Origin: Eledone cirrhosa | Taxonomy: Eukaryota | NCBI GenBank assembly: GCA_964016885.1 | Contig: OZ024743.1 | Span: forward strand, 357,306,001-357,370,000 | DNA length: 64,000 nt | Direction: 5' to 3' | Part shown: positions 1-64,000 of the stretch, in pieces | Layout: each line of letters opens with the position of its first letter | Numbering within the stretch: position 1 is the first letter of the stretch | Position numbers and translations under genes: made by a program | Notes under the pieces: model-generated | Databases searched by the model: none | What the model was told of the DNA's origin: nothing | The model's input: only the letters and a program-made list of their open reading frames with translations

Positions 1-777
1 CTGCAATCTTTGTCAGATATGTGTGAGCAGATTACAAAGCAAGTGAACACCCCTAGTGTAAAATCTGAAGAAAAAATTCTGTCCAGTTCTAGTGATATAA
101 ATAAGGAAGAGAATTCCAAAAGCCCCGCAGCAAGTGCTGAAAAGAAACCAAGTAAAGAAGCTCTTGAAGAAAAATATCTTCAGCTGCCACCAACTACAGA
201 GCCTAGCTCATCACATTCCTCTGCTCTCGATTCTTTAAGCAGTTTTGTCTATGGTCAGCCAATGACATGTGAACACCCCCTAGATAGCTTACAAAAACTG
301 ATAACAAACACAGATAGCATGAAATTACCTCCAAATGATAGCCATCCCCCCAAGTGCCACACAGTTATTCCCTCTTCATCACCAGAGATTGCTATTCCAT
401 TGAATTTATCAACAAAATGTCAAAAAGATGAAGACAAAGAAAAGATTTCTGACCGGGAAGAATCGTCTGTCTTGGACAATTCTACTGATGCTGGCCATGG
501 GGATCTAACTTCTCCAGCCAGTGACTCTGATAGTGGTGATTATAAATGTCCAGCCTGTAGCCGGCAGTGTGCGTCAAAAGGCTCCTGTCGCTACCACCTA
601 AGCCGGTGTCATTTGTCATCCGTGAAAAAATTTAGCATTCGCGATCCATTCAGCATGAGTCCGTTTGTCTATCTACCTCTGGATCATACGGCTAAGTTCA
701 CCAAGTATTATGAGATGGCACATGAACTCGCAAACAAAGGCAGTGTGTCACATGAACTCACAGCAAAGGGCAAGTAA
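1..777 (+). CDS. tsh: 3' end (last coding exon, 5'-partial) of a teashirt/tiptop-family C2H2 zinc-finger transcription factor
   Basis: Frame open from base 1 to TAA at 775-777. Contains HPLDSLQKL, a CtBP-type PLNLS motif, terminal finger CPACSRQCASKGSCRYHLSRCH and KFTKYYEMAHEL. These match the invertebrate Tsh/Tio C-terminus (SKGAYRHHLSK.H ... KF.KY.ELA..L) as I recall it. Confidence 0.8.
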   Translation: MQSLSDMCEQITKQVNTPSVKSEEKILSSSSDINKEENSKSPAASAEKKPSKEALEEKYLQLPPTTEPSSSHSSALDSLSSFVYGQPMTCEHPLDSLQKLITNTDSMKLPPNDSHPPKCHTVIPSSSPEIAIPLNLSTKCQKDEDKEKISDREESSVLDNSTDAGHGDLTSPASDSDSGDYKCPACSRQCASKGSCRYHLSRCHLSSVKKFSIRDPFSMSPFVYLPLDHTAKFTKYYEMAHELANKGSVSHELTAKGK

Positions 778-812
778 CCACAACATAACAACTGTGGAAA
801 CTACAGCTCTAG

Positions 813-835
813 AAATAAATAAATAAAATAAAATA
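813..835 (+). promoter_or_regulatory. Cluster of AATAAA hexamers, possible polyadenylation signal
   Basis: aaataaataaataaaataaaa ~35 nt after the stop codon; could simply be an (AAAT)n repeat. Confidence 0.3.
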
Positions 836-1680
836 AATATTATAAATACAGATATCTATATTGACGTGTGATGGTGTATGTGTGTATGCATGCGTGTGTG
901 TGTGTATGTTACTATTTACGTTGGTGTATGATTGTACATGAGTGTACATACATGTATAAATATATATGTATGTGTGTATATATGTATAAATATATAAATA
1001 AATATACATATGTGTATGGATGTATGTATATTTACATGCATATATATCTATGTATGTATGTATATATGTATATTATGACGATTCAATGTATGTTAATTTG
1101 CATACAAGAAGTGTGTGTATTACAATTAATATTATCATTATGATTATTAATATTATTATTATTATTATTATTATTACTATTATTATTATGCAAGGATATT
1201 CTTGTAATCTTTATTATCATTGATATATAAATATCTCCCCACCCCCTACTCATTCCAACACACCAGGAGTTCGCTATTTTTTCTCTCTCGTCTTCTTTCA
1301 TTGTTTTTTGTTTTTTTTTTTCCTCTCAAAATATTATAAAAAAATTCATTAAAATTGTTTCACTTTTTTTTCAAATTTCTTTCATGTTGTTTTTAAAAAA
1401 AGAAAAATATTTGTTGTTTACACATTGTTGTCTGCTTCTTGGCATTTGTGTATTTTAAAAATATCTTGTTAGTTTCAGTGATTGAACTACAGCCATGCTG
1501 GGGCACTGCCCTTCAAAGTTTTATTGTTGACCAGTGGACATCAATAATGGTAATAGTATTGAACTTATCAATTTTGGATTACCGGATATATGAACAAACA
1601 TACAAACTGGGAAATTTGGGTTTTGATAAATTAATGGCTCGCATAAGAGAAACTCTGGAGGATTTGGGCTTTCTCGTTTG

Positions 1681-1848
1681 TGGATTGGCAGTATCGGTAG
1701 AGGGTCGGACGCCATGCTTTCCAGCATAGTTACGTCCCTTTACGATCTGAGTTCAAATCCCGCCTTTCATCCTTACAGGGTCGATAAAATAAAGTACCAG
1801 TAATGCACTGGGTAATTGCTGGCCTTGTGCCTAAAGTAGAAACAATTA
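1681..1848 (+). mobile_element. tRNA-derived SINE (Meta-domain-like core), copy with a small internal deletion
   Basis: Box A-like TGGCAGTATCGG, box B GTTCAAATCC, core GCCTTTCATCCTTAC.GGGTCGATAAAATAAAGTACCAG, (ATT)-type tail; at least 15 copies in the window. Confidence 0.85.
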
Positions 1849-1859
1849 TGTAACAAGAG

Positions 1860-2480
1860 TTTAGTCCCTAATACTGGTAGTCTATTGTTAGGGTGTTTGG
1901 GTCTATAGTTACTTTGATGCTCTGGTGTATGGAGTTAGCTATTTGCTGGGTGCTCTCCATGGTGTAAACTTCTAATTCGGGTTCATAGGTACTCTCTTGT
2001 GTGTGTGTGTGTGGGGGGGGGGTATTACTATATTAATGTCATCTACATGATGAGGGCTATATTGTTCTCTGTCAGGCGTTCTGTGAGTCTCCTTTCCCAC
2101 CATACTATAAAATAGGTTGGCAACATCGCCAGCTATGCTGACGCCAATGAGGCTCCTTCGTCATTGGTGTATGTTTTCTTATTAAATTTGATCATGTGGC
2201 CCTTTAGAGTAGTTTTAGTACTAACCCCTACTGAATGTACGATCATCTTTCTCACCTGATCATTCTTCTCGGGTGTCCATAGGGCTGTGGTCCACCACTC
2301 CTTCCATCTTCCTATGGAATCTTTTTTGCTATCAAAGTTATTGTAGGGTGTCTACCTCTTATAGGTCTACTAGAGCAGAAACTGATTATCTAGATATTCT
2401 CTGTTACATTTAAGTCTAAGTAGGAAGCCCAGTTATTGAAAAACAAGGTTTATTTCTCAATATTGTCCCTGGAAAGAAAC
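1860..2480 (-). pseudogene. Penelope-like retroelement reverse transcriptase remnant
   Basis: Minus-strand translation across frameshifts gives GVSIAGDVANLF..VWWERRL, VDDINIV and TMESTQQIANSIHQSIKVTID..HPNNRLPVL, resembling PLE RT motifs B'-E. Confidence 0.7.
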
Positions 2481-2648
2481 AATGCAGTTATTAATTAGAA
2501 GAGTTGAAATTAATGCATGGCAAAAATTCACAACACTACCATCACTCCTTCAGAGTCAGCCTATGAACTTTTCAATTGACCCTCATATATATATATATAA
2601 TAGAAAGAGGGAGAGAGATGAGTATATATATATATATATATATATATA

Positions 2649-2841
2649 ACAAAGGTGTGGTAAGGTACCAGGTGGACCATAAGGCACCAGAATACTCGAT
2701 TCTTGGGGGTAGTAGAGTGTAATAGGAAAAGAGTCAGGAACCCGACGGCTGAGCTCCGGCCGTTTCGACAGCTAGATCTGAACTAACCCACCAGTCTGCT
2801 GGCTTAGTTCAGATCAACCGCCGGGGTCCTGACTCTTTTCC

Positions 2842-2842
<1 letters not shown>
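2649..2842 (-). mobile_element. PLE pseudo-LTR fold-back fragment (family G) with the 3' half of a hammerhead
   Basis: Flanked by (TA)n; minus strand reads GAAA-CGG..CCG-UC; homologous to 12061, 41377 and 55705. Confidence 0.65.
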
Positions 2843-2885
<43 letters not shown>

Positions 2886-2886
2886 T

Positions 2887-3012
2887 ATAAGGAAAAAAGA
2901 TGAAATCGAAAATGCAACTGGAGTCTTTTTTTTTTTTTTTAAATATATTTATTTAAAATATAAAAAAAAAAAAGACTCCAGTTGCATTTTCGATTTCATC
3001 TTTTTCCTTATA
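2887..3012. repeat. Inverted repeat (about 50-bp arms) next to (TA)n
   Basis: aaggaaaaaagatgaaatcgaaaatgcaactggagtcttt pairs with aaagactccagttgcattttcgatttcatctttttcctt. Confidence 0.85.
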
Positions 3013-3769
3013 CGTTCACTCGTGTAGGACACCTCGTTTTTTTTTCATTTTGTAAAAAAACCTCACTTTCTAATATATGAGAGAGAGAGAGAGAGAGAGA
3101 GAATAACCAAGTTATACTTAAAACATAATTTTAATTCTATGTAGAGCGACGGCCAGGCCACCATACATACGAGGTATAAGTCCCTCGCTCTACATATCTT
3201 CAGGAATTCAGATATTGTTAGAAGTTTCAAAAGTTATACATACAAGAGATAATACCATACCATAGAATAGGTTATACTAGATCAATTATTACATTGAAAA
3301 TTACAAGCACAATCAAAAGTAACAACAAAGCAGAAGCGGTATTAAAAACAATATATGAAAATGTAGTACTTCTGTACATCCGTACATTAACGGACATATG
3401 ATTAAAAATTACACGATAATTTAAATGTGCATATTGACCAGAAAAAGACATTAGTTAATCAATTATGCGTTAGGCGTATAAAAATATATAAAAATGAAAA
3501 AGATGTTTATAACTTTCTTAAGAATTCTAGTTTAAAAGTATTTTTTCCTGATAAGATGACTTCCAACGGTACAAAAACATCTCTAACAGTAAACCAGTGG
3601 TATCAATCTTATAATATAATATGAGATGAGGTACCAATACATAAATAAATATAGAAAGATAGATAATTAAACAATTATTTTGCAGAAGTACATAGAATGT
3701 TCACCAAATGTATGTATAAAAATATACATATGAAAACACAATGTTATAATTATTGTTATTAATTTAATT

Positions 3770-4420
3770 GAACTGGATCTGCGAGCCACACCAATGTCGC
3801 TGCTTATCCACTGTGGACTCTTTCGGCCTCCACCCGCTTTCCTGTCACCACAGTGCCGGCCGCCCTCCACGCCATGCTGCCCTCAACGAGGTCATAAAGC
3901 ATGGCTTGGACGCTGCAGGCTTCGCTTTCCGGTGAGGCTGGACCGAGGGGACGACAAAAGGCCAGATGGCATGACAATCTTCCCGTTCTGCGGTGGCAAA
4001 CCCCTCGTCTGGGATGCCACTTGCACCGACACTTTCTGCAGCCGCAAACTGGTGCAGTCTGCGACTAACCCACGTCGGGCTGAGGAGGCCAAACTCCTCA
4101 AATACCGGTCGCTCTCCGACAGGTTCGCAGTTGTACCCTTGGCAGTGGAGACTTCTGGTGTCCTCGGCCCTAGGGCTACCTCTCTACTCACCACCATAGG
4201 CGCTGAGCTGGCCAGCCGCAGGTGTGAGCCCCGCGAGTTGGAGTGGCTTTTCCAGCGCGTCTCCGTTGCCGTCCTTCGGGGAAACGCTTTCTTCATTCTG
4301 TCCGCCCGGGCTGTGGGGAGACAAGCCGATTATATTACGAATTCTGTTGAATAGTCTTAAATACGTCTATATATTAGATCTAAGAACTTACCTATGTTAA
4401 TGATCATATGTCTCTGTTAC
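3770..4420 (+). mobile_element. 5'-truncated CRE-clade non-LTR retrotransposon (restriction-like endonuclease domain)
   Basis: GC-rich island; ORF 3794-4354 has KRPDGMTIFPF.GGKPLVWDATCTDT, AEEAKLLKY, PLAVETSG and LFQRVSVAVLRGNA. Confidence 0.8.
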
Positions 4421-4693
4421 TAAATATATATATATATAGAAACCCACAAAGTAAATAATTAAACTACAAATTTACCCTGCATCTCGATGGAAAGTAGCTT
4501 CGTGGTTACTATTATTACTCACCTCTAACATATTTAGTAAATTGGAGCAACATATTTTATCGCACGAGGTTGTGCTATTATCAAATCACCACCGGAAAAT
4601 CAAGTGGTATTAGGCGGGTTTGAGGCAACTGTGTATTGTTTCTAGGGTATACTATAGTATTAAAAACTGCTAGATGTGCAGGTTCATTATTAG

Positions 4694-4880
4694 TGGATTG
4701 GCAGTATCGATAGAGGGTCGGACACTATACTTTGACGTATAGAGTTACGCCCCTTGCCATTCTGAGTTCAAATCCCGCCAAGGATAACTTTGCCTTTCAT
4801 CCTTCCCGGGTCGATAAAATAAAGTATCAGTAATGCACTGTGTAATTGCTGGCCTTGTGCCAAAAGTAGAAATAATTATT
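4694..4880 (+). mobile_element. tRNA-derived SINE copy
   Basis: Same consensus as 1681. Confidence 0.85.
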
Positions 4881-5850
4881 AAATAATAAAACTAGTTGTG
4901 CAATTTATACTAAACAGCTTATATAATTATTATTGCTAGATCAATTCTGCAAGATTTTATATCACAATTCCGTGCTAAGTATAGTAAGCGATATCTGTGA
5001 GGTACAAATAAATATAAGATGGGATTATAGTGTATATCCACTCTATGAAAAAACGACTGAAAGGTCTATAGAGGACAAGCACTAACAGGCAGCCAGAATT
5101 ATCGCCCGTGTGCTTAGGTGTCCCTACGATTACATAATCCAAAGTCTCCTACTTGTTAGATCAATTGGGTTTTTAGGAATTAATAGATCATGCTTATATT
5201 AGTCAGGGCAAGGTCAGATTTTATCTTCATTGTCTAAGGTGGCATCGGTAGGGAATCAGTAGAGGTATAACATGTTCATTTCACCAGAACATTTTGCAAC
5301 CAATTGAGGTATAATCCGATACCCCAATATGGGTAGGACAGATGCTAGAAAGAGGGACACTTAAAATCCCAAGATAGACGCGCAACACAACCCACTCCGT
5401 CATAGTATCTTAGAATATGTACCGAGGCCACCATAGTAATCATGGTCAAGGTACACCCACGATAGAAAGTGGCTCCATAATTCAAAATCCAAATATAAGT
5501 GAAAAAACAGACTGGCATATTATAGGTTCAATCAAGTTACTAAGTTAATTCAAATAAACAAGATATGTATTAGGATAGAGAGGGAGAGATAGAATATAGG
5601 GAATCTAAGGGGATTTAACCGTCAATTATAATAAAATCTTTCCAGGATCTAAGATATAAGTTACGCTTTCACTTAATACCAAGTATAAAAAAAAGGAGTG
5701 GGAGTTTCTATGTGGGCAAGTCGAGAGAATCTCAGATTTTTTAATTAGAATTTCATGCTTTGATTTTAATAAGCACAAACACTTCGTAAGGCAAGCGTTA
5801 CACATCTTATTCGTCGGCTGGTATGATTGGGCGATATATAGGACCTTATA

Positions 5851-5924
<74 letters not shown>

Positions 5925-5926
<2 letters not shown>

Positions 5927-6200
5927 CTTGGTGCTACTGGTAACATGTATCCCAGTACAACCTGTCTCATGGTCGGGTCGTTGGCGACTAAACTGGCAAC
6001 CCCACCAAGGTTTCTTGGTGAGGAGGGTGACTTTGGACATCCTGCAGGACTAAAAACAAAACCTGTCAAAGGGCAAAGGAGCTCTTAAGAGTCAATGGCC
6101 ATCCAAAATCACCAGGAGAGATGACCCCTTAGCCTTTGTCAAGGCAGAATTCTAGGAGAAGGAAAACTCTGATATAACACCTGCAACCCTGATGGTATCC
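5925..6200 (+). mobile_element. RTE-type LINE 5' UTR-like fragment
   Basis: ggcagaattctaggagaaggaaaactctga resembles RTE 5' UTR motifs; lies between (TA)n runs. Confidence 0.4.
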
Positions 6201-6525
6201 AATGATGTTGACTTGTTCTTCTTTTTGGTAAATATCATCTTGGTTAAGAGAGTGGGACTGGCTTTGTGCAGTGCCTTTGCTCACTATAAAAGCTTCACGG
6301 CACAGGCATTGCTTTATATCTGGAGATCTCTCTGCACTTGTCGTCACATGGTACCAAAGGCAATGCACTATGTGTCAATAATTGTCACAAGTGTAGTGTT
6401 TGTACCAGAGCTTTTAAGTCGCTGGCTGGACTAAAAAGTCACACTCGTTCAGCGCATCGGTAGGGGTTCTCCTACATGGATATAAAGTAGTGGCCGTACT
6501 CGAAAACGAGTTGGCAGCCACCATG

Positions 6526-6578
<53 letters not shown>

Positions 6579-6619
6579 CTTGCGTCACAACTTTTTGCAA
6601 CTACTGACGAGACTTGTCA

Positions 6620-7515
6620 CTGGAGTAGAGCACCAGTTAGATAGAGGGTGACCTGGTGGTGGAACAGCTCAGTGGATAGAGCCATTAAAGCCAAGGGACA
6701 GGCACGGAAAACTGAGGGTAGCAAACCGGTACCAAACAACGGGTATACACAGCTTGGAGAGAGGATGAAGAAAGAAAGTTTGCCAACGTCCTGAGACGTG
6801 AGGATCAGAGACGCGAAGTGTTCTACATTGGAAGGTAGTGTGTCAGTGTAAATCGTGATGTTGTTTGGGGAAACTGTGTTAGAAATGACACCGGTGCATT
6901 TAGCACCACTGATGCTCAAAAGAATGAGGCCTGAAAATGTTACTATGAGAATTTAGAGAATGAACGGGAGGAAGAGAAACTACTCCCAACCTACCCAACT
7001 GAAGGACCAGCTATTGAAGTTAACAGTTATATGGTTAAAGAAACAATCAAAGAGATGAAGAATGGTAAAGCTGCGGCATAGTCAGAGATAGTTGCTGCAA
7101 TTCTAAAAGCATCAGGTGAATTAGTATCCCACATAGTCAATCAGGTAATACAGGACGGTGTCATACCAAATGACAGTACAATCAGAAATTGCTATAAAGG
7201 AAAAGGTGATACTCTAGAAAGGAGTAGCTGTAGAGGAATGAAACAAATGGACCAAGTTATGAAAGTGATGGAAAGAGTTATAGTCCAAATAATTAAAGAA
7301 AGAGGCAAATTAAATAAAATGCAGTTTGGTTTCATGCCTGAGAAAGTACTACAGATGTCCTCTTCTTAGTGAGGCAACCACTATACTCAGCTTTTGTTAA
7401 TCTAGAAAAGAGGAACGCAACGAGTTGTATGTGAAGGAGTGGAAAAATATATGAGAAGGACCTGTCCAACCCATGTAAGCGTTGATAAATGGACGTAAAT
7501 ACGACGATGATGATG
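6620..7515 (+). pseudogene. Degenerate RTE LINE (RT N-terminus and 3' tail)
   Basis: IKEMKNGKAA, CYKGKGDTLERSSCRGMK; homologous to the 28832 copy; ends in GGACGTAAA..(GAT)n. Confidence 0.75.
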
Positions 7516-8444
7516 ATATATATGTGCATATATACATACATATATATGTGTGTGCAATCATCACCATTATCATCATCACCAGAACCACGTCCGCTTTCCC
7601 TGCTAGCAAGGATTGTACCGTCTCATGTTCCCACTAAGTGCACAGGTGAGTTTGTCATGTCTTTGACACAACTGAGGGTACCCAAATCTTTTGTTTGGCA
7701 AGATTTCTATTGCTGGATGCCCTTCCTCTTACGAATCACTTTACAGCATGTACTAGGGAAGCTGTCCTGTCCTTGACATGATTCAAAGGTCCTCTCGAAC
7801 CTTTGTTTGGCAAGCCCTCCATGGCTGAATGCCCTTCTCATCACCCATCATTTTATAGGGGCGCAGCAGCTTCTGGGGTTTCTCTACATTTCTTTATGCA
7901 GCTGCTATCTTCCTTGGGCATCGCATGTCCATAATTATGCCGTATTCTTTCTTGCACACTACATCCAATTCCCCTTATACTATGTCCTCCAAACACACTA
8001 ACATTACACATCCATACTTCACTAATTTCTTTCCAGCCTCAACAGGTCTTCTGCAATCAAGGCCCATGTTTTACTGCCGTGTAACATTGCAGTTCGCACA
8101 CAAGCATCATACAGTCAACAACCCTTCACTCTGAGAAAAAAAACCTTTTGTTGTTAGCAGCGGTAATAGATATCTGAATATCTTCCAGCCTGTTCTTATC
8201 CTAGCTATTACACTTTCAACGCATCCTCCCTCACTACTAATTGGATCGCCTTGGTAGCAAAAGCTGTTGACAACTTATAGAAAGATTCTCTGGCAGCCGA
8301 GGGAATCTGTTCCGCGTGTGCTCTTTGTACTTTCTTCCCATATGCATCTGCTGCATATATTGGGACGTCAAGTACGAAATTTGTATAAAACATTAACAAA
8401 CTTTGTTTTTTCTACAAATTTCATACTTGACGACCCAATATATT

Positions 8445-8485
<41 letters not shown>

Positions 8486-8573
8486 AGCACGTGGGTGAAA
8501 ACACGGAAGACACAAGCACAAGGACAATTCTCGCTCATCGGTCTTCTGTTTCATCATTATAGTTTCGAATGCA

Positions 8574-8609
<36 letters not shown>

Positions 8610-8809
8610 CCACAGCAAACCATATTCGAGGACACGTGTTTCATCCGAATGATTGATTTTTCAAATCATGTATGGTTATATATATACATAACCATGCACG
8701 AGTTGAAAAATCTATATCGAACTCATCCTTTGGACTGAGTGCTCTACCAACTTTAGATATAACCTCCAGGTTTTTTACTACTATATATATATGCACATAT
8801 ATATTTAAT

Positions 8810-10654
8810 CTAGCGGTCACCCGGCCTTCGCCCCGGTCTGTACTGTGCTCAAATGTATTCATAAGGCACTTATTGACATCTATCATAAGGCCAATACAGA
8901 AAGTAATAAAGAAAATAACAGAAAAATGTATTCTACAAAAATTCTAAAACATTTACAGAACTTCAGTATATATAATGTATATATGTACAATGTTTAAACT
9001 TTTTTCTTTGGAGCATATATGAAGAGTTTGTGGGGGATTCAGACTCTGGAACTACCTACATACAATTGACCATGGGAGAAATAGCCCTCCTTGTTGATAG
9101 ATTTATAGGAAACATCTGTGAGAGATTTTTGTTGATGGCATTCACTGTGATATTTTTGTGGACAAGGATTGCTCTTTCACACAGCCACTCCTCGTTGGAA
9201 TGGTGGATTTCGAAATTGGAGACACCTGATTAATTAAACTATCAACGCTTTTCACAACAGCACAAAATGATGAAAGATCAAATCATATTTCAGTATCAGA
9301 AGCTTTCCCCAAATTTTCATACATCTTTGCAATACTTGGACAGCTCCTGAGTCCTTTATATGACATATGGATATTTCATTCAAACTGAGGCCCAAGTTCA
9401 ATTTGAAAGTAGAATGAGCTGTCCGACCTCCAGGTAAAAGTGTATCGGCAATTCTAGATGAAGCAACCACTAAAGCTATTTTTTGGTCTTGTCGTATAGG
9501 TTTATCAAAAAGCTTTTACCAGTTACACCCAGAGTATCCATAAAAAATAGGCCACCATCCTGTTGCGTAATTGTTGCGTATAATATTATATACTGATTTT
9601 TGATTATCTAGTAGTTTTGGTTCGTTTTCGTTAACAGGAGATTAGGTATTATTCGTTGTATGAAGTTTATTGCACAATTTCATTCCTTAAGTCATAAAAT
9701 TTAGTTCTCTCGGTGCAAGGAAGGTCTAATAAATCCAGAGCAGGTCCATCAGTGTTATAATGTTCGTCTGAAAAAAGTCACTTTTATGTCAGGGCTTCTC
9801 AATTGCGCTACGTTTTTGATGTTCTCGGACATGTCAACTCTATACTTTAGCCAAAGTGCCGATGGATTGGCAATGTCACAAATTTTTAATATAATTGCGA
9901 ACACATTTCGAATACTTTTGGCAATCCGAAATGAGGCGCTTTTGCAAGTGTTGCATCCATTGATCGTCGTCTTCCAACAGATCTCTCCACATGCAGACTT
10001 CTTGATAGGTGTTGCAAATAGCACCATTCACTTTAAGAAGTTCATCAAAGCCTTGAGAACCTCCAAATTCATTAAGCAAAAATCCTCAAGTGGAAACATT
10101 CGCGCTGTCCTAGATGTATTGTGTAAATCTTACCTAATGTTGCTGCTTTACGAATTTCTGGATGATTTTCTACTGGTCTTCCTTGTTTTCACAGGTTCCA
10201 TTTTCCTCTCTGTTTATCAAAGGTGTAGTAGGATGGTATTTGTCCGTATAGTAGAGTTCGGTGCAAAGCTGTCAGTTCTTCAAAGTTCCACAAATGCTTA
10301 AAAAGTTGTCTTTCTTGGTGATGTGGCTTGTTGGACTGCAGTTTGGGCTGTAAAATACACTCGTTGTCCAGTATGGGCCTGAATTGAGAATCCCAAAATG
10401 CACCAGAATGCTTCGTTACAGCTGATATATTGGCCATGCAGGAAGTTAGACACCTCGTCGGACGTGACAGCATCGGAACACATACTTTATAAGTCCACCC
10501 TTCCCCCAACTCCGTTTTCGGGGGGGGGGGGGGGGGGGGGGGGTAGATTGCACGCATGTAGGAGGGTGGATTAATTGAAAACACTCGAAAAACATAGGAA
10601 AAAAATGTATACGCGATCGATCGCCAACGGGTACTTTTCTATAAATATAAAAGA
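8810..10654 (-). mobile_element. Internally deleted Helitron with Rep/PIF1-helicase pseudogene fragments
   Basis: DEVSNFLHGQYISCNEAFW..QRVYF, GFDELLKVNG..LLEDDDQW, VASSRIADTLLPGGRTAHSTFKL; 3' hairpin ccggggcgaaggccgg then CTAG at 8810-8813; 5' end uncertain. Confidence 0.8.
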
Positions 10655-11228
10655 CTGAGAGATTCTTATCTGTAATTCTGAGGGTTTCCTTGCCTCCATT
10701 TTCGGAAAAAGGAGCCGTTGGTGAGTGAGTCGGATGTCAGAACGGTCGAAAACAAACGAAAAAAATCAAGAAAAAAATTTTCGCTAAAGAAATCTCCAAG
10801 GCTGGGAAAATCCATGGGTTCCCCATATCACCGTCCTTGTTCCATTTTTGGAGAAAAAGTCAATTGCGAGATTGTCAGAAGACAGATTAGTTGAAAACAC
10901 GAAAAACCTTAATTATTACCAATTTTATTTAGTGTTATTTGTGATCAACAAACAATATTCAAAGTTAACTTCAATATTTTCACATTTTTTTTCTGGATTT
11001 GTATTAAGTTTTTTTTTTTTAAAGTAGGTTATGTTTTATACATTTAATAATGTTTTATACATTCAAATGATTCAGGGTGGGTTTATTTGGGATTAACGGT
11101 GATTGCAGAGATGTCGGTTTGTTAGGCGGGATAGTGCTCTAGCTTTGAAACAAGTTTATCTGTTAGTTACGGGAATGGGTCTGGTTTGTGTAGATTATTG
11201 CGCAGTGGGATTGTAGTCGCTGCATATA

Positions 11229-11411
11229 ATAATTGTTTCTACTTTAGGCACAAGGCCAGCAATTACCCAGTACATTACTGGTACTTTATTTTATCGACCC
11301 CGTAAGGATGAAAGGCAAAGTTAACCTCGGCGGGATTTGAACTCAGACTGTAAAGGGACGTAACTATGCTAGAAAGCATGGCGTCCAACCCTCTACCGAT
11401 ACTGCCAATTC
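11229..11411 (-). mobile_element. tRNA-derived SINE copy (partial second copy at 11700-11837)
   Basis: Reverse complement of the SINE consensus. Confidence 0.85.
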
Positions 11412-11663
11412 ACAATAATAGATATTGTTTGTTGTCTATTTGTATACTGAAATAGCGTAATATGAGAGCTGCAGCTTGAACAAGTATGTCTTTCCCATAC
11501 TCATATTTAGATCAGGTGGAACTCCTTACACCAACCACATTTACAGTATGGAACTGGATAGTACCGTTATGAGGCAGGAGTGGCCAGTTATATATACATA
11601 CATATATACATATATATATATATTATATATACATACACACACATATACATATATACATATACA

Positions 11664-11702
<39 letters not shown>

Positions 11703-11851
11703 CTGTTTCTACTTTAGGCACAAGGCCAGCAATTACCCAGTGCATTACTGGTACTTTATTTTATCGACCCCGTAAGGATGAAAGGCAAAGTCAACCTCGG
11801 CGGGATTTGAACTCAGATCGTAAAGGGACGTAACTATATATATAACGGCGA

Positions 11852-12011
11852 TGAATTAGTTTTGCGAGGTTTTTGATATGATATCGTGTGTCGAAACAAA
11901 TATTGTTATACTTGGGGAGGGTCATATTTGTGTAATATTGCCAGAATTAATAACAGAACACACTGTTATTAATTCTGGCAATATTACACAAATATGACCC
12001 TCCCCAAGTAT

Positions 12012-12018
<7 letters not shown>
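11852..12018. mobile_element. PLE pseudo-LTR fold-back (family E)
   Basis: Palindrome centred near 11960, (TA)n flanks; same sequence adjoins the GIY-YIG remnant at 45546-46470. Confidence 0.7.
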
Positions 12019-12060
<42 letters not shown>

Positions 12061-12062
<2 letters not shown>

Positions 12063-12240
12063 AAAAAGTATGACCCCGACGGCAGAGCTCAAGTCGTTTC
12101 GACGGCTATTTGTGGACGTCTAAACGGCTTGAGCTCTGACGTCGGAGTCATACTTTTTCCTATTACCCACTCTACTACCCTAAGTATTGAGCACTCTGTG
12201 CGTTATGGTCCATCTGTTTCCTTACCACAATTCCTTCGTT
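12061..12240 (+). mobile_element. PLE pseudo-LTR fold-back (family G)
   Basis: Inverted repeat 12061-12160 plus a tail shared with the other family G copies; (TA)n on both sides. Confidence 0.7.
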
Positions 12241-12379
12241 ATATATATATATATATATATACTCATATATATGTGTATGAAGCAATTGGCCGAAACCGCC
12301 GAGTTAATAGTTGATCCTCTATTTTTACAAATATACCTACTGTGGATCATACCATGTATCAAGCACTTCTCTGATAATA

Positions 12380-12585
12380 AAAAAAGGACGAGGTGTTAGA
12401 TCTTCATTATATTTATTGAGGTGTGATGCGCATTAGCGATTGGACAGCTCAGGGCTCTGTTATGGTAGTCCGACGAGCTTTTGATTCCAGAGACGGGCCT
12501 GGTCGATACAGAAAGAGCCCTGTTCAATCACTAATGCGCATCACACCTCAATAAATGTAATGAAGATCTAACACCTCGACCTTTT

Positions 12586-12586
<1 letters not shown>
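12380..12586. repeat. Long inverted repeat enclosing a degenerate hammerhead-like core
   Basis: Arms of about 70 bp; loop contains CCGACGA...CGATA. Confidence 0.6.
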
Positions 12587-12662
<76 letters not shown>

Positions 12663-13054
12663 AAGACACAAAGCAGGCTTTGTCTACAAACAGCTAGTGA
12701 ATTTGAAAATTAGGTAGTAACATGTGCTTACGCCGTATTTGATTAAATAGAATTAGTCTGTTAGTTGGGATATATATATATATATAACAAAATATAATAT
12801 ACATATATATATATCAAAACAGAGGAGCAGATATGATATATTATGTTAGATGCCTTAAACAAATCAAAGTGTGCCCAATGTCTAAAGACGCAATATTAAA
12901 TATTAAAGTGGAGTTAATATTTAAGTAGCACAATGATCTGGGTTCAACTCCCGTGTACATCAATACTCAGCCTTTTCCGTTTTTTAGAGGGTTTTAAACC
13001 CCACTATCAGGCTAAAATTTCTTTCGTTAAAAATATAGTGAAAGCTTCTATTGC

Positions 13055-13140
<86 letters not shown>

Positions 13141-14341
13141 TATATATATATATATTGACAGATGCATATTTTGTTAGAAAGAAAATAGTGATATTAATAT
13201 AGGCTAGGAGCACCAGGCTTAAAGATGTAAGATAAACTATACTAAATGACAGGCCTTGAAAAATGTAATATACCACGTACATATACTTGTACATGTACAC
13301 ACATACATTCATCCATATGTGCATGCTTACATATATACATATTTATTCCTACATGCATGTATGCATACATACACGCAAACCCACACATATCATTACATAT
13401 CAATATGCCACAACATCAAAACTAACATCCAAGATTTTTTATGGCTTAGTCATAGCGCTGCTTATGACTTTTACAGGTCTTCAGGGACTGAGGAGATCAA
13501 TATAGTTTATGTTCAATTCAATCATCTGAAAGTCAACATCTTGGGAAAGTAGGTAATGTAAGGGGTTTGGGGAGAATTTAGGTGATGAGAGGATGTTAGA
13601 TGATTGTATTGGGTGGGCCTGGCTGGAGGTGGTATACATTTGTTTCACTACCTAGTCAGGGAAGGAAGAACACTGCCGATTTATTTTGAAGTCTCTGAGA
13701 CAAGTGGGGGTAGTAAAGGGAGGAAGGAATCCTTAAACCAGAGTGAAATTCACTTGACACACCAAAGAGTGAAGTGGTGGTGTAACACCAGGCAACAAAT
13801 TAAGTTTATCCACCCAAGTAAACTCCAGTGGGATTTGAACTCAGAAGACAAAGAAATGGAAAAAACAACTACTACCAGGCATCTGACACTCTAGTAATTC
13901 TACCAATTTATTGCCCTGGGCTGGTACTTTATTTTATTGACCCCAAAACAATGATAGAAAAATGTTACCTCAGCAGGATTTGAACTCAAAATGGAGAGAG
14001 ACAAAACAAAGAACACAAAACATTTTTGTCCTCTGCTCTAATGACTGCCAATTCACTATGTTTTTTTTTTAGTTTAGTGGAACAGAGACAATTGTAGTAG
14101 TAACACAAAAGGCAGAGAGAAGAGATAGCATGCTTGTAGGCTAAAAATTGTAGTGCATTGGTTAGTGAGTTATTGCCGATCAGTTCTGCAGCTTTGATTT
14201 CGGATGCAGTCGCAAATGAATGTGCAGGCAAGAGAGAGTGTGTGTGTGTGTGTGTATGTGTGTACAGCAGCAATACTCTATTGTAGGTCTTATATGAGAA
14301 TGTCAGCATTAGACTGCAGCTGAAGTATTTTCTGGCTTTAA

Positions 14342-14562
14342 CCCTTTAGCATTTACATTACTCTACATTTACTATTGTATTTTCACGGTAAAGGCTTTAC
14401 CTTACATAATTATCTCACATAATATCGAATCTATGAGATTTTGATATTATTTATTTTGAGAACAATACCTTAACATCAGTATGAGCAGCTGGTTACAGCC
14501 AGTTTGATCAGAAGGAGGTGAGAGAATTCTGGCTGGATACGGCCGGTTTAAATGCTAAAGGG
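14342..14562. mobile_element. piggyBac-type MITE
   Basis: TTAA|CCCTTTAGCATTTA ... TAAATGCTAAAGGG|TTAA; second copy inverted at 19555-19729. Confidence 0.8.
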
Positions 14563-14566
14563 TTAA

Positions 14567-14801
14567 ACCTTTTTATTACCAAATTTCTAATGAAAGACAT
14601 TTCCTATGCATTTCAAATAATTTTGAAAATAATCAAAAATAAAATAGCTGACTTTAACATTATTATGCTGGTGTTTGTAACATAACTTAACAAAGGTTAT
14701 TAGATAAAATTAAGATGGAAAGTTTTTTTTGATAAATAGAAAAAACTTAAAATAATAAGTCAGAAGCATGGGTGGTTTCATGTGGGTTGGTATCAAAAGG
14801 G
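14567..14801. mobile_element. Second piggyBac-type MITE sharing its TTAA with the first
   Basis: TTAA|ACCTTTTTATTACC ... GGTATCAAAAGGG|TTAA; related degraded copy at about 18765-19017. Confidence 0.6.
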
Positions 14802-15639
14802 TTAAAAAAGAAGTTTTAATATCAGATATGGCACAAAACACACATACACACAGACTCCCTTACCATCCTCCAGGGAAATGTCTGCCCGGGCTACCCGATT
14901 TTCTCACTATTCGGAGAGATGGGGAGGGCGAGAGAGATGGAGGCGGTGACAGTGGTAGTTCGGCTCTTCCTCGTCCGGACCATATCCTTGTGGTTGTGTT
15001 CATTAAACAGTTAATGCGTCTGTTTATGTATTAATAGGTAACTTTGACAACTGAAGTATTGAATGCTACAACATTTGGGAGAGGGGAATATAGTTGATTA
15101 AATCAACACCAGTACTTGACCTGTACACATTTTATTGAATTTGGAGGGATATAAGATTAATTGAGTTTTGTCAAATTTATACGTGGTTGTGTAGTTTAGT
15201 CCCCATTTTTTTTGTCCAGTGTTATATTACAGTTTTAATAATAATTATTACTTTTACTATAGGCACAAGGCCTGGGGAGGGGAAAGTTGATTAAATTGAC
15301 CCTAGTGCATTACTGGTGCTTTATTTTATCGACCCCTGTATGGATGAAAGGCAAAGCTAACTTCAGCTGAATTTGAACTTAGAACGCAAAGGGCCATATC
15401 TCTATGCTGCAAAGCATATTGTCCGACGATCTACTGATACTGTCGATTTCTAATTTAGGCACAAGAGCAAACATTTTAGAGGGAGGGAATCAGTTATATT
15501 GCACTAGTACTATACTGACTCTGGTTTATCAACCCCAGAAGGATGAAAGGCAAAATTGACTATGAATGGATTTGGACTTAGAACAAATACTGCAATGTTA
15601 TAATGGTGTTACCAATAGATTACTCTGCAATTGTTGCTA

Positions 15640-16004
15640 AGGAGGAGGAGGAGGAGGATGGGGAGGGTGGAGGAGGAGGAGGAGGAGGAGGAGGAGGAGG
15701 AGAAGAAGAAGAAGAAGAAGAAGGATGAGGGGGAGGAGGGGTGGGGGTGGAGAAGAAGAAGAAGAAGAAGAAGAAGGATGGGGGGAGGAGGGGTGGGGGT
15801 GGAGAAGAAGAAGGAGGAGGAGGAGGAGGAGGATGGATATGGGGATGGGAGGGGGAGGGTGACGAAGAAGAAGAAGATGGAGGGTGAGGGGTGAGGGGGG
15901 AGAAGAAGACGAAGAAGAAGAGGAAGAAAAAGAAGGAGGGGGGGAGAAGAGGGGAGGGGGGAGAAGAAGAAGAAGAAGAAGAAGAAGGAGGAGGAGGGGG
16001 ATGG

Positions 16005-16037
<33 letters not shown>

Positions 16038-16140
16038 GGAGGAGGAGGAGGAGGAGGTGGGTGACAATGTCAACAATGAGGATAATGACGATGGTGGTGA
16101 AGACGGTAATATGATGGTGATAATCATTATGATGGTAATA
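15640..16140. repeat. Compound (GGA)/(GAA)/(GAT) purine microsatellite
   Basis: Read directly. Confidence 0.95.
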
Positions 16141-16734
16141 ATTTCTAATCCAGGATCAAAGCCACTAATTAATATGAATGAGGTATTGTCAAGTTTAATT
16201 GCTAAAAGCTAATCCTTTTCCAATTCACAATGATTCTTATTGTCTGGTGTTTATCTGCACAGAGTGTGTGTATGTGTGTGCATACATGCATGTGTAGAGT
16301 TAAATGGAACAGGAGGTAAATGTACTCTCCTCCAGGTCTATCACATGTAGCATTTCCCCACAGGAAGAGTTGAACTTGACTCTCTACAAGCTAATGAATC
16401 ATCCATCAAATTTCCAGTGTTGCCATCACTTGATGCTCTTATTCCTAGAGTACTGTGTACTGTCCTTATTTATAGTTAGTTGGACAGGGTCATTTGAGAG
16501 TTAAATAACGTGGCTACAGACAAGATGCATGTACCAAGGACAAGATGAGCAACTAAACTCTTCACTGGAAGTTTTCTGCACTATCTACTAGCCCATCTGT
16601 GTGCTATCATCATCATCATTTTACATCCGCTTTTCCCTGCTTGCAAGGGTGGGACTTATATATATATAATGTACTCAAACACACGTGTATATATAAGTGT
16701 ATAAGTGTGTGTGTGTGTGTATATATATATAAGT

Positions 16735-16980
16735 AATGGGAGACTGAGGTTAGTTGGACATGCTCACTGACATCCAGAGTTGACACTGCACTCAGTGCTC
16801 CTGTGGGAGCCCTTGCATGGACACACTGGAAGAGGAAGACGAAGGTTAACGTATGTTGATGCCTTAAGGACAGACACTGGTCTGTTGGAGACGCAGGACA
16901 TGGCAGCGATAATGAGGGACAGAGACCGCTGGAGAGAACTCGTCCATGGATCTCGGGAATTTTACCCGCCCTAGATAGAT
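16735..16980 (+). pseudogene. RTE-like LINE 3' end
   Basis: RLRLVGH..VLLWEP.HG..GRGRRRLTYVD..DRDRWR followed by a tagataga tail. Confidence 0.65.
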
Positions 16981-17413
16981 ATGTATATATATATATATAT
17001 ATGAACCCATAAAGAAAATGTATGTTTGTGTGTGTACATATATAATGGAGTCACTGTGAGTATTTTAAGCTGTGATCATATCACAGCTACCATAGTATCT
17101 GAGTAAGAAGAATATTAACATATGGATATCATGATTATTATCATTCATCAGTAATGCTTACTTACAACGATATAATGAGCAGTTGAAGTTAATGACTTCT
17201 TATAGATTTTCTAAATGAATTATTTTCTTGATGGCTCATTTCCATATAGTACAAGACTGACAGGTTAGAAATATTCAGCAGTAGCTCAAACACAGTGTGC
17301 TAAAGAGTGGAGGCATATATAAACCTATATACAATATGTTTCATAATCATTTGTGACTTATGTGTGATTACATAATGTAAACTGGAAATAAAAGCTAATA
17401 TATTATCATTATT

Positions 17414-17820
17414 GGATTGGCAGTATCGGTAGAGCATCAAACACCATGCTTTGTTGCATAGAGTTACACCCCTTTACATTCTGAGTTTGAATTCTGCTGA
17501 GGTTAGCTTTTTCTTTCATCCTTACAGGGTTGATAAAATAAAGTACCTCTAATGCACTGGGGTAATCGCTGGCCTTGTGGCAAAATTAGAAACAATTATT
17601 TATATTATTATTATATTTATTGGATTGGTAGTATCGGTAGTGTATCAGACACTGTTTTGCAGCATTGAGTTACGTCCCTTTATGTTCTGAGTTCAAATCC
17701 TTCTGAGGTTAGCTTTGCCTTTCATCTTTACATGGTCGATAAAATGAAGCACCAGTAATGCACTGGAGTCGATTACATCGACCCCCCAGTTACTGGCCTT
17801 GTGCCAATAGTAGAAATCAT
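17414..17820 (+). mobile_element. Two tandem diverged SINE copies
   Basis: SINE consensus twice; older copies at about 15240-15590, 17835-18190, 18490-18650 and 20150-20750. Confidence 0.8.
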
Positions 17821-19554
17821 TATCATCATTTTAAGCAGTGGATTTGCAGAATCATTAGAGGGCTTAAAAATATTTTGCAGTATTTGTTCCAACTCTTTAA
17901 ATTCTGATTTCAAAACCTGCAAGGGTCAACTTTACTTTTCATCCTTCCAGAGTTGATAAAAAACAGTACTAGTCAAGTGCAGCAGGGATTAAATTGACTT
18001 CCCAGGCCTTGTGTTTTAATTAAAGATCAATAATAATAAATTGTAACTTTAGCAAATGGTCATATACTTTGTAGTTGGCTAAATAATACTTTTTTTATCA
18101 ACCCTGAAAGGAGGTAAAGCAAAGTTGACCGTTGCAGGATTTGAACTGAGAATATAAAGGTATGTACTGAAATAAAGTGTTGTACTCTACTGTTTCTGTC
18201 ATTCATCAATCAAACAACTAGGTGAGAAAATAAAATGGGTTTCATCCATTTGTCTGGGACACTAACAGAATCAGTTCTAAGACATCAATCACAGATCCAG
18301 TTCTTTCTCAAGTTATTACACAATCATAACATCTCTTACTACAACTATTGTGATTCTAACAAGGAACTTTCTAAGTGGTCAGTCAACCTGTTAGAAACAG
18401 AAACCAAATCTCCTTCAAATTATGCCCTACATTCTTGAGTTCAACCCTCTCCAGGTCTGAACACAGCCGATTTTTTCTATAGAGAAAGAATCGATCCCAG
18501 TGTTGGACTGGTAGTTTTTTTTATTGACCTCAAAAGGATGAAAGGCAAAGTTGACCCGGGTGGGATTTGAACTCAGAGCGCACAATGAGGTGGGACGGAT
18601 ACCGTAAAGCATTCTATCTGACATGTTAACGACTTTGCCAATTTGCTGCATAATGTAGAAGACAAGATTATTGGAATGTTTTGGGTTGTAAATCTGGAGC
18701 TAAACAACAATAACAATAATAACTATCTTTTCAATAGGAGAGTCTGTATGTTATTAGTCCCAGCACTTTTGATGCCAAACTGTCTGAATCTGCCCCTGGT
18801 CTTATGATACAAAGCTGTTTATTTGAAAGTGTTTATATTTATATAAAAGCCTTCCATCATAATTTTATGTAAGAACCTTTATTAAGTTATGATTTAAATT
18901 CCACCTTACTGATAAGAAAATTAGTTATTTCTCAAACCCTCAAAATTCTTGATTATTTTGAAAATGAACTGAAAATTATAGGCAGTGACTGTTATTAGAA
19001 ATATGATGACAAAAGGGTTAAGAATTTATTCATCACAACTCCTTTAGTAGTGACAATGATGGAAGTACTATTACAATGGGCAGATAATGACATTTTTCTT
19101 TCTACTGTTGAGTTTGAAGAAGTGATAGCACATCTTTAGTATTTCAGTTATTGTCATGAAACTCCTTGTGATGAAGTATTGTATGGGATGCCATCAGAAG
19201 TCAGCTAAGTGAAACTTCACCCATACTACAATAACAGCAATAACAAAGACAAATCTTCTAATCATTGTCATTATAAAATATATATTGGGTTAATGAATTT
19301 GGATAAATATAATATTCAATACATCACTCTTTGACTTATTCAAAGTCATGCCATTGGAACATTCTAGTTATTTTCCTTAGCTTATCTTTTAAAATATGTA
19401 AATTCTATTGGTCATAAACTATTAGTAACTCTTTTTTGAGTGATGGCACAGACCTCTGTACAGTGAATTAATTCAGTCTCTAAAAATGTGGCTAGAATAG
19501 TTTACACTAAGAACTACTATCAAATACTTACATCAGAGCTGGATTAAACATTAA

Positions 19555-19729
19555 CCCTTTAGCATTTAAACTAGCCATAATTCTCTCACCTCTTTCTGTT
19601 CAAACCGGCCATAACCAGCTGCTCATACTTATGTTAAGGTATTGTTCTCAAAATAAATAATATCAAAATCTCATAGATTCGATATTGAAAATAGAATTGT
19701 ATATATAGAGTAATGTAAATGCTAAAGGG
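19555..19729. mobile_element. piggyBac-type MITE
   Basis: TTAA on both sides and CCCTTTAGCATTTA TIRs. Confidence 0.8.
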
Positions 19730-20779
19730 TTAAGTAAAATAAACATATGCTTAGGGCATCAAGGGAAGAGGAGGCACCATTTTATTCAAATTAAATGTAT
19801 TTGTCATTTCCCAAATTCTTTTTACAGACTTTATATATGGGTCATCAGAATCCTTTAAGCATTTAGTACAACAAAAGGAGTTAATCTGGCCCTGCATTAT
19901 AGTCAACCATTGAATTGCTCCAAGTGGATTAGGGCTCATTTGAAGTGAGGCTTTTGATAAGGTGGAGGTTGTCAAGGATAAATCTACCAGGAATTGCAGA
20001 GGTCTGATTATTTTCAGCCACACTACTATCAACGAGTGCCAACCTCATAACTGACTTTATTTCATTCTGTGAGGATCACGGAGAGTCCCTTACAATGACC
20101 CTTGCCAATCCTGCTAAGATTTTAATCAAAACATAGAGTGACTTTAATAATAATGGTTTCTGATTTAGGCACAAGGCCAACAATTTTGAGGGAGGAAAGA
20201 GGCAATTAAATTAACCCTAGTGCATTACTGGTACTTTATTTTATTGACCCTGTAAGGATGAAAGGTTAAGCTAACCTCAACAGGATTTGAACTCTGAAAT
20301 GTAAAGAGATGTAACCATATGCCACAAAGCATGTTGTCCGACAATCTACCAATACTGTCAGTAATTTCTAGAATAGGCACAAGGCCAGGCATTTGGAGGG
20401 AGGTGTTAGTCAATTACATCAACTACAATACTTGCCTGGTAATTTGTGTTATCAACCCCTGGAAGGATAAAATGCAAAGCTGACATCAGCAGTATTTAAC
20501 ACAAAAAGTTATAACTAAAAATTGCATGACATCTTGTCAAAATAATAATCGTTTTGAATGGAGGTACCAGGCTGGCAATCAGTGAATGTGGGGTGGTGGG
20601 GGTGATTAGATCAAGCTCAATACTTGATTGTTACTTTACATTATTGACCTCAGGAGGATAAAAAGGAAAGTCAACTTTGGCAGGATTTGAATTCATTATG
20701 TAAAGAGCTGTAACTAGATACCACAAATCATTCTCTCCGATGCTCTAATAATTCTGAAGGCTAGACGGGAAACTTTTTT

Positions 20780-21132
20780 GAAAATTTTAATTCTGCCAAA
20801 ACACTATATATGGCCCAGTTCCATAATCTGATCCTGGTGTAAGACTTCGGCGATTTCATCAGGTGTTGATTGCAGAATTAGTTATATAAGACAACAGGAT
20901 CACAGCGAACACAATTCAGGAATGGCCTGCCAATTAGGTGTTATTGTAATGGAGAATGGTTTGCCGTTATAATAACACCAAATTGGCAGGTCATTTTTGA
21001 ACCAAATCTATCCTCTATTCTCTGTTTGTGTTCACTGTAATCCTGTTGTCTTATATAACTAATTCATTCTGCAATCAACACCTGATGAAATTACCTAAGA
21101 CTTGCATCAGGATCGGATGATAAAACTGGGCC

Positions 21133-21135
<3 letters not shown>
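20780..21135. mobile_element. PLE pseudo-LTR palindrome with degenerate long-stem-II hammerheads
   Basis: Inverted arms each contain aacacCTGATGAaat; related copy at 47520-47830 supplies gatatcGAAAtatatata. Confidence 0.6.
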
Positions 21136-21206
<71 letters not shown>

Positions 21207-21263
21207 ATGAGAAGAAAGAATACTGCGTGGTTGCACATGGGTTACATATGATAAAAATAGTCC

Positions 21264-21329
21264 TTCGTCAGTGATTTTCCAACCTTCATTGGTATTTCAT
21301 CGCTTTAAAAATCATATACCTCCGGTTGG
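21264..21329 (-). ncRNA. Putative non-circularly permuted hammerhead ribozyme (A1)
   Basis: CCAACC-gga-GGUAU-A^UGAUUUU-uaaagcgau-GAAA-UACC-aaugaa-GGUUGG-AAAAUCA-CUGACGA-A. Confidence 0.7.
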
Positions 21330-21788
21330 CGCGAGCAATAGCTAAATAAAGCTATTGGGACAAGTAAATCGCGTAAAGCGAGCGAGACAAGTAAACAAAC
21401 ATAGAAGGATGATAGCAACGCAAAGATAGGAAAAAACAAGCAGCATGGGAATCCGGTCAGCTTAAGCTGGGTGGATTTCATGAGCGAGCGTAATACAGAC
21501 CGTCCGACGTGAGTGAGATGTGAGCAAGAAGAGAACCCACTACATGCCAAACGGGAGGAAGTGAGAAGGGGAGAAACAGAGAGTGAGTGAGTGGAAGTGC
21601 GAGGAAGAGGCCAGTCGAGAGAAAGTGTAACTGACAGAGAGGTCGAAAGAAGGTGAGAGAAACAGAGAGAGCAGGGAAGCAGTAAGAGAGAAACAGACAA
21701 ACGCAGCCGAGGAAAATATATATAAAAAACATGAGAAGAAAGAATACTGCGTGGTTGCACATGGGTTACATATGATAAAAAATAGTCC

Positions 21789-21854
21789 TTCGTCAGTAAT
21801 TTTCCAACCTTCATTGGTATTTCATCGCTTTAAAAATCATATACCTCAGGTTGG
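21789..21854 (-). ncRNA. Putative non-circularly permuted hammerhead ribozyme (A2)
   Basis: As A1, with one stem I G-C changed to a G-U wobble. Confidence 0.7.
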
Positions 21855-22234
21855 TGCGAGCAATAGCTAAATAAAGCTATTGGGACAAATAAATCGCGTA
21901 AAGCGAGCGAGACAAGTAAACAAACATAGAAGGATGATAGCAACGCAAAGATAGGAAAAAACAAGCAGCATGGGAATCCGGTCAGCTTAACCTGGGTGGA
22001 TTTCATGAGCGAGCGTAATACAGACCGTCCGACGTGAGTGAGATGTGAGCAAGAAGAGAACCCACTACAGGCCAAACGGGAGGAAGTGAGAAGGGGAGAA
22101 ACAGAGAGTGAGTGCGTAGAAGTGCGAGGAAGAGGCCAGTCGAGAGAAAGTGTAACTGACAGAGGGGGTGAAAGAAGGTGAGAGAAACAGAGAGAGCGGG
22201 GAAGCAGTAAGAGAGAAAATATATATATATATAT

Positions 22235-22470
22235 TAGATTGGAAGTCAGTAAAATCAAAGTTGCAGTGTTAGGCCAGCATGCACCGAAAAGACAATATTC
22301 GGAAGCTTTGCACGAACCACTCAATAAGAAAATATCAATAAATCGATATGTTACATCTCAGAGTAATAAACATACATTAAACGGCATGACAAATTGAAAA
22401 CTGTGGTTAAGGAGACAAAGCTACAGAAGCCACCACAACAACGAAAATAAAATCAGGTTAAATAACGATA
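22235..22470 (+). pseudogene. Possible Penelope GIY-YIG C-terminal remnant
   Basis: DWKSVK..KRQYSEALH..KISINRYV across frameshifts. Confidence 0.4.
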
Positions 22471-22473
22471 TAT

Positions 22474-22507
<34 letters not shown>

Positions 22508-22713
22508 TTGAAGTTGGTGGTTCACCACTGGATAGAACTTTCCATTATGTGTAGTTAACCATGATGCAATTGTATTAAAAGCACTCAACGTGATGCAACT
22601 CAATCATCTTTGGTGTAAGATTCTGTTGGTAGTGTGTGGATAGAGTTAAACATTACTGAATAAAGTGACAGGAGCCAGAAAGTTGAAATTCCTTTAAAGT
22701 TTTTATTCTGCAG

Positions 22714-22765
22714 GCACTATATATATTTCAATGACCAGTAAGATTCCAGTGACATCATCAGGTTC
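22714..22765 (-). ncRNA. Degenerate minimal type I hammerhead
   Basis: gaac-CUGAUGA-..-GAAA-UAUAUA-UA-gugc; palindromic stem III loop; stems I and II imperfect. Confidence 0.5.
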
Positions 22766-23006
22766 ATTACATAACAATTACAAAGGAAACATGGTGAACA
22801 CAGGTTGTGTACATGGAGACAAAAATGAAGATAAAATCACTTGGATTGGGAGCAGCCTACATCCGATGCATATATAGTAATAAGAATATTTATATTTATA
22901 TATGTTTAATACAATTATAAATATGGAGGGTAGTACTAAGTACTAGCCTGTTACCGGTATGACAAAAGGCTCAATGCAAGTTTTCAAGTGTTTACAGAGC
23001 CGAGAT

Positions 23007-23550
23007 ACAAAGTGTTACAACGATCAAATTTTAATTTAGAACATTTATTTGCTGACAATTGTTTCTTCCAGAGGGAAGTCTGGAATCATCGAAGTATAGG
23101 GAATGTCGAAACATGTGACTAAAATCCTAGTCATTCAGAACATTATTGTTAGTGTCATAGGTAATATGTGGAGAGTAAGGAGTTAAAAAGATGTTATGCT
23201 TGAGAGAACATAATTACAGGCAGCACTGGTTGAAAGTGTAAAAGGTATAAGCAAAAAGTACAGGCTTATAACTTTTTTGCCTGTACTTTTTGCTTATACC
23301 TTTTACACTTTCAACCAGTGCTGCCTGCAATTATGTTCTCTCAAGCATAACATCTTTTTAACTCCTGACTCTCCACATATTACCTATGACACTAACAACA
23401 ATTATGTACCCTAAATGTTCTGAATGACTAGGATTTTAGTAACATGTTTCGACATTCCCTATACTTCGATGATTCCAGACTTCCCTCTGGAAGAAACAAT
23501 TGTCAAATAAATGTTCTAAATTAAAATTTGATCATTGTAACACTTTGTGT
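23007..23550. repeat. Fold-back palindrome with ~260-bp arms, centre near 23272
   Basis: acaaagtgttacaacgatc...aaaagtacaggc pairs with gcctgtactttt...gatcattgtaacactttgt. Confidence 0.9.
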
Positions 23551-23573
23551 GTGTGTATATATATATATATATA

Positions 23574-23921
23574 TCATCATCATCATCATCATCATCACCG
23601 TTTTACGTCCATTCTTCCACACTAGCATGGGTTAGACAAGTTGTCCTGTTGTAAGCAATGCCAGGTCAGGTGACCATGTCTTGCTCATACAGAACTGATT
23701 TTGGCTAGATTTCTACAGCTGGATGCCCTTCCTAACACCAACCTCATTTACAGTGAGTACTGGGTGCTTTATTACCATGGTGCCTACACAACCACTTTAC
23801 AGTGTGGACTGGGTGCTTTTTTGTTGTGACACCTCGACGACCACTTTGCAGTGGGAGGGGGTGGGGGCATATTGTGTATATGCTTAAGCTTTGGCTTGTA
23901 CCCGTTGGAAGCTGGGTCTTC
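23574..23921 (-). mobile_element. RTE 3' UTR fragment with (GAT)n tail
   Basis: Reverse complement of about 30460-30809. Confidence 0.8.
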
Positions 23922-23938
23922 TGATATATATATATATA

Positions 23939-24591
<653 letters not shown>

Positions 24592-24614
24592 CACACACAT
24601 ACACATGTGTGTGG

Positions 24615-24657
<43 letters not shown>

Positions 24658-25167
24658 CACACACACACACACACGTGTGTGGGTGTGTATGTGTGTGTCT
24701 GTGAAGACCTGCAAAGATTATGCGCATTGTTCCTCTTCCTCTGACTGACTGTCTTATAAAAATATATGTATAGAAAATGGCAGCTGCACATAAGAGGGAA
24801 ATATATCAAGCAAATCAGTGTAGATAGATATGAATACAAAAGGTAATATGAATTGGCACTGAAAAGTTATTCTACTTCAACAAATTTGTATATGTGTGTG
24901 TTCTTTTTTAAGGTTTGTAGTTTGTAGTTGGAGTACAATGTAGGGAGTTCATAGTGGCAGAAATATTAATGTTTTTGCACTTGTTGACAATAAAGAAGGA
25001 CAAGTAATTGTATGATAAAATGTGACAAGTTCTATGATGCTTAGTGTTTGAAGTATGAGATTTCTATGTTAGTAAGAGTAGACAATGGAATTCACTGACT
25101 GACCATAAGATTATAGAGCGAAGAGACTCAAAAAGAGAAATTAATGTATATATATATATATATATAT

Positions 25168-26012
25168 TATAGTAGAATAATCGAGAATCGGAATATCAGC
25201 CCACGAAATCACGATAAACAATATCCGACATGTGTGGCAGAGGGCTCAATAATTTGGATAAATCAGAGCTATAACTATCGTTAAAATACCAACACATAGA
25301 GATCATGCCTAAAATCACTCGTGCAGCCGAAAAAGAACGACCAGGAAGATTCAGGTCACTCAAATAAAATATCAATAAATTAATAAATTAAATGAATGTA
25401 AAAAACTCACCCGGACCCGCTAGAAAGATGTTAAATCTAGCTTCTTGGGTTTCTGCAATTCCTTAATCCAATCACTATCAGCCCACATAAAAAATATATA
25501 AGACTTCTAGAGAAGGGATGAACGCGGAAAGGCTTCGTCAACGAGTTTTCGTCCAATAATACAGAGGGGACCCAAAGCCAAAAACGCACATGGTATTCAG
25601 CAAGGGAGGGAACCCCTATATTAGCGAAAGAATTCGGTGATGTGTAAATTATGTAAGAATACAAATTATCACATATCGAATCAGAGTGCTCAACAGACGT
25701 GTTAAAATAAACAAGAGCTATTCATCAGTCAATAAGATCAACAAAAATAATCATCAATAAAATTAACTGGTCAATAGCTAAGGTCTAGAGCTAAATATAG
25801 TAGAATAATCGAGAATCGGAATATCAGCCCACGAAATCACGATAAACAATATCCGACATGTGTGGCAGAGGGCTCAATAATTTGGATAAATCAGAGCTAT
25901 AACTATCGTTAAAATACCAACACATAGAGATCATGCCTAAAATCACCCGTGCAGCTGAAAAAGAACGACCAGGAAGATTCGGGTCACTCAAATAAAATAT
26001 CAATAAATTAAT
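25168..26012. repeat. Partial tandem duplication (~215-bp direct repeats at 25168 and 25796)
   Basis: Near-identical atagtagaataatcgagaatcgg...aataaattaata blocks; pLTR-like arrangement after (TA)n. Confidence 0.8.
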
Positions 26013-26183
26013 ACATTTATTATTATTACTATGGTCGGACGCTATGCTTTGACACTTAGAGTTACGGCCATTGCCATTCTGAGGTTAACTTTGCCTTTCA
26101 TCCTTACGTGGTTGATAAAATAAAGTACCAGTAATGCACTGGGTAATTGTTGGCCTTGTGCCAAAAGTAGAAACAATTATTAT

Positions 26184-26240
<57 letters not shown>

Positions 26241-27467
26241 TATTATTACTATATATATATATATTTGATATATATATATATGTTTATATAATATATATAT
26301 GTGTGTATGTGCATGTATATATATATATATATATAGTGCTGCTGTTACTACAAAAGCAGCCAGTCCAACCTGTAAGGTGGTAGTGCTGGAGTCATGATAA
26401 AATGCTTCCAGTACATACTGTAAAGAGGTTGGTGTTAGGAAGGATGCTTGAGCAGAATCTACTTCCTTTGACCAGTCAGGCCTCAGCATGTGACAGTCAT
26501 CTAACCCATGCAAGCATGGAAAATAGATGTTAATGGTGATGATGATATATCAGTGAGATATCTTCAATGTGTATATAATTGTTTCTACTTTAGGCACAAG
26601 GCCAGCAATTTCCAGTGCATTACTGGTACTTTATTTTATCGACCCCGTAAGGATGAAAGGCAAAGTCAACCTATAATTGTAAATAGTAACTAGAGCAAGG
26701 CAGGCCAGCGTGTATAAAGTTGGCATGTTCTGTTCTGTTAGCTTTCAACAAATTGACAGAATCCTTAGAATACAGGAAACATGTCTTGCAGGATTTGTTT
26801 CAATTCTTTATACTCTGAGCTCAAATTTGACCAATGTCGTCTTTGCTTTTCATACTTTTGGGTTTGACAAAATAAAATAGCAGTCCAGAGTGGTTCATTG
26901 ACAACAGTGTTAGAGAATCAGACACCACCACATGTTATTTGGATACCTTCAGCAGAGTTTACTTTGTTGCCAGTATCAAGTGAGGTCTCCAGGTTGAGGA
27001 TATCTATTTCCCTCCTTCTCAACCACTAACATCTGAGGCCCTGAAAAAAGCCATAAGGCACTGTCCTTTCCTCCTTGGTTAAACAGTAAAATAAAATCCT
27101 AGTTTTTTTTACTGATTGAAGAGTTTAGAATTCCAAGAAATTCAAGAAGTATATATCTCTATATATCTAACTATCTATCTATGTACACACTAACACACAC
27201 ACACACATCTATCTATTTATATACCTATATATCTATATCTATCAATCTATTTATATCTATCTAGCTGTCTAATTATCTCTATATATATAGCAAACATCAC
27301 GGGCGCTCTATCTCAAAATTATTTTTGAAAAGCATTAGAAATGCGCAACCGGTAAAAACTTAAAACCAAAACTGAATACTAACCAATACTTATTACTAAT
27401 TTTTACTTATTCCTAATTAAACTATTTTTCACTGGGAACAATTTGTCAGCATTTTCTTTTCCTTTTA

Positions 27468-27514
<47 letters not shown>

Positions 27515-27695
27515 TTACGGTAAACATGTTGACTAATCGGGGTTGTGTATGTAACATACTGATGCAATTTGATTTAAGCACCCAACATCATATGTTTTCT
27601 TCCAAATATAATTTGTCAGCCCATAATGGAATATATGTACAATAAGTATAAATGTGAAGTTCGGTGTAGATGTTTAAAAATCCTTTATTTATAAA

Positions 27696-27775
27696 GCTGT
27701 AATATATATTTCAATGGCAATCAAGACTCATGATGGTTCAGTCATGCAACCAGTCACGCTACATCATCAGATAGC
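27696..27775 (-). ncRNA. Degenerate type I hammerhead with long stem II
   Basis: gcuau-CUGAUGA-...-GAAA-UAUAUA-UU-acagc. Confidence 0.5.
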
Positions 27776-27898
27776 ATGTATATATTGTAGCACCAACACT
27801 CAGATCCCATAATAGTGTGAAAGTAGAGGTTCTTTGCTTAAACTTTAATCTATACTAATAATAAATATTTGCTGTACAGGTTTATATATACATTCTTA

Positions 27899-28314
27899 TC
27901 ATCATCATCATCACCGTTTTATGTCCATTCTTCCACGCTAGCATGGGTTAAACGGGTTGTCCTGTTGTGGGCAGTGTCCAGCCGTCTGACCTTGTCTTGC
28001 TCATACGGGAACTGATTCTGGCTTGATTTCTACAGCTGGATGCCCTTCCTAACACCAACCTCATTTACAGTGAGTGCTGGGTGCTTTTTTTCCGTGGTGC
28101 CTACACGTCCACTTTACAGTGTCGGCTGGGTGCTTTTTTGCCGTGGCACCTCCATGACCACTTTGCAGTGGGAGAGGGTAGGGGCATATTGTCTATATGC
28201 TTCAGCTTCGGCTTGTACCCATGGGAAGTCGGGTCTTCTGTATTACTGCATGATGCTGAGGTCACGGTCGTGTGTCATTGCCTTTGAGAGGTGCAATTGG
28301 GTAAGGTCAGCTTC
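27899..28314 (-). mobile_element. RTE 3' end (5'-truncated copy)
   Basis: Reverse complement of 30387-30800. Confidence 0.85.
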
Positions 28315-28349
28315 TTATATATATATATATTTATTAAGATAACAGATTA

Positions 28350-28458
28350 AAGTTTAAGCAAAGAATCGCTGCTTTCACCCTTAGCAGGATCTTCTGAAAC
28401 TAACTAAGTTTCAGAAGATCCCGTTAAGGGTGAAAGCAGCGATTCTTTGCTTAAACTT
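28350..28458. ncRNA. Palindromic pair of type I hammerheads with variant core CAGAAGA (+ 28406-28458; - 28350-28401)
   Basis: aaguuu-CAGAAGA-uccc(guuaa)gggu-GAAA-gcag(cgauucu)uugc-UU-aaacuu; third copy at 36640-36690. Confidence 0.65.
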
Positions 28459-28675
28459 TAATCTGTTATTTTAATAAATATTTGCTCTACGGTTCTTATA
28501 TATTTGATATATATTTATCCTTATCGAGCCCTCTTTGGATTTTAGCCTTCAAATTTATTATTATTACTATATATATATATATATATATGAAAGACGTAAA
28601 ATATGAAAATTTTAAAAATTAAAAATTAACTTACTAAAATTTTCACTCCTGTACGCATATGTTGGTAAATATACT

Positions 28676-28758
<83 letters not shown>

Positions 28759-28831
28759 CAATCCTTATCGAGCCTTCTTCGGCTTTTGGTCTTCATAATT
28801 TTTATTACTATATATATATATGTGTGTGTAC

Positions 28832-30779
28832 AAGTCAGCAGCAGCGTAGTAAGTAAGGCAATCAAAGATATGAAGATGGGGAAGGCAACCGGTCCATCGG
28901 GTATAGCTGCTGAGATGATGAAGGCATCTGGGTCTGTAGGTCACACTATAACCACACATATTGTTAACCAGGTAATACTAGAAGGTGTCATACCAAAAGA
29001 TTGGTGCAGTAGCATAATTGTCAACTGCTACAAAGGTAAAGGTGATGCACTAGATAGAGGAAACTATAGAGGTATAAAGCTGATGGTCCAGGTCATGAAA
29101 ATAACAGAAAGAGTTATAGCACAGTTGATTAGGAACCGGGTGAAACTAGATGAGATGCAATTTGGGTTTGTACCAGGAAGAGGCACCACTAATGCCCTCT
29201 TCCTTGTGAGGCAGTTACAGGAAAAGTACCTAGCTAAAAGTAAGCCACTCTACCTGGCATTCGTCGATCTCGAGAAAGCCTTTGACAGAGTTCCACGTGC
29301 TGTAATCTGGTGGGCTCTTAGAAAACTAGGAGTAGATGAATGGCTTGTGAAAGCTGTACAAGCCATGTATAGGGGAGCAGTCAAAGTTAGGATTAGCAAT
29401 GAGTATAGCGAGGAATTTAGCGTACAGGTTGGTGTCCACCAGGGCTCTGTTCTTAGCTCTCTCCTGCTCATCATAGTCCTGCAGGCAATAACGGAGGTGT
29501 TTAAGACCGGATGCCCATGGGAACTCCTGTATGCAGATGACCTCGCACTTATAGCTGAATCTATGGTAGAACTAGAGAAGAAATTACAAACTTGGAAGCA
29601 GGGACTAGAAAGAAAGGGTCTCAAAGTCAACATGACAAAGACTAAGGTCCTTGTAAGTAGACGAGAAAACAGAACCCAGATCCCCTCAAGGAAATGGCCT
29701 TGCTCAGTATGTAGGAAAGGTGTAGGTAAGAACTCCATTCTCTGCCCAAATGCAAACAATGGGTACACAAGAGATGTAGTGGGATCTCAGGAAGCTTAAT
29801 TAAGAATGTAGGCTTCACATGTAGCAGCTGTGCTGGGACAGCAAGCAGCAAACAGCCACAGGAAACAAGTACCACCAATCTCTGGGAAGGTTCTGTAGAA
29901 ACAGTAGACAGCTTCTGCTACCTAGGTGACCGAATTAGCAGCGGAGGTGGGTGTTCAGAAAGTACAATAACTAGGGTAAGAACGGGATAGAAGAAGTTCA
30001 GGGAACTACTGCCACTGCGAGCTGCAAAAGGCTTCTCCCTCAAAATGAAAGGCAGACTGTATGATGCGTGTATCCAAACAGCAATGTTACATGGTAGTGA
30101 GACCTGGGCGCTGAAGGTGGAAGACTTACGTAGATTAGAAAGAAACGAAGCCTGCATGTTCCGATGGATGTTTAATAGTACTATACGCGAATGGCAAAGC
30201 ATAAATGAATTGAGAGAGAGACTGAGCATAAGAGGAATCAAATGCTGTGTGCAGGAGAGGCGGTTGCGTTGGTATGGACATGTGATGCGTATGAAGGATG
30301 ACAGCTGCATAAAAAGGTGCAGAGCACTAGAAGTAAATGGAAACCGCGGAGTGGGGAGATCCAAGAAGACCTGGGATGAGGTGATAAAAGCCGACCGTAC
30401 CCAATTACACCTCTCAAAGGCGATGACACACGACTGAGACCTCTGGCGTTACGCAGTAATACAGAGTACCCGACCTCCCATGGGTACAAGCTGAAGCATA
30501 TAGACAATATGCGCCCACACCCTCCCACTGCAAAGTGGTCGTGGAGGTGCCACGCCAAAAAAGCACCCAGACCACACTGTAAAGTGGACGTGTAGGCGCC
30601 ACGAAAAAGCACCCAGCACTCACTGTAAATGAGGTTGGTGTTAGGAAGGGCATCCAGCTGTAGACATCAAGCCAAAATCAGTTCCTGTATGAGCAAGGCA
30701 TGGTCAGCCGACCAGACACTGCCCACAACAGGACAACCCGTCCAACCCATGCTAGTATGGAAGAATGGACGTAAAACGG

Positions 30780-30809
<30 letters not shown>
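28832..30809 (+). mobile_element. 5'-truncated RTE-clade LINE (RT pseudogene, 3' UTR, (GAT)n tail)
   Basis: QFGFVPGRGTT, FVDLEKAFD, GVHQGSVLS, LLYADD, RLRWYGHVMR; frameshift near 29750 and a stop near 29988. Confidence 0.95.
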
Positions 30810-30810
<1 letters not shown>

Positions 30811-31169
30811 ACACACATGTAATCATCATTATTTTATGCCCATTTTCCAAGCTGGCATGTGTTGGACAGGTTGTCATTGTCCGTGAACATTGCCTTACTA
30901 ATACATTCCATTTTGGGTGTTGTTTCTATAGCCAACCATTTTACAGTGTGTACTGGGTGCTTTTTATTGTAGCACCAACATCACTACTTTCTTAAGTGTA
31001 CTGAGCGTATTTTATCATTGCACCATTACTAGTGAGGTTGTCTTCATTCAAGTGTTGGGGGCAGTAATAGGAAGGAGGGCTGGGAGTATGATAGGAAGGC
31101 ACTGGAAGGGACAATAGTAGCTTATTGTTTGTTACTCAAAGAGAGAAATTGACAGGAAGATATAGAGAG

Positions 31170-32290
31170 TGAGAGAGATAACATATATTGGGTGATTGAT
31201 GTTTCTAACACATTTTCCCCCAACAACATCTCAATTTACACTAACATACTGCCTTGCAATGCAAAACACTTCATGTCTCTGGTCCTCACGTCTCAAGACA
31301 TTGTCAAACTTTCTTTTTTCAGCTTCTCTCTGAGCTGTGTATACCTGCCCGTCGTGTAGCTTCTCTCTTAGCTACCTGATACTGGTCTTTGCTGCCCCCA
31401 TTTTTCCAGTCTTTCCATGCCTGTCTCTTGGCTTTAATGGCTCTATCCATTGTGCTGTTCCACCGCTAGATCACCCTCTCTCTGACTGGTGCTTTACTCT
31501 AGCCACAACTCTCTTCAATATTTTGAAAAAGGTTGTCCCGTAGAAATTTCCAGTTGTCCTCTAGGTTATATGTACCTATCTGATCACCTCTCTCATTTAC
31601 TGCATCATGTAGGGCTTTTCTAAACTTATATTATATACTGAGAGGCCCTTTAGCTTCCAAACCCTCCATCTCCATATTTTCCTGCATATCTTGTTCTATG
31701 TTGTGTTTATTTCATGTCACTAATAACTTGTGTTGGGCGGTGTGAAGGGAAGGCCTTACTGTTCATTACAGTGCATTAATCTCATTGTCTTACAAGTAAG
31801 TAATCAATTTGACTTGTGTGTTCACCTGATTGATATGAAATCAGGTAGCTGGCTGGTTTCTTGAAATTTGTGTTGCAAATGGTTAGTCCATTCACATCAC
31901 AGAATTCCAGGAGCCTCAATCCCCCTTCATTTCTTGAGCTATAACCATAGCCATCGTGAACACAGAATCCATCCTGGTACTGTCCCACATGTCCATTGAA
32001 GTGCCTTCCAGGATGATGAGTCTCTTTCATCAGTACCTGAAGTTTTCTGTAAAAGTTCCTCATAGAACCTGTCTTTTTGGTCTTTACTTGGTCCTTCCTG
32101 TCTGTGGAGCATAGATAGATGTAATTGTCACCATTTTATTTCCTACTGCTAATTTAAGCTTGAAAATTCTGTCACTTACTCTAATTACTTCTATCATCTT
32201 ATCTATCCATTTCTCAGCTGGTAGTATGCCTACATCTCCGACCCAATCGTAATTTTCTACTTAGTAGAGTTTATATCTCTGAGAGTTTAT
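31170..32290 (-). pseudogene. RTE LINE remnant (APE endonuclease region)
   Basis: FNGHVG..GYGYSSRNEGGLRLLEFC..NTNFKK..SQIDYLL; 5' UTR-like ~72-bp subrepeats at 32470-32670. Confidence 0.75.
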
Positions 32291-33257
32291 AGCCCTGTAT
32301 ACACAATTAAAGAGAATCATATTTGTCATTCTTGTCATATTTTTGGCAGGGTTTTTCGGGCTGGATGCCCTACCTATCACCAACCACTTTACAGCATGGA
32401 CTGAGGGCATTATTCGTGTCACCAGTACTAGAGAGGTTGTCTTACTGGACTAAAGAGTCCTCTCTACTCGATATCAGTTTTTATTTGGAGTGTCTACTCT
32501 CCTAGATAGGTTGCTTTCACTATGGCTTATGGAGTCCTCGTCTTCCCCGTACAGTTGATTGTAATCGGAGTCACTGCCCTCCTAGATGGCTTACCTTCAC
32601 TATGGGTTACGGAGTCCATGTCCTCCCCATAGTCGTTTTTAATTGAAGTCACTGCCCTCCTAGATGTGTGCCTTTTCTATTTTTGAATGCCTTTCCTATC
32701 ACCAACCACTTTACATGGTGTACTGGATGGATTTATCATGTAGGTCACCGACAATAGAGGTTGTTATGATGTTACAATGGAAGATTACTCTTAATCATTT
32801 TTGGCATGGTTTCTACAGCTGGATGCCATTCCTATGACCAACCACCTTAAAGGATGTGCTGGGTTTGTGACTAATTTGTTTCTCATATCTTCAGACTTGA
32901 TCCTACCATGTGGCCCCATGGACTGACTAATGTTTTGTGAATGAAATTCATAGAAGGAAATTAGAAGCTCATTACATAAATGAGTGTGTGTGTGTGAGTG
33001 TGTGCACCTACGTTTGTGTGTGTATGCATTTGTGTGTTTTTGAGAATGTGTGTATGCATATATACATAATTTTATGTGTGTGCGTCTGTATCTTTGTCTT
33101 AAATTAACACCACTTGGGCAGCAGGTTACATCTGATTATGTCCTACATAAACAATATGTTTTCAACTAAGTGGTTTGATATGTTTCCCTACTTAAAAACA
33201 ACTAAGGTTTGTCCCCAGGAAAAGTATCTGACTGTAGAATATAACCTCCAAAGTAAA

Positions 33258-33443
33258 ATAATTGTTTCTACTATTGGCACAAGGCCAGAAATTACCCAGT
33301 ACATTACTGGTACTTTATTTTATCGACCCCGTAAGGATGAAAGGCAAAGTTAACCTCGGCGAGATTTGAACTCAGAATGGCAAGGGCCGTAACTCTATGC
33401 GTCAAAGCATGGCGTCCGACCCTCTACCGATACTGCCAATCCA
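33258..33443 (-). mobile_element. tRNA-derived SINE copy
   Basis: Full consensus. Confidence 0.85.
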
Positions 33444-33639
33444 ATAGCTTGGAAACAGTGAAGGCATCCCAGTAAAAAAAATAGTATACAACGAACCTTA
33501 AAGGATGCTTGTGCTATCTGATAGATCACTCTAACCTGAATCTTCTTGGTCTGGATTGGATAAAATCACTCCAAAGTTTTGATCATCCACTGAACTGCAA
33601 CCAAATTGAGGCGACTTCCACCAGCCATTTAGAAGCTAA

Positions 33640-33950
33640 TTATGGAAGCATCCAACACTGTTCATAATAGATCTCAGTCTCACCACAGAACTTGGCCTCT
33701 GCACCAAATTTAAAGCTGAAATTGACATTACACATGGCTGCTGAACAAGAACTGGCATGTCTCGAGCAGGCTGGTGTCATTACACCAATCAATTATTATG
33801 CCTGGATGGCACTAATTGTTGTGATCAAGAAACTTAATGGCTGAATCAGACTTTGTGCTGAGTTTTCAACTAGGCTGAACACTGCACTTCAACAGTATCA
33901 GTATCTGCTTCCTGACCCCTGATGATCTGTTTACCAAACTCAACAGAGTC
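33640..33950 (+). pseudogene. Ty3/Gypsy reverse transcriptase relic
   Basis: LEQAGVITPINY.AWMALIVVIKK.NG*IRLCAEFSTRLNTALQQYQY..DDLFTKLN. Confidence 0.7.
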
Positions 33951-34325
33951 ATGTAGTTTACCAAACTATCTTTTTCAAAAATGGAGTCTTCCTCTGTCCC
34001 ACCTAGCCTATGACAGCACGGAAAGATGGATGCACCTCTGCTGTGTACTGCCAGATATCGGTGGTGCACTCCCTTTCTTCAAGACTACTAATACGATTCA
34101 ACATTCACATTTCTGATTCCTCTACTTCATCTAATCATACCAGCATGGATAGATAGATGCCCCCTACAATATATTGTCATATATCACTCTCTCTCTCTTT
34201 AAGGCCACCTCTCTCACTTAGTTCCACCCTCAGCAAGCAGCATGTAGTTGCCCACTGCTCTCCCCCCTGCTATCATTGCCTTTCCAACCTGGGCGAGGAT
34301 TACACAACAAACATTCTAATGTTGA

Positions 34326-35601
34326 AAAGTGGTAGTGCTAGTGCCATAATAAAATGCACCCATTCCACTCTGTAAAGTGGTAGTGCTAGTGCCATAATAA
34401 AATGCACCCATTCCACTCTGTAAAGTGGTAGTGCTAGTGTCATAATAAAATGCACCCATTCCACTCTGTAAAGTGGTAGTGCTAGTGCCATAATAAAATG
34501 CACCCATTCCACTCTGTAAAGTGGTAGTGCTAGTGCCATAATAAAATGCACCCATTCCACTCTGTAAAGTGGTAGTGCTAGTGCCATAATAAAATGCACC
34601 CATTCCACTCTGTAAAGTGGTAGTGCTAGTGCCATAATAAAATGCACCCATTCCACTCTGTAAAGTGGTAGTGCTAGTGCCATAATAAAATGCACCCATT
34701 CCACTCTGTAAAGTGGTAGTGCTAGTGCCATAATAAAATGCACCCATTCCACTCTGTAAAGTGGTAGTGCTAGTGCCATAATAAAATGTACCCATTCCAC
34801 TCTGTAAAGTGGTAGTGCTAGTGCCATAATAAAATGCACCCATTCCACTCTGTAAAGTGGTAGTGCTAGTGTCATAATAAAATGCACCCATTCCACTCTG
34901 TAAAGTGGTAGTGCTAGTGCCATAATAAAATGCACCCATTCCACTCTGTAAAGTGGTAGTGCTAGTGCCATAATAAAATGCACCCATTCCACTCTGTAAA
35001 GTGGTAGTGCTAGTGCCATAACAAAATGCACCCATTCCACTCTGTAAAGTGGTAGTGCTAGTGCCATAATAAAATGCACCCATTCCACTCTGTAAAGTGG
35101 TAGTGCTAGTACCATAATAAAATGCACCCATTCCACTCTGTAAAGTGGTAGTGCTAGTGCCATAATAAAATGCACCCATTCCACTCTGTAAAGTGGTAGT
35201 GCTAGTGCCATAATAAAATGCACCCATTCCACTCTGTAAAGTGGTAGTGCTAGTGCCATAATAAAATGCACCCATTCCACTCTGTAAAGTGGTAGTGCTA
35301 GTGCCATAATAAAATGCACCCATTCCACTCTGTAAAGTGGTAGTGCTAGTGCCATAATAAAATGCACCCATTCCACTCTGTAAAGTGGTAGTGCTAGTGC
35401 CATAATAAAATGCACCCATTCCACTCTGTAAAGTGGTAGTGCTAGTGCCATAATAAAATGCACCCATTCCACTCTGTAAAGTGGTAGTGCTAGTGCCATA
35501 ATAAAATGCACCCATTCCACTCTGTAAAGTGGTAGTGCTAGTGCCATAATAAAATGCACCCATTCCACTCTGTAAAGTGGTAGTGCTAGTGCCATAATAA
35601 A
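34326..35601. repeat. 48-bp minisatellite, about 26.5 near-identical units
   Basis: Unit AAAGTGGTAGTGCTAGTGCCATAATAAAATGCACCCATTCCACTCTGT; followed by the rest of an RTE 3' end to about 35830. Confidence 0.95.
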
Positions 35602-36140
35602 AAGCATCCAGTCCAATTTGTCACCTGGTAGTATTGGTGCTACAATAAAATGCACCCAGTACACACTATGAAGTAGTTAGTGTTGGTAAAGTCATCCGGC
35701 AGTAGAAACTAAGCCAAAAATGGAAAATTTGAGTGGGATTCAGTCATCTGACAAGTCTTGCCTCAGAACATGATAACTTAGCTAACTTATGTAAGCATAG
35801 AAAAGAGATCTGGAATGGCGATGATGATGTTGAGGAAACCACATATGACAAGACTCAATATTAAATAATAACATGGTTGCAACAGAGACAGGATGGAAAC
35901 AGTTAGAACATCACTTGTTCTATAAAGCCCAACACACCATATTTGTTGTATCTATAAAATAAACTGTTCAATGCAATAGCCAAAACTTAAACAAATTTCA
36001 CACTCTCTTTTAAATGAGAACCACATGATTGTGTCCATAATTACCATAACAGAGACAAGATGACCACTTAGGAAACTACTTGATATTATTGAGTATTTCC
36101 AAATTCTTACAGTCACCCACCCCCGCCACCATCACACTCA

Positions 36141-36533
36141 TCTATATATCTAAAACAGAGAACATCTGTCTGCCTGTATGACTCCCTAAAACTCAAGAAC
36201 CACCCAACCGATTGTTTTCAAACTTTACACATGCAATACTTATGGTCCTGTGAGTGTTTTGAGCAAAACATATTTCAAATTTTCAATGCCCTAGGGACCG
36301 CATTAGGCGATTTAGAGATCTCTCTCTATAATTCTTAGTCTTTCTTTTTAGATAGATACATAGATATAACGTTGCGCCCTTATAATATCTGTCTGTATGT
36401 CTCGCTGTCTGCATTACGATATTATGACGCTGTGTGTGTGTGTGTGTGTGTGTATATGCATATATAGTGTGTGTATATATATATATATATAGTGTGTAAC
36501 GTTTTTCGAAATTGTGTGTATATATGTATATAT

Positions 36534-36565
<32 letters not shown>

Positions 36566-38356
36566 GTGTGTGTATATATATATATAGTGTGTAACGTTTT
36601 TCGAAATATTTACTTCTGCGTTCACAGATTGATTCTTTTAGTTTCAGAAGATCCCGTTAAGGGTGAAAGCAGCGATTCTTTGCTTAATCTTTAATCTGTT
36701 ATTTTAATATATATATATATATATACTAGCAGAGGTACCCGGTGTTGCTCGGATATTAAATAGCAGTTGTGTATACCATTTATGTCAACACTTCAGTGCT
36801 GCTTCGAAAACTATACTTTTACAAAATCATCAGCTTTTTCCAAAAGGGAGTTCCTACCCCCAGGGGTCCCCTACCCAACATGTGCCAATTCTGAGAGTTC
36901 ACATTCATCTGTAGGACAAACGTAGCCCATGTGTCAAGTTTTGTGAAAATCAGTTGCGAACTCCAGAAGTTATGATGTTTTGTAGCATTGCACTGCAGTG
37001 CTTCAGTCGACTCCAAGGAAGTGGTTAAAGTGGTTAAAGGGGTTATCTGCCGGGGGGCCCTATAATCAATATCTTGAAAAATGACAGTGCCCATGACCAT
37101 CTGGAGTACATGAGTAACCTATGTCTTAAGTTTGGTGAAAATATTGTAGAAATGCATAAGGTTTATACATACGCGCGTGCGTTCGTGTGTGTGTGTGTGG
37201 GTGGGTGTGTATGTATTTGTGTGTGCGTATGTATGTGTATGTCCGTCTGGGCATACGTATGTACTGGCCTAAATCTTCACTATTTACTTTTACTATTTTA
37301 ATAACCTCTGTCATTTTCGTTTTCAATTTTATTTACATCATTCTTAAACTCCGGGGCTGGAAACCATTCTGTTATTTTAAATAGAATATTAGTCTAATGA
37401 CTCCATTTATACCATAAACTTGGTCTTGTCTTTGCATGAAATTGTTCTTCACGCTCCACATAACGACGTATTATCCTCGCTTTTTTCCCGTTCATTACCA
37501 GGGAACATCTTCACGAACCAAAATATCGTCTTCCTATTTTCGTTCGGTTGTAACGTTTCTCGAAATATTTACTTCTGCGTTCACAGATTACTCTCAGTTC
37601 AATTTGAATGAGAAATTCCTGTTTCATCGATTTTCTCCGTAACCATGGAAGCTTGTAGCTTGAAAGTAGACCCGACGCCTCCCTGGGTCATTCTACCAAG
37701 CCGTTTCGAAGTTTATCCGACTACACCTACATATACAACGTCCGACACTTCCAATTTATATAGTAGATTTGTTTATATATGAATGACAAAAAGAAAAGTA
37801 CAAAACTATACATGAATTGTTTCTACTAAACCTTCAATTTAAGACACAACCTACATATTTGATAGGACTCCAGCTCACACCTTCTTCTTCTTCTTCTTCT
37901 TCTTCTTCTTCTTCTTCTTCTTCTTTTGCTCCCCCTGGAACATTGGGCTGCGAGCCACCCCCCACACAACGCTATGTTCTGAGTCTGCTTTTCAACTCCA
38001 CCGTGATGCACGGTGCGTCATGGTGTATCTAACCATTTTTTTAGGTCTCACTACGGCTGATTTCTTCCAGAGAGAAAGAAAGAGATGGAATAGGGCAGAG
38101 AAGATTCATCCCCGAAGGAATAATAAAAAATGTTTACACTGCACATTTCATTTTTTTCAAAGCTAAAGCTGCCGATCCAAAATCAGTAATTCAACTCCCT
38201 GAAAACTTTCAAATATATGCTGTTCTAGCATGAATATTATGCTAAGGGGCAGCTGTCCACAAAGTAAGATTTACTTGCATATCCCCGGTCATATAAACAC
38301 ATAAAAACATGCATACATACATTACAGTTGATATTTTTTTTTATTAAAGCGTTTTC

Positions 38357-38394
<38 letters not shown>

Positions 38395-38688
38395 CGAAAC
38401 ATAAGTCAATTGCATGAACTCATAATCCTTTATTTACTGCTTTATTTCTATGAAATTGTAAATAAGACAAAAGTATTAGAACAGGGGGAAATAACTCACC
38501 AAATGCGATAGTAAATAGACCGTTTTGGGGCCCCAGGGACCACATTTTTCAAGTTAGAGATTTGAAACCTCATCTATTTGCTTCCTTGGCACTTTTCATA
38601 TAGGTGTGTAAATTTTCATGTCCGTCCGACCATGTCTACTACCATTTAACCCTGCACAACTGAATTTCAACCACTACCCATTTCACAA

Positions 38689-38725
<37 letters not shown>

Positions 38726-38853
38726 GTGTACAGATATTTTTGCATACACAATAACAAAATATAAACAAACGTATTTATTTCACGAGGCTCGATAAGGATA
38801 AATATATAAGAACCCTAGAGCAAATCCCGAGCAACGCCGGGCCATTCTGCTAG
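36141..38853 (+). mobile_element. Non-autonomous Helitron (outer)
   Basis: A|TCTATATATCTAAAAC start; cccgagcaacgccggg hairpin then CTAG|T end; pairing of the two ends is inferred. Confidence 0.65.
36726..37767 (-). mobile_element. Non-autonomous Helitron (inner, nested)
   Basis: Minus strand A|TCTACTATATAAA ... ccgagcaacaccggg hairpin, CTAG|T. Confidence 0.75.
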
Positions 38854-39049
38854 TATACAATAAAATAGACTTACAGCAACATACAAGAAATTCTGTAAAC
38901 AATATGGAAGATATATTTAGAAAGTCTCGTGTAATGATGATAACAATCTATTTAGTAATTTTCTATTGGTTAATAATTAGTAACAAATGTGATAATATCT
39001 ATCTAGAAATTATTTAGAATATCAAGCTAGCATAATGTTGTCTGTAAAT

Positions 39050-39160
39050 GCAAGCATAGCTGAGTGGGTAGACATGTTTGTTTGACAATCATGAAGTCCT
39101 AGGTTCAATTCCCTTCAAATTGCTGGCTTTGTGCCAAAAGTAGAAATAATAATTATTATT
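39050..39160 (+). mobile_element. Short tRNA-head SINE joined to the common SINE tail
   Basis: TAGCTGAGTGG box A and GGTTCAATTCC box B, then aaattgctggctttgtgccaaaagtagaaa. Confidence 0.55.
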
Positions 39161-40592
39161 ATTAATCTCAACAAAACAGATTTGTGATCTAATTTGTTTT
39201 AACTTGTTTAGTTTTTGTTACCCCCCCCCCCTCCCCTCTGACGTACAGTTTTCTACTTCTTGTATGCGTGTCAAACTACGCAATTTTCTTCACAAGAGCT
39301 CAAATATATGATAGTGTTATTATATTATAGCTGCGAACATACAAAGATATTAAAACATAGTGTTTCTGCATAGCCCCCACCCAGTTTACTTTTTCATTTT
39401 GGTTTTGACTTATTTATGATAGCTTGGCTTTCTTTTTTTATTATGATATTTTGCAAAGGAATCAATGAACAGTGCTAGACTCGATGTTGTAGCCATTGGA
39501 AGCAGTCAACTGTCGTGGCTTGTTCGTATAAATCAACTATTCCGCAGGTGAAAGGCACAGTTCAAACATGTCGCTTCTATTAAAAGCTGCGTCGGCTGCC
39601 AGCTTTGACTGACATCAAACCAGCTGATGTTGACAGCCACTGCAAACATAAATAACACCTATATCGCTCATGAATAAACATTTACCTTCAGCTAGTTGAA
39701 TTAATCAGCTATTCTTTCTCTTCTTCATTCGGACTGCTTGCTTCTTCCGAACGACATTTCTTGTCAGTTCGACTTAACACTTATTCTGAATCTATACCCG
39801 TTATTATCTCCCTTGTCTCTCTCTTTTTGTTTTTCTTTCCCATCTTGTTTTTCTTATCATTTCATCTATTCGTCTATCTCTATCACTCTTATCTTTACCA
39901 TCTTTTGCTATCCCCTCTCACTCTATTTTATCGACCACTTCTTATTCCTGATTCTAATTCTTGTCTTTTACCCACATTATATCTCTCTACATCATTCTCA
40001 TTTATTTCTCTCAACCCGCTCCCTTTTACCCCCCTTGATATGCATTATTCCAAAATTTCAGAATGATAAATTTCTTATATAATATCACTCAGTTACTTCA
40101 TCATAATTCAGTACCCTCCCCTCTCTCGATTCCTTCTCCTTTTGTCTGTTTTTCCACAGCCCACTGTTTTAAGGGTTTCTATCGAGCAATTTATATATCT
40201 CTATATCTCTTGTTATACTTGTCTGTCTATCTATCAATCAATCTATCTATCTGTTTATCTAGCCTTCTCTCGCAACCAAACACACAAAAACTAACGCCAT
40301 CACCATTCTATATACAATGTACAGTTAGCACGTTCATTAAATGTGTCTGATATGATCAGTTGTATGGCCTAGCTTATCCCTAGAGGTTTGTTTTCATGAT
40401 GCAAGATTGTTTCCTCATCACTTTCCAGCATTCATTGTCCTTATCAAAACAAAAGTGGCATCTTGATGAAAATTGCATTCAAGGTAGTAAGAATGGCGTC
40501 CATACCGACATATTTCGTTCATTTCAGACCAAACAGTTTCTCGCCTTCCTTCAAAGTTGGCACGCATGCGTATATGGCTACACAGATAAATA

Positions 40593-40724
<132 letters not shown>

Positions 40725-41376
40725 ACAATATACAAAAGCACCTGCACATACTTTACATACTTTAAAATGCCTTCATACAAATGTATGTTTATGGATAGAT
40801 ACTTATGTATATGTACCCGTGTACAGATATTTCTTGCCAAATGTACACATAGAGTATGTATACATACATGAATGCATTAGACATGTAAATAGATGCCCAC
40901 TATGAATGTACAAACGCATCATATGACACTGATGAAGACACATGAATAGATTACACATCTGACTGCACATACATACGGACATAAACATATACTCTCACAT
41001 ACACATGAACATGAATCCATAAATATACGCCAGTACAAATACATAAACAGATTTATGATTTAGCTGCCATTTTGAGTCTTGGAGCAAAATCATAATTCTC
41101 GAGAAGCTTACATACATAGCTACACATACGTATATACGTTTAAACTTACACGTATTCATATACACAGGGAACACACACATGTTTGTATACGTATATACAC
41201 CTAGAACAATTTACACGCGTATCTATATTTATCTCTACAGATGTATGATTTATCTACACACTCATAAATATGCACAAATACGTATGCATATGAATTTCTC
41301 TATATATATGTGTGTGTGCGTTTGTGTGAATGCATATATTACATTCGTATAGGTATATATATATATATATATATAT

Positions 41377-41566
41377 GAAAAATCCGGGACCCGGACGGCT
41401 GAGCTCCTTCCGTTTCAACAGTTAGATCCGAACAGTTCGGATCTAGCTGTTGAAACGGCAAGAGCTCATCCGTCGGGGTCCCGAATTTTTCATATTACCC
41501 ACTCTACTACCCTAAGTATCGAGTACTCTCGTGAGTAATGGTCTAACTGGTTTTTACCGCTTCCAT

Positions 41567-41570
<4 letters not shown>
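41377..41570 (+). mobile_element. PLE pseudo-LTR fold-back (family G)
   Basis: Palindrome centred near 41433; GAAA-cgg..ccg-UC; (TA)n flanks. Confidence 0.7.
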
Positions 41571-41655
<85 letters not shown>

Positions 41656-42145
41656 CTTACATATGCCCACATACAGCTTTATATACATAGATGTATAAAC
41701 ACAAACATAGTATCTATGCATATATCTGCATGTATAAACATATATCTAGGTATGTGCACCAATATATATATACACGTGTTTCCACACAATTATTATTACG
41801 TTATTTACACCATTGTGTCTCTGATAGACAAGACATGTTGTCCTGGGTTCAGTAACGTGCCTCTACTAGTCTCGGGTTGACTAATACCTTGTGCGTGGAA
41901 TTTGGTAGACGACAAACTCCACTCACAAGACATTGGTCAACCTGAGACTACAGTAGCAAGCATATATCTGCCAAAGATGCCTTCTATTCAGGACTAGGAA
42001 CTACATTAGGTATGAATAGCCGCTAATCTATACAAGACAGAAATTTGTCTATCTCCGATGGAGCTGCTGGACTAGATTTTTTATTCTGCATAAAAAAACA
42101 GGCACATATCTGATTTGCTGTAATTCCCTCAACAATACGCTACAA

Positions 42146-42330
42146 ATTGGCAGTATCGGTAGAGGGTCGGACGTCATGCTTTGACGCATAGAATTACGGC
42201 CCTTTCCATTCTGAGTTCAAATCCCACCGAGGTCAACTTTGCCTTTCATCCTTACGGGGTCGATAAAATAAAGTACCAGTAATGTACTGGGTCATTGCTG
42301 GCCTTGTGCCAAAAGTAGAAACAATTATTA
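42146..42330 (+). mobile_element. tRNA-derived SINE copy (partial copy at 43030-43170)
   Basis: Consensus match. Confidence 0.85.
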
Positions 42331-42848
42331 ACACACACAGGCATGCAGCCTTTCTCTTTTAACTCTCCTATAGTTACAACAAAGGTTTCTGCTAACTCCG
42401 AACAATCAAACTGTGTACTATCTCCATCAAACCCATTTGATGAACATATCTTTCCTTCTAATCGTTAACTGTGTCTTGCCTTGGAACATAACACTATACA
42501 CTTTGTTCAAGCCTTCCTCACAAGAACTTCAATATAATAGAATTTCTTGCTTGAACATGTTTTCATTACACAAATCAAGTTACAGAAATTCAAGTGAAAT
42601 ATTAAATACATAAACCTTGTGCACCCTAGTGTCTTTTGACTTATACATCTACAAAAATATCAAAAAATACACTGATACATGAACACGTTAAAATGTACAC
42701 TGACATACACATCCACCAGCCGATGTTTGTGTACATCTGAGGACGCTCTGATATATAGAGTTATGTAATGCAGAGCCGTTCGGAACCTGATCATTGTGGA
42801 AACGTAGGTCACATAATAACTATATGTAAAACAGATCTCTCTCTTTGG

Positions 42849-42905
<57 letters not shown>

Positions 42906-42950
42906 TATTTTTTTATGAACAAGAAAAAATACTCAATACATAGTGTAGAG

Positions 42951-43021
42951 CAGTCATGGGCAACCTGATGATGCGCCATATCTCATGCGGCTTGCTTCTC
43001 GAAAAAGGTTGCCCATGCCTG
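42951..43021. mobile_element. Tiny hAT (Charlie-like) MITE
   Basis: TIRs CAGTCATGGGCAACCT and AGGTTGCCCATGCCTG; 8-bp TSD GTGTAGAG/GTGTGGAG. Confidence 0.75.
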
Positions 43022-43713
43022 GTGTGGAGTAAGAGTTACGGCCCTTTATGATCTGAGTTCAAATCCCGCCGTGGTTAACTTTGCCTTTCATCCTTACGGG
43101 GTCGATAAAATAAAGTACCAGTAATACACTGGGATAATTGCTGGCCTTGTGCCCAAAGTAGAAACAATTATATTTATTTGGCTGAGCCGTGTGCCGTTAC
43201 TTTCAGTTTCATGATTATTCGATCTATCAGGCAACCAAGCTGGACAACTTTGTCTACACATACAGAACCACACACCTTGTACAGAAAGATTCATACATAC
43301 ACAACCACACACACACACAATCCATCAACCTACTAACACATTGACACATGATTTGTGTAGCATTTTGAATCATAAGACAGAATTATAGTTCTCCTGAATT
43401 CCCGCCTAACCACTCATACTTGCACTATTATTTCTGTATGATATACATACACCCCACCTGTCCGTGTTTTTCTATGACGCACATACATATATACTACATA
43501 TCTTTCTCTCTGTCACTCTACTCCCTTTCTCTCTCTTGTTCAGGGTGCTATATACACATACACACATACTATATCTAACTACTCTCTAAACCACTGTACC
43601 AAGGCATCAGCTGCCATCTTTATTGCCAATTTCATCGCATGGAATGCAAAATTGTACGAATTCTTTGACAACTAAGAGCAAACCTACTGCTCCCTTACGA
43701 CACAATGTTAAAC

Positions 43714-43794
<81 letters not shown>

Positions 43795-44233
43795 AACATA
43801 CCCACACACACACACACAGACATACGCACACTCACATACACAGACATACACAGACACACACACAGACACACACATACACACACATGCACACACACACACA
43901 CGCACACATAGACACACACACGCGCACACGCACACACGCACACACACACACACATACACACACACACACACACACACAAACACACACCGATACACCCACA
44001 TAGACAAACATAGTCACACGTTTTTACACATTCGATTTCTGACAAAACAGATTCATAGATGTATTCGTATTAACACGTTACATAACGTAAAAAGAAATAC
44101 ACAAGCATACATGTGTAATAAAATATAATATACATTGTACAATTGATATATATATTGTATAATTTAATGTGTATAATATATATTTCACATTATAGCACAC
44201 ACAAGCATATGTATGTATGTATATCTATACTCT

Positions 44234-44311
<78 letters not shown>

Positions 44312-44934
44312 ATATAAATGTGTGGAGCTCAAACGCAGAAACATCAGTAAAATACCCGGTTGCTATAAATAATTATAGCATAGAAATTGAGGTAAAATGC
44401 CCTGGAGACGGAGAAGAGTGAACAATGACCATCAACGAATGGCGCTCGCTTCTGCTGCTAACTCTGCAGACATCCCCGCTAGCTTTGCTACTACTTCCGC
44501 TTCTAGAGAAGACTGACTATTTTCAATGGAACATAAACCTGAACTGATATGTTTCTCTCGCGTCATACCAGCAGATCTACTTTTGTTCTGATGTGCGGAC
44601 TATCCTAAAATGAACGGCTCTTCTGATACCGCACGAAACCGTTCGGATAGATGGAAGCTGATGTGGTAACAAGGCATTTTCTATATCTGTCTCCTTTTCT
44701 TTCTCTCTCTTTCTTGACTTTTCTCTCTTCTCTCACGGCTGCTCGCTATCGTTTCTAGAAGGCTTTGAGTACGTTGGCGGCCATTGACCACTCTTCTCCA
44801 CCCTCAGAGTATTTTACCCCAATTTCTATGTTATAATTATTTACAGCAACCTTTAAAGTTATTTCTGCGTTTAAGCTTCTCATATTTCTATAAATCTATA
44901 TTCCCTCAGTGCTTCACATCGATTATTCGACACA

Positions 44935-45039
<105 letters not shown>

Positions 45040-45298
45040 AATTAGGATTGGTGCTCTGAAATAGCGATGTATACATGAATGTATGTATAGTATATTTGGT
45101 AAATCAGTTCCTGATTATTACTGGAATTCTATAAGAATCCAGCCTCTATAATTTTCGGCAGGGGTCGGGGAGTACGTTGCTCTGAGGAACATCAACAATG
45201 TGAAACAGAATTTGTCAGCTTCTTTCCCTTCCTTTGCCGAAAAAAGAAGTGACATAGTCACTACTTTAAAATGATAGCGCAAATATACTATACATACA

Positions 45299-45353
<55 letters not shown>

Positions 45354-45436
45354 TAGCTCTAGTTTTTCTTGCCAGCATTTCTACGATTTTACGTTTCGTT
45401 TCGCTTTTTCTACCAGCCGAAATACGATTCTCGCTG

Positions 45437-45519
<83 letters not shown>

Positions 45520-45545
45520 GTATATATATATTTATTTCGTTTCTG

Positions 45546-46470
45546 AATTTGTTTAGCAAGATTCTTTATCTGAAAATGTCTGTTGAAACCGATATTGTTA
45601 TACTTTGGGAGGGTCATGTTGCCAATAAGAAACACACGCACCAGTTGCTTTCACTTCAATTTATTATAATAAATTGATAAATTTAGGAATTTACAAATTT
45701 CCGGTTGGTTGGTTGGTTCGACAACCAGATGATTGTTTATATATTGTCAAAGTTCTTTCGTCACACATTCTGTGACCTCTTCAGTGTCTGGGGATTCTTT
45801 TCTTTGTTTTTGTGCTTCTCCTTTGTTCTGTCCTACGTCATCTTGTTTTTGTGTGTGTTGTGTGCTTAGTTTGCGCATGTGTTACATCCGGGTGTCTGTG
45901 TGTGTTTATATTTGTTTATTTATTTGTTTATTTACATGTTACTGGTTGGTTGTTTGTTCTATGTGCGTGTGTGTTTTCATTTTGTCCTTAATTGTAAGTT
46001 GTGATGTTGCTGTTCCATTCATGTTTTCTATTTAATTTTGGTTTGAGTTCATTTATGTTTATTGCCTCTGTGATTTGTCTAAACATTGCGTCTTTTCTGT
46101 GTGTAGATTCTATTTTTATTTCTATGTTCTCTAATTTACCCTTATGTTCTATTTTAGCATGTTGGTAGAGTACAGATGATTCTTTACTATATTGAAGCTT
46201 TCATTTATCTCTTCCCCTATACTACGAGCTGTCTCACCTATGTACACTATATTTTTATCTCTACATTGTCCTTCAGTACATCTTATGCTATATACTACAT
46301 TTCTAGTTTTACAGTTAATATGGGGGCTTAATTTACAGATTATACATTTCTTATCTATACGGAAATTTGTAAATTCCTAAATTTATAAATTTATTATAAT
46401 AAATGGAAGTGAAAGCAACTGATGCGTGTGTTTTTTATTGGCAACATGACCCTCCCAAAGTATAACAATA
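45546..46470 (-). mobile_element. 5'-truncated Penelope-like element with C-terminal GIY-YIG endonuclease and inverted pLTR
   Basis: CIICKLSPHINCKTRNVVYSIRC..C...VYIGETARS / SSVLYQHA..EH..FRQITEAINI..PKLNRKHEW; inverted pLTR at 46360-46470; (TA)n flanks. Confidence 0.85.
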
Positions 46471-47128
46471 TATATATATATTAAGATGTATAAACTTGAC
46501 ATAACTATTATCATCTTATATTCTCTCAACTAATCACACTTGATCATATTTCTCTATCCCGTTTTCTCCCCCCATAATTATTATATTTTTATTATTATTT
46601 GAAAAAATCGGTTTTTTTACATTGTGTTTTCCCCTCCAAATATTCGCTTATATTTCTTTATATATTCTCTATAGATTTTTTTATCTTTATTTTTTTATCT
46701 TTATTATTTCCACTTTTATCCTCCTTTATATTTTACCTTATTCTTACTTTTATACCTTATTAAAGTGTAATCTTCCCCATGCCTTATTATACACTATTAA
46801 TTATAGATTATTATTATTACTCTTTTTCCATTTCTAATTACCTCATGTACTTTCACCTCCGTTATATATATATATATATTGTATGCCCTTTGTGTTTGTG
46901 TAGCCTCTGCGCACCCTCTGCACCATACTATCGACGCCACCCCATCTATGGTTCAGCTAACCACCCGACTCCCGGGAATGAATATGACCGCAGCTAGTAA
47001 ACAAGGACCCACACCCCACCCTCCCGCACCAAAATTAGACTTATCGTCCCCTACTTTTGCTCTTTACTCTCTTTACTCTTTGTTCTTGAATGTTTGGTTG
47101 GTAGAGTCCATAACACCAATCAAACCCC

Positions 47129-47188
47129 TTTTATAGCTCTGACGAATCCTACGGTTACGTAAGGAAGAAACATTGTAAGCCAATAAAA
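47129..47188 (+). ncRNA. Minimal type I hammerhead ribozyme
   Basis: uuuuau-a-gcu-CUGACGA-a-uccu-acg(guua)cgu-a-agga-a-GAAA-c(auu)g-UA^agc-ca-auaaaa. Confidence 0.8.
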
Positions 47189-47225
47189 ATCTTTTGATGT
47201 TGTAGACGCTCTTGTGGTCTTTTTC

Positions 47226-47334
<109 letters not shown>

Positions 47335-48744
47335 ACTTATGTTAGGTTGTTTACCAATGTATGGAACTGGTGGTTCCGGTTAGTAAACGATGATGTAATT
47401 AATTAATCAAAGCTCTCAACGTTATGCAAATCATCCATCGTAGATGCGGTATCCAGTTGCTGGTGCACGAAGTGAGGTAAGTATTCATCAAAAACAAGAG
47501 AAGGCCGGACTGGAGATTTACTTAACAATTTTATTCCGTGAAAGCATTATATATATTTCGATATCCCAGCCTTATCATCCGATCCTGATGCAAGATGCAT
47601 TAATTGATCACGCGACATTCGGGGATGGTTTGGCACTGCAATAACACTGAATTGGTAGGCAATCCCTGAATCGAATCTGTCCTCTATTTTCTACTTTCTA
47701 TTCTCTATTTGTGTTCCACGTAATCCTGTTGTCTTATGGAACTAATTCTGCAATCAACACTTGATGAAATCGCATAAGTCTTGCATCAATATATATAGTG
47801 CTTTCGCGGAATAAAAATTCTAAAGTAAATGTTGAATTAGAATCATCGCTGTGAATGTAAGGAATACAACTCCACCGTTCGCTCTGTACATAGAAAAACG
47901 TAAGAGATAATATTTACGCGTTTTAGTGATTATTGTCTACTCATCAGGGGATAACTATCACTATGATTCTGTATATACATCGTCTATACATGCAGGTTCT
48001 AAAACCTGCTTGACTTAAATAGCGATGTGTGTGCGCTTGTTTGTGTTTGCATATATGTCTATATGTTTGTTTATCGAGATGTAATTAATTAATATATAGA
48101 TTGTTGTTTGGGCTCATACCATTCCGCTCCTCTGAGTTTCATGTTTTTGTCCGTGGATAATCCTGTAATAGGGTTGGCTGGTGAAAAAGATATCTCTTTT
48201 CCTGGCAACAGATGTCAACATTGTTGACATCATGAATCAATCATCTATTGTATGCTTCAAAAAGTACGACAGAGACTGCTGAATATTATTGAGTCTAAAT
48301 TCCCGGATACTAGTGGGAAAATAGGATACCGAACTGACTGCAATCCCGAGCATTTTGAATGTTTTATACTTCATTTAGACTAGTTGATATGTACTCCGTT
48401 CACTTCTTGTGTGACTTATAATCACGTAGAAAATAAGTAATCTAAACCGTAAAAAGCCATTAACTCTTGATGGAGATGCAGTAGGTAATCCCTCCTCTCA
48501 GCTGATTTCTTCCAGAGAAAATCAGAGATAGAAATAGAAGGATCAGCTCAAATACTAGGCTGGCAATATATTTATCAAACCTCGAAAGGATGACAGACAA
48601 AATTGCTTTCGGTTAATCCGGCGCCCAACGACTTAACATAGTTATATGAAGCAACTAAGCCGAAAACTTCGAATTCACTGCCACGTTTCTCTTCAGAAAA
48701 TATACTATACTATATTATATTATACTATACTATACTATATTATG

Positions 48745-48792
<48 letters not shown>

Positions 48793-49210
48793 ATGAGAAG
48801 AAAGAAGAATACTGCGTGGTTTGCACATGGGTTACATATGATAGAAATAGTCCTTCGTCAGTGATTTTCCAACCATCATTGGTATTTCATCGCATTAAAA
48901 ATCACATATATATATAGGCTTAAAATAATAATAATAATAATAATAAGAAGAAAACAAGAATGGGGGGGGGGGGAGTTTTCCTCATTATTTTTCTACTGGG
49001 GGTCTCGAATATTTCAACGCTCTAAAGACAATATATCTACCCCCAGATCATTTTATAACTTAGTTATTGGGAAAACGGAGGAGGGAGGGAAGGAAAATAG
49101 AAGGGAAAAGGGAAAAAAGGGAAGAAAAGAGAAAAACAGCGAAAAACAACAACAATTTTCCTTCCCTCCCTCCTCCGTTTTCCCAATAACTTACCCAGGT
49201 GTTGAACGCT

Positions 49211-49280
49211 CTGGAGGTAGATATATATATTGTCTTTAAAACGTTGAAATATCCGAGACCTCCAGTAGACAACTGATGAG
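49211..49280 (+). ncRNA. Putative non-circularly permuted hammerhead (B1, with a 4-nt TA expansion)
   Basis: CUGGAGGU..AUAU-A^UUGUCU..GAAA-UAUC-cgag-ACCUCCAG-uAGACAA-CUGAUGA-G. Confidence 0.6.
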
Positions 49281-49703
49281 GACCCCCCCCGTTCTTGCTT
49301 TCTTCTTATTCTTATTCTTATTTTTAGCCTAACTTAACTAGCAACTACACAGCCATTCCTATTCTCTATATATTTTATCATGTTTCGCTGTTGCCCGTCT
49401 TCTCCCTCCTTCAACCTACCTATTGCGTTGCTTTTTCTTTCTCTCCCTTTCTTCCTCTCACTTTCACTCACCCTCTCTCTGTTAGCCACCTCATTGTTTC
49501 CCTCGCCTGACCCTCTAGCAGTTCTTTTCGTTCGTCCACGCGCTCTAGAACTTATGTTCAGCCACCGATGTGGACTTGGATTTTTTTTCTTCAGGTTGCT
49601 CGCACATTCTTCGATTTGTTGTTTCTTTTCGGTGCCTTTTCCCTTCTATTTTCCTTCCCTCCCTCCTCCGTTTTCCCAATAACTTACTCACTTGTTGAAC
49701 GCT

Positions 49704-49769
49704 CTGGAGGTAGATATATTGTCTTTAAAGCATTGAAATATCCGAGATCCCCAGTAGACAACTGATGAG
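49704..49769 (+). ncRNA. Putative non-circularly permuted hammerhead (B2)
   Basis: CUGGAGGU-a-GAUAU-A^UUGUCUu-uaaagcauu-GAAA-UAUC-cgag-AUCCCCAG-uAGACAA-CUGAUGA-G. Confidence 0.7.
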
Positions 49770-49855
49770 CCCCTCCTCCCCTTCTTGCTTTCTTCTTATT
49801 TTTATTTTTATTTTTAAGCCTACCATAACTATCAACTAAACAGCCATCCTCTTCT

Positions 49856-49938
<83 letters not shown>

Positions 49939-49974
49939 AGTATGTTTTGAAACAGTGAGCGAGTTTGAAATTAG

Positions 49975-50035
<61 letters not shown>

Positions 50036-50159
50036 GAAATATAAGCTTTCACCGTGTATATATATATATACTTATCGTCCCCTGCTTTTGCTCTTTACTC
50101 TCTTTACTGTTTGTTCTTGAATGTTTGGTTGGTAGAGTCCATAACACCAATCAAACCCC

Positions 50160-50219
50160 TTTTATAGCTCTGACGAATCCTACGGTTACGTAAGGAAGAA
50201 ACATTGTAAGCCAATAAAA
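50160..50219 (+). ncRNA. Minimal type I hammerhead, identical to 47129-47188
   Basis: Inside a ~185-bp (TA)n-flanked duplicate (50071-50258) of 47040-47227. Confidence 0.8.
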
Positions 50220-50253
50220 ATCTTTTGATGTTGTAGACGCTCTTGTGTTCTTT

Positions 50254-50340
<87 letters not shown>

Positions 50341-50423
50341 ATTGATAGGGACCAGGCGGCGTGGTTACTGATAACGAGTGTTAGAAATTTAACGGGACAC
50401 AAACAACAGATAGACATTTTCTC

Positions 50424-50489
50424 TTCATCAGTTGTCTACTACAGGTCACAGATGTTTCAGTACATTATAGACACTACATCTATCCATAG
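50424..50489 (-). ncRNA. Putative non-circularly permuted hammerhead (F)
   Basis: CUAUGG-au-AGAUGU-A^gUGUCUA-uaauguacu-GAAA-CAUCU-guga-cCUGUAG-UAGACAa-CUGAUGA-A. Confidence 0.65.
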
Positions 50490-52032
50490 TGTGCTTATAA
50501 CATAAGTTATGAGGGAAAGAAAAGACGAAAAAGAGGCGATAGCAAAGAGAGAGAAAGAAAGAAAAGAAGAGAGAAAAAAGGAGAAAAAAAGAAAAGGAAC
50601 GCATATCGATAGAAGGAGGAAACACAGGACAATGGTACACGTAAGTAAGTAACCAAGGAGAGAGAGGAAGAAGTCAAAAAAAGGCAGTTGGGTGGGTTTA
50701 GATCGATATCCAGTGATCTCAATCTTGTTTACAATTTACTCAACAAATTCATTTGGAGCGTATGCAAAGGAGTAATGTAATACAATAACCCAGCCAGAAG
50801 CTATGAAAACAATGTAACGGATTAACTTTGGAAAAACGTTAAAGTAATCACAATTTCATCAATTGATATGTAGATAAATTATAAATAAATTTACATACTT
50901 ATTTACATGTTTAATGAATACATATTTATCCTCCTTGTGTAAATAGACCTCCATGTTGTCAAGTTCTTTGGGGTTTGTTCCACAACGAAAGTCTTATGGT
51001 TTAAACATTTCGTCTACTTGCGCAACGTAGCGAAACGTATATCTATTAAACATAGACATGTAAAATTACTTACTACTTATCCAACACACGCTGTCTTTAG
51101 GGAAATAAATAAATACACACACATGTAATGAAATAGACACCCATCGATTTTAGCAATGCGGGTTACAGTTGTTCGATCAACGGAATAGTCTGCACATGGA
51201 GTTTACGTGGAATGGCTGAACATTCCACAGACACGAATATCTTTAACATAGTTAACAAGGAGATTCAGCGTGACAAGACTGGCCTTTTGAAATCCAGGTA
51301 AGTTCTATCCAACGGGCTTCCAAACAGTTTCCGTCCACCCAATTTCACTCACAAGGCATGAGTTGATCCGAGTCTATGGTAAATGGCAGTTGCCAAAGAT
51401 GTCATGCAGTGGAATCTAACCTGAGACCTAATGATTGCGAAGCAAACAACTTAATCATTTGGTCATGCTGAGTTCACTAACTGTATTGTTTGTTTCCAGA
51501 GACTATGTTGAAAAATAAACCTCATTTGGTCATTCCATGAGAGTATCTTGGTCAACCTATGAACTTTTCAGTCGAACCTCATAAGTTCTTTGATATGGTA
51601 TATTGAAATTTCGTTTCTCATTAGAAGTTGCAGTCCCAACTTATCGAAGTTGCAGTCCCAACTTATTTATGATTACATACCTAAATAGTTACCTAATTAA
51701 AGCATAAGAAAAGGAAAAAAGAAAAGGCCCATAATTCCTAATGAAGTCGTAAGGGTTCTATCGTGACACACACGATGTGTCTTGGGCATTTTAACAGTGT
51801 CTGAACACAGCTGATTTCTTCATGAGAGGGAGAGAGAGAGAGAGAGAATTGAATTGTACTTTATTTACCGACATCGAAATGATGAAAGGCAAGGCTGACC
51901 TCGACGGGGTTTAAACTCAAAGCACAGAGAACTAGAACAATTAGTGAGGCATTTAATTTGAGTCACTAACGGCTTTGCCAATCCACTGACTTTATTTAAG
52001 GATGGTATGGTATCTTCCTATCATTATTTATG

Positions 52033-52220
52033 TGGATTGGCAGTATCGGTAGAGGGTCGGACGCCATGCTTTGCAGCAAAGAATTACAGCCCTTTATGGT
52101 CTGAGTTCAAATCTCGCCGAGGTTAACTTTGCCTTTCATCCTTACGGGGTTGATAAAATAAAGTACCAGTAATACACTGGGATAATTGCTGGCTTTGTGC
52201 CAAAAGCAGAAACAATTATT
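52033..52220 (+). mobile_element. tRNA-derived SINE copy
   Basis: Consensus match. Confidence 0.85.
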
Positions 52221-52839
52221 TATGAGGGTCGGCGACCATTGACAATTGCACGAATGTTTCTCTATGGGGCTGTATATTCATAATTCTAATTGGGGGAAAA
52301 AAGAAAAGTCGGTGAGATGCGGCTCGCCGTTTTCCACTTGAAAGGTTGTCAACGAGGTGACTACGCAGTCCCATTTAACCCGGTTTTTAAATCAGAGTGA
52401 TCCTTCTCCTAGACAGACTACCAGTCCAGGCTAACGAGGTCTGTATACTTGTTGCTTTACACACACTGCTACAAACACACACGCACACACACAAATCCAT
52501 TTATCCACTATGTAACGCATTGAGTCCATTCTGATAGGCAAATTAGTATTTACAACACACGACTTTTGTAAAATCATAGTGAGTGGAAGGCGGGGATCCT
52601 AGACGAAATCTAATTGTCTAGCTCATTATTATCATACATATATGATGGTTGCCCCCTCGTTATCGAGTATGGCCCTTGCACAATAAAATAAAAATAAATA
52701 AAAAATAAAAAATATAAATATAAGAAACAAAAAAATATTTAAATAAATAAAAATAAATAAATAAAAAAAAAAAAAATGAAAATAAACACACACGCACACA
52801 TAAATATTAATAATTAAGGGTGCTGCGATCGAATGTGGC

Positions 52840-55410
52840 CAATGATCTAAAATGCGAGCCAATGATCTAAAATGTCTTGCACAGAGTTGGCCAGCCTGAT
52901 AAAAACATTCACTGGCAATAGCCAGCTGTGGTTAGTCTTCGTGTACTTTTGCATGTCGTTTAAGCCCTCCTGTTGATCTACACTCTTTTCCACATTGACA
53001 GGTATGATGAGTAGCTTCTCCAACAGCAGCTTGGTAGTCAACCATTAGATTCACTTTATGACTGCCAAGATGACTTTGAATCCAGCTTTGCTGAGCCAGA
53101 ATATTGCTCAAACGCTGCATGTCAGCGCCATAGAGGGACCTTTGCTGTCTGGAAATGTAACAGCAATGCCTTTCCTGACATCCCTTTTTACTTTCTCTTA
53201 TACGATTCGAGATGCTTCAAAAGCAACTTTCCCTTCACGTACAATCTTTCTCCATTTATTACGACCAGCAGCTATGCTTTCCCATGTATCAGCAGAGATG
53301 TCAGTGTCTTTCAAGGAGGCTTTCAACGAATCCTTATACCTGTTTTTTGGTTTATATGGAGGTCGTTTTCCTTTAATTAACTCTCCATAAAAGAGTTATT
53401 TTGGTATCCTAGAATCCTCCATCCTGACAAGGTGACCACTCCATCGGAGTCTTTGCTTAAGCACAAGAGCTTCTATGCTTTCACACACAGAGCTTTCCCA
53501 AATCTCGACATCACTGATGTGATCCCTCCAGTGAACGCCATGGATCCGTCTGAGACACATCTGATGGAAACGTTCTAACTGTTTAAGGTGGTGTCGATAT
53601 GTGACCCAGTTCTTGCAGGCATAAAGAAGAGAAGAGAGTACACATACCTTGTACACCTTTACCTTTGTCTTCTTGCATATATTTGGCCGACTCTAGAGGC
53701 GCCTTTCTAGCTTTCCGAAAGCATCACTTGCTTTCCTAATCTTGAGTGGAATTTCATTATCAAGATTACCGTATTGATTGAGAGTACATCCCAGGCAGAC
53801 AAACTGATCAACCACTCCAAGTCGTTTACCATACACATTGATATATTTGGTTCATTGTATTGCTTACCAAGAGCAGGTTGGTACATGACAACGGTTTTTT
53901 GAGACTGACAGTCAATCCTAGGGCAGTGTAAGCATTAAAAAATGCATTAAAAATGTTCTGCATATCACTCTCTGTGTGCAATCATCTGCATACAATCATC
54001 TGATCGCAATCATCTGCATACAAGAGGTCTCTTATGTTTGATGTAAATACTTTTGTTTTTGAAGCAAAGCGCCTGATTTTAAATATGCTGCCTGGGGTTC
54101 GATATTGGATGTAAACACCATGCTCGCAATTCCTGAATGCAATATAGAAAACCATTGCAAAGTATATGGCAAATAGCGTCGGTGCTGGAATATCCCCCTA
54201 TTTCACTCTATTTTTCACTGAGATAGACTCCGACATGTTACCTCTGATATTAACCCAAGCGTTTATGTCATCATGGAAAGACTTAACCAATGCAAGGAAC
54301 TTATCAGGCCAACCAAGTTTCTGGAGAACCTTCCACAATACATTTCTGTTAACAGTATCGAAAGCTTTTGTCAGATCGACAAAAACTTGATACAGATTCA
54401 AACCCTGTTCCACGCACTTCTCCTGAAGCTGTCTAGCTGAGAAAATCATATCAGTAGTGCCGCGTCCAGCACGAAAACCAGATTGACTTTCAGAAAGAAC
54501 ACAATCTGCAATGTGTGTCAGCAGACTGTTCAGAAGCACCCTACATAAAACATTTTCCTACGACAGAAAGAAATGATATGCCCCTATAGTTTCCACAATC
54601 ATTGCTTGTTACCCTTTCCCTTGTACAAGACTACCATTACTGCATCTCTCCAGTCTTCAGGTACGGATTCACTAGCCCATATCTTGCCAGAAGTTTCTCA
54701 ACATCATATTGCATGTGTGCCATCCATACTTGGAGACCGTCCCCTGTTCAGCTTCGAGACAGCTACTGCAACTTCCTCTAAAGTCGGTGGATATTGTGAG
54801 AGCTACTTTGACAGGTTTTTCAGAGATTAGATTGAGGAAATCCTCATTAACGACAGACAGCTGATTCAAAAGTTCATCATAGTGCTCTCGCTCCCTTCGC
54901 AGAATTCCATGCGAAGCGGTTTCACCAAAGAAGAAGATGGTCCATAAACTTCACGCAAGAGATTTGTGTTATTGGAATCAGGTGCAGATTGTATCTCATC
55001 AGCCTTCTCACTCCACCACATATCTTTTATCTGAGAGAGCCTCCCTCTCATACGTGATTTCTCATCATTGAGTTATGGGTCGGCCAATCCTCACCAATAT
55101 CTGCAACATTCATTTCTTTTCGCAATGTCCTCTTCACACTATTAGCCTTAAGACGAGAAAATTTCAGTCTTTTAGGCAGGGTAACACTAGCAGCCCGGAT
55201 TTTATGTTTTGTAATTAATTGCACTTTTGCACGTACCAGGCGCTGGTCCTTCCCACACTCAGCCCCACGAAAAACACGAACACATTGCACATCCCATCTG
55301 TCACGCACCCTGACAAGGATGTAGTCCAGTAGATGCCATTATTTAGATGCAGGGTGTCTTAAACTTATTCTTTTGCTGAAACATCGTGTTGGTAACACAT
55401 AGATCCAGCT
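52840..55410 (-). mobile_element. Degenerate RTE/BovB-like LINE (EN end, RT, C-terminal zinc finger)
   Basis: WHLLDYIL, SQSGFRAGRGTTDMIF, FVDLTKAFD, LLYADD, RLRWSGHLVRM, CQCGKEC..GLKRH; many frameshifts. Confidence 0.9.
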
Positions 55411-55441
55411 TATCTACACACTCACACACATATATATATAC

Positions 55442-55533
<92 letters not shown>

Positions 55534-55635
55534 GTAGAACCTTGGAGGGTTATATCCGTAGTAGTAGAGCACTCAGTCTATGGGATGAGTTTGGTAGACT
55601 AACTGTTGTGGAACTGCTTCTCTCTCACACATACG

Positions 55636-55704
<69 letters not shown>

Positions 55705-55706
<2 letters not shown>

Positions 55707-55896
55707 CGAAGGAAATGTGGTAAGGAACCAGGTGGACCATAACGCACCAAAGTACTCAATACTTAGGGTAGTAGAGTGGGTAATAGGAACCAGTAAGACC
55801 CCGACGGCTGAGCTCAAGCCGTTTCGACGGCTAATTCTGGACTGAATTAGCCATCGAAACGGCTTGAGCTCAGCCGTCGGGGTCTTACTGGTTCCT

Positions 55897-55897
<1 letters not shown>
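55705..55897 (-). mobile_element. PLE pseudo-LTR fold-back (family G)
   Basis: Palindrome 55787-55895 centred near 55840; GAAA-cggcu(ugagcuc)agccg-UC. Confidence 0.75.
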
Positions 55898-55947
<50 letters not shown>

Positions 55948-56011
55948 GCGCGTGCGAGAGAGAGAGAGTCGGGGTCCAATGGCTGATTTCTTGCCGTTTC
56001 GATACCAATTC

Positions 56012-56069
<58 letters not shown>

Positions 56070-56221
56070 ATAATAAGGGTTGACGGACCCAGCATATTTA
56101 TCAATGCCAGTACCGGTTGTATCTCAGCCCACTCAATGGGCAATGTAAGATACATTACCAGAATATACACATAGTTATTTGCCTCAACACAACACACGTA
56201 AAACGGGTGCCTATAAGGTTT

Positions 56222-56329
56222 CCGGACTCGAGTTTCTGCCGCACTCATGCAGCAGTAAGGTGCACTGCACCATCTGTTTGCATATATTATGCAACAATGC
56301 ATAATCGGCTTATGCGGCTTCATCAGCGG
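56222..56329 (-). ncRNA. Type I hammerhead with long stem II and palindromic minimal stem III
   Basis: ccg-CUGAUGA-a-gccgca...ugcggc-a-GAAA-C(UCGA)G-UC^cgg. Confidence 0.8.
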
Positions 56330-56881
56330 GTATCGCCTAATCAATAACCAATCGATCTACATAATCCAAACACCGGCCCGTGCCGGTCATGACTGTTTGT
56401 GACAACCGACACGGTAAAGCGATTAACTGGCAACCGATAGGACTCTATCTCTCAACTAGCCACTGATTTACAAATTTTACCTGGGGACGGGAAGCTAAAA
56501 AGAATCAATCTATTAGTTCCTGTCAGAAGCCCTCAGCCAACGTGTCTCACACACAAATTATCACGGGGTGAAAAGATGGCTATTAGAAATAGTAGTTCAC
56601 ATTGATGTAAAATAGAATGGTAGCATTCGGTTCATGTCTCCAAGCCCCATGGCTAGAGGAAAGCGATGGTAACAATGTATATATATATATATTTATATAT
56701 ATATATATGTATATACACACACATATAGTGTTGACAATACAAAAACAAGGAGTATATACATGTATATATATATATATTTACACATTACTGAAAGGCCGTT
56801 GACTCTCCTGAGTTTCTCAACCCCGTGAAGAGTTTTGTTTTTCATCTTGCAAGTGTCCCAAAGTTCCTCCTCCTCACTAAG

Positions 56882-57290
56882 CAATAATTGTTTCCACTTT
56901 TGGCACAAGGCCATAAATTACCCAGTACATTACTGGTACTTTATTTTATTGACCCCGTAAGGATGAAAGGCAAAGTTAACCTCGGCGGGATTTGAACTCA
57001 GACCGTAAAGGGACGTAACTATGCTGGAAAGCATGGCGTCCGACCCTCTACCGATACTGCAAATCCAAGCAATAATTGTTTCTACTTTTGGCACAAGGCC
57101 AGCAATTACCCAGTGTATTACTGGTACTTTATTTTATTGACCCCGTAAGGATGAAAGGCAAAGTTAACCTCGGCGGGATTTGAACTCAGAATGGCATGGG
57201 CCATAACTCTATGCGTCAAAGCATGGCGTCCGACCCTCTACCGATACTGCCAATCCACCGCCAATCCACCGCCAATCCACCGCCAATCCA
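56882..57290 (-). mobile_element. Head-to-tail SINE dimer
   Basis: Two full SINEs bounded by AAGCAATAAT three times; another copy at about 58450-58660. Confidence 0.85.
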
Positions 57291-57544
57291 AGCAATAATG
57301 CACAACAAGTTTGCCCAGACAATCAAACAGACGTATGATTAGTTAGATTCCAGAAGGACAGTTATTGAATCCAAATTAGCAGACCCCTTCCCCACACTAT
57401 TCTTATTACTATGATTACTACGCTCATTACCGTTATCATGGCGACCACTACAGCGAGTATGACGACCAAATTATTACCAAATTATTACCATCACTGCCGC
57501 CACCCCACTACCGCCACCACCACCACCACCACCGCCACCACATC

Positions 57545-57852
57545 CATCTCTTTCAAAACTCACTGTCTTTAATACAGGACTCATTAGATAATGTAGTCCG
57601 GTACACATTATTATTTGCGGCTAAACAACAACAAACACCGCCGTCACACCAGCATTACTACCATCAACACCTTCACTACTACTGCTACCATCACTACCCC
57701 CATCTCCTTCAAAACTTACTGTCTTTAAAGCAGGACTCATTGGATAATGTAGTCCGGGACACATTATTGTTTAGGGCTAAACAATAACAAACACCGCCAT
57801 CACACCAGCATTATTACCATTACCACTCTCACTACTACCGCTACCATCACAC
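57545..57852. repeat. ~157-bp tandem duplication
   Basis: catctctttcaaaactcactg... and catctccttcaaaacttactg... Confidence 0.8.
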
Positions 57853-57899
57853 CACCGCCACCATGTTTCACTTAAGCCCGCTAATAAATTATAACGTCA

Positions 57900-58068
57900 C
57901 ACTAGGAACCTGCCAATCAACCTTAGATAAGATAAAATAGCAAAAGATGTTCATAGAAAGACTAATTTACAAGGATTTATGTAAGCTGGCAAAAGATGGT
58001 GGGTCAGTCGGAACCGTGTTAAGAATATTAAACTACATGTAGGAATGATTATGAAGGAGGAGGTGGTG

Positions 58069-58099
<31 letters not shown>

Positions 58100-58148
58100 C
58101 AGCAGCAGCAGCAACAACAGTAGTAGTAGCGGCAACAACAGTAGTAGT

Positions 58149-58186
<38 letters not shown>

Positions 58187-58400
58187 TAACAGCAGCAGCG
58201 GCTGCGCTAGTAGTAGTAGTAGTAGTAGTAGAAACCTTAGGGACAGAGGCAAGAAGTTTAAATGGTTGATTAAAATGGTTGGCTATCCAGATGAATTTCC
58301 TGACTCTAGGAAAAGGTAGTTTGCATGGCACAGCAAGAAGGATAAGAAAGGTGCCAGATAGCAATGGCTGCAGGATGTAGCTTGATATCTAGCAATCTAA
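57900..58400 (+). pseudogene. R4/NeSL-like LINE C-terminus interrupted by a (GTA)/(GCA) expansion
   Basis: VVVETLGT...GTARRIRKV resembles the RLE C-terminal VV.GALG...GTARILRKVL. Confidence 0.45.
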
Positions 58401-58699
58401 TACCGGCAAAACAACAACAAAATGTTATGGGGCGGGGGAACGAAATAATAATAATTTCTAGTATAAGCACAAGGCCAGTAATTTTTTTTTAGGGGAAAGT
58501 CGATTAAATCGACCCCAGTACGTTACTGGTACTTTATTTTATCCACCCCGTAAGGGTGAAAAAGGCAAAGTTAACCTCGGTGGGATTTGAATTCAGACCG
58601 TAAAGGACCGTAATTCTATGCTGCAAAGCATGGTGTTCGACTCTCTACCGATACTAAAATCACTATTACACCCCTCCCCTCCGGGGGGGGGGGGGTGCA

Positions 58700-60080
58700 A
58701 TAGTAATTTTATTAGCCACAAAGGGTTGACACGAAGAAAATATTAAGGAAGGTATAGGTCGATAAGAAAGTGTTTGTGTATTTATTTTCATCTAGAACGT
58801 GTGATAACAGAAACAAAAAAAAACGAGTAAAAATTTAAACAGAAGAAAATTCCCTATAGGGGAAGATTTCCAAGGATCACTCGTAGAGAAAGCCAGAAGA
58901 AATCACAACCACACTGACTACTAAGGTAAATGTAATTTCCCTGCTGACCTCCAATATACAGGCACGTACTCGGAGCAGGCCCGTCCACTCGGATCATGCT
59001 TGTCACTCTCAATCAATTTTCAACAAATTGGTTAGAAGGTAGCAATTCTCTTTCCACCCTGATTTTCCACTTCAAAGGAAACTTGAAAAAGTTAATAAGG
59101 GTTTCATGGAAAAGGAAAGTACCTATCCCCAACCGTTTCAGCCGTGTCCACCACACAACCTCTTTCGCCATGGCCACTAGACAGGTGAAACTGTCTGCTC
59201 TTCCCGACTAAAGGAAGATGGCGGAGCTATTTTCACGACAGACTCAGCTGCTAACCGGATCCGTTCTACATGCGACAGCAGCTGTTCAGCGATAGTCAGA
59301 TATTGAACTAGTGCATGTAGAACACACTCGTCGCCATGTGCGTATTTCGGACATGCTCGTTTGACAGCTCTTCCGTGCCTGTAGTCAGTACGTGCAAGAG
59401 ATACGAGACGGGACATTCCTGACAGACTGAGTGCACGATACTGAACCTCTCCAACAGGTGGCCACTTATTCTGACCACCAAGCAGATATCGCTGAACAGT
59501 GTAGCGATTCATCCCCTGAAGATAGGGCCGAAACATGCCGTTCTGAGGATAGCCGCCATATAGAAATGGTCGACACTATTGATTGATCCAAGCTGATCAG
59601 GACTCCACTCTTGTTAGGTTCATTACTCCAATTTGTTTCGGTCCTTTCTCAGCAGCATCACCACTCCGCTCACAGAACTGTCAGTTGCTGTCAGTTGGTT
59701 TATATCTCTGCTAAGATGTTGCCGTACAAGTCTGCCATGTAAATGTATATCTCGTAGAGCAGACCATCCAAACCCAGCGATTTGCCCCTCGTGTAGCCAG
59801 CTATTGCCATTTGTATTTCGTAGGGTGTTTCGCCGCACTTCGTCTCCGTTATCGAGGGTCGCGACAGCTGGACAAAGTGTAGCTTGAAGGCTGCACATAT
59901 CTGCTCGGAACCGAGTGGTACGCGGCCGTCGCAATAGCGAAATAGCAACTAATCACTTAAACCCATTACTCATAACTTCAGTCCTCGAGATCACTCGCAC
60001 CTTTATCTTGGGTTTGGCGTCTGTTATACTACCATAGATATCACGCTCCCGAACCTTACGTGAACAATATTTCATATTCT
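58700..60080 (-). pseudogene. L1/Tx1-type LINE remnant
   Basis: GKSLGLDGLLYEIY, SGVVMLLRKD, ECVLHALVQ; GC-rich; AATAAA-type 3' end near 58710. Confidence 0.7.
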
Positions 60081-60858
60081 GACTCGGGACATCCATTCCC
60101 AGAGGTGTCAACAATCGATTAGTGTTCCTATAAACGTCTTACACACACACACAGTGAAAAACGCTCACAATGCACTTTTACACCATCCCTTTCCCACCCA
60201 CTCACTTCTTTACATCTACATATACATGATCCCTCGTTTACTTCAAACAGAGCTCTTTTTGCACTCCCTCCTATCCTCACATACGTTCTAATGTGTCAAT
60301 ATCACGATCGCTCACACTTATATGCTATGTTACTTTCTACTTTCTCCACTCTCACTAATACACTCTTCATTCTTACACATACAATCAACCAATTTTACAC
60401 TAATTACTGCAGCGCATGCCCATCATTAGTCCGCCATTCAACACGCGCTGCTTCGGCAGAGACTCTTCTCATCCTCAGAAACTGTCTGCATTTTTTAAAA
60501 TAATATATGAAGAAACACGCAACCCACAAAATATGGCAGAACTAGTGAATTTGAAATATATTTCAGTTGCTAAGTGTACAATGCAATATATAATTGAATT
60601 AACTAGCATTATGCAAATTAGTAAGTCTAATTATCTAGTTCTACCTTATTTGATGGATAAAGCCTTTGGTTGCATGTTTCTTTGGTTGCATGTAAATGGT
60701 TTCTAATGAAGATCTTAACAAAGATATAAATGCGAGTCAAGTTAAGCTGTTTATCTTCTTCAATCTAGGAAGAAACACATTTATTAGACATGTTTACATG
60801 CCTAATATATGTTTACATATTTCTTGCAGTTTCGGTTTAAAAAAGCTATACTGTTTGT

Positions 60859-60933
60859 ATAGATGGAAATTTGTTACATATGTTTATATATATATATATA
60901 TATATATAAACATATGTAACAAATTTCCATCTA
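60859..60933. repeat. Perfect palindrome centred on (TA)n
   Basis: agatggaaatttgttacatatgttt-(TA)n-aaacatatgtaacaaatttccatct. Confidence 0.9.
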
Positions 60934-60941
60934 CATACACA

Positions 60942-60999
<58 letters not shown>

Positions 61000-61093
61000 T
61001 TCGCTTAATATGATTTTGAGATATATATATATATATTTAAAGTAGTAAATTAAGAAAAATAATAACGAACCTATATTGGGCAACTGCCTGAAA

Positions 61094-61174
61094 ACACCTA
61101 GACAGTTATAGAAACTGTTTTGCAAAATCATATTAAGCGAAGGCATCACTATTTCTCTGCTCATCAGTAGATGT
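61094..61174 (-). ncRNA. Type I hammerhead with GAAA changed to AAAA (probably inactive)
   Basis: acaucua-CUGAUGA-gcagag..uuuugc-AAAA-caguu(ucuau)aacug-UC-uaggugu, inside inverted arms 61036-61066 and 61203-61233. Confidence 0.7.
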
Positions 61175-61442
61175 CAAGAAATTAGCGATCCTTCCACAGG
61201 TTTGTTATTATTTTTCTTAATTTACTACTTTAAATTAAGTCTGGCAAACCATATTGCTGTAGTTAGTATTTTTTCACCCTAGCAAACTTGGTCCTTACAA
61301 TTCGGACACAAGTATGTTTATATTGTATATAAAGTATGTTTATATTGTATATTCTTGTATATTCAATTATATTACACGGCTCTGAAAAGCTTTTTTCTTA
61401 GAGCTATTTAATTGTAAGAGACTACTCTGAGTTTCTAACTCA

Positions 61443-61479
<37 letters not shown>

Positions 61480-61578
61480 TATATATATATAGTGTAGGCA
61501 GTACAGTAAAATACAGAATACAGGTCGATACCCAATAAATATTTTTCATATGTAAACGAAACTTCCTGTTTTTTCTAT

Positions 61579-61663
<85 letters not shown>

Positions 61664-61710
61664 GCGTGCGCGTGTGTATGTGTGTGTGTGTTTGTGTTTG
61701 TGTGTGTGTG

Positions 61711-62000
61711 TACTTTGGGAGGGTCATGCTGCCAATAAAAAAACACACCCACCTGTTGGGTTTCACTTCAACTTATAAATTTTCGGTTTTTGGTTGGTTC
61801 GATAACCGGATGGTTGTTTATATATTGTCAAAGCATCCGGTTATCGAACCAACAAGCCAACCGGAAATTTATAATATATTGAAGTGAAAAACAACAGGTG
61901 CGTGTGTTTTATTGGCAGCATGACCCTCCCAAAGTATAACAATATCTGTTTCAACACACATTTCCAGAAAAGAAATCTTGCAAAACAAATTCAAAAACAA
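61711..62000. mobile_element. PLE pseudo-LTR inverted structure (family E)
   Basis: Arms 61711-61812 and 61835-61936. Confidence 0.7.
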
Positions 62001-62668
62001 AGTATGTATAAATATATATGTCACATTATCTAACTTATGTTGATTACTCTGAGGATTAATTTAGTGATTTCTCTCTCAATTGAGTGCTTCGTGACAGCCT
62101 CCAAAAATCGATTGGTTAATTGATTATTTATTCTTTGTTTGAAAACCTAGTTGAGAGCTTACTTCAAGGTTGTTCACACTTTTGAATGTATCCGCCAAAA
62201 CCCGGATATGAACTTCCTCTTTCCTTTAGAAAACACGTGATCCCACTGCCAAAGTTACTGTTACAGTCGTTGGCAGCCAGGTCTCATAAACCGCGTTAAG
62301 AGGATACTGAAACGAAGTGCCTGTTGAGGAAGGGAAATCCTCGTTCCATTCATTACTGACTTGCATGTTACATAACTTGGAGTGTAGCTTACGATACCCA
62401 GAAAGCCATCGAAGATATTTATCTTTTAATATCTAATATCTATCGATCAGGTCTAGATTCGTCTCTAACCTGTTGATATTTTCGTTGTTGTAGTATTAAC
62501 GTGGCAGCACGACTCTGGTCGCATTTTTCATTGTGTCACATTACCTAACTTATATTAATTACTCTGAAGATTAATTTATTGATTTCTCTCTCATTGAGTG
62601 CTTCGTGGCAGCCTTCAAATATCGATTGCGAACCTGTTACTTACAGCTGCAACTTCGGTTATACTCAC

Positions 62669-62705
<37 letters not shown>

Positions 62706-62920
62706 GGTTGGTGAAGCCACGCTTCTTATCGCCTCTAGTCTTTTTCAACGTTTTACCTCTTTTTCAACCGTTCTAAACCTTTTATTCAAGTTTTAAATTT
62801 GATAAAAGTTTAGAAGAAGTGACCCACCTAATCCAGGGGTTCACTAGTAAATAATACGGCACTCCTTTACGGGGTGTCGTATTCGTATTTGTGTAAACAT
62901 ATTTTTTGAAAAATTTCAAC

Positions 62921-64000
62921 ATGGATAACACAAAAAAGAGAGAGAGCGCTGTCAGACAACACAGAGAGAGGGAGATTTTATCAGCATGTCAACAAGACAG
63001 CGTTCCAGCGGAGGTAAATATAAACGAAAATATTACAAAGGAAAAAAAGATTGTTACAGATTTAAAATTAACAAATATTTCTAACACAAACAACACCAAC
63101 AATAACACCAACAACATCACCAACAACAACACCAAAAATAACAGCGGTAAAGTCGAGAACGACAATAACAAAAATAACAGCGGTAAGGTCGAGAACGACA
63201 ATAACAATGACAATAACAACAGCCACAACAACAATAATAGTAGGAACAGTATCAACAAAAACAACAATAATAACAACAGCCACAATAACAGTAACAGCAG
63301 CAACAGTATCAACGAAAACAACACCAACAACTGTACCAGCGAAAAGAACAACAATGACACCGATACCTGTAATAGCGACCTCAGCACCACGAGTAAGACC
63401 AGTAGCGGCAGCAATAGTGGTGCTGCTGAAAAAGGGACCACTTCTTTTGCAGGTGTCGCCCGAAATATCGAGACAGTGTTAGTCACAGAGGAGGAGATGG
63501 CAGTCGCAAGGGCCATGGTGACAAGAAGCGCAAATAGAGTTTCCCTGAAACCTCCACCCGATGTTTTCAAGGACCAGCAGCTACGAACGGTGACTTACCG
63601 CACCGTAAGCAAAATCTCACATCGAGTGGAGAGAGCCACGGAGGCTCAAATCCAAAAGGCCTTGGGGTGCGTCTGGGCACGCAAAACCCACAACACCCGA
63701 GGCAGAAAGTACTCCACAGTAGACGTACTTTTCGCCACCCCCCAGGAAGCAAAGTCTCACTCTTTGGAAACCCTAAAGAGTGAGGAGTTAGTCTTGGTGC
63801 CCTCCTACTGCGGGCAGAAAATTGTGAGGGTCAAAGTGACCCAGGTCCCACCCGACGTGCCCATACCTTGGCTGGCCGCGTCTGTCCTTGTTGGAATTGA
63901 GAACAGGGCGACCATGCTGCAAGTAGAACAAACAGGGAGAGAGAACTGGTCAGGTATAGGCATGCAAATGCTTATACAAACTGACCAGGAATGTATCGAG
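62921..64000 (+). CDS. ORF1 (gag-like) of a probable L1/Tx1-type LINE, 3'-partial
   Basis: ATG at 62921, 360 codons with no stop to the window end (absent from the ORF track); Asn-rich linker, SFAGVA, RRM-like VRVKVTQVPPDVP; preceded by (ATT)n and a possible 5' UTR. Confidence 0.65.
   Translation, partial: MDNTKKRESAVRQHREREILSACQQDSVPAEVNINENITKEKKIVTDLKLTNISNTNNTNNNTNNITNNNTKNNSGKVENDNNKNNSGKVENDNNNDNNNSHNNNNSRNSINKNNNNNNSHNNSNSSNSINENNTNNCTSEKNNNDTDTCNSDLSTTSKTSSGSNSGAAEKGTTSFAGVARNIETVLVTEEEMAVARAMVTRSANRVSLKPPPDVFKDQQLRTVTYRTVSKISHRVERATEAQIQKALGCVWARKTHNTRGRKYSTVDVLFATPQEAKSHSLETLKSEELVLVPSYCGQKIVRVKVTQVPPDVPIPWLAASVLVGIENRATMLQVEQTGRENWSGIGMQMLIQTDQECIE

Follow-up and report, generated by a model that had tools for sequence, protein, structure and literature searches.

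A split hammerhead-type candidate ribozyme with a conserved helix X and a predicted kink-turn in a repeat of Eledone cirrhosa

In the window, that is, the whole stretch of 64,000 nucleotides of Eledone cirrhosa DNA that was analysed, three copies of a repeat (family B) carry a rearranged hammerhead motif whose additional helix, helix X, differs among them at one base pair. The initial annotation regarded this difference as a compensatory change and as evidence of selection. Two questions are raised by this locus: does the base change itself testify to selection, and which part could the helix play in a hammerhead of such an order? The letters of the strands of all three copies were found at the places claimed. 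In B1, the strands are CUGGAGGU (49211-49218) and ACCUCCAG (49258-49265), with A49215-U49261 as the flagged pair. In the inverted copy, read on the minus strand, they are CUGGGGGU (49046-49039) and ACCCCCAG (49003-48996), and the flagged pair is G-C. In B2, CUGGAGGU (49704-49711) faces AUCCCCAG (49747-49754), so that a mismatch, A49708·C49750, is present at this position, together with a second non-Watson-Crick pair, G49710·U49748.

The family B copies of the 3.0-Gb genome (1,937 first-look candidates, 40 of which were scored) gave the direction of the change. G-C was the majority at the flagged pair in 27 other copies, and the derived A is common to B1 and B2, which share one further derived change. 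From this distribution, the order of change is read as G-C, then A·C, then A-U, the last step having occurred in B1 only. The double change had been described as going from A-U to G-C; the letters do differ in this manner, but the direction is reversed, G-C being the state of the family majority.

Exact patterns were then counted genome-wide. All four copies with the flagged A keep the partner C, and among the 76 copies with the flagged G, counted by eye, the partner is C in 69, T in 5 and G in 2; both patterns fix the remaining 5' strand, and B1 was missed owing to its AT insertion. When B1 is added, the partner T accompanies A in 1/5 copies versus G in 5/76 (Fisher p=0.33). The background of non-CpG C>T changes was 41/782 sites (5.2%). 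Within types, 732 cells contained 43 one-sided and 2 two-sided changes (0.63 expected by chance), both double changes being Watson-Crick. A second family B copy with A-U was found neither with the genome-wide flagged-A pattern nor in the subfamily listing. Furthermore, each of the three copies is damaged elsewhere: in B1, block S has gained an AT insertion of 4 nt and stem II holds a C·A mismatch; B2 is mismatched in its upstream hairpin, in helix X and in stem II; the inverted copy has a core reading AUAAUGA, a stem I mismatch and an altered upstream stem II strand. All three look like decaying insertions. Given the Fisher test, the C>T background of about 5% and this damage, the flagged change is an ordinary one, and the A-U of B1 fits a product of neutral decay for which no selection is needed. 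The compensatory change was thus not borne out as evidence of selection, and as a proof of it was ruled out by the partner counts, the Fisher test and the background. It is highly improbable that the B1 change was itself selected, as a restoration of the pair in B1 or in a small source lineage. Such a restoration could draw on the A·C state having preceded A-U, given the derived A common to B1 and B2, and on the excess of Watson-Crick double changes within types; against it stand the same test and background, the absence of A-U from the other family B copies found, and the insertion and mismatch of B1, which leave little to select.

Table 1. Coordinates of the motif in B2 and of the other copies present in the window.
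Feature	Position	Strand	Remarks
B2 hairpin directly 5' of the candidate ribozyme	49677..49697	+	8-bp stem in family majority, one C·C mismatch in B2; folds in intact copies, present across listed subfamilies
B2 upstream stem II strand	49698..49703	+	pairs with 49729-49734, one C·A mismatch; upstream of the flagged interval
B2 helix X 5' strand	49704..49709	+	6 bp with 49749-49754; A49708·C49750 mismatch
B2 predicted kink-turn, non-bulged strand	49710..49712	+	3n G, 2n U, 1n A
B2 block S: stem III strand and AUA triplet (49716-49718)	49713..49718	+	predicted cut after A49718, from hammerhead numbering
B2 stem I 5' strand plus UAA linker (3 nt) leading to stem II	49719..49728	+	stem I 6-7 bp with 49755-49761
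B2 block G: stem II 3' strand, GAAA (49735-49738), stem III 5' strand	49729..49742	+	core alignment, stem covariation
B2 predicted kink-turn, bulged strand	49743..49748	+	3-nt bulge CGA, G1b, A2b, 3b U
B2 helix X 3' strand	49749..49754	+	covariation with 5' strand
B2 stem I 3' strand, CUGAUGA core (49762-49768), next base	49755..49769	+	next base can pair with the base before GAAA
B1, decayed copy	49205..49280	+	A-U in helix X; AT insertion puts stem III and kink-turn out of register
Inverted family B copy	48981..49052	-	G-C in helix X, core broken (AUAAUGA)
Family A copy	50424..50495	-	identical layout, different covarying helices
5'-truncated E-type copy	48789..48905	-	starts inside block S, ends at (TA)n tract
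Complete-layout E-type copy, second of direct pair	21265..21335	-	canonical G·A/A·G kink-turn signature
Complete-layout E-type copy, first of direct pair	21790..21860	-	525-nt spacing
Whole family B insertion	48915..49857	.	lies among microsatellites; a 5'-truncated inverted copy precedes the partial tandem of B1 and B2

The window holds further elements. The E-type pair (21265-21335 and 21790-21860, minus strand) offers better test candidates than B1 or B2, and E-type copies are 94-98% identical genome-wide, which makes this subfamily a young one. A search of sequencing runs with an E-type unit gave no RNA run. Fragments of a reverse transcriptase frame lie at 28678-30437 (+) and are, as we assume from their motifs, RTE-like. 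A tandem array of 48 bp (34326-35658; about 28 copies, 98% identity) is open in two minus-strand frames. Finally, a pyrimidine tract (49640-49697, +) ends at the upstream hairpin; in majority-type copies it has an AG end like a splice acceptor, and its opposite strand reads donor-like. The text of PMC4209133 describes the intron of the D. virilis Penelope as ending at the ribozyme of the element itself.

Taken as a whole, the motif greatly exceeds chance expectation: a pattern of linker, GAAA, GA and CUGAUGA at fixed spacing had 17,945 exact matches in the genome versus 1 for the reversed pattern. From the loci fetched, 223 copies were taken (221 unique). In-frame copies numbered 175; the other 46, which include B1 and six members of a subfamily carrying a 2-nt insertion, were excluded because they were truncated, contained indels or had a decayed stem II or III. 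The filter used stems I-III and not helix X; the bulge length and the following GA were fixed by the pattern and the opposite strand was left free. As the core letters were part of the search patterns, the invariance of the core in these sets is not independent evidence. Eighteen types with at least two copies each cover 135 of the 175 in-frame copies.

In these 18 types, pairs X1 to X6 are kept in 17, 18, 18, 18, 17 and 15 types, respectively. In 30 hand-picked representatives, 93.3% of the 180 cells of helix X were paired, slid partners giving 12-48%, and 5/6 pairs had changed on both sides. On a tree of the 18 types that was built without helix X, 12 of the 14 possible X changes fell on shared branches, versus 2-4 of 13-16 for four slid controls. 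At the flagged position, C-G, G-C, A-U and U-A all occur among the 30 representatives, and one small type (3 copies) has A-U there as its own sequence. Helix X is thus identified from its covariation as a conserved 6-bp helix. Since this covariation lies between subfamilies, selection acted in the master elements founding each of them, while the genomic copies decay neutrally. The claim that the helix is selected is therefore upheld by the subfamilies and not by the B1/inverted-copy pair, and the covariation among more copies, on which that claim had been made to depend, was found. Rfam gave no match within the 64-kb window at gathering scores. Single-strand folding energy, a measure unfit for a double pseudoknot, gave z=+0.47 for B2, z=-0.68 for B1 and z=-1.6 to -2.5 for more intact copies.

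The positions beyond X6 are of another nature. X7 (3n·3b) is a standard pair in only 4/18 types and U·U in 9/18; X8 (2n·2b) is G·A in 13/18 types and U·A in 5/18 (family B and four other types); X9 (1n·1b) is A·G in 18/18 types, opposite a 3-nt bulge. The A at 1n, present in 18/18 types, is on the strand left free by the filter. Of the 8-bp helix initially proposed, six pairs are hence conserved and the last two positions belong to this signature, a continuous 8-bp Watson-Crick helix being ruled out by X7 and X8. A 3-nt bulge and G·A/A·G steps joining helix X to stem III correspond to the kink-turn consensus, and a kink-turn is predicted there. It resembles the Kt-23 variant in the 3-nt bulge, the following G·A and A·G or A·U, and the variable 3b·3n; according to the text of PMC2790904, Kt-23 adopts an ordinary k-turn fold with A·U at 2b·2n. 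In contrast to known kink-turns, the one of the Eledone motif would join a hammerhead stem III to a clamp between stems I and II, a use for which no example was found in our literature search. In family B, with U at 2n and A at L3, the predicted kink-turn is non-standard, which counts against the kinked fold. In a family B-like subfamily (L080, L086, L106, L108, L116, L119 and L123), two extra bases of the non-bulged strand stand between the G·A step and stem III, which provides a natural test of the kink geometry.

Concerning the fold as a whole, the features of a hammerhead are in register in B2, namely CUGANGA, GAAA, the U-A pair and an NUH triplet (AUA), and the U16.1-A15.1 pair was present in 30/30 representatives. 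Two-sided changes affect 6/7 pairs in stem I, 4/5 in stem II and 3/5 in stem III; the stem filter favoured copies with stems I-III, by which the percentage of paired cells is inflated, and the pair-type changes less so. We describe it as a scrambled hammerhead-type motif and a candidate ribozyme that would cut after the AUA triplet. Along the RNA, the hairpin is followed by one strand of stem II and one of helix X; then come block S, UAA and block G, and after the kink bulge the second X strand, a strand of stem I and CUGAUGA. The block order S-G-C with a short I-to-II linker is that of type SGC. Helix X continues the stem II strand and leads on to the stem I strand, separated by 0-1 nt, and joins the far ends of stems I and II; by this position it is assigned to the "interaction helix" that connects stems I and II in hammerheads with a non-circular permutation. 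The helix had been proposed to tie stem III's distal end to stem I', a link that is right; the upstream stem II strand (49698-49703) and the kink-turn signature had been missed.

It is in stem II that the layout departs from the published ones. The inner 4 pairs made by the upstream strand are kept in 17-18 of the 18 types (copies pre-filtered for stem II), and 4/5 pairs show two-sided changes. For the first stem II pair, the base after CUGAUGA is a possible partner in 13/18 types and the upstream strand in 6/18. As the 4-bp body of stem II is supplied from upstream, the chain is cut inside block C, right after CUGAUGA or one base later, and the block boundaries described in print are not where it is broken. 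A plain type-SGC fold, in which bases after CUGAUGA alone would build stem II, was ruled out, since at most the first pair can be formed in this way (13/18 types). No GT donor by which splicing or back-splicing could bring CUGAUGA to stem II was present after the core in the copies seen.

According to the text of Eckert et al. (2023; PMC10085705), the helix joining stems I and II is needed for cleavage in type SGC (HRIMA-1 and variants), a 3-nt I-to-II linker is typical of this type, block C is assumed to be uninterruptible, and the distance problem posed by a I-II helix tied to the far end of stem III is left open; the non-circular permutations presented there come from environmental sequence, with one weak bacterial candidate. 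The Eledone motif shares with type SGC the S-G-C order, the 3-nt linker and a fourth, I-II helix tied to the far stem III. However, stem II and the interaction strand, which follow CUGAnGA in type SGC, are located 5' of block S in the Eledone motif, block C being split; both strands of helix X connect to stem III by way of the kink-turn signature; and the motif lies in an animal genome, whereas the SGC RNAs of that text are from metatranscriptomes only. The word "kink" has 0 matches in the supplement text of PMC10085705. By analogy, we infer that the Eledone motif would work like type SGC, but it fails the feature of an uninterrupted block C. From the text of PMC4209133 and of bioRxiv 10.64898/2026.07.22.740005, a likeness to the minimal type I hammerheads of Penelope-like elements and non-LTR retrozymes is also seen in the 3'-terminal place in a Penelope-type repeat, the tandem non-autonomous units, the unpaired base after CUGAUGA and a possible need for two copies; these hammerheads differ in a weak or missing stem III, where the Eledone motif has a full stem III and a non-circular order. 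Non-LTR retrozymes are matched in their tandem non-coding units but not in their type I hammerhead. A split-block or kink-turn hammerhead in animal retroelements was found in no paper at the level of the text, and the figures and alignments of Eckert 2023 or subscription papers may hold one.

The repeat unit that carries the motif is non-coding and about 500-700 nt long (tandem units, 568-706 nt). Units occur in partial tandems and with inverted 5'-truncated copies beside (TA)n, a direct pair being present in 23 and an inverted pair in 23 of the fetched stretches of 111 loci. These arrangements are described as a Penelope-like pattern in the text of PMC8557442; since other Penelope clades share it, it is not specific to Naiads. 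No Naiad reading frame (N-terminal GIY-YIG, C-terminal reverse transcriptase) was found beside any copy examined, and the 30 best GIY-YIG loci and 20 long-frame loci had only C-terminal-endonuclease or unclassified frames. As candidate parents, the GIY-YIG elements were rejected, having given the C-terminal-endonuclease type, as were the reverse-transcriptase frames downstream of L015, L021 and L069, which have 3' ends of their own without the motif and are likely TA-tract neighbours. The repeat is non-autonomous, and a dependence on Naiads is probable. Several C-terminal-endonuclease Penelope elements of the Eledone genome have type I-like cores. In L226, L227 and L228 (contigs C1 and C5), Penelope-like open frames of 844-1096 codons from stop to stop, partly microsatellite-derived, encode a reverse transcriptase followed by GIY-YIG and possibly were active recently. 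In L247, L268 and L188, head-to-head inverted copies end within or just before block S, near the predicted cut site. Older divergent versions of the motif with equal spacing are numerous genome-wide, and most of those fetched are 5'-truncated.

The link with Naiads comes from the supplement of PMC8557442, in which 60 of the 62 CUGAUGA places were read by eye. Naiads are reported by Craig et al. (2021; PMC8557442), in the text available, to be without canonical hammerheads, 8 being flagged "HHR_half_core". By eye, the split layout was recognized in seven Naiad records: Naiad_Obim, Naiad_Ovul, three around Acropora entries, and those before Naiad_Dcar and Naiad_Ppla. All seven have a full 6-bp stem II from an upstream strand and G-C next to GAAA. 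The Naiad_Obim and Naiad_Ovul tails match the Eledone motif in layout, spacing and kink-turn signature, and (TA)n insertion with tandem and inverted 5'-truncated copies, described for Naiads in the text of that paper, is common to both groups; in contrast, the Eledone units are non-coding and no linked Naiad frame was found. In addition, an old copy in the Eledone genome (L273), found by a pattern not derived from PMC8557442, shares the letters of the stem II 3' strand, GAAA and stem III with Naiad_Obim. A DNA search with this copy gave flank matches only, and a genome pattern modelled on the Naiad_Obim stem I gave 0 matches. Two further Naiad records have the CSG order, an unbroken block C and the same X helix. 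Among the Naiad tails, two, one of them the record before Naiad_Hcon, can be read by eye as type-CSG hammerheads that are complete, carry a GUC triplet and have a I-II helix of 9 bp or 15 bp; type CSG had hitherto been published from only two metagenome sequences.

What could helix X do in such a fold? In the mechanism that we propose, it would act as a clamp holding the far ends of stems I and II together. The predicted kink-turn would fold it back away from stem III, and a single RNA copy might thereby form a closed cage and self-cleave just 3' of the AUA triplet. Self-cutting would then process tandem transcripts of the Penelope-like repeat, which is non-autonomous and probably depends on Naiads. 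For the kinked family, single-copy closure with a kinked X clamp and self-cutting is given nearly an even chance, the kinking, the closure, the cleavage and the role in tandem transcripts each being a presumed step. The text of PMC5061560 gives a bend to about 50 degrees for k-turns. In a stick model with coaxial stems III and II, 2.8 A per layer and a kink of 40-60 degrees, a gap of 20-35 A is left in a single copy between the end of helix X and the top of stem II, and exact closure needs a core bend of 51-101 degrees. Strand ends lie about 9 A off the helix axis. Together with one unpaired base, these off-axis ends could absorb much of the gap, and the break after CUGAUGA may free stem II. 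The pairs beside the top junction are the loosest of all, II.6 being paired in 11/18 types and I.7 in 6/18; as a tight closure predicts slack, this counts for closure of a single copy. With the off-axis ends, the open II.6 and I.7 and a freed stem II, the single copy would be strained but might still close. The helix ends had been said to lie far apart in the canonical fold, and this difficulty is real, being the gap of the stick model and a point raised for type SGC in the text of PMC10085705. By hand count, helix X falls 3-5 layers short of stem III, core and stem II in the Eledone motif, and the shortfall is equal in a CSG Naiad with a 15-bp X, a tail in which, by eye, stem III has 10-11 bp and is joined to helix X by 0-1 nt. 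This equality suggests that the length of helix X tracks the distance to be spanned, which favours one-copy closure.

The same parts could also be assembled from two RNA copies. In a domain-swapped dimer, the 20-nt loop of the X-kink-III hairpin of each copy, which comprises the cut site, the stem I strand and the stem II strand, would pair with the flanks of a second copy, e.g. the next tandem unit, and cutting would be limited to multimeric RNA. We consider this a real possibility, if on balance a doubtful one. In the stick model the dimer closes two-fold at any helix lengths, with a kink turn of 130 degrees, about 50 degrees at the I/II/X junction and no bend between III and II; the X-III hairpin is the predicted fold of intact copies, direct pairs occur in the 23 loci mentioned above, and minimal Penelope-like hammerheads are described to cut as dimers (text of PMC4209133). 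Two Naiad records, read by eye, point in the same direction: stem III has 10 bp, helix X 5 bp and the bulge 1 nt in the record before Naiad_Ppla, and the values are 6 bp, 9 bp and 3 nt, without G·A pairs, in the record before Naiad_Dcar. Such hinge-less, near-continuous 15-bp rods of X and III could hardly fold as single copies with helix X intact, and pairing between copies therefore looks necessary in these Naiads. However, one-way pairing between copies needs neither a strictly kept kink-turn nor fixed helix lengths, and in the coral Naiad tails a repeated segment, seen by eye, lets the X/III junction slide and could suit single-copy closure. Extended to the whole Naiad type, the idea would make the split-block hammerhead an obligate swapped dimer, a ring of two ribozymes with two kink-turns here and a straight form elsewhere, which cuts tandem transcripts only; SGC, CSG and split orders would each correspond to opening a single closed circuit of strands at a different point, the split one being the middle of a tandem CSG pair. 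This extension is somewhat unlikely.

It is distinctly unlikely, moreover, that the conserved fold is not mainly a self-cutter, and that it serves instead as a protein-binding or priming structure (15.5K/L7Ae-type, or for reverse-transcriptase loading) or has helix X as an off-state helix that melts before cutting. The U·U at 3b·3n with U at L3, present in many types, resembles box C/D kink-turns, 5/18 types have a weak pair or none beside GAAA, and AUA is the commonest triplet (10/18 types); the published Penelope hammerheads are also slow in vitro, according to the text of PMC4209133. Nevertheless, CUGAUGA, GAAA and U16.1-A15.1 are in register with three covarying stems, as catalysis requires, the core letters being part of the search patterns, and, in the texts of PMC4209133 and PMC8557442, ordinary Penelope hammerheads commonly have UA cut sites and, following CUGAUGA, an additional base or a mismatch.

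The flagged base change is thus an ordinary one, and helix X is the most informative part of an unusual candidate ribozyme. The kink-turn is a candidate answer to how a I-II helix ties to stem III, and the approximately 18,000 copies in one animal genome form a natural covariation series for a form that breaks the assumption of an uninterrupted block C. For the Naiads, the split layout would explain the reported absence of hammerheads.
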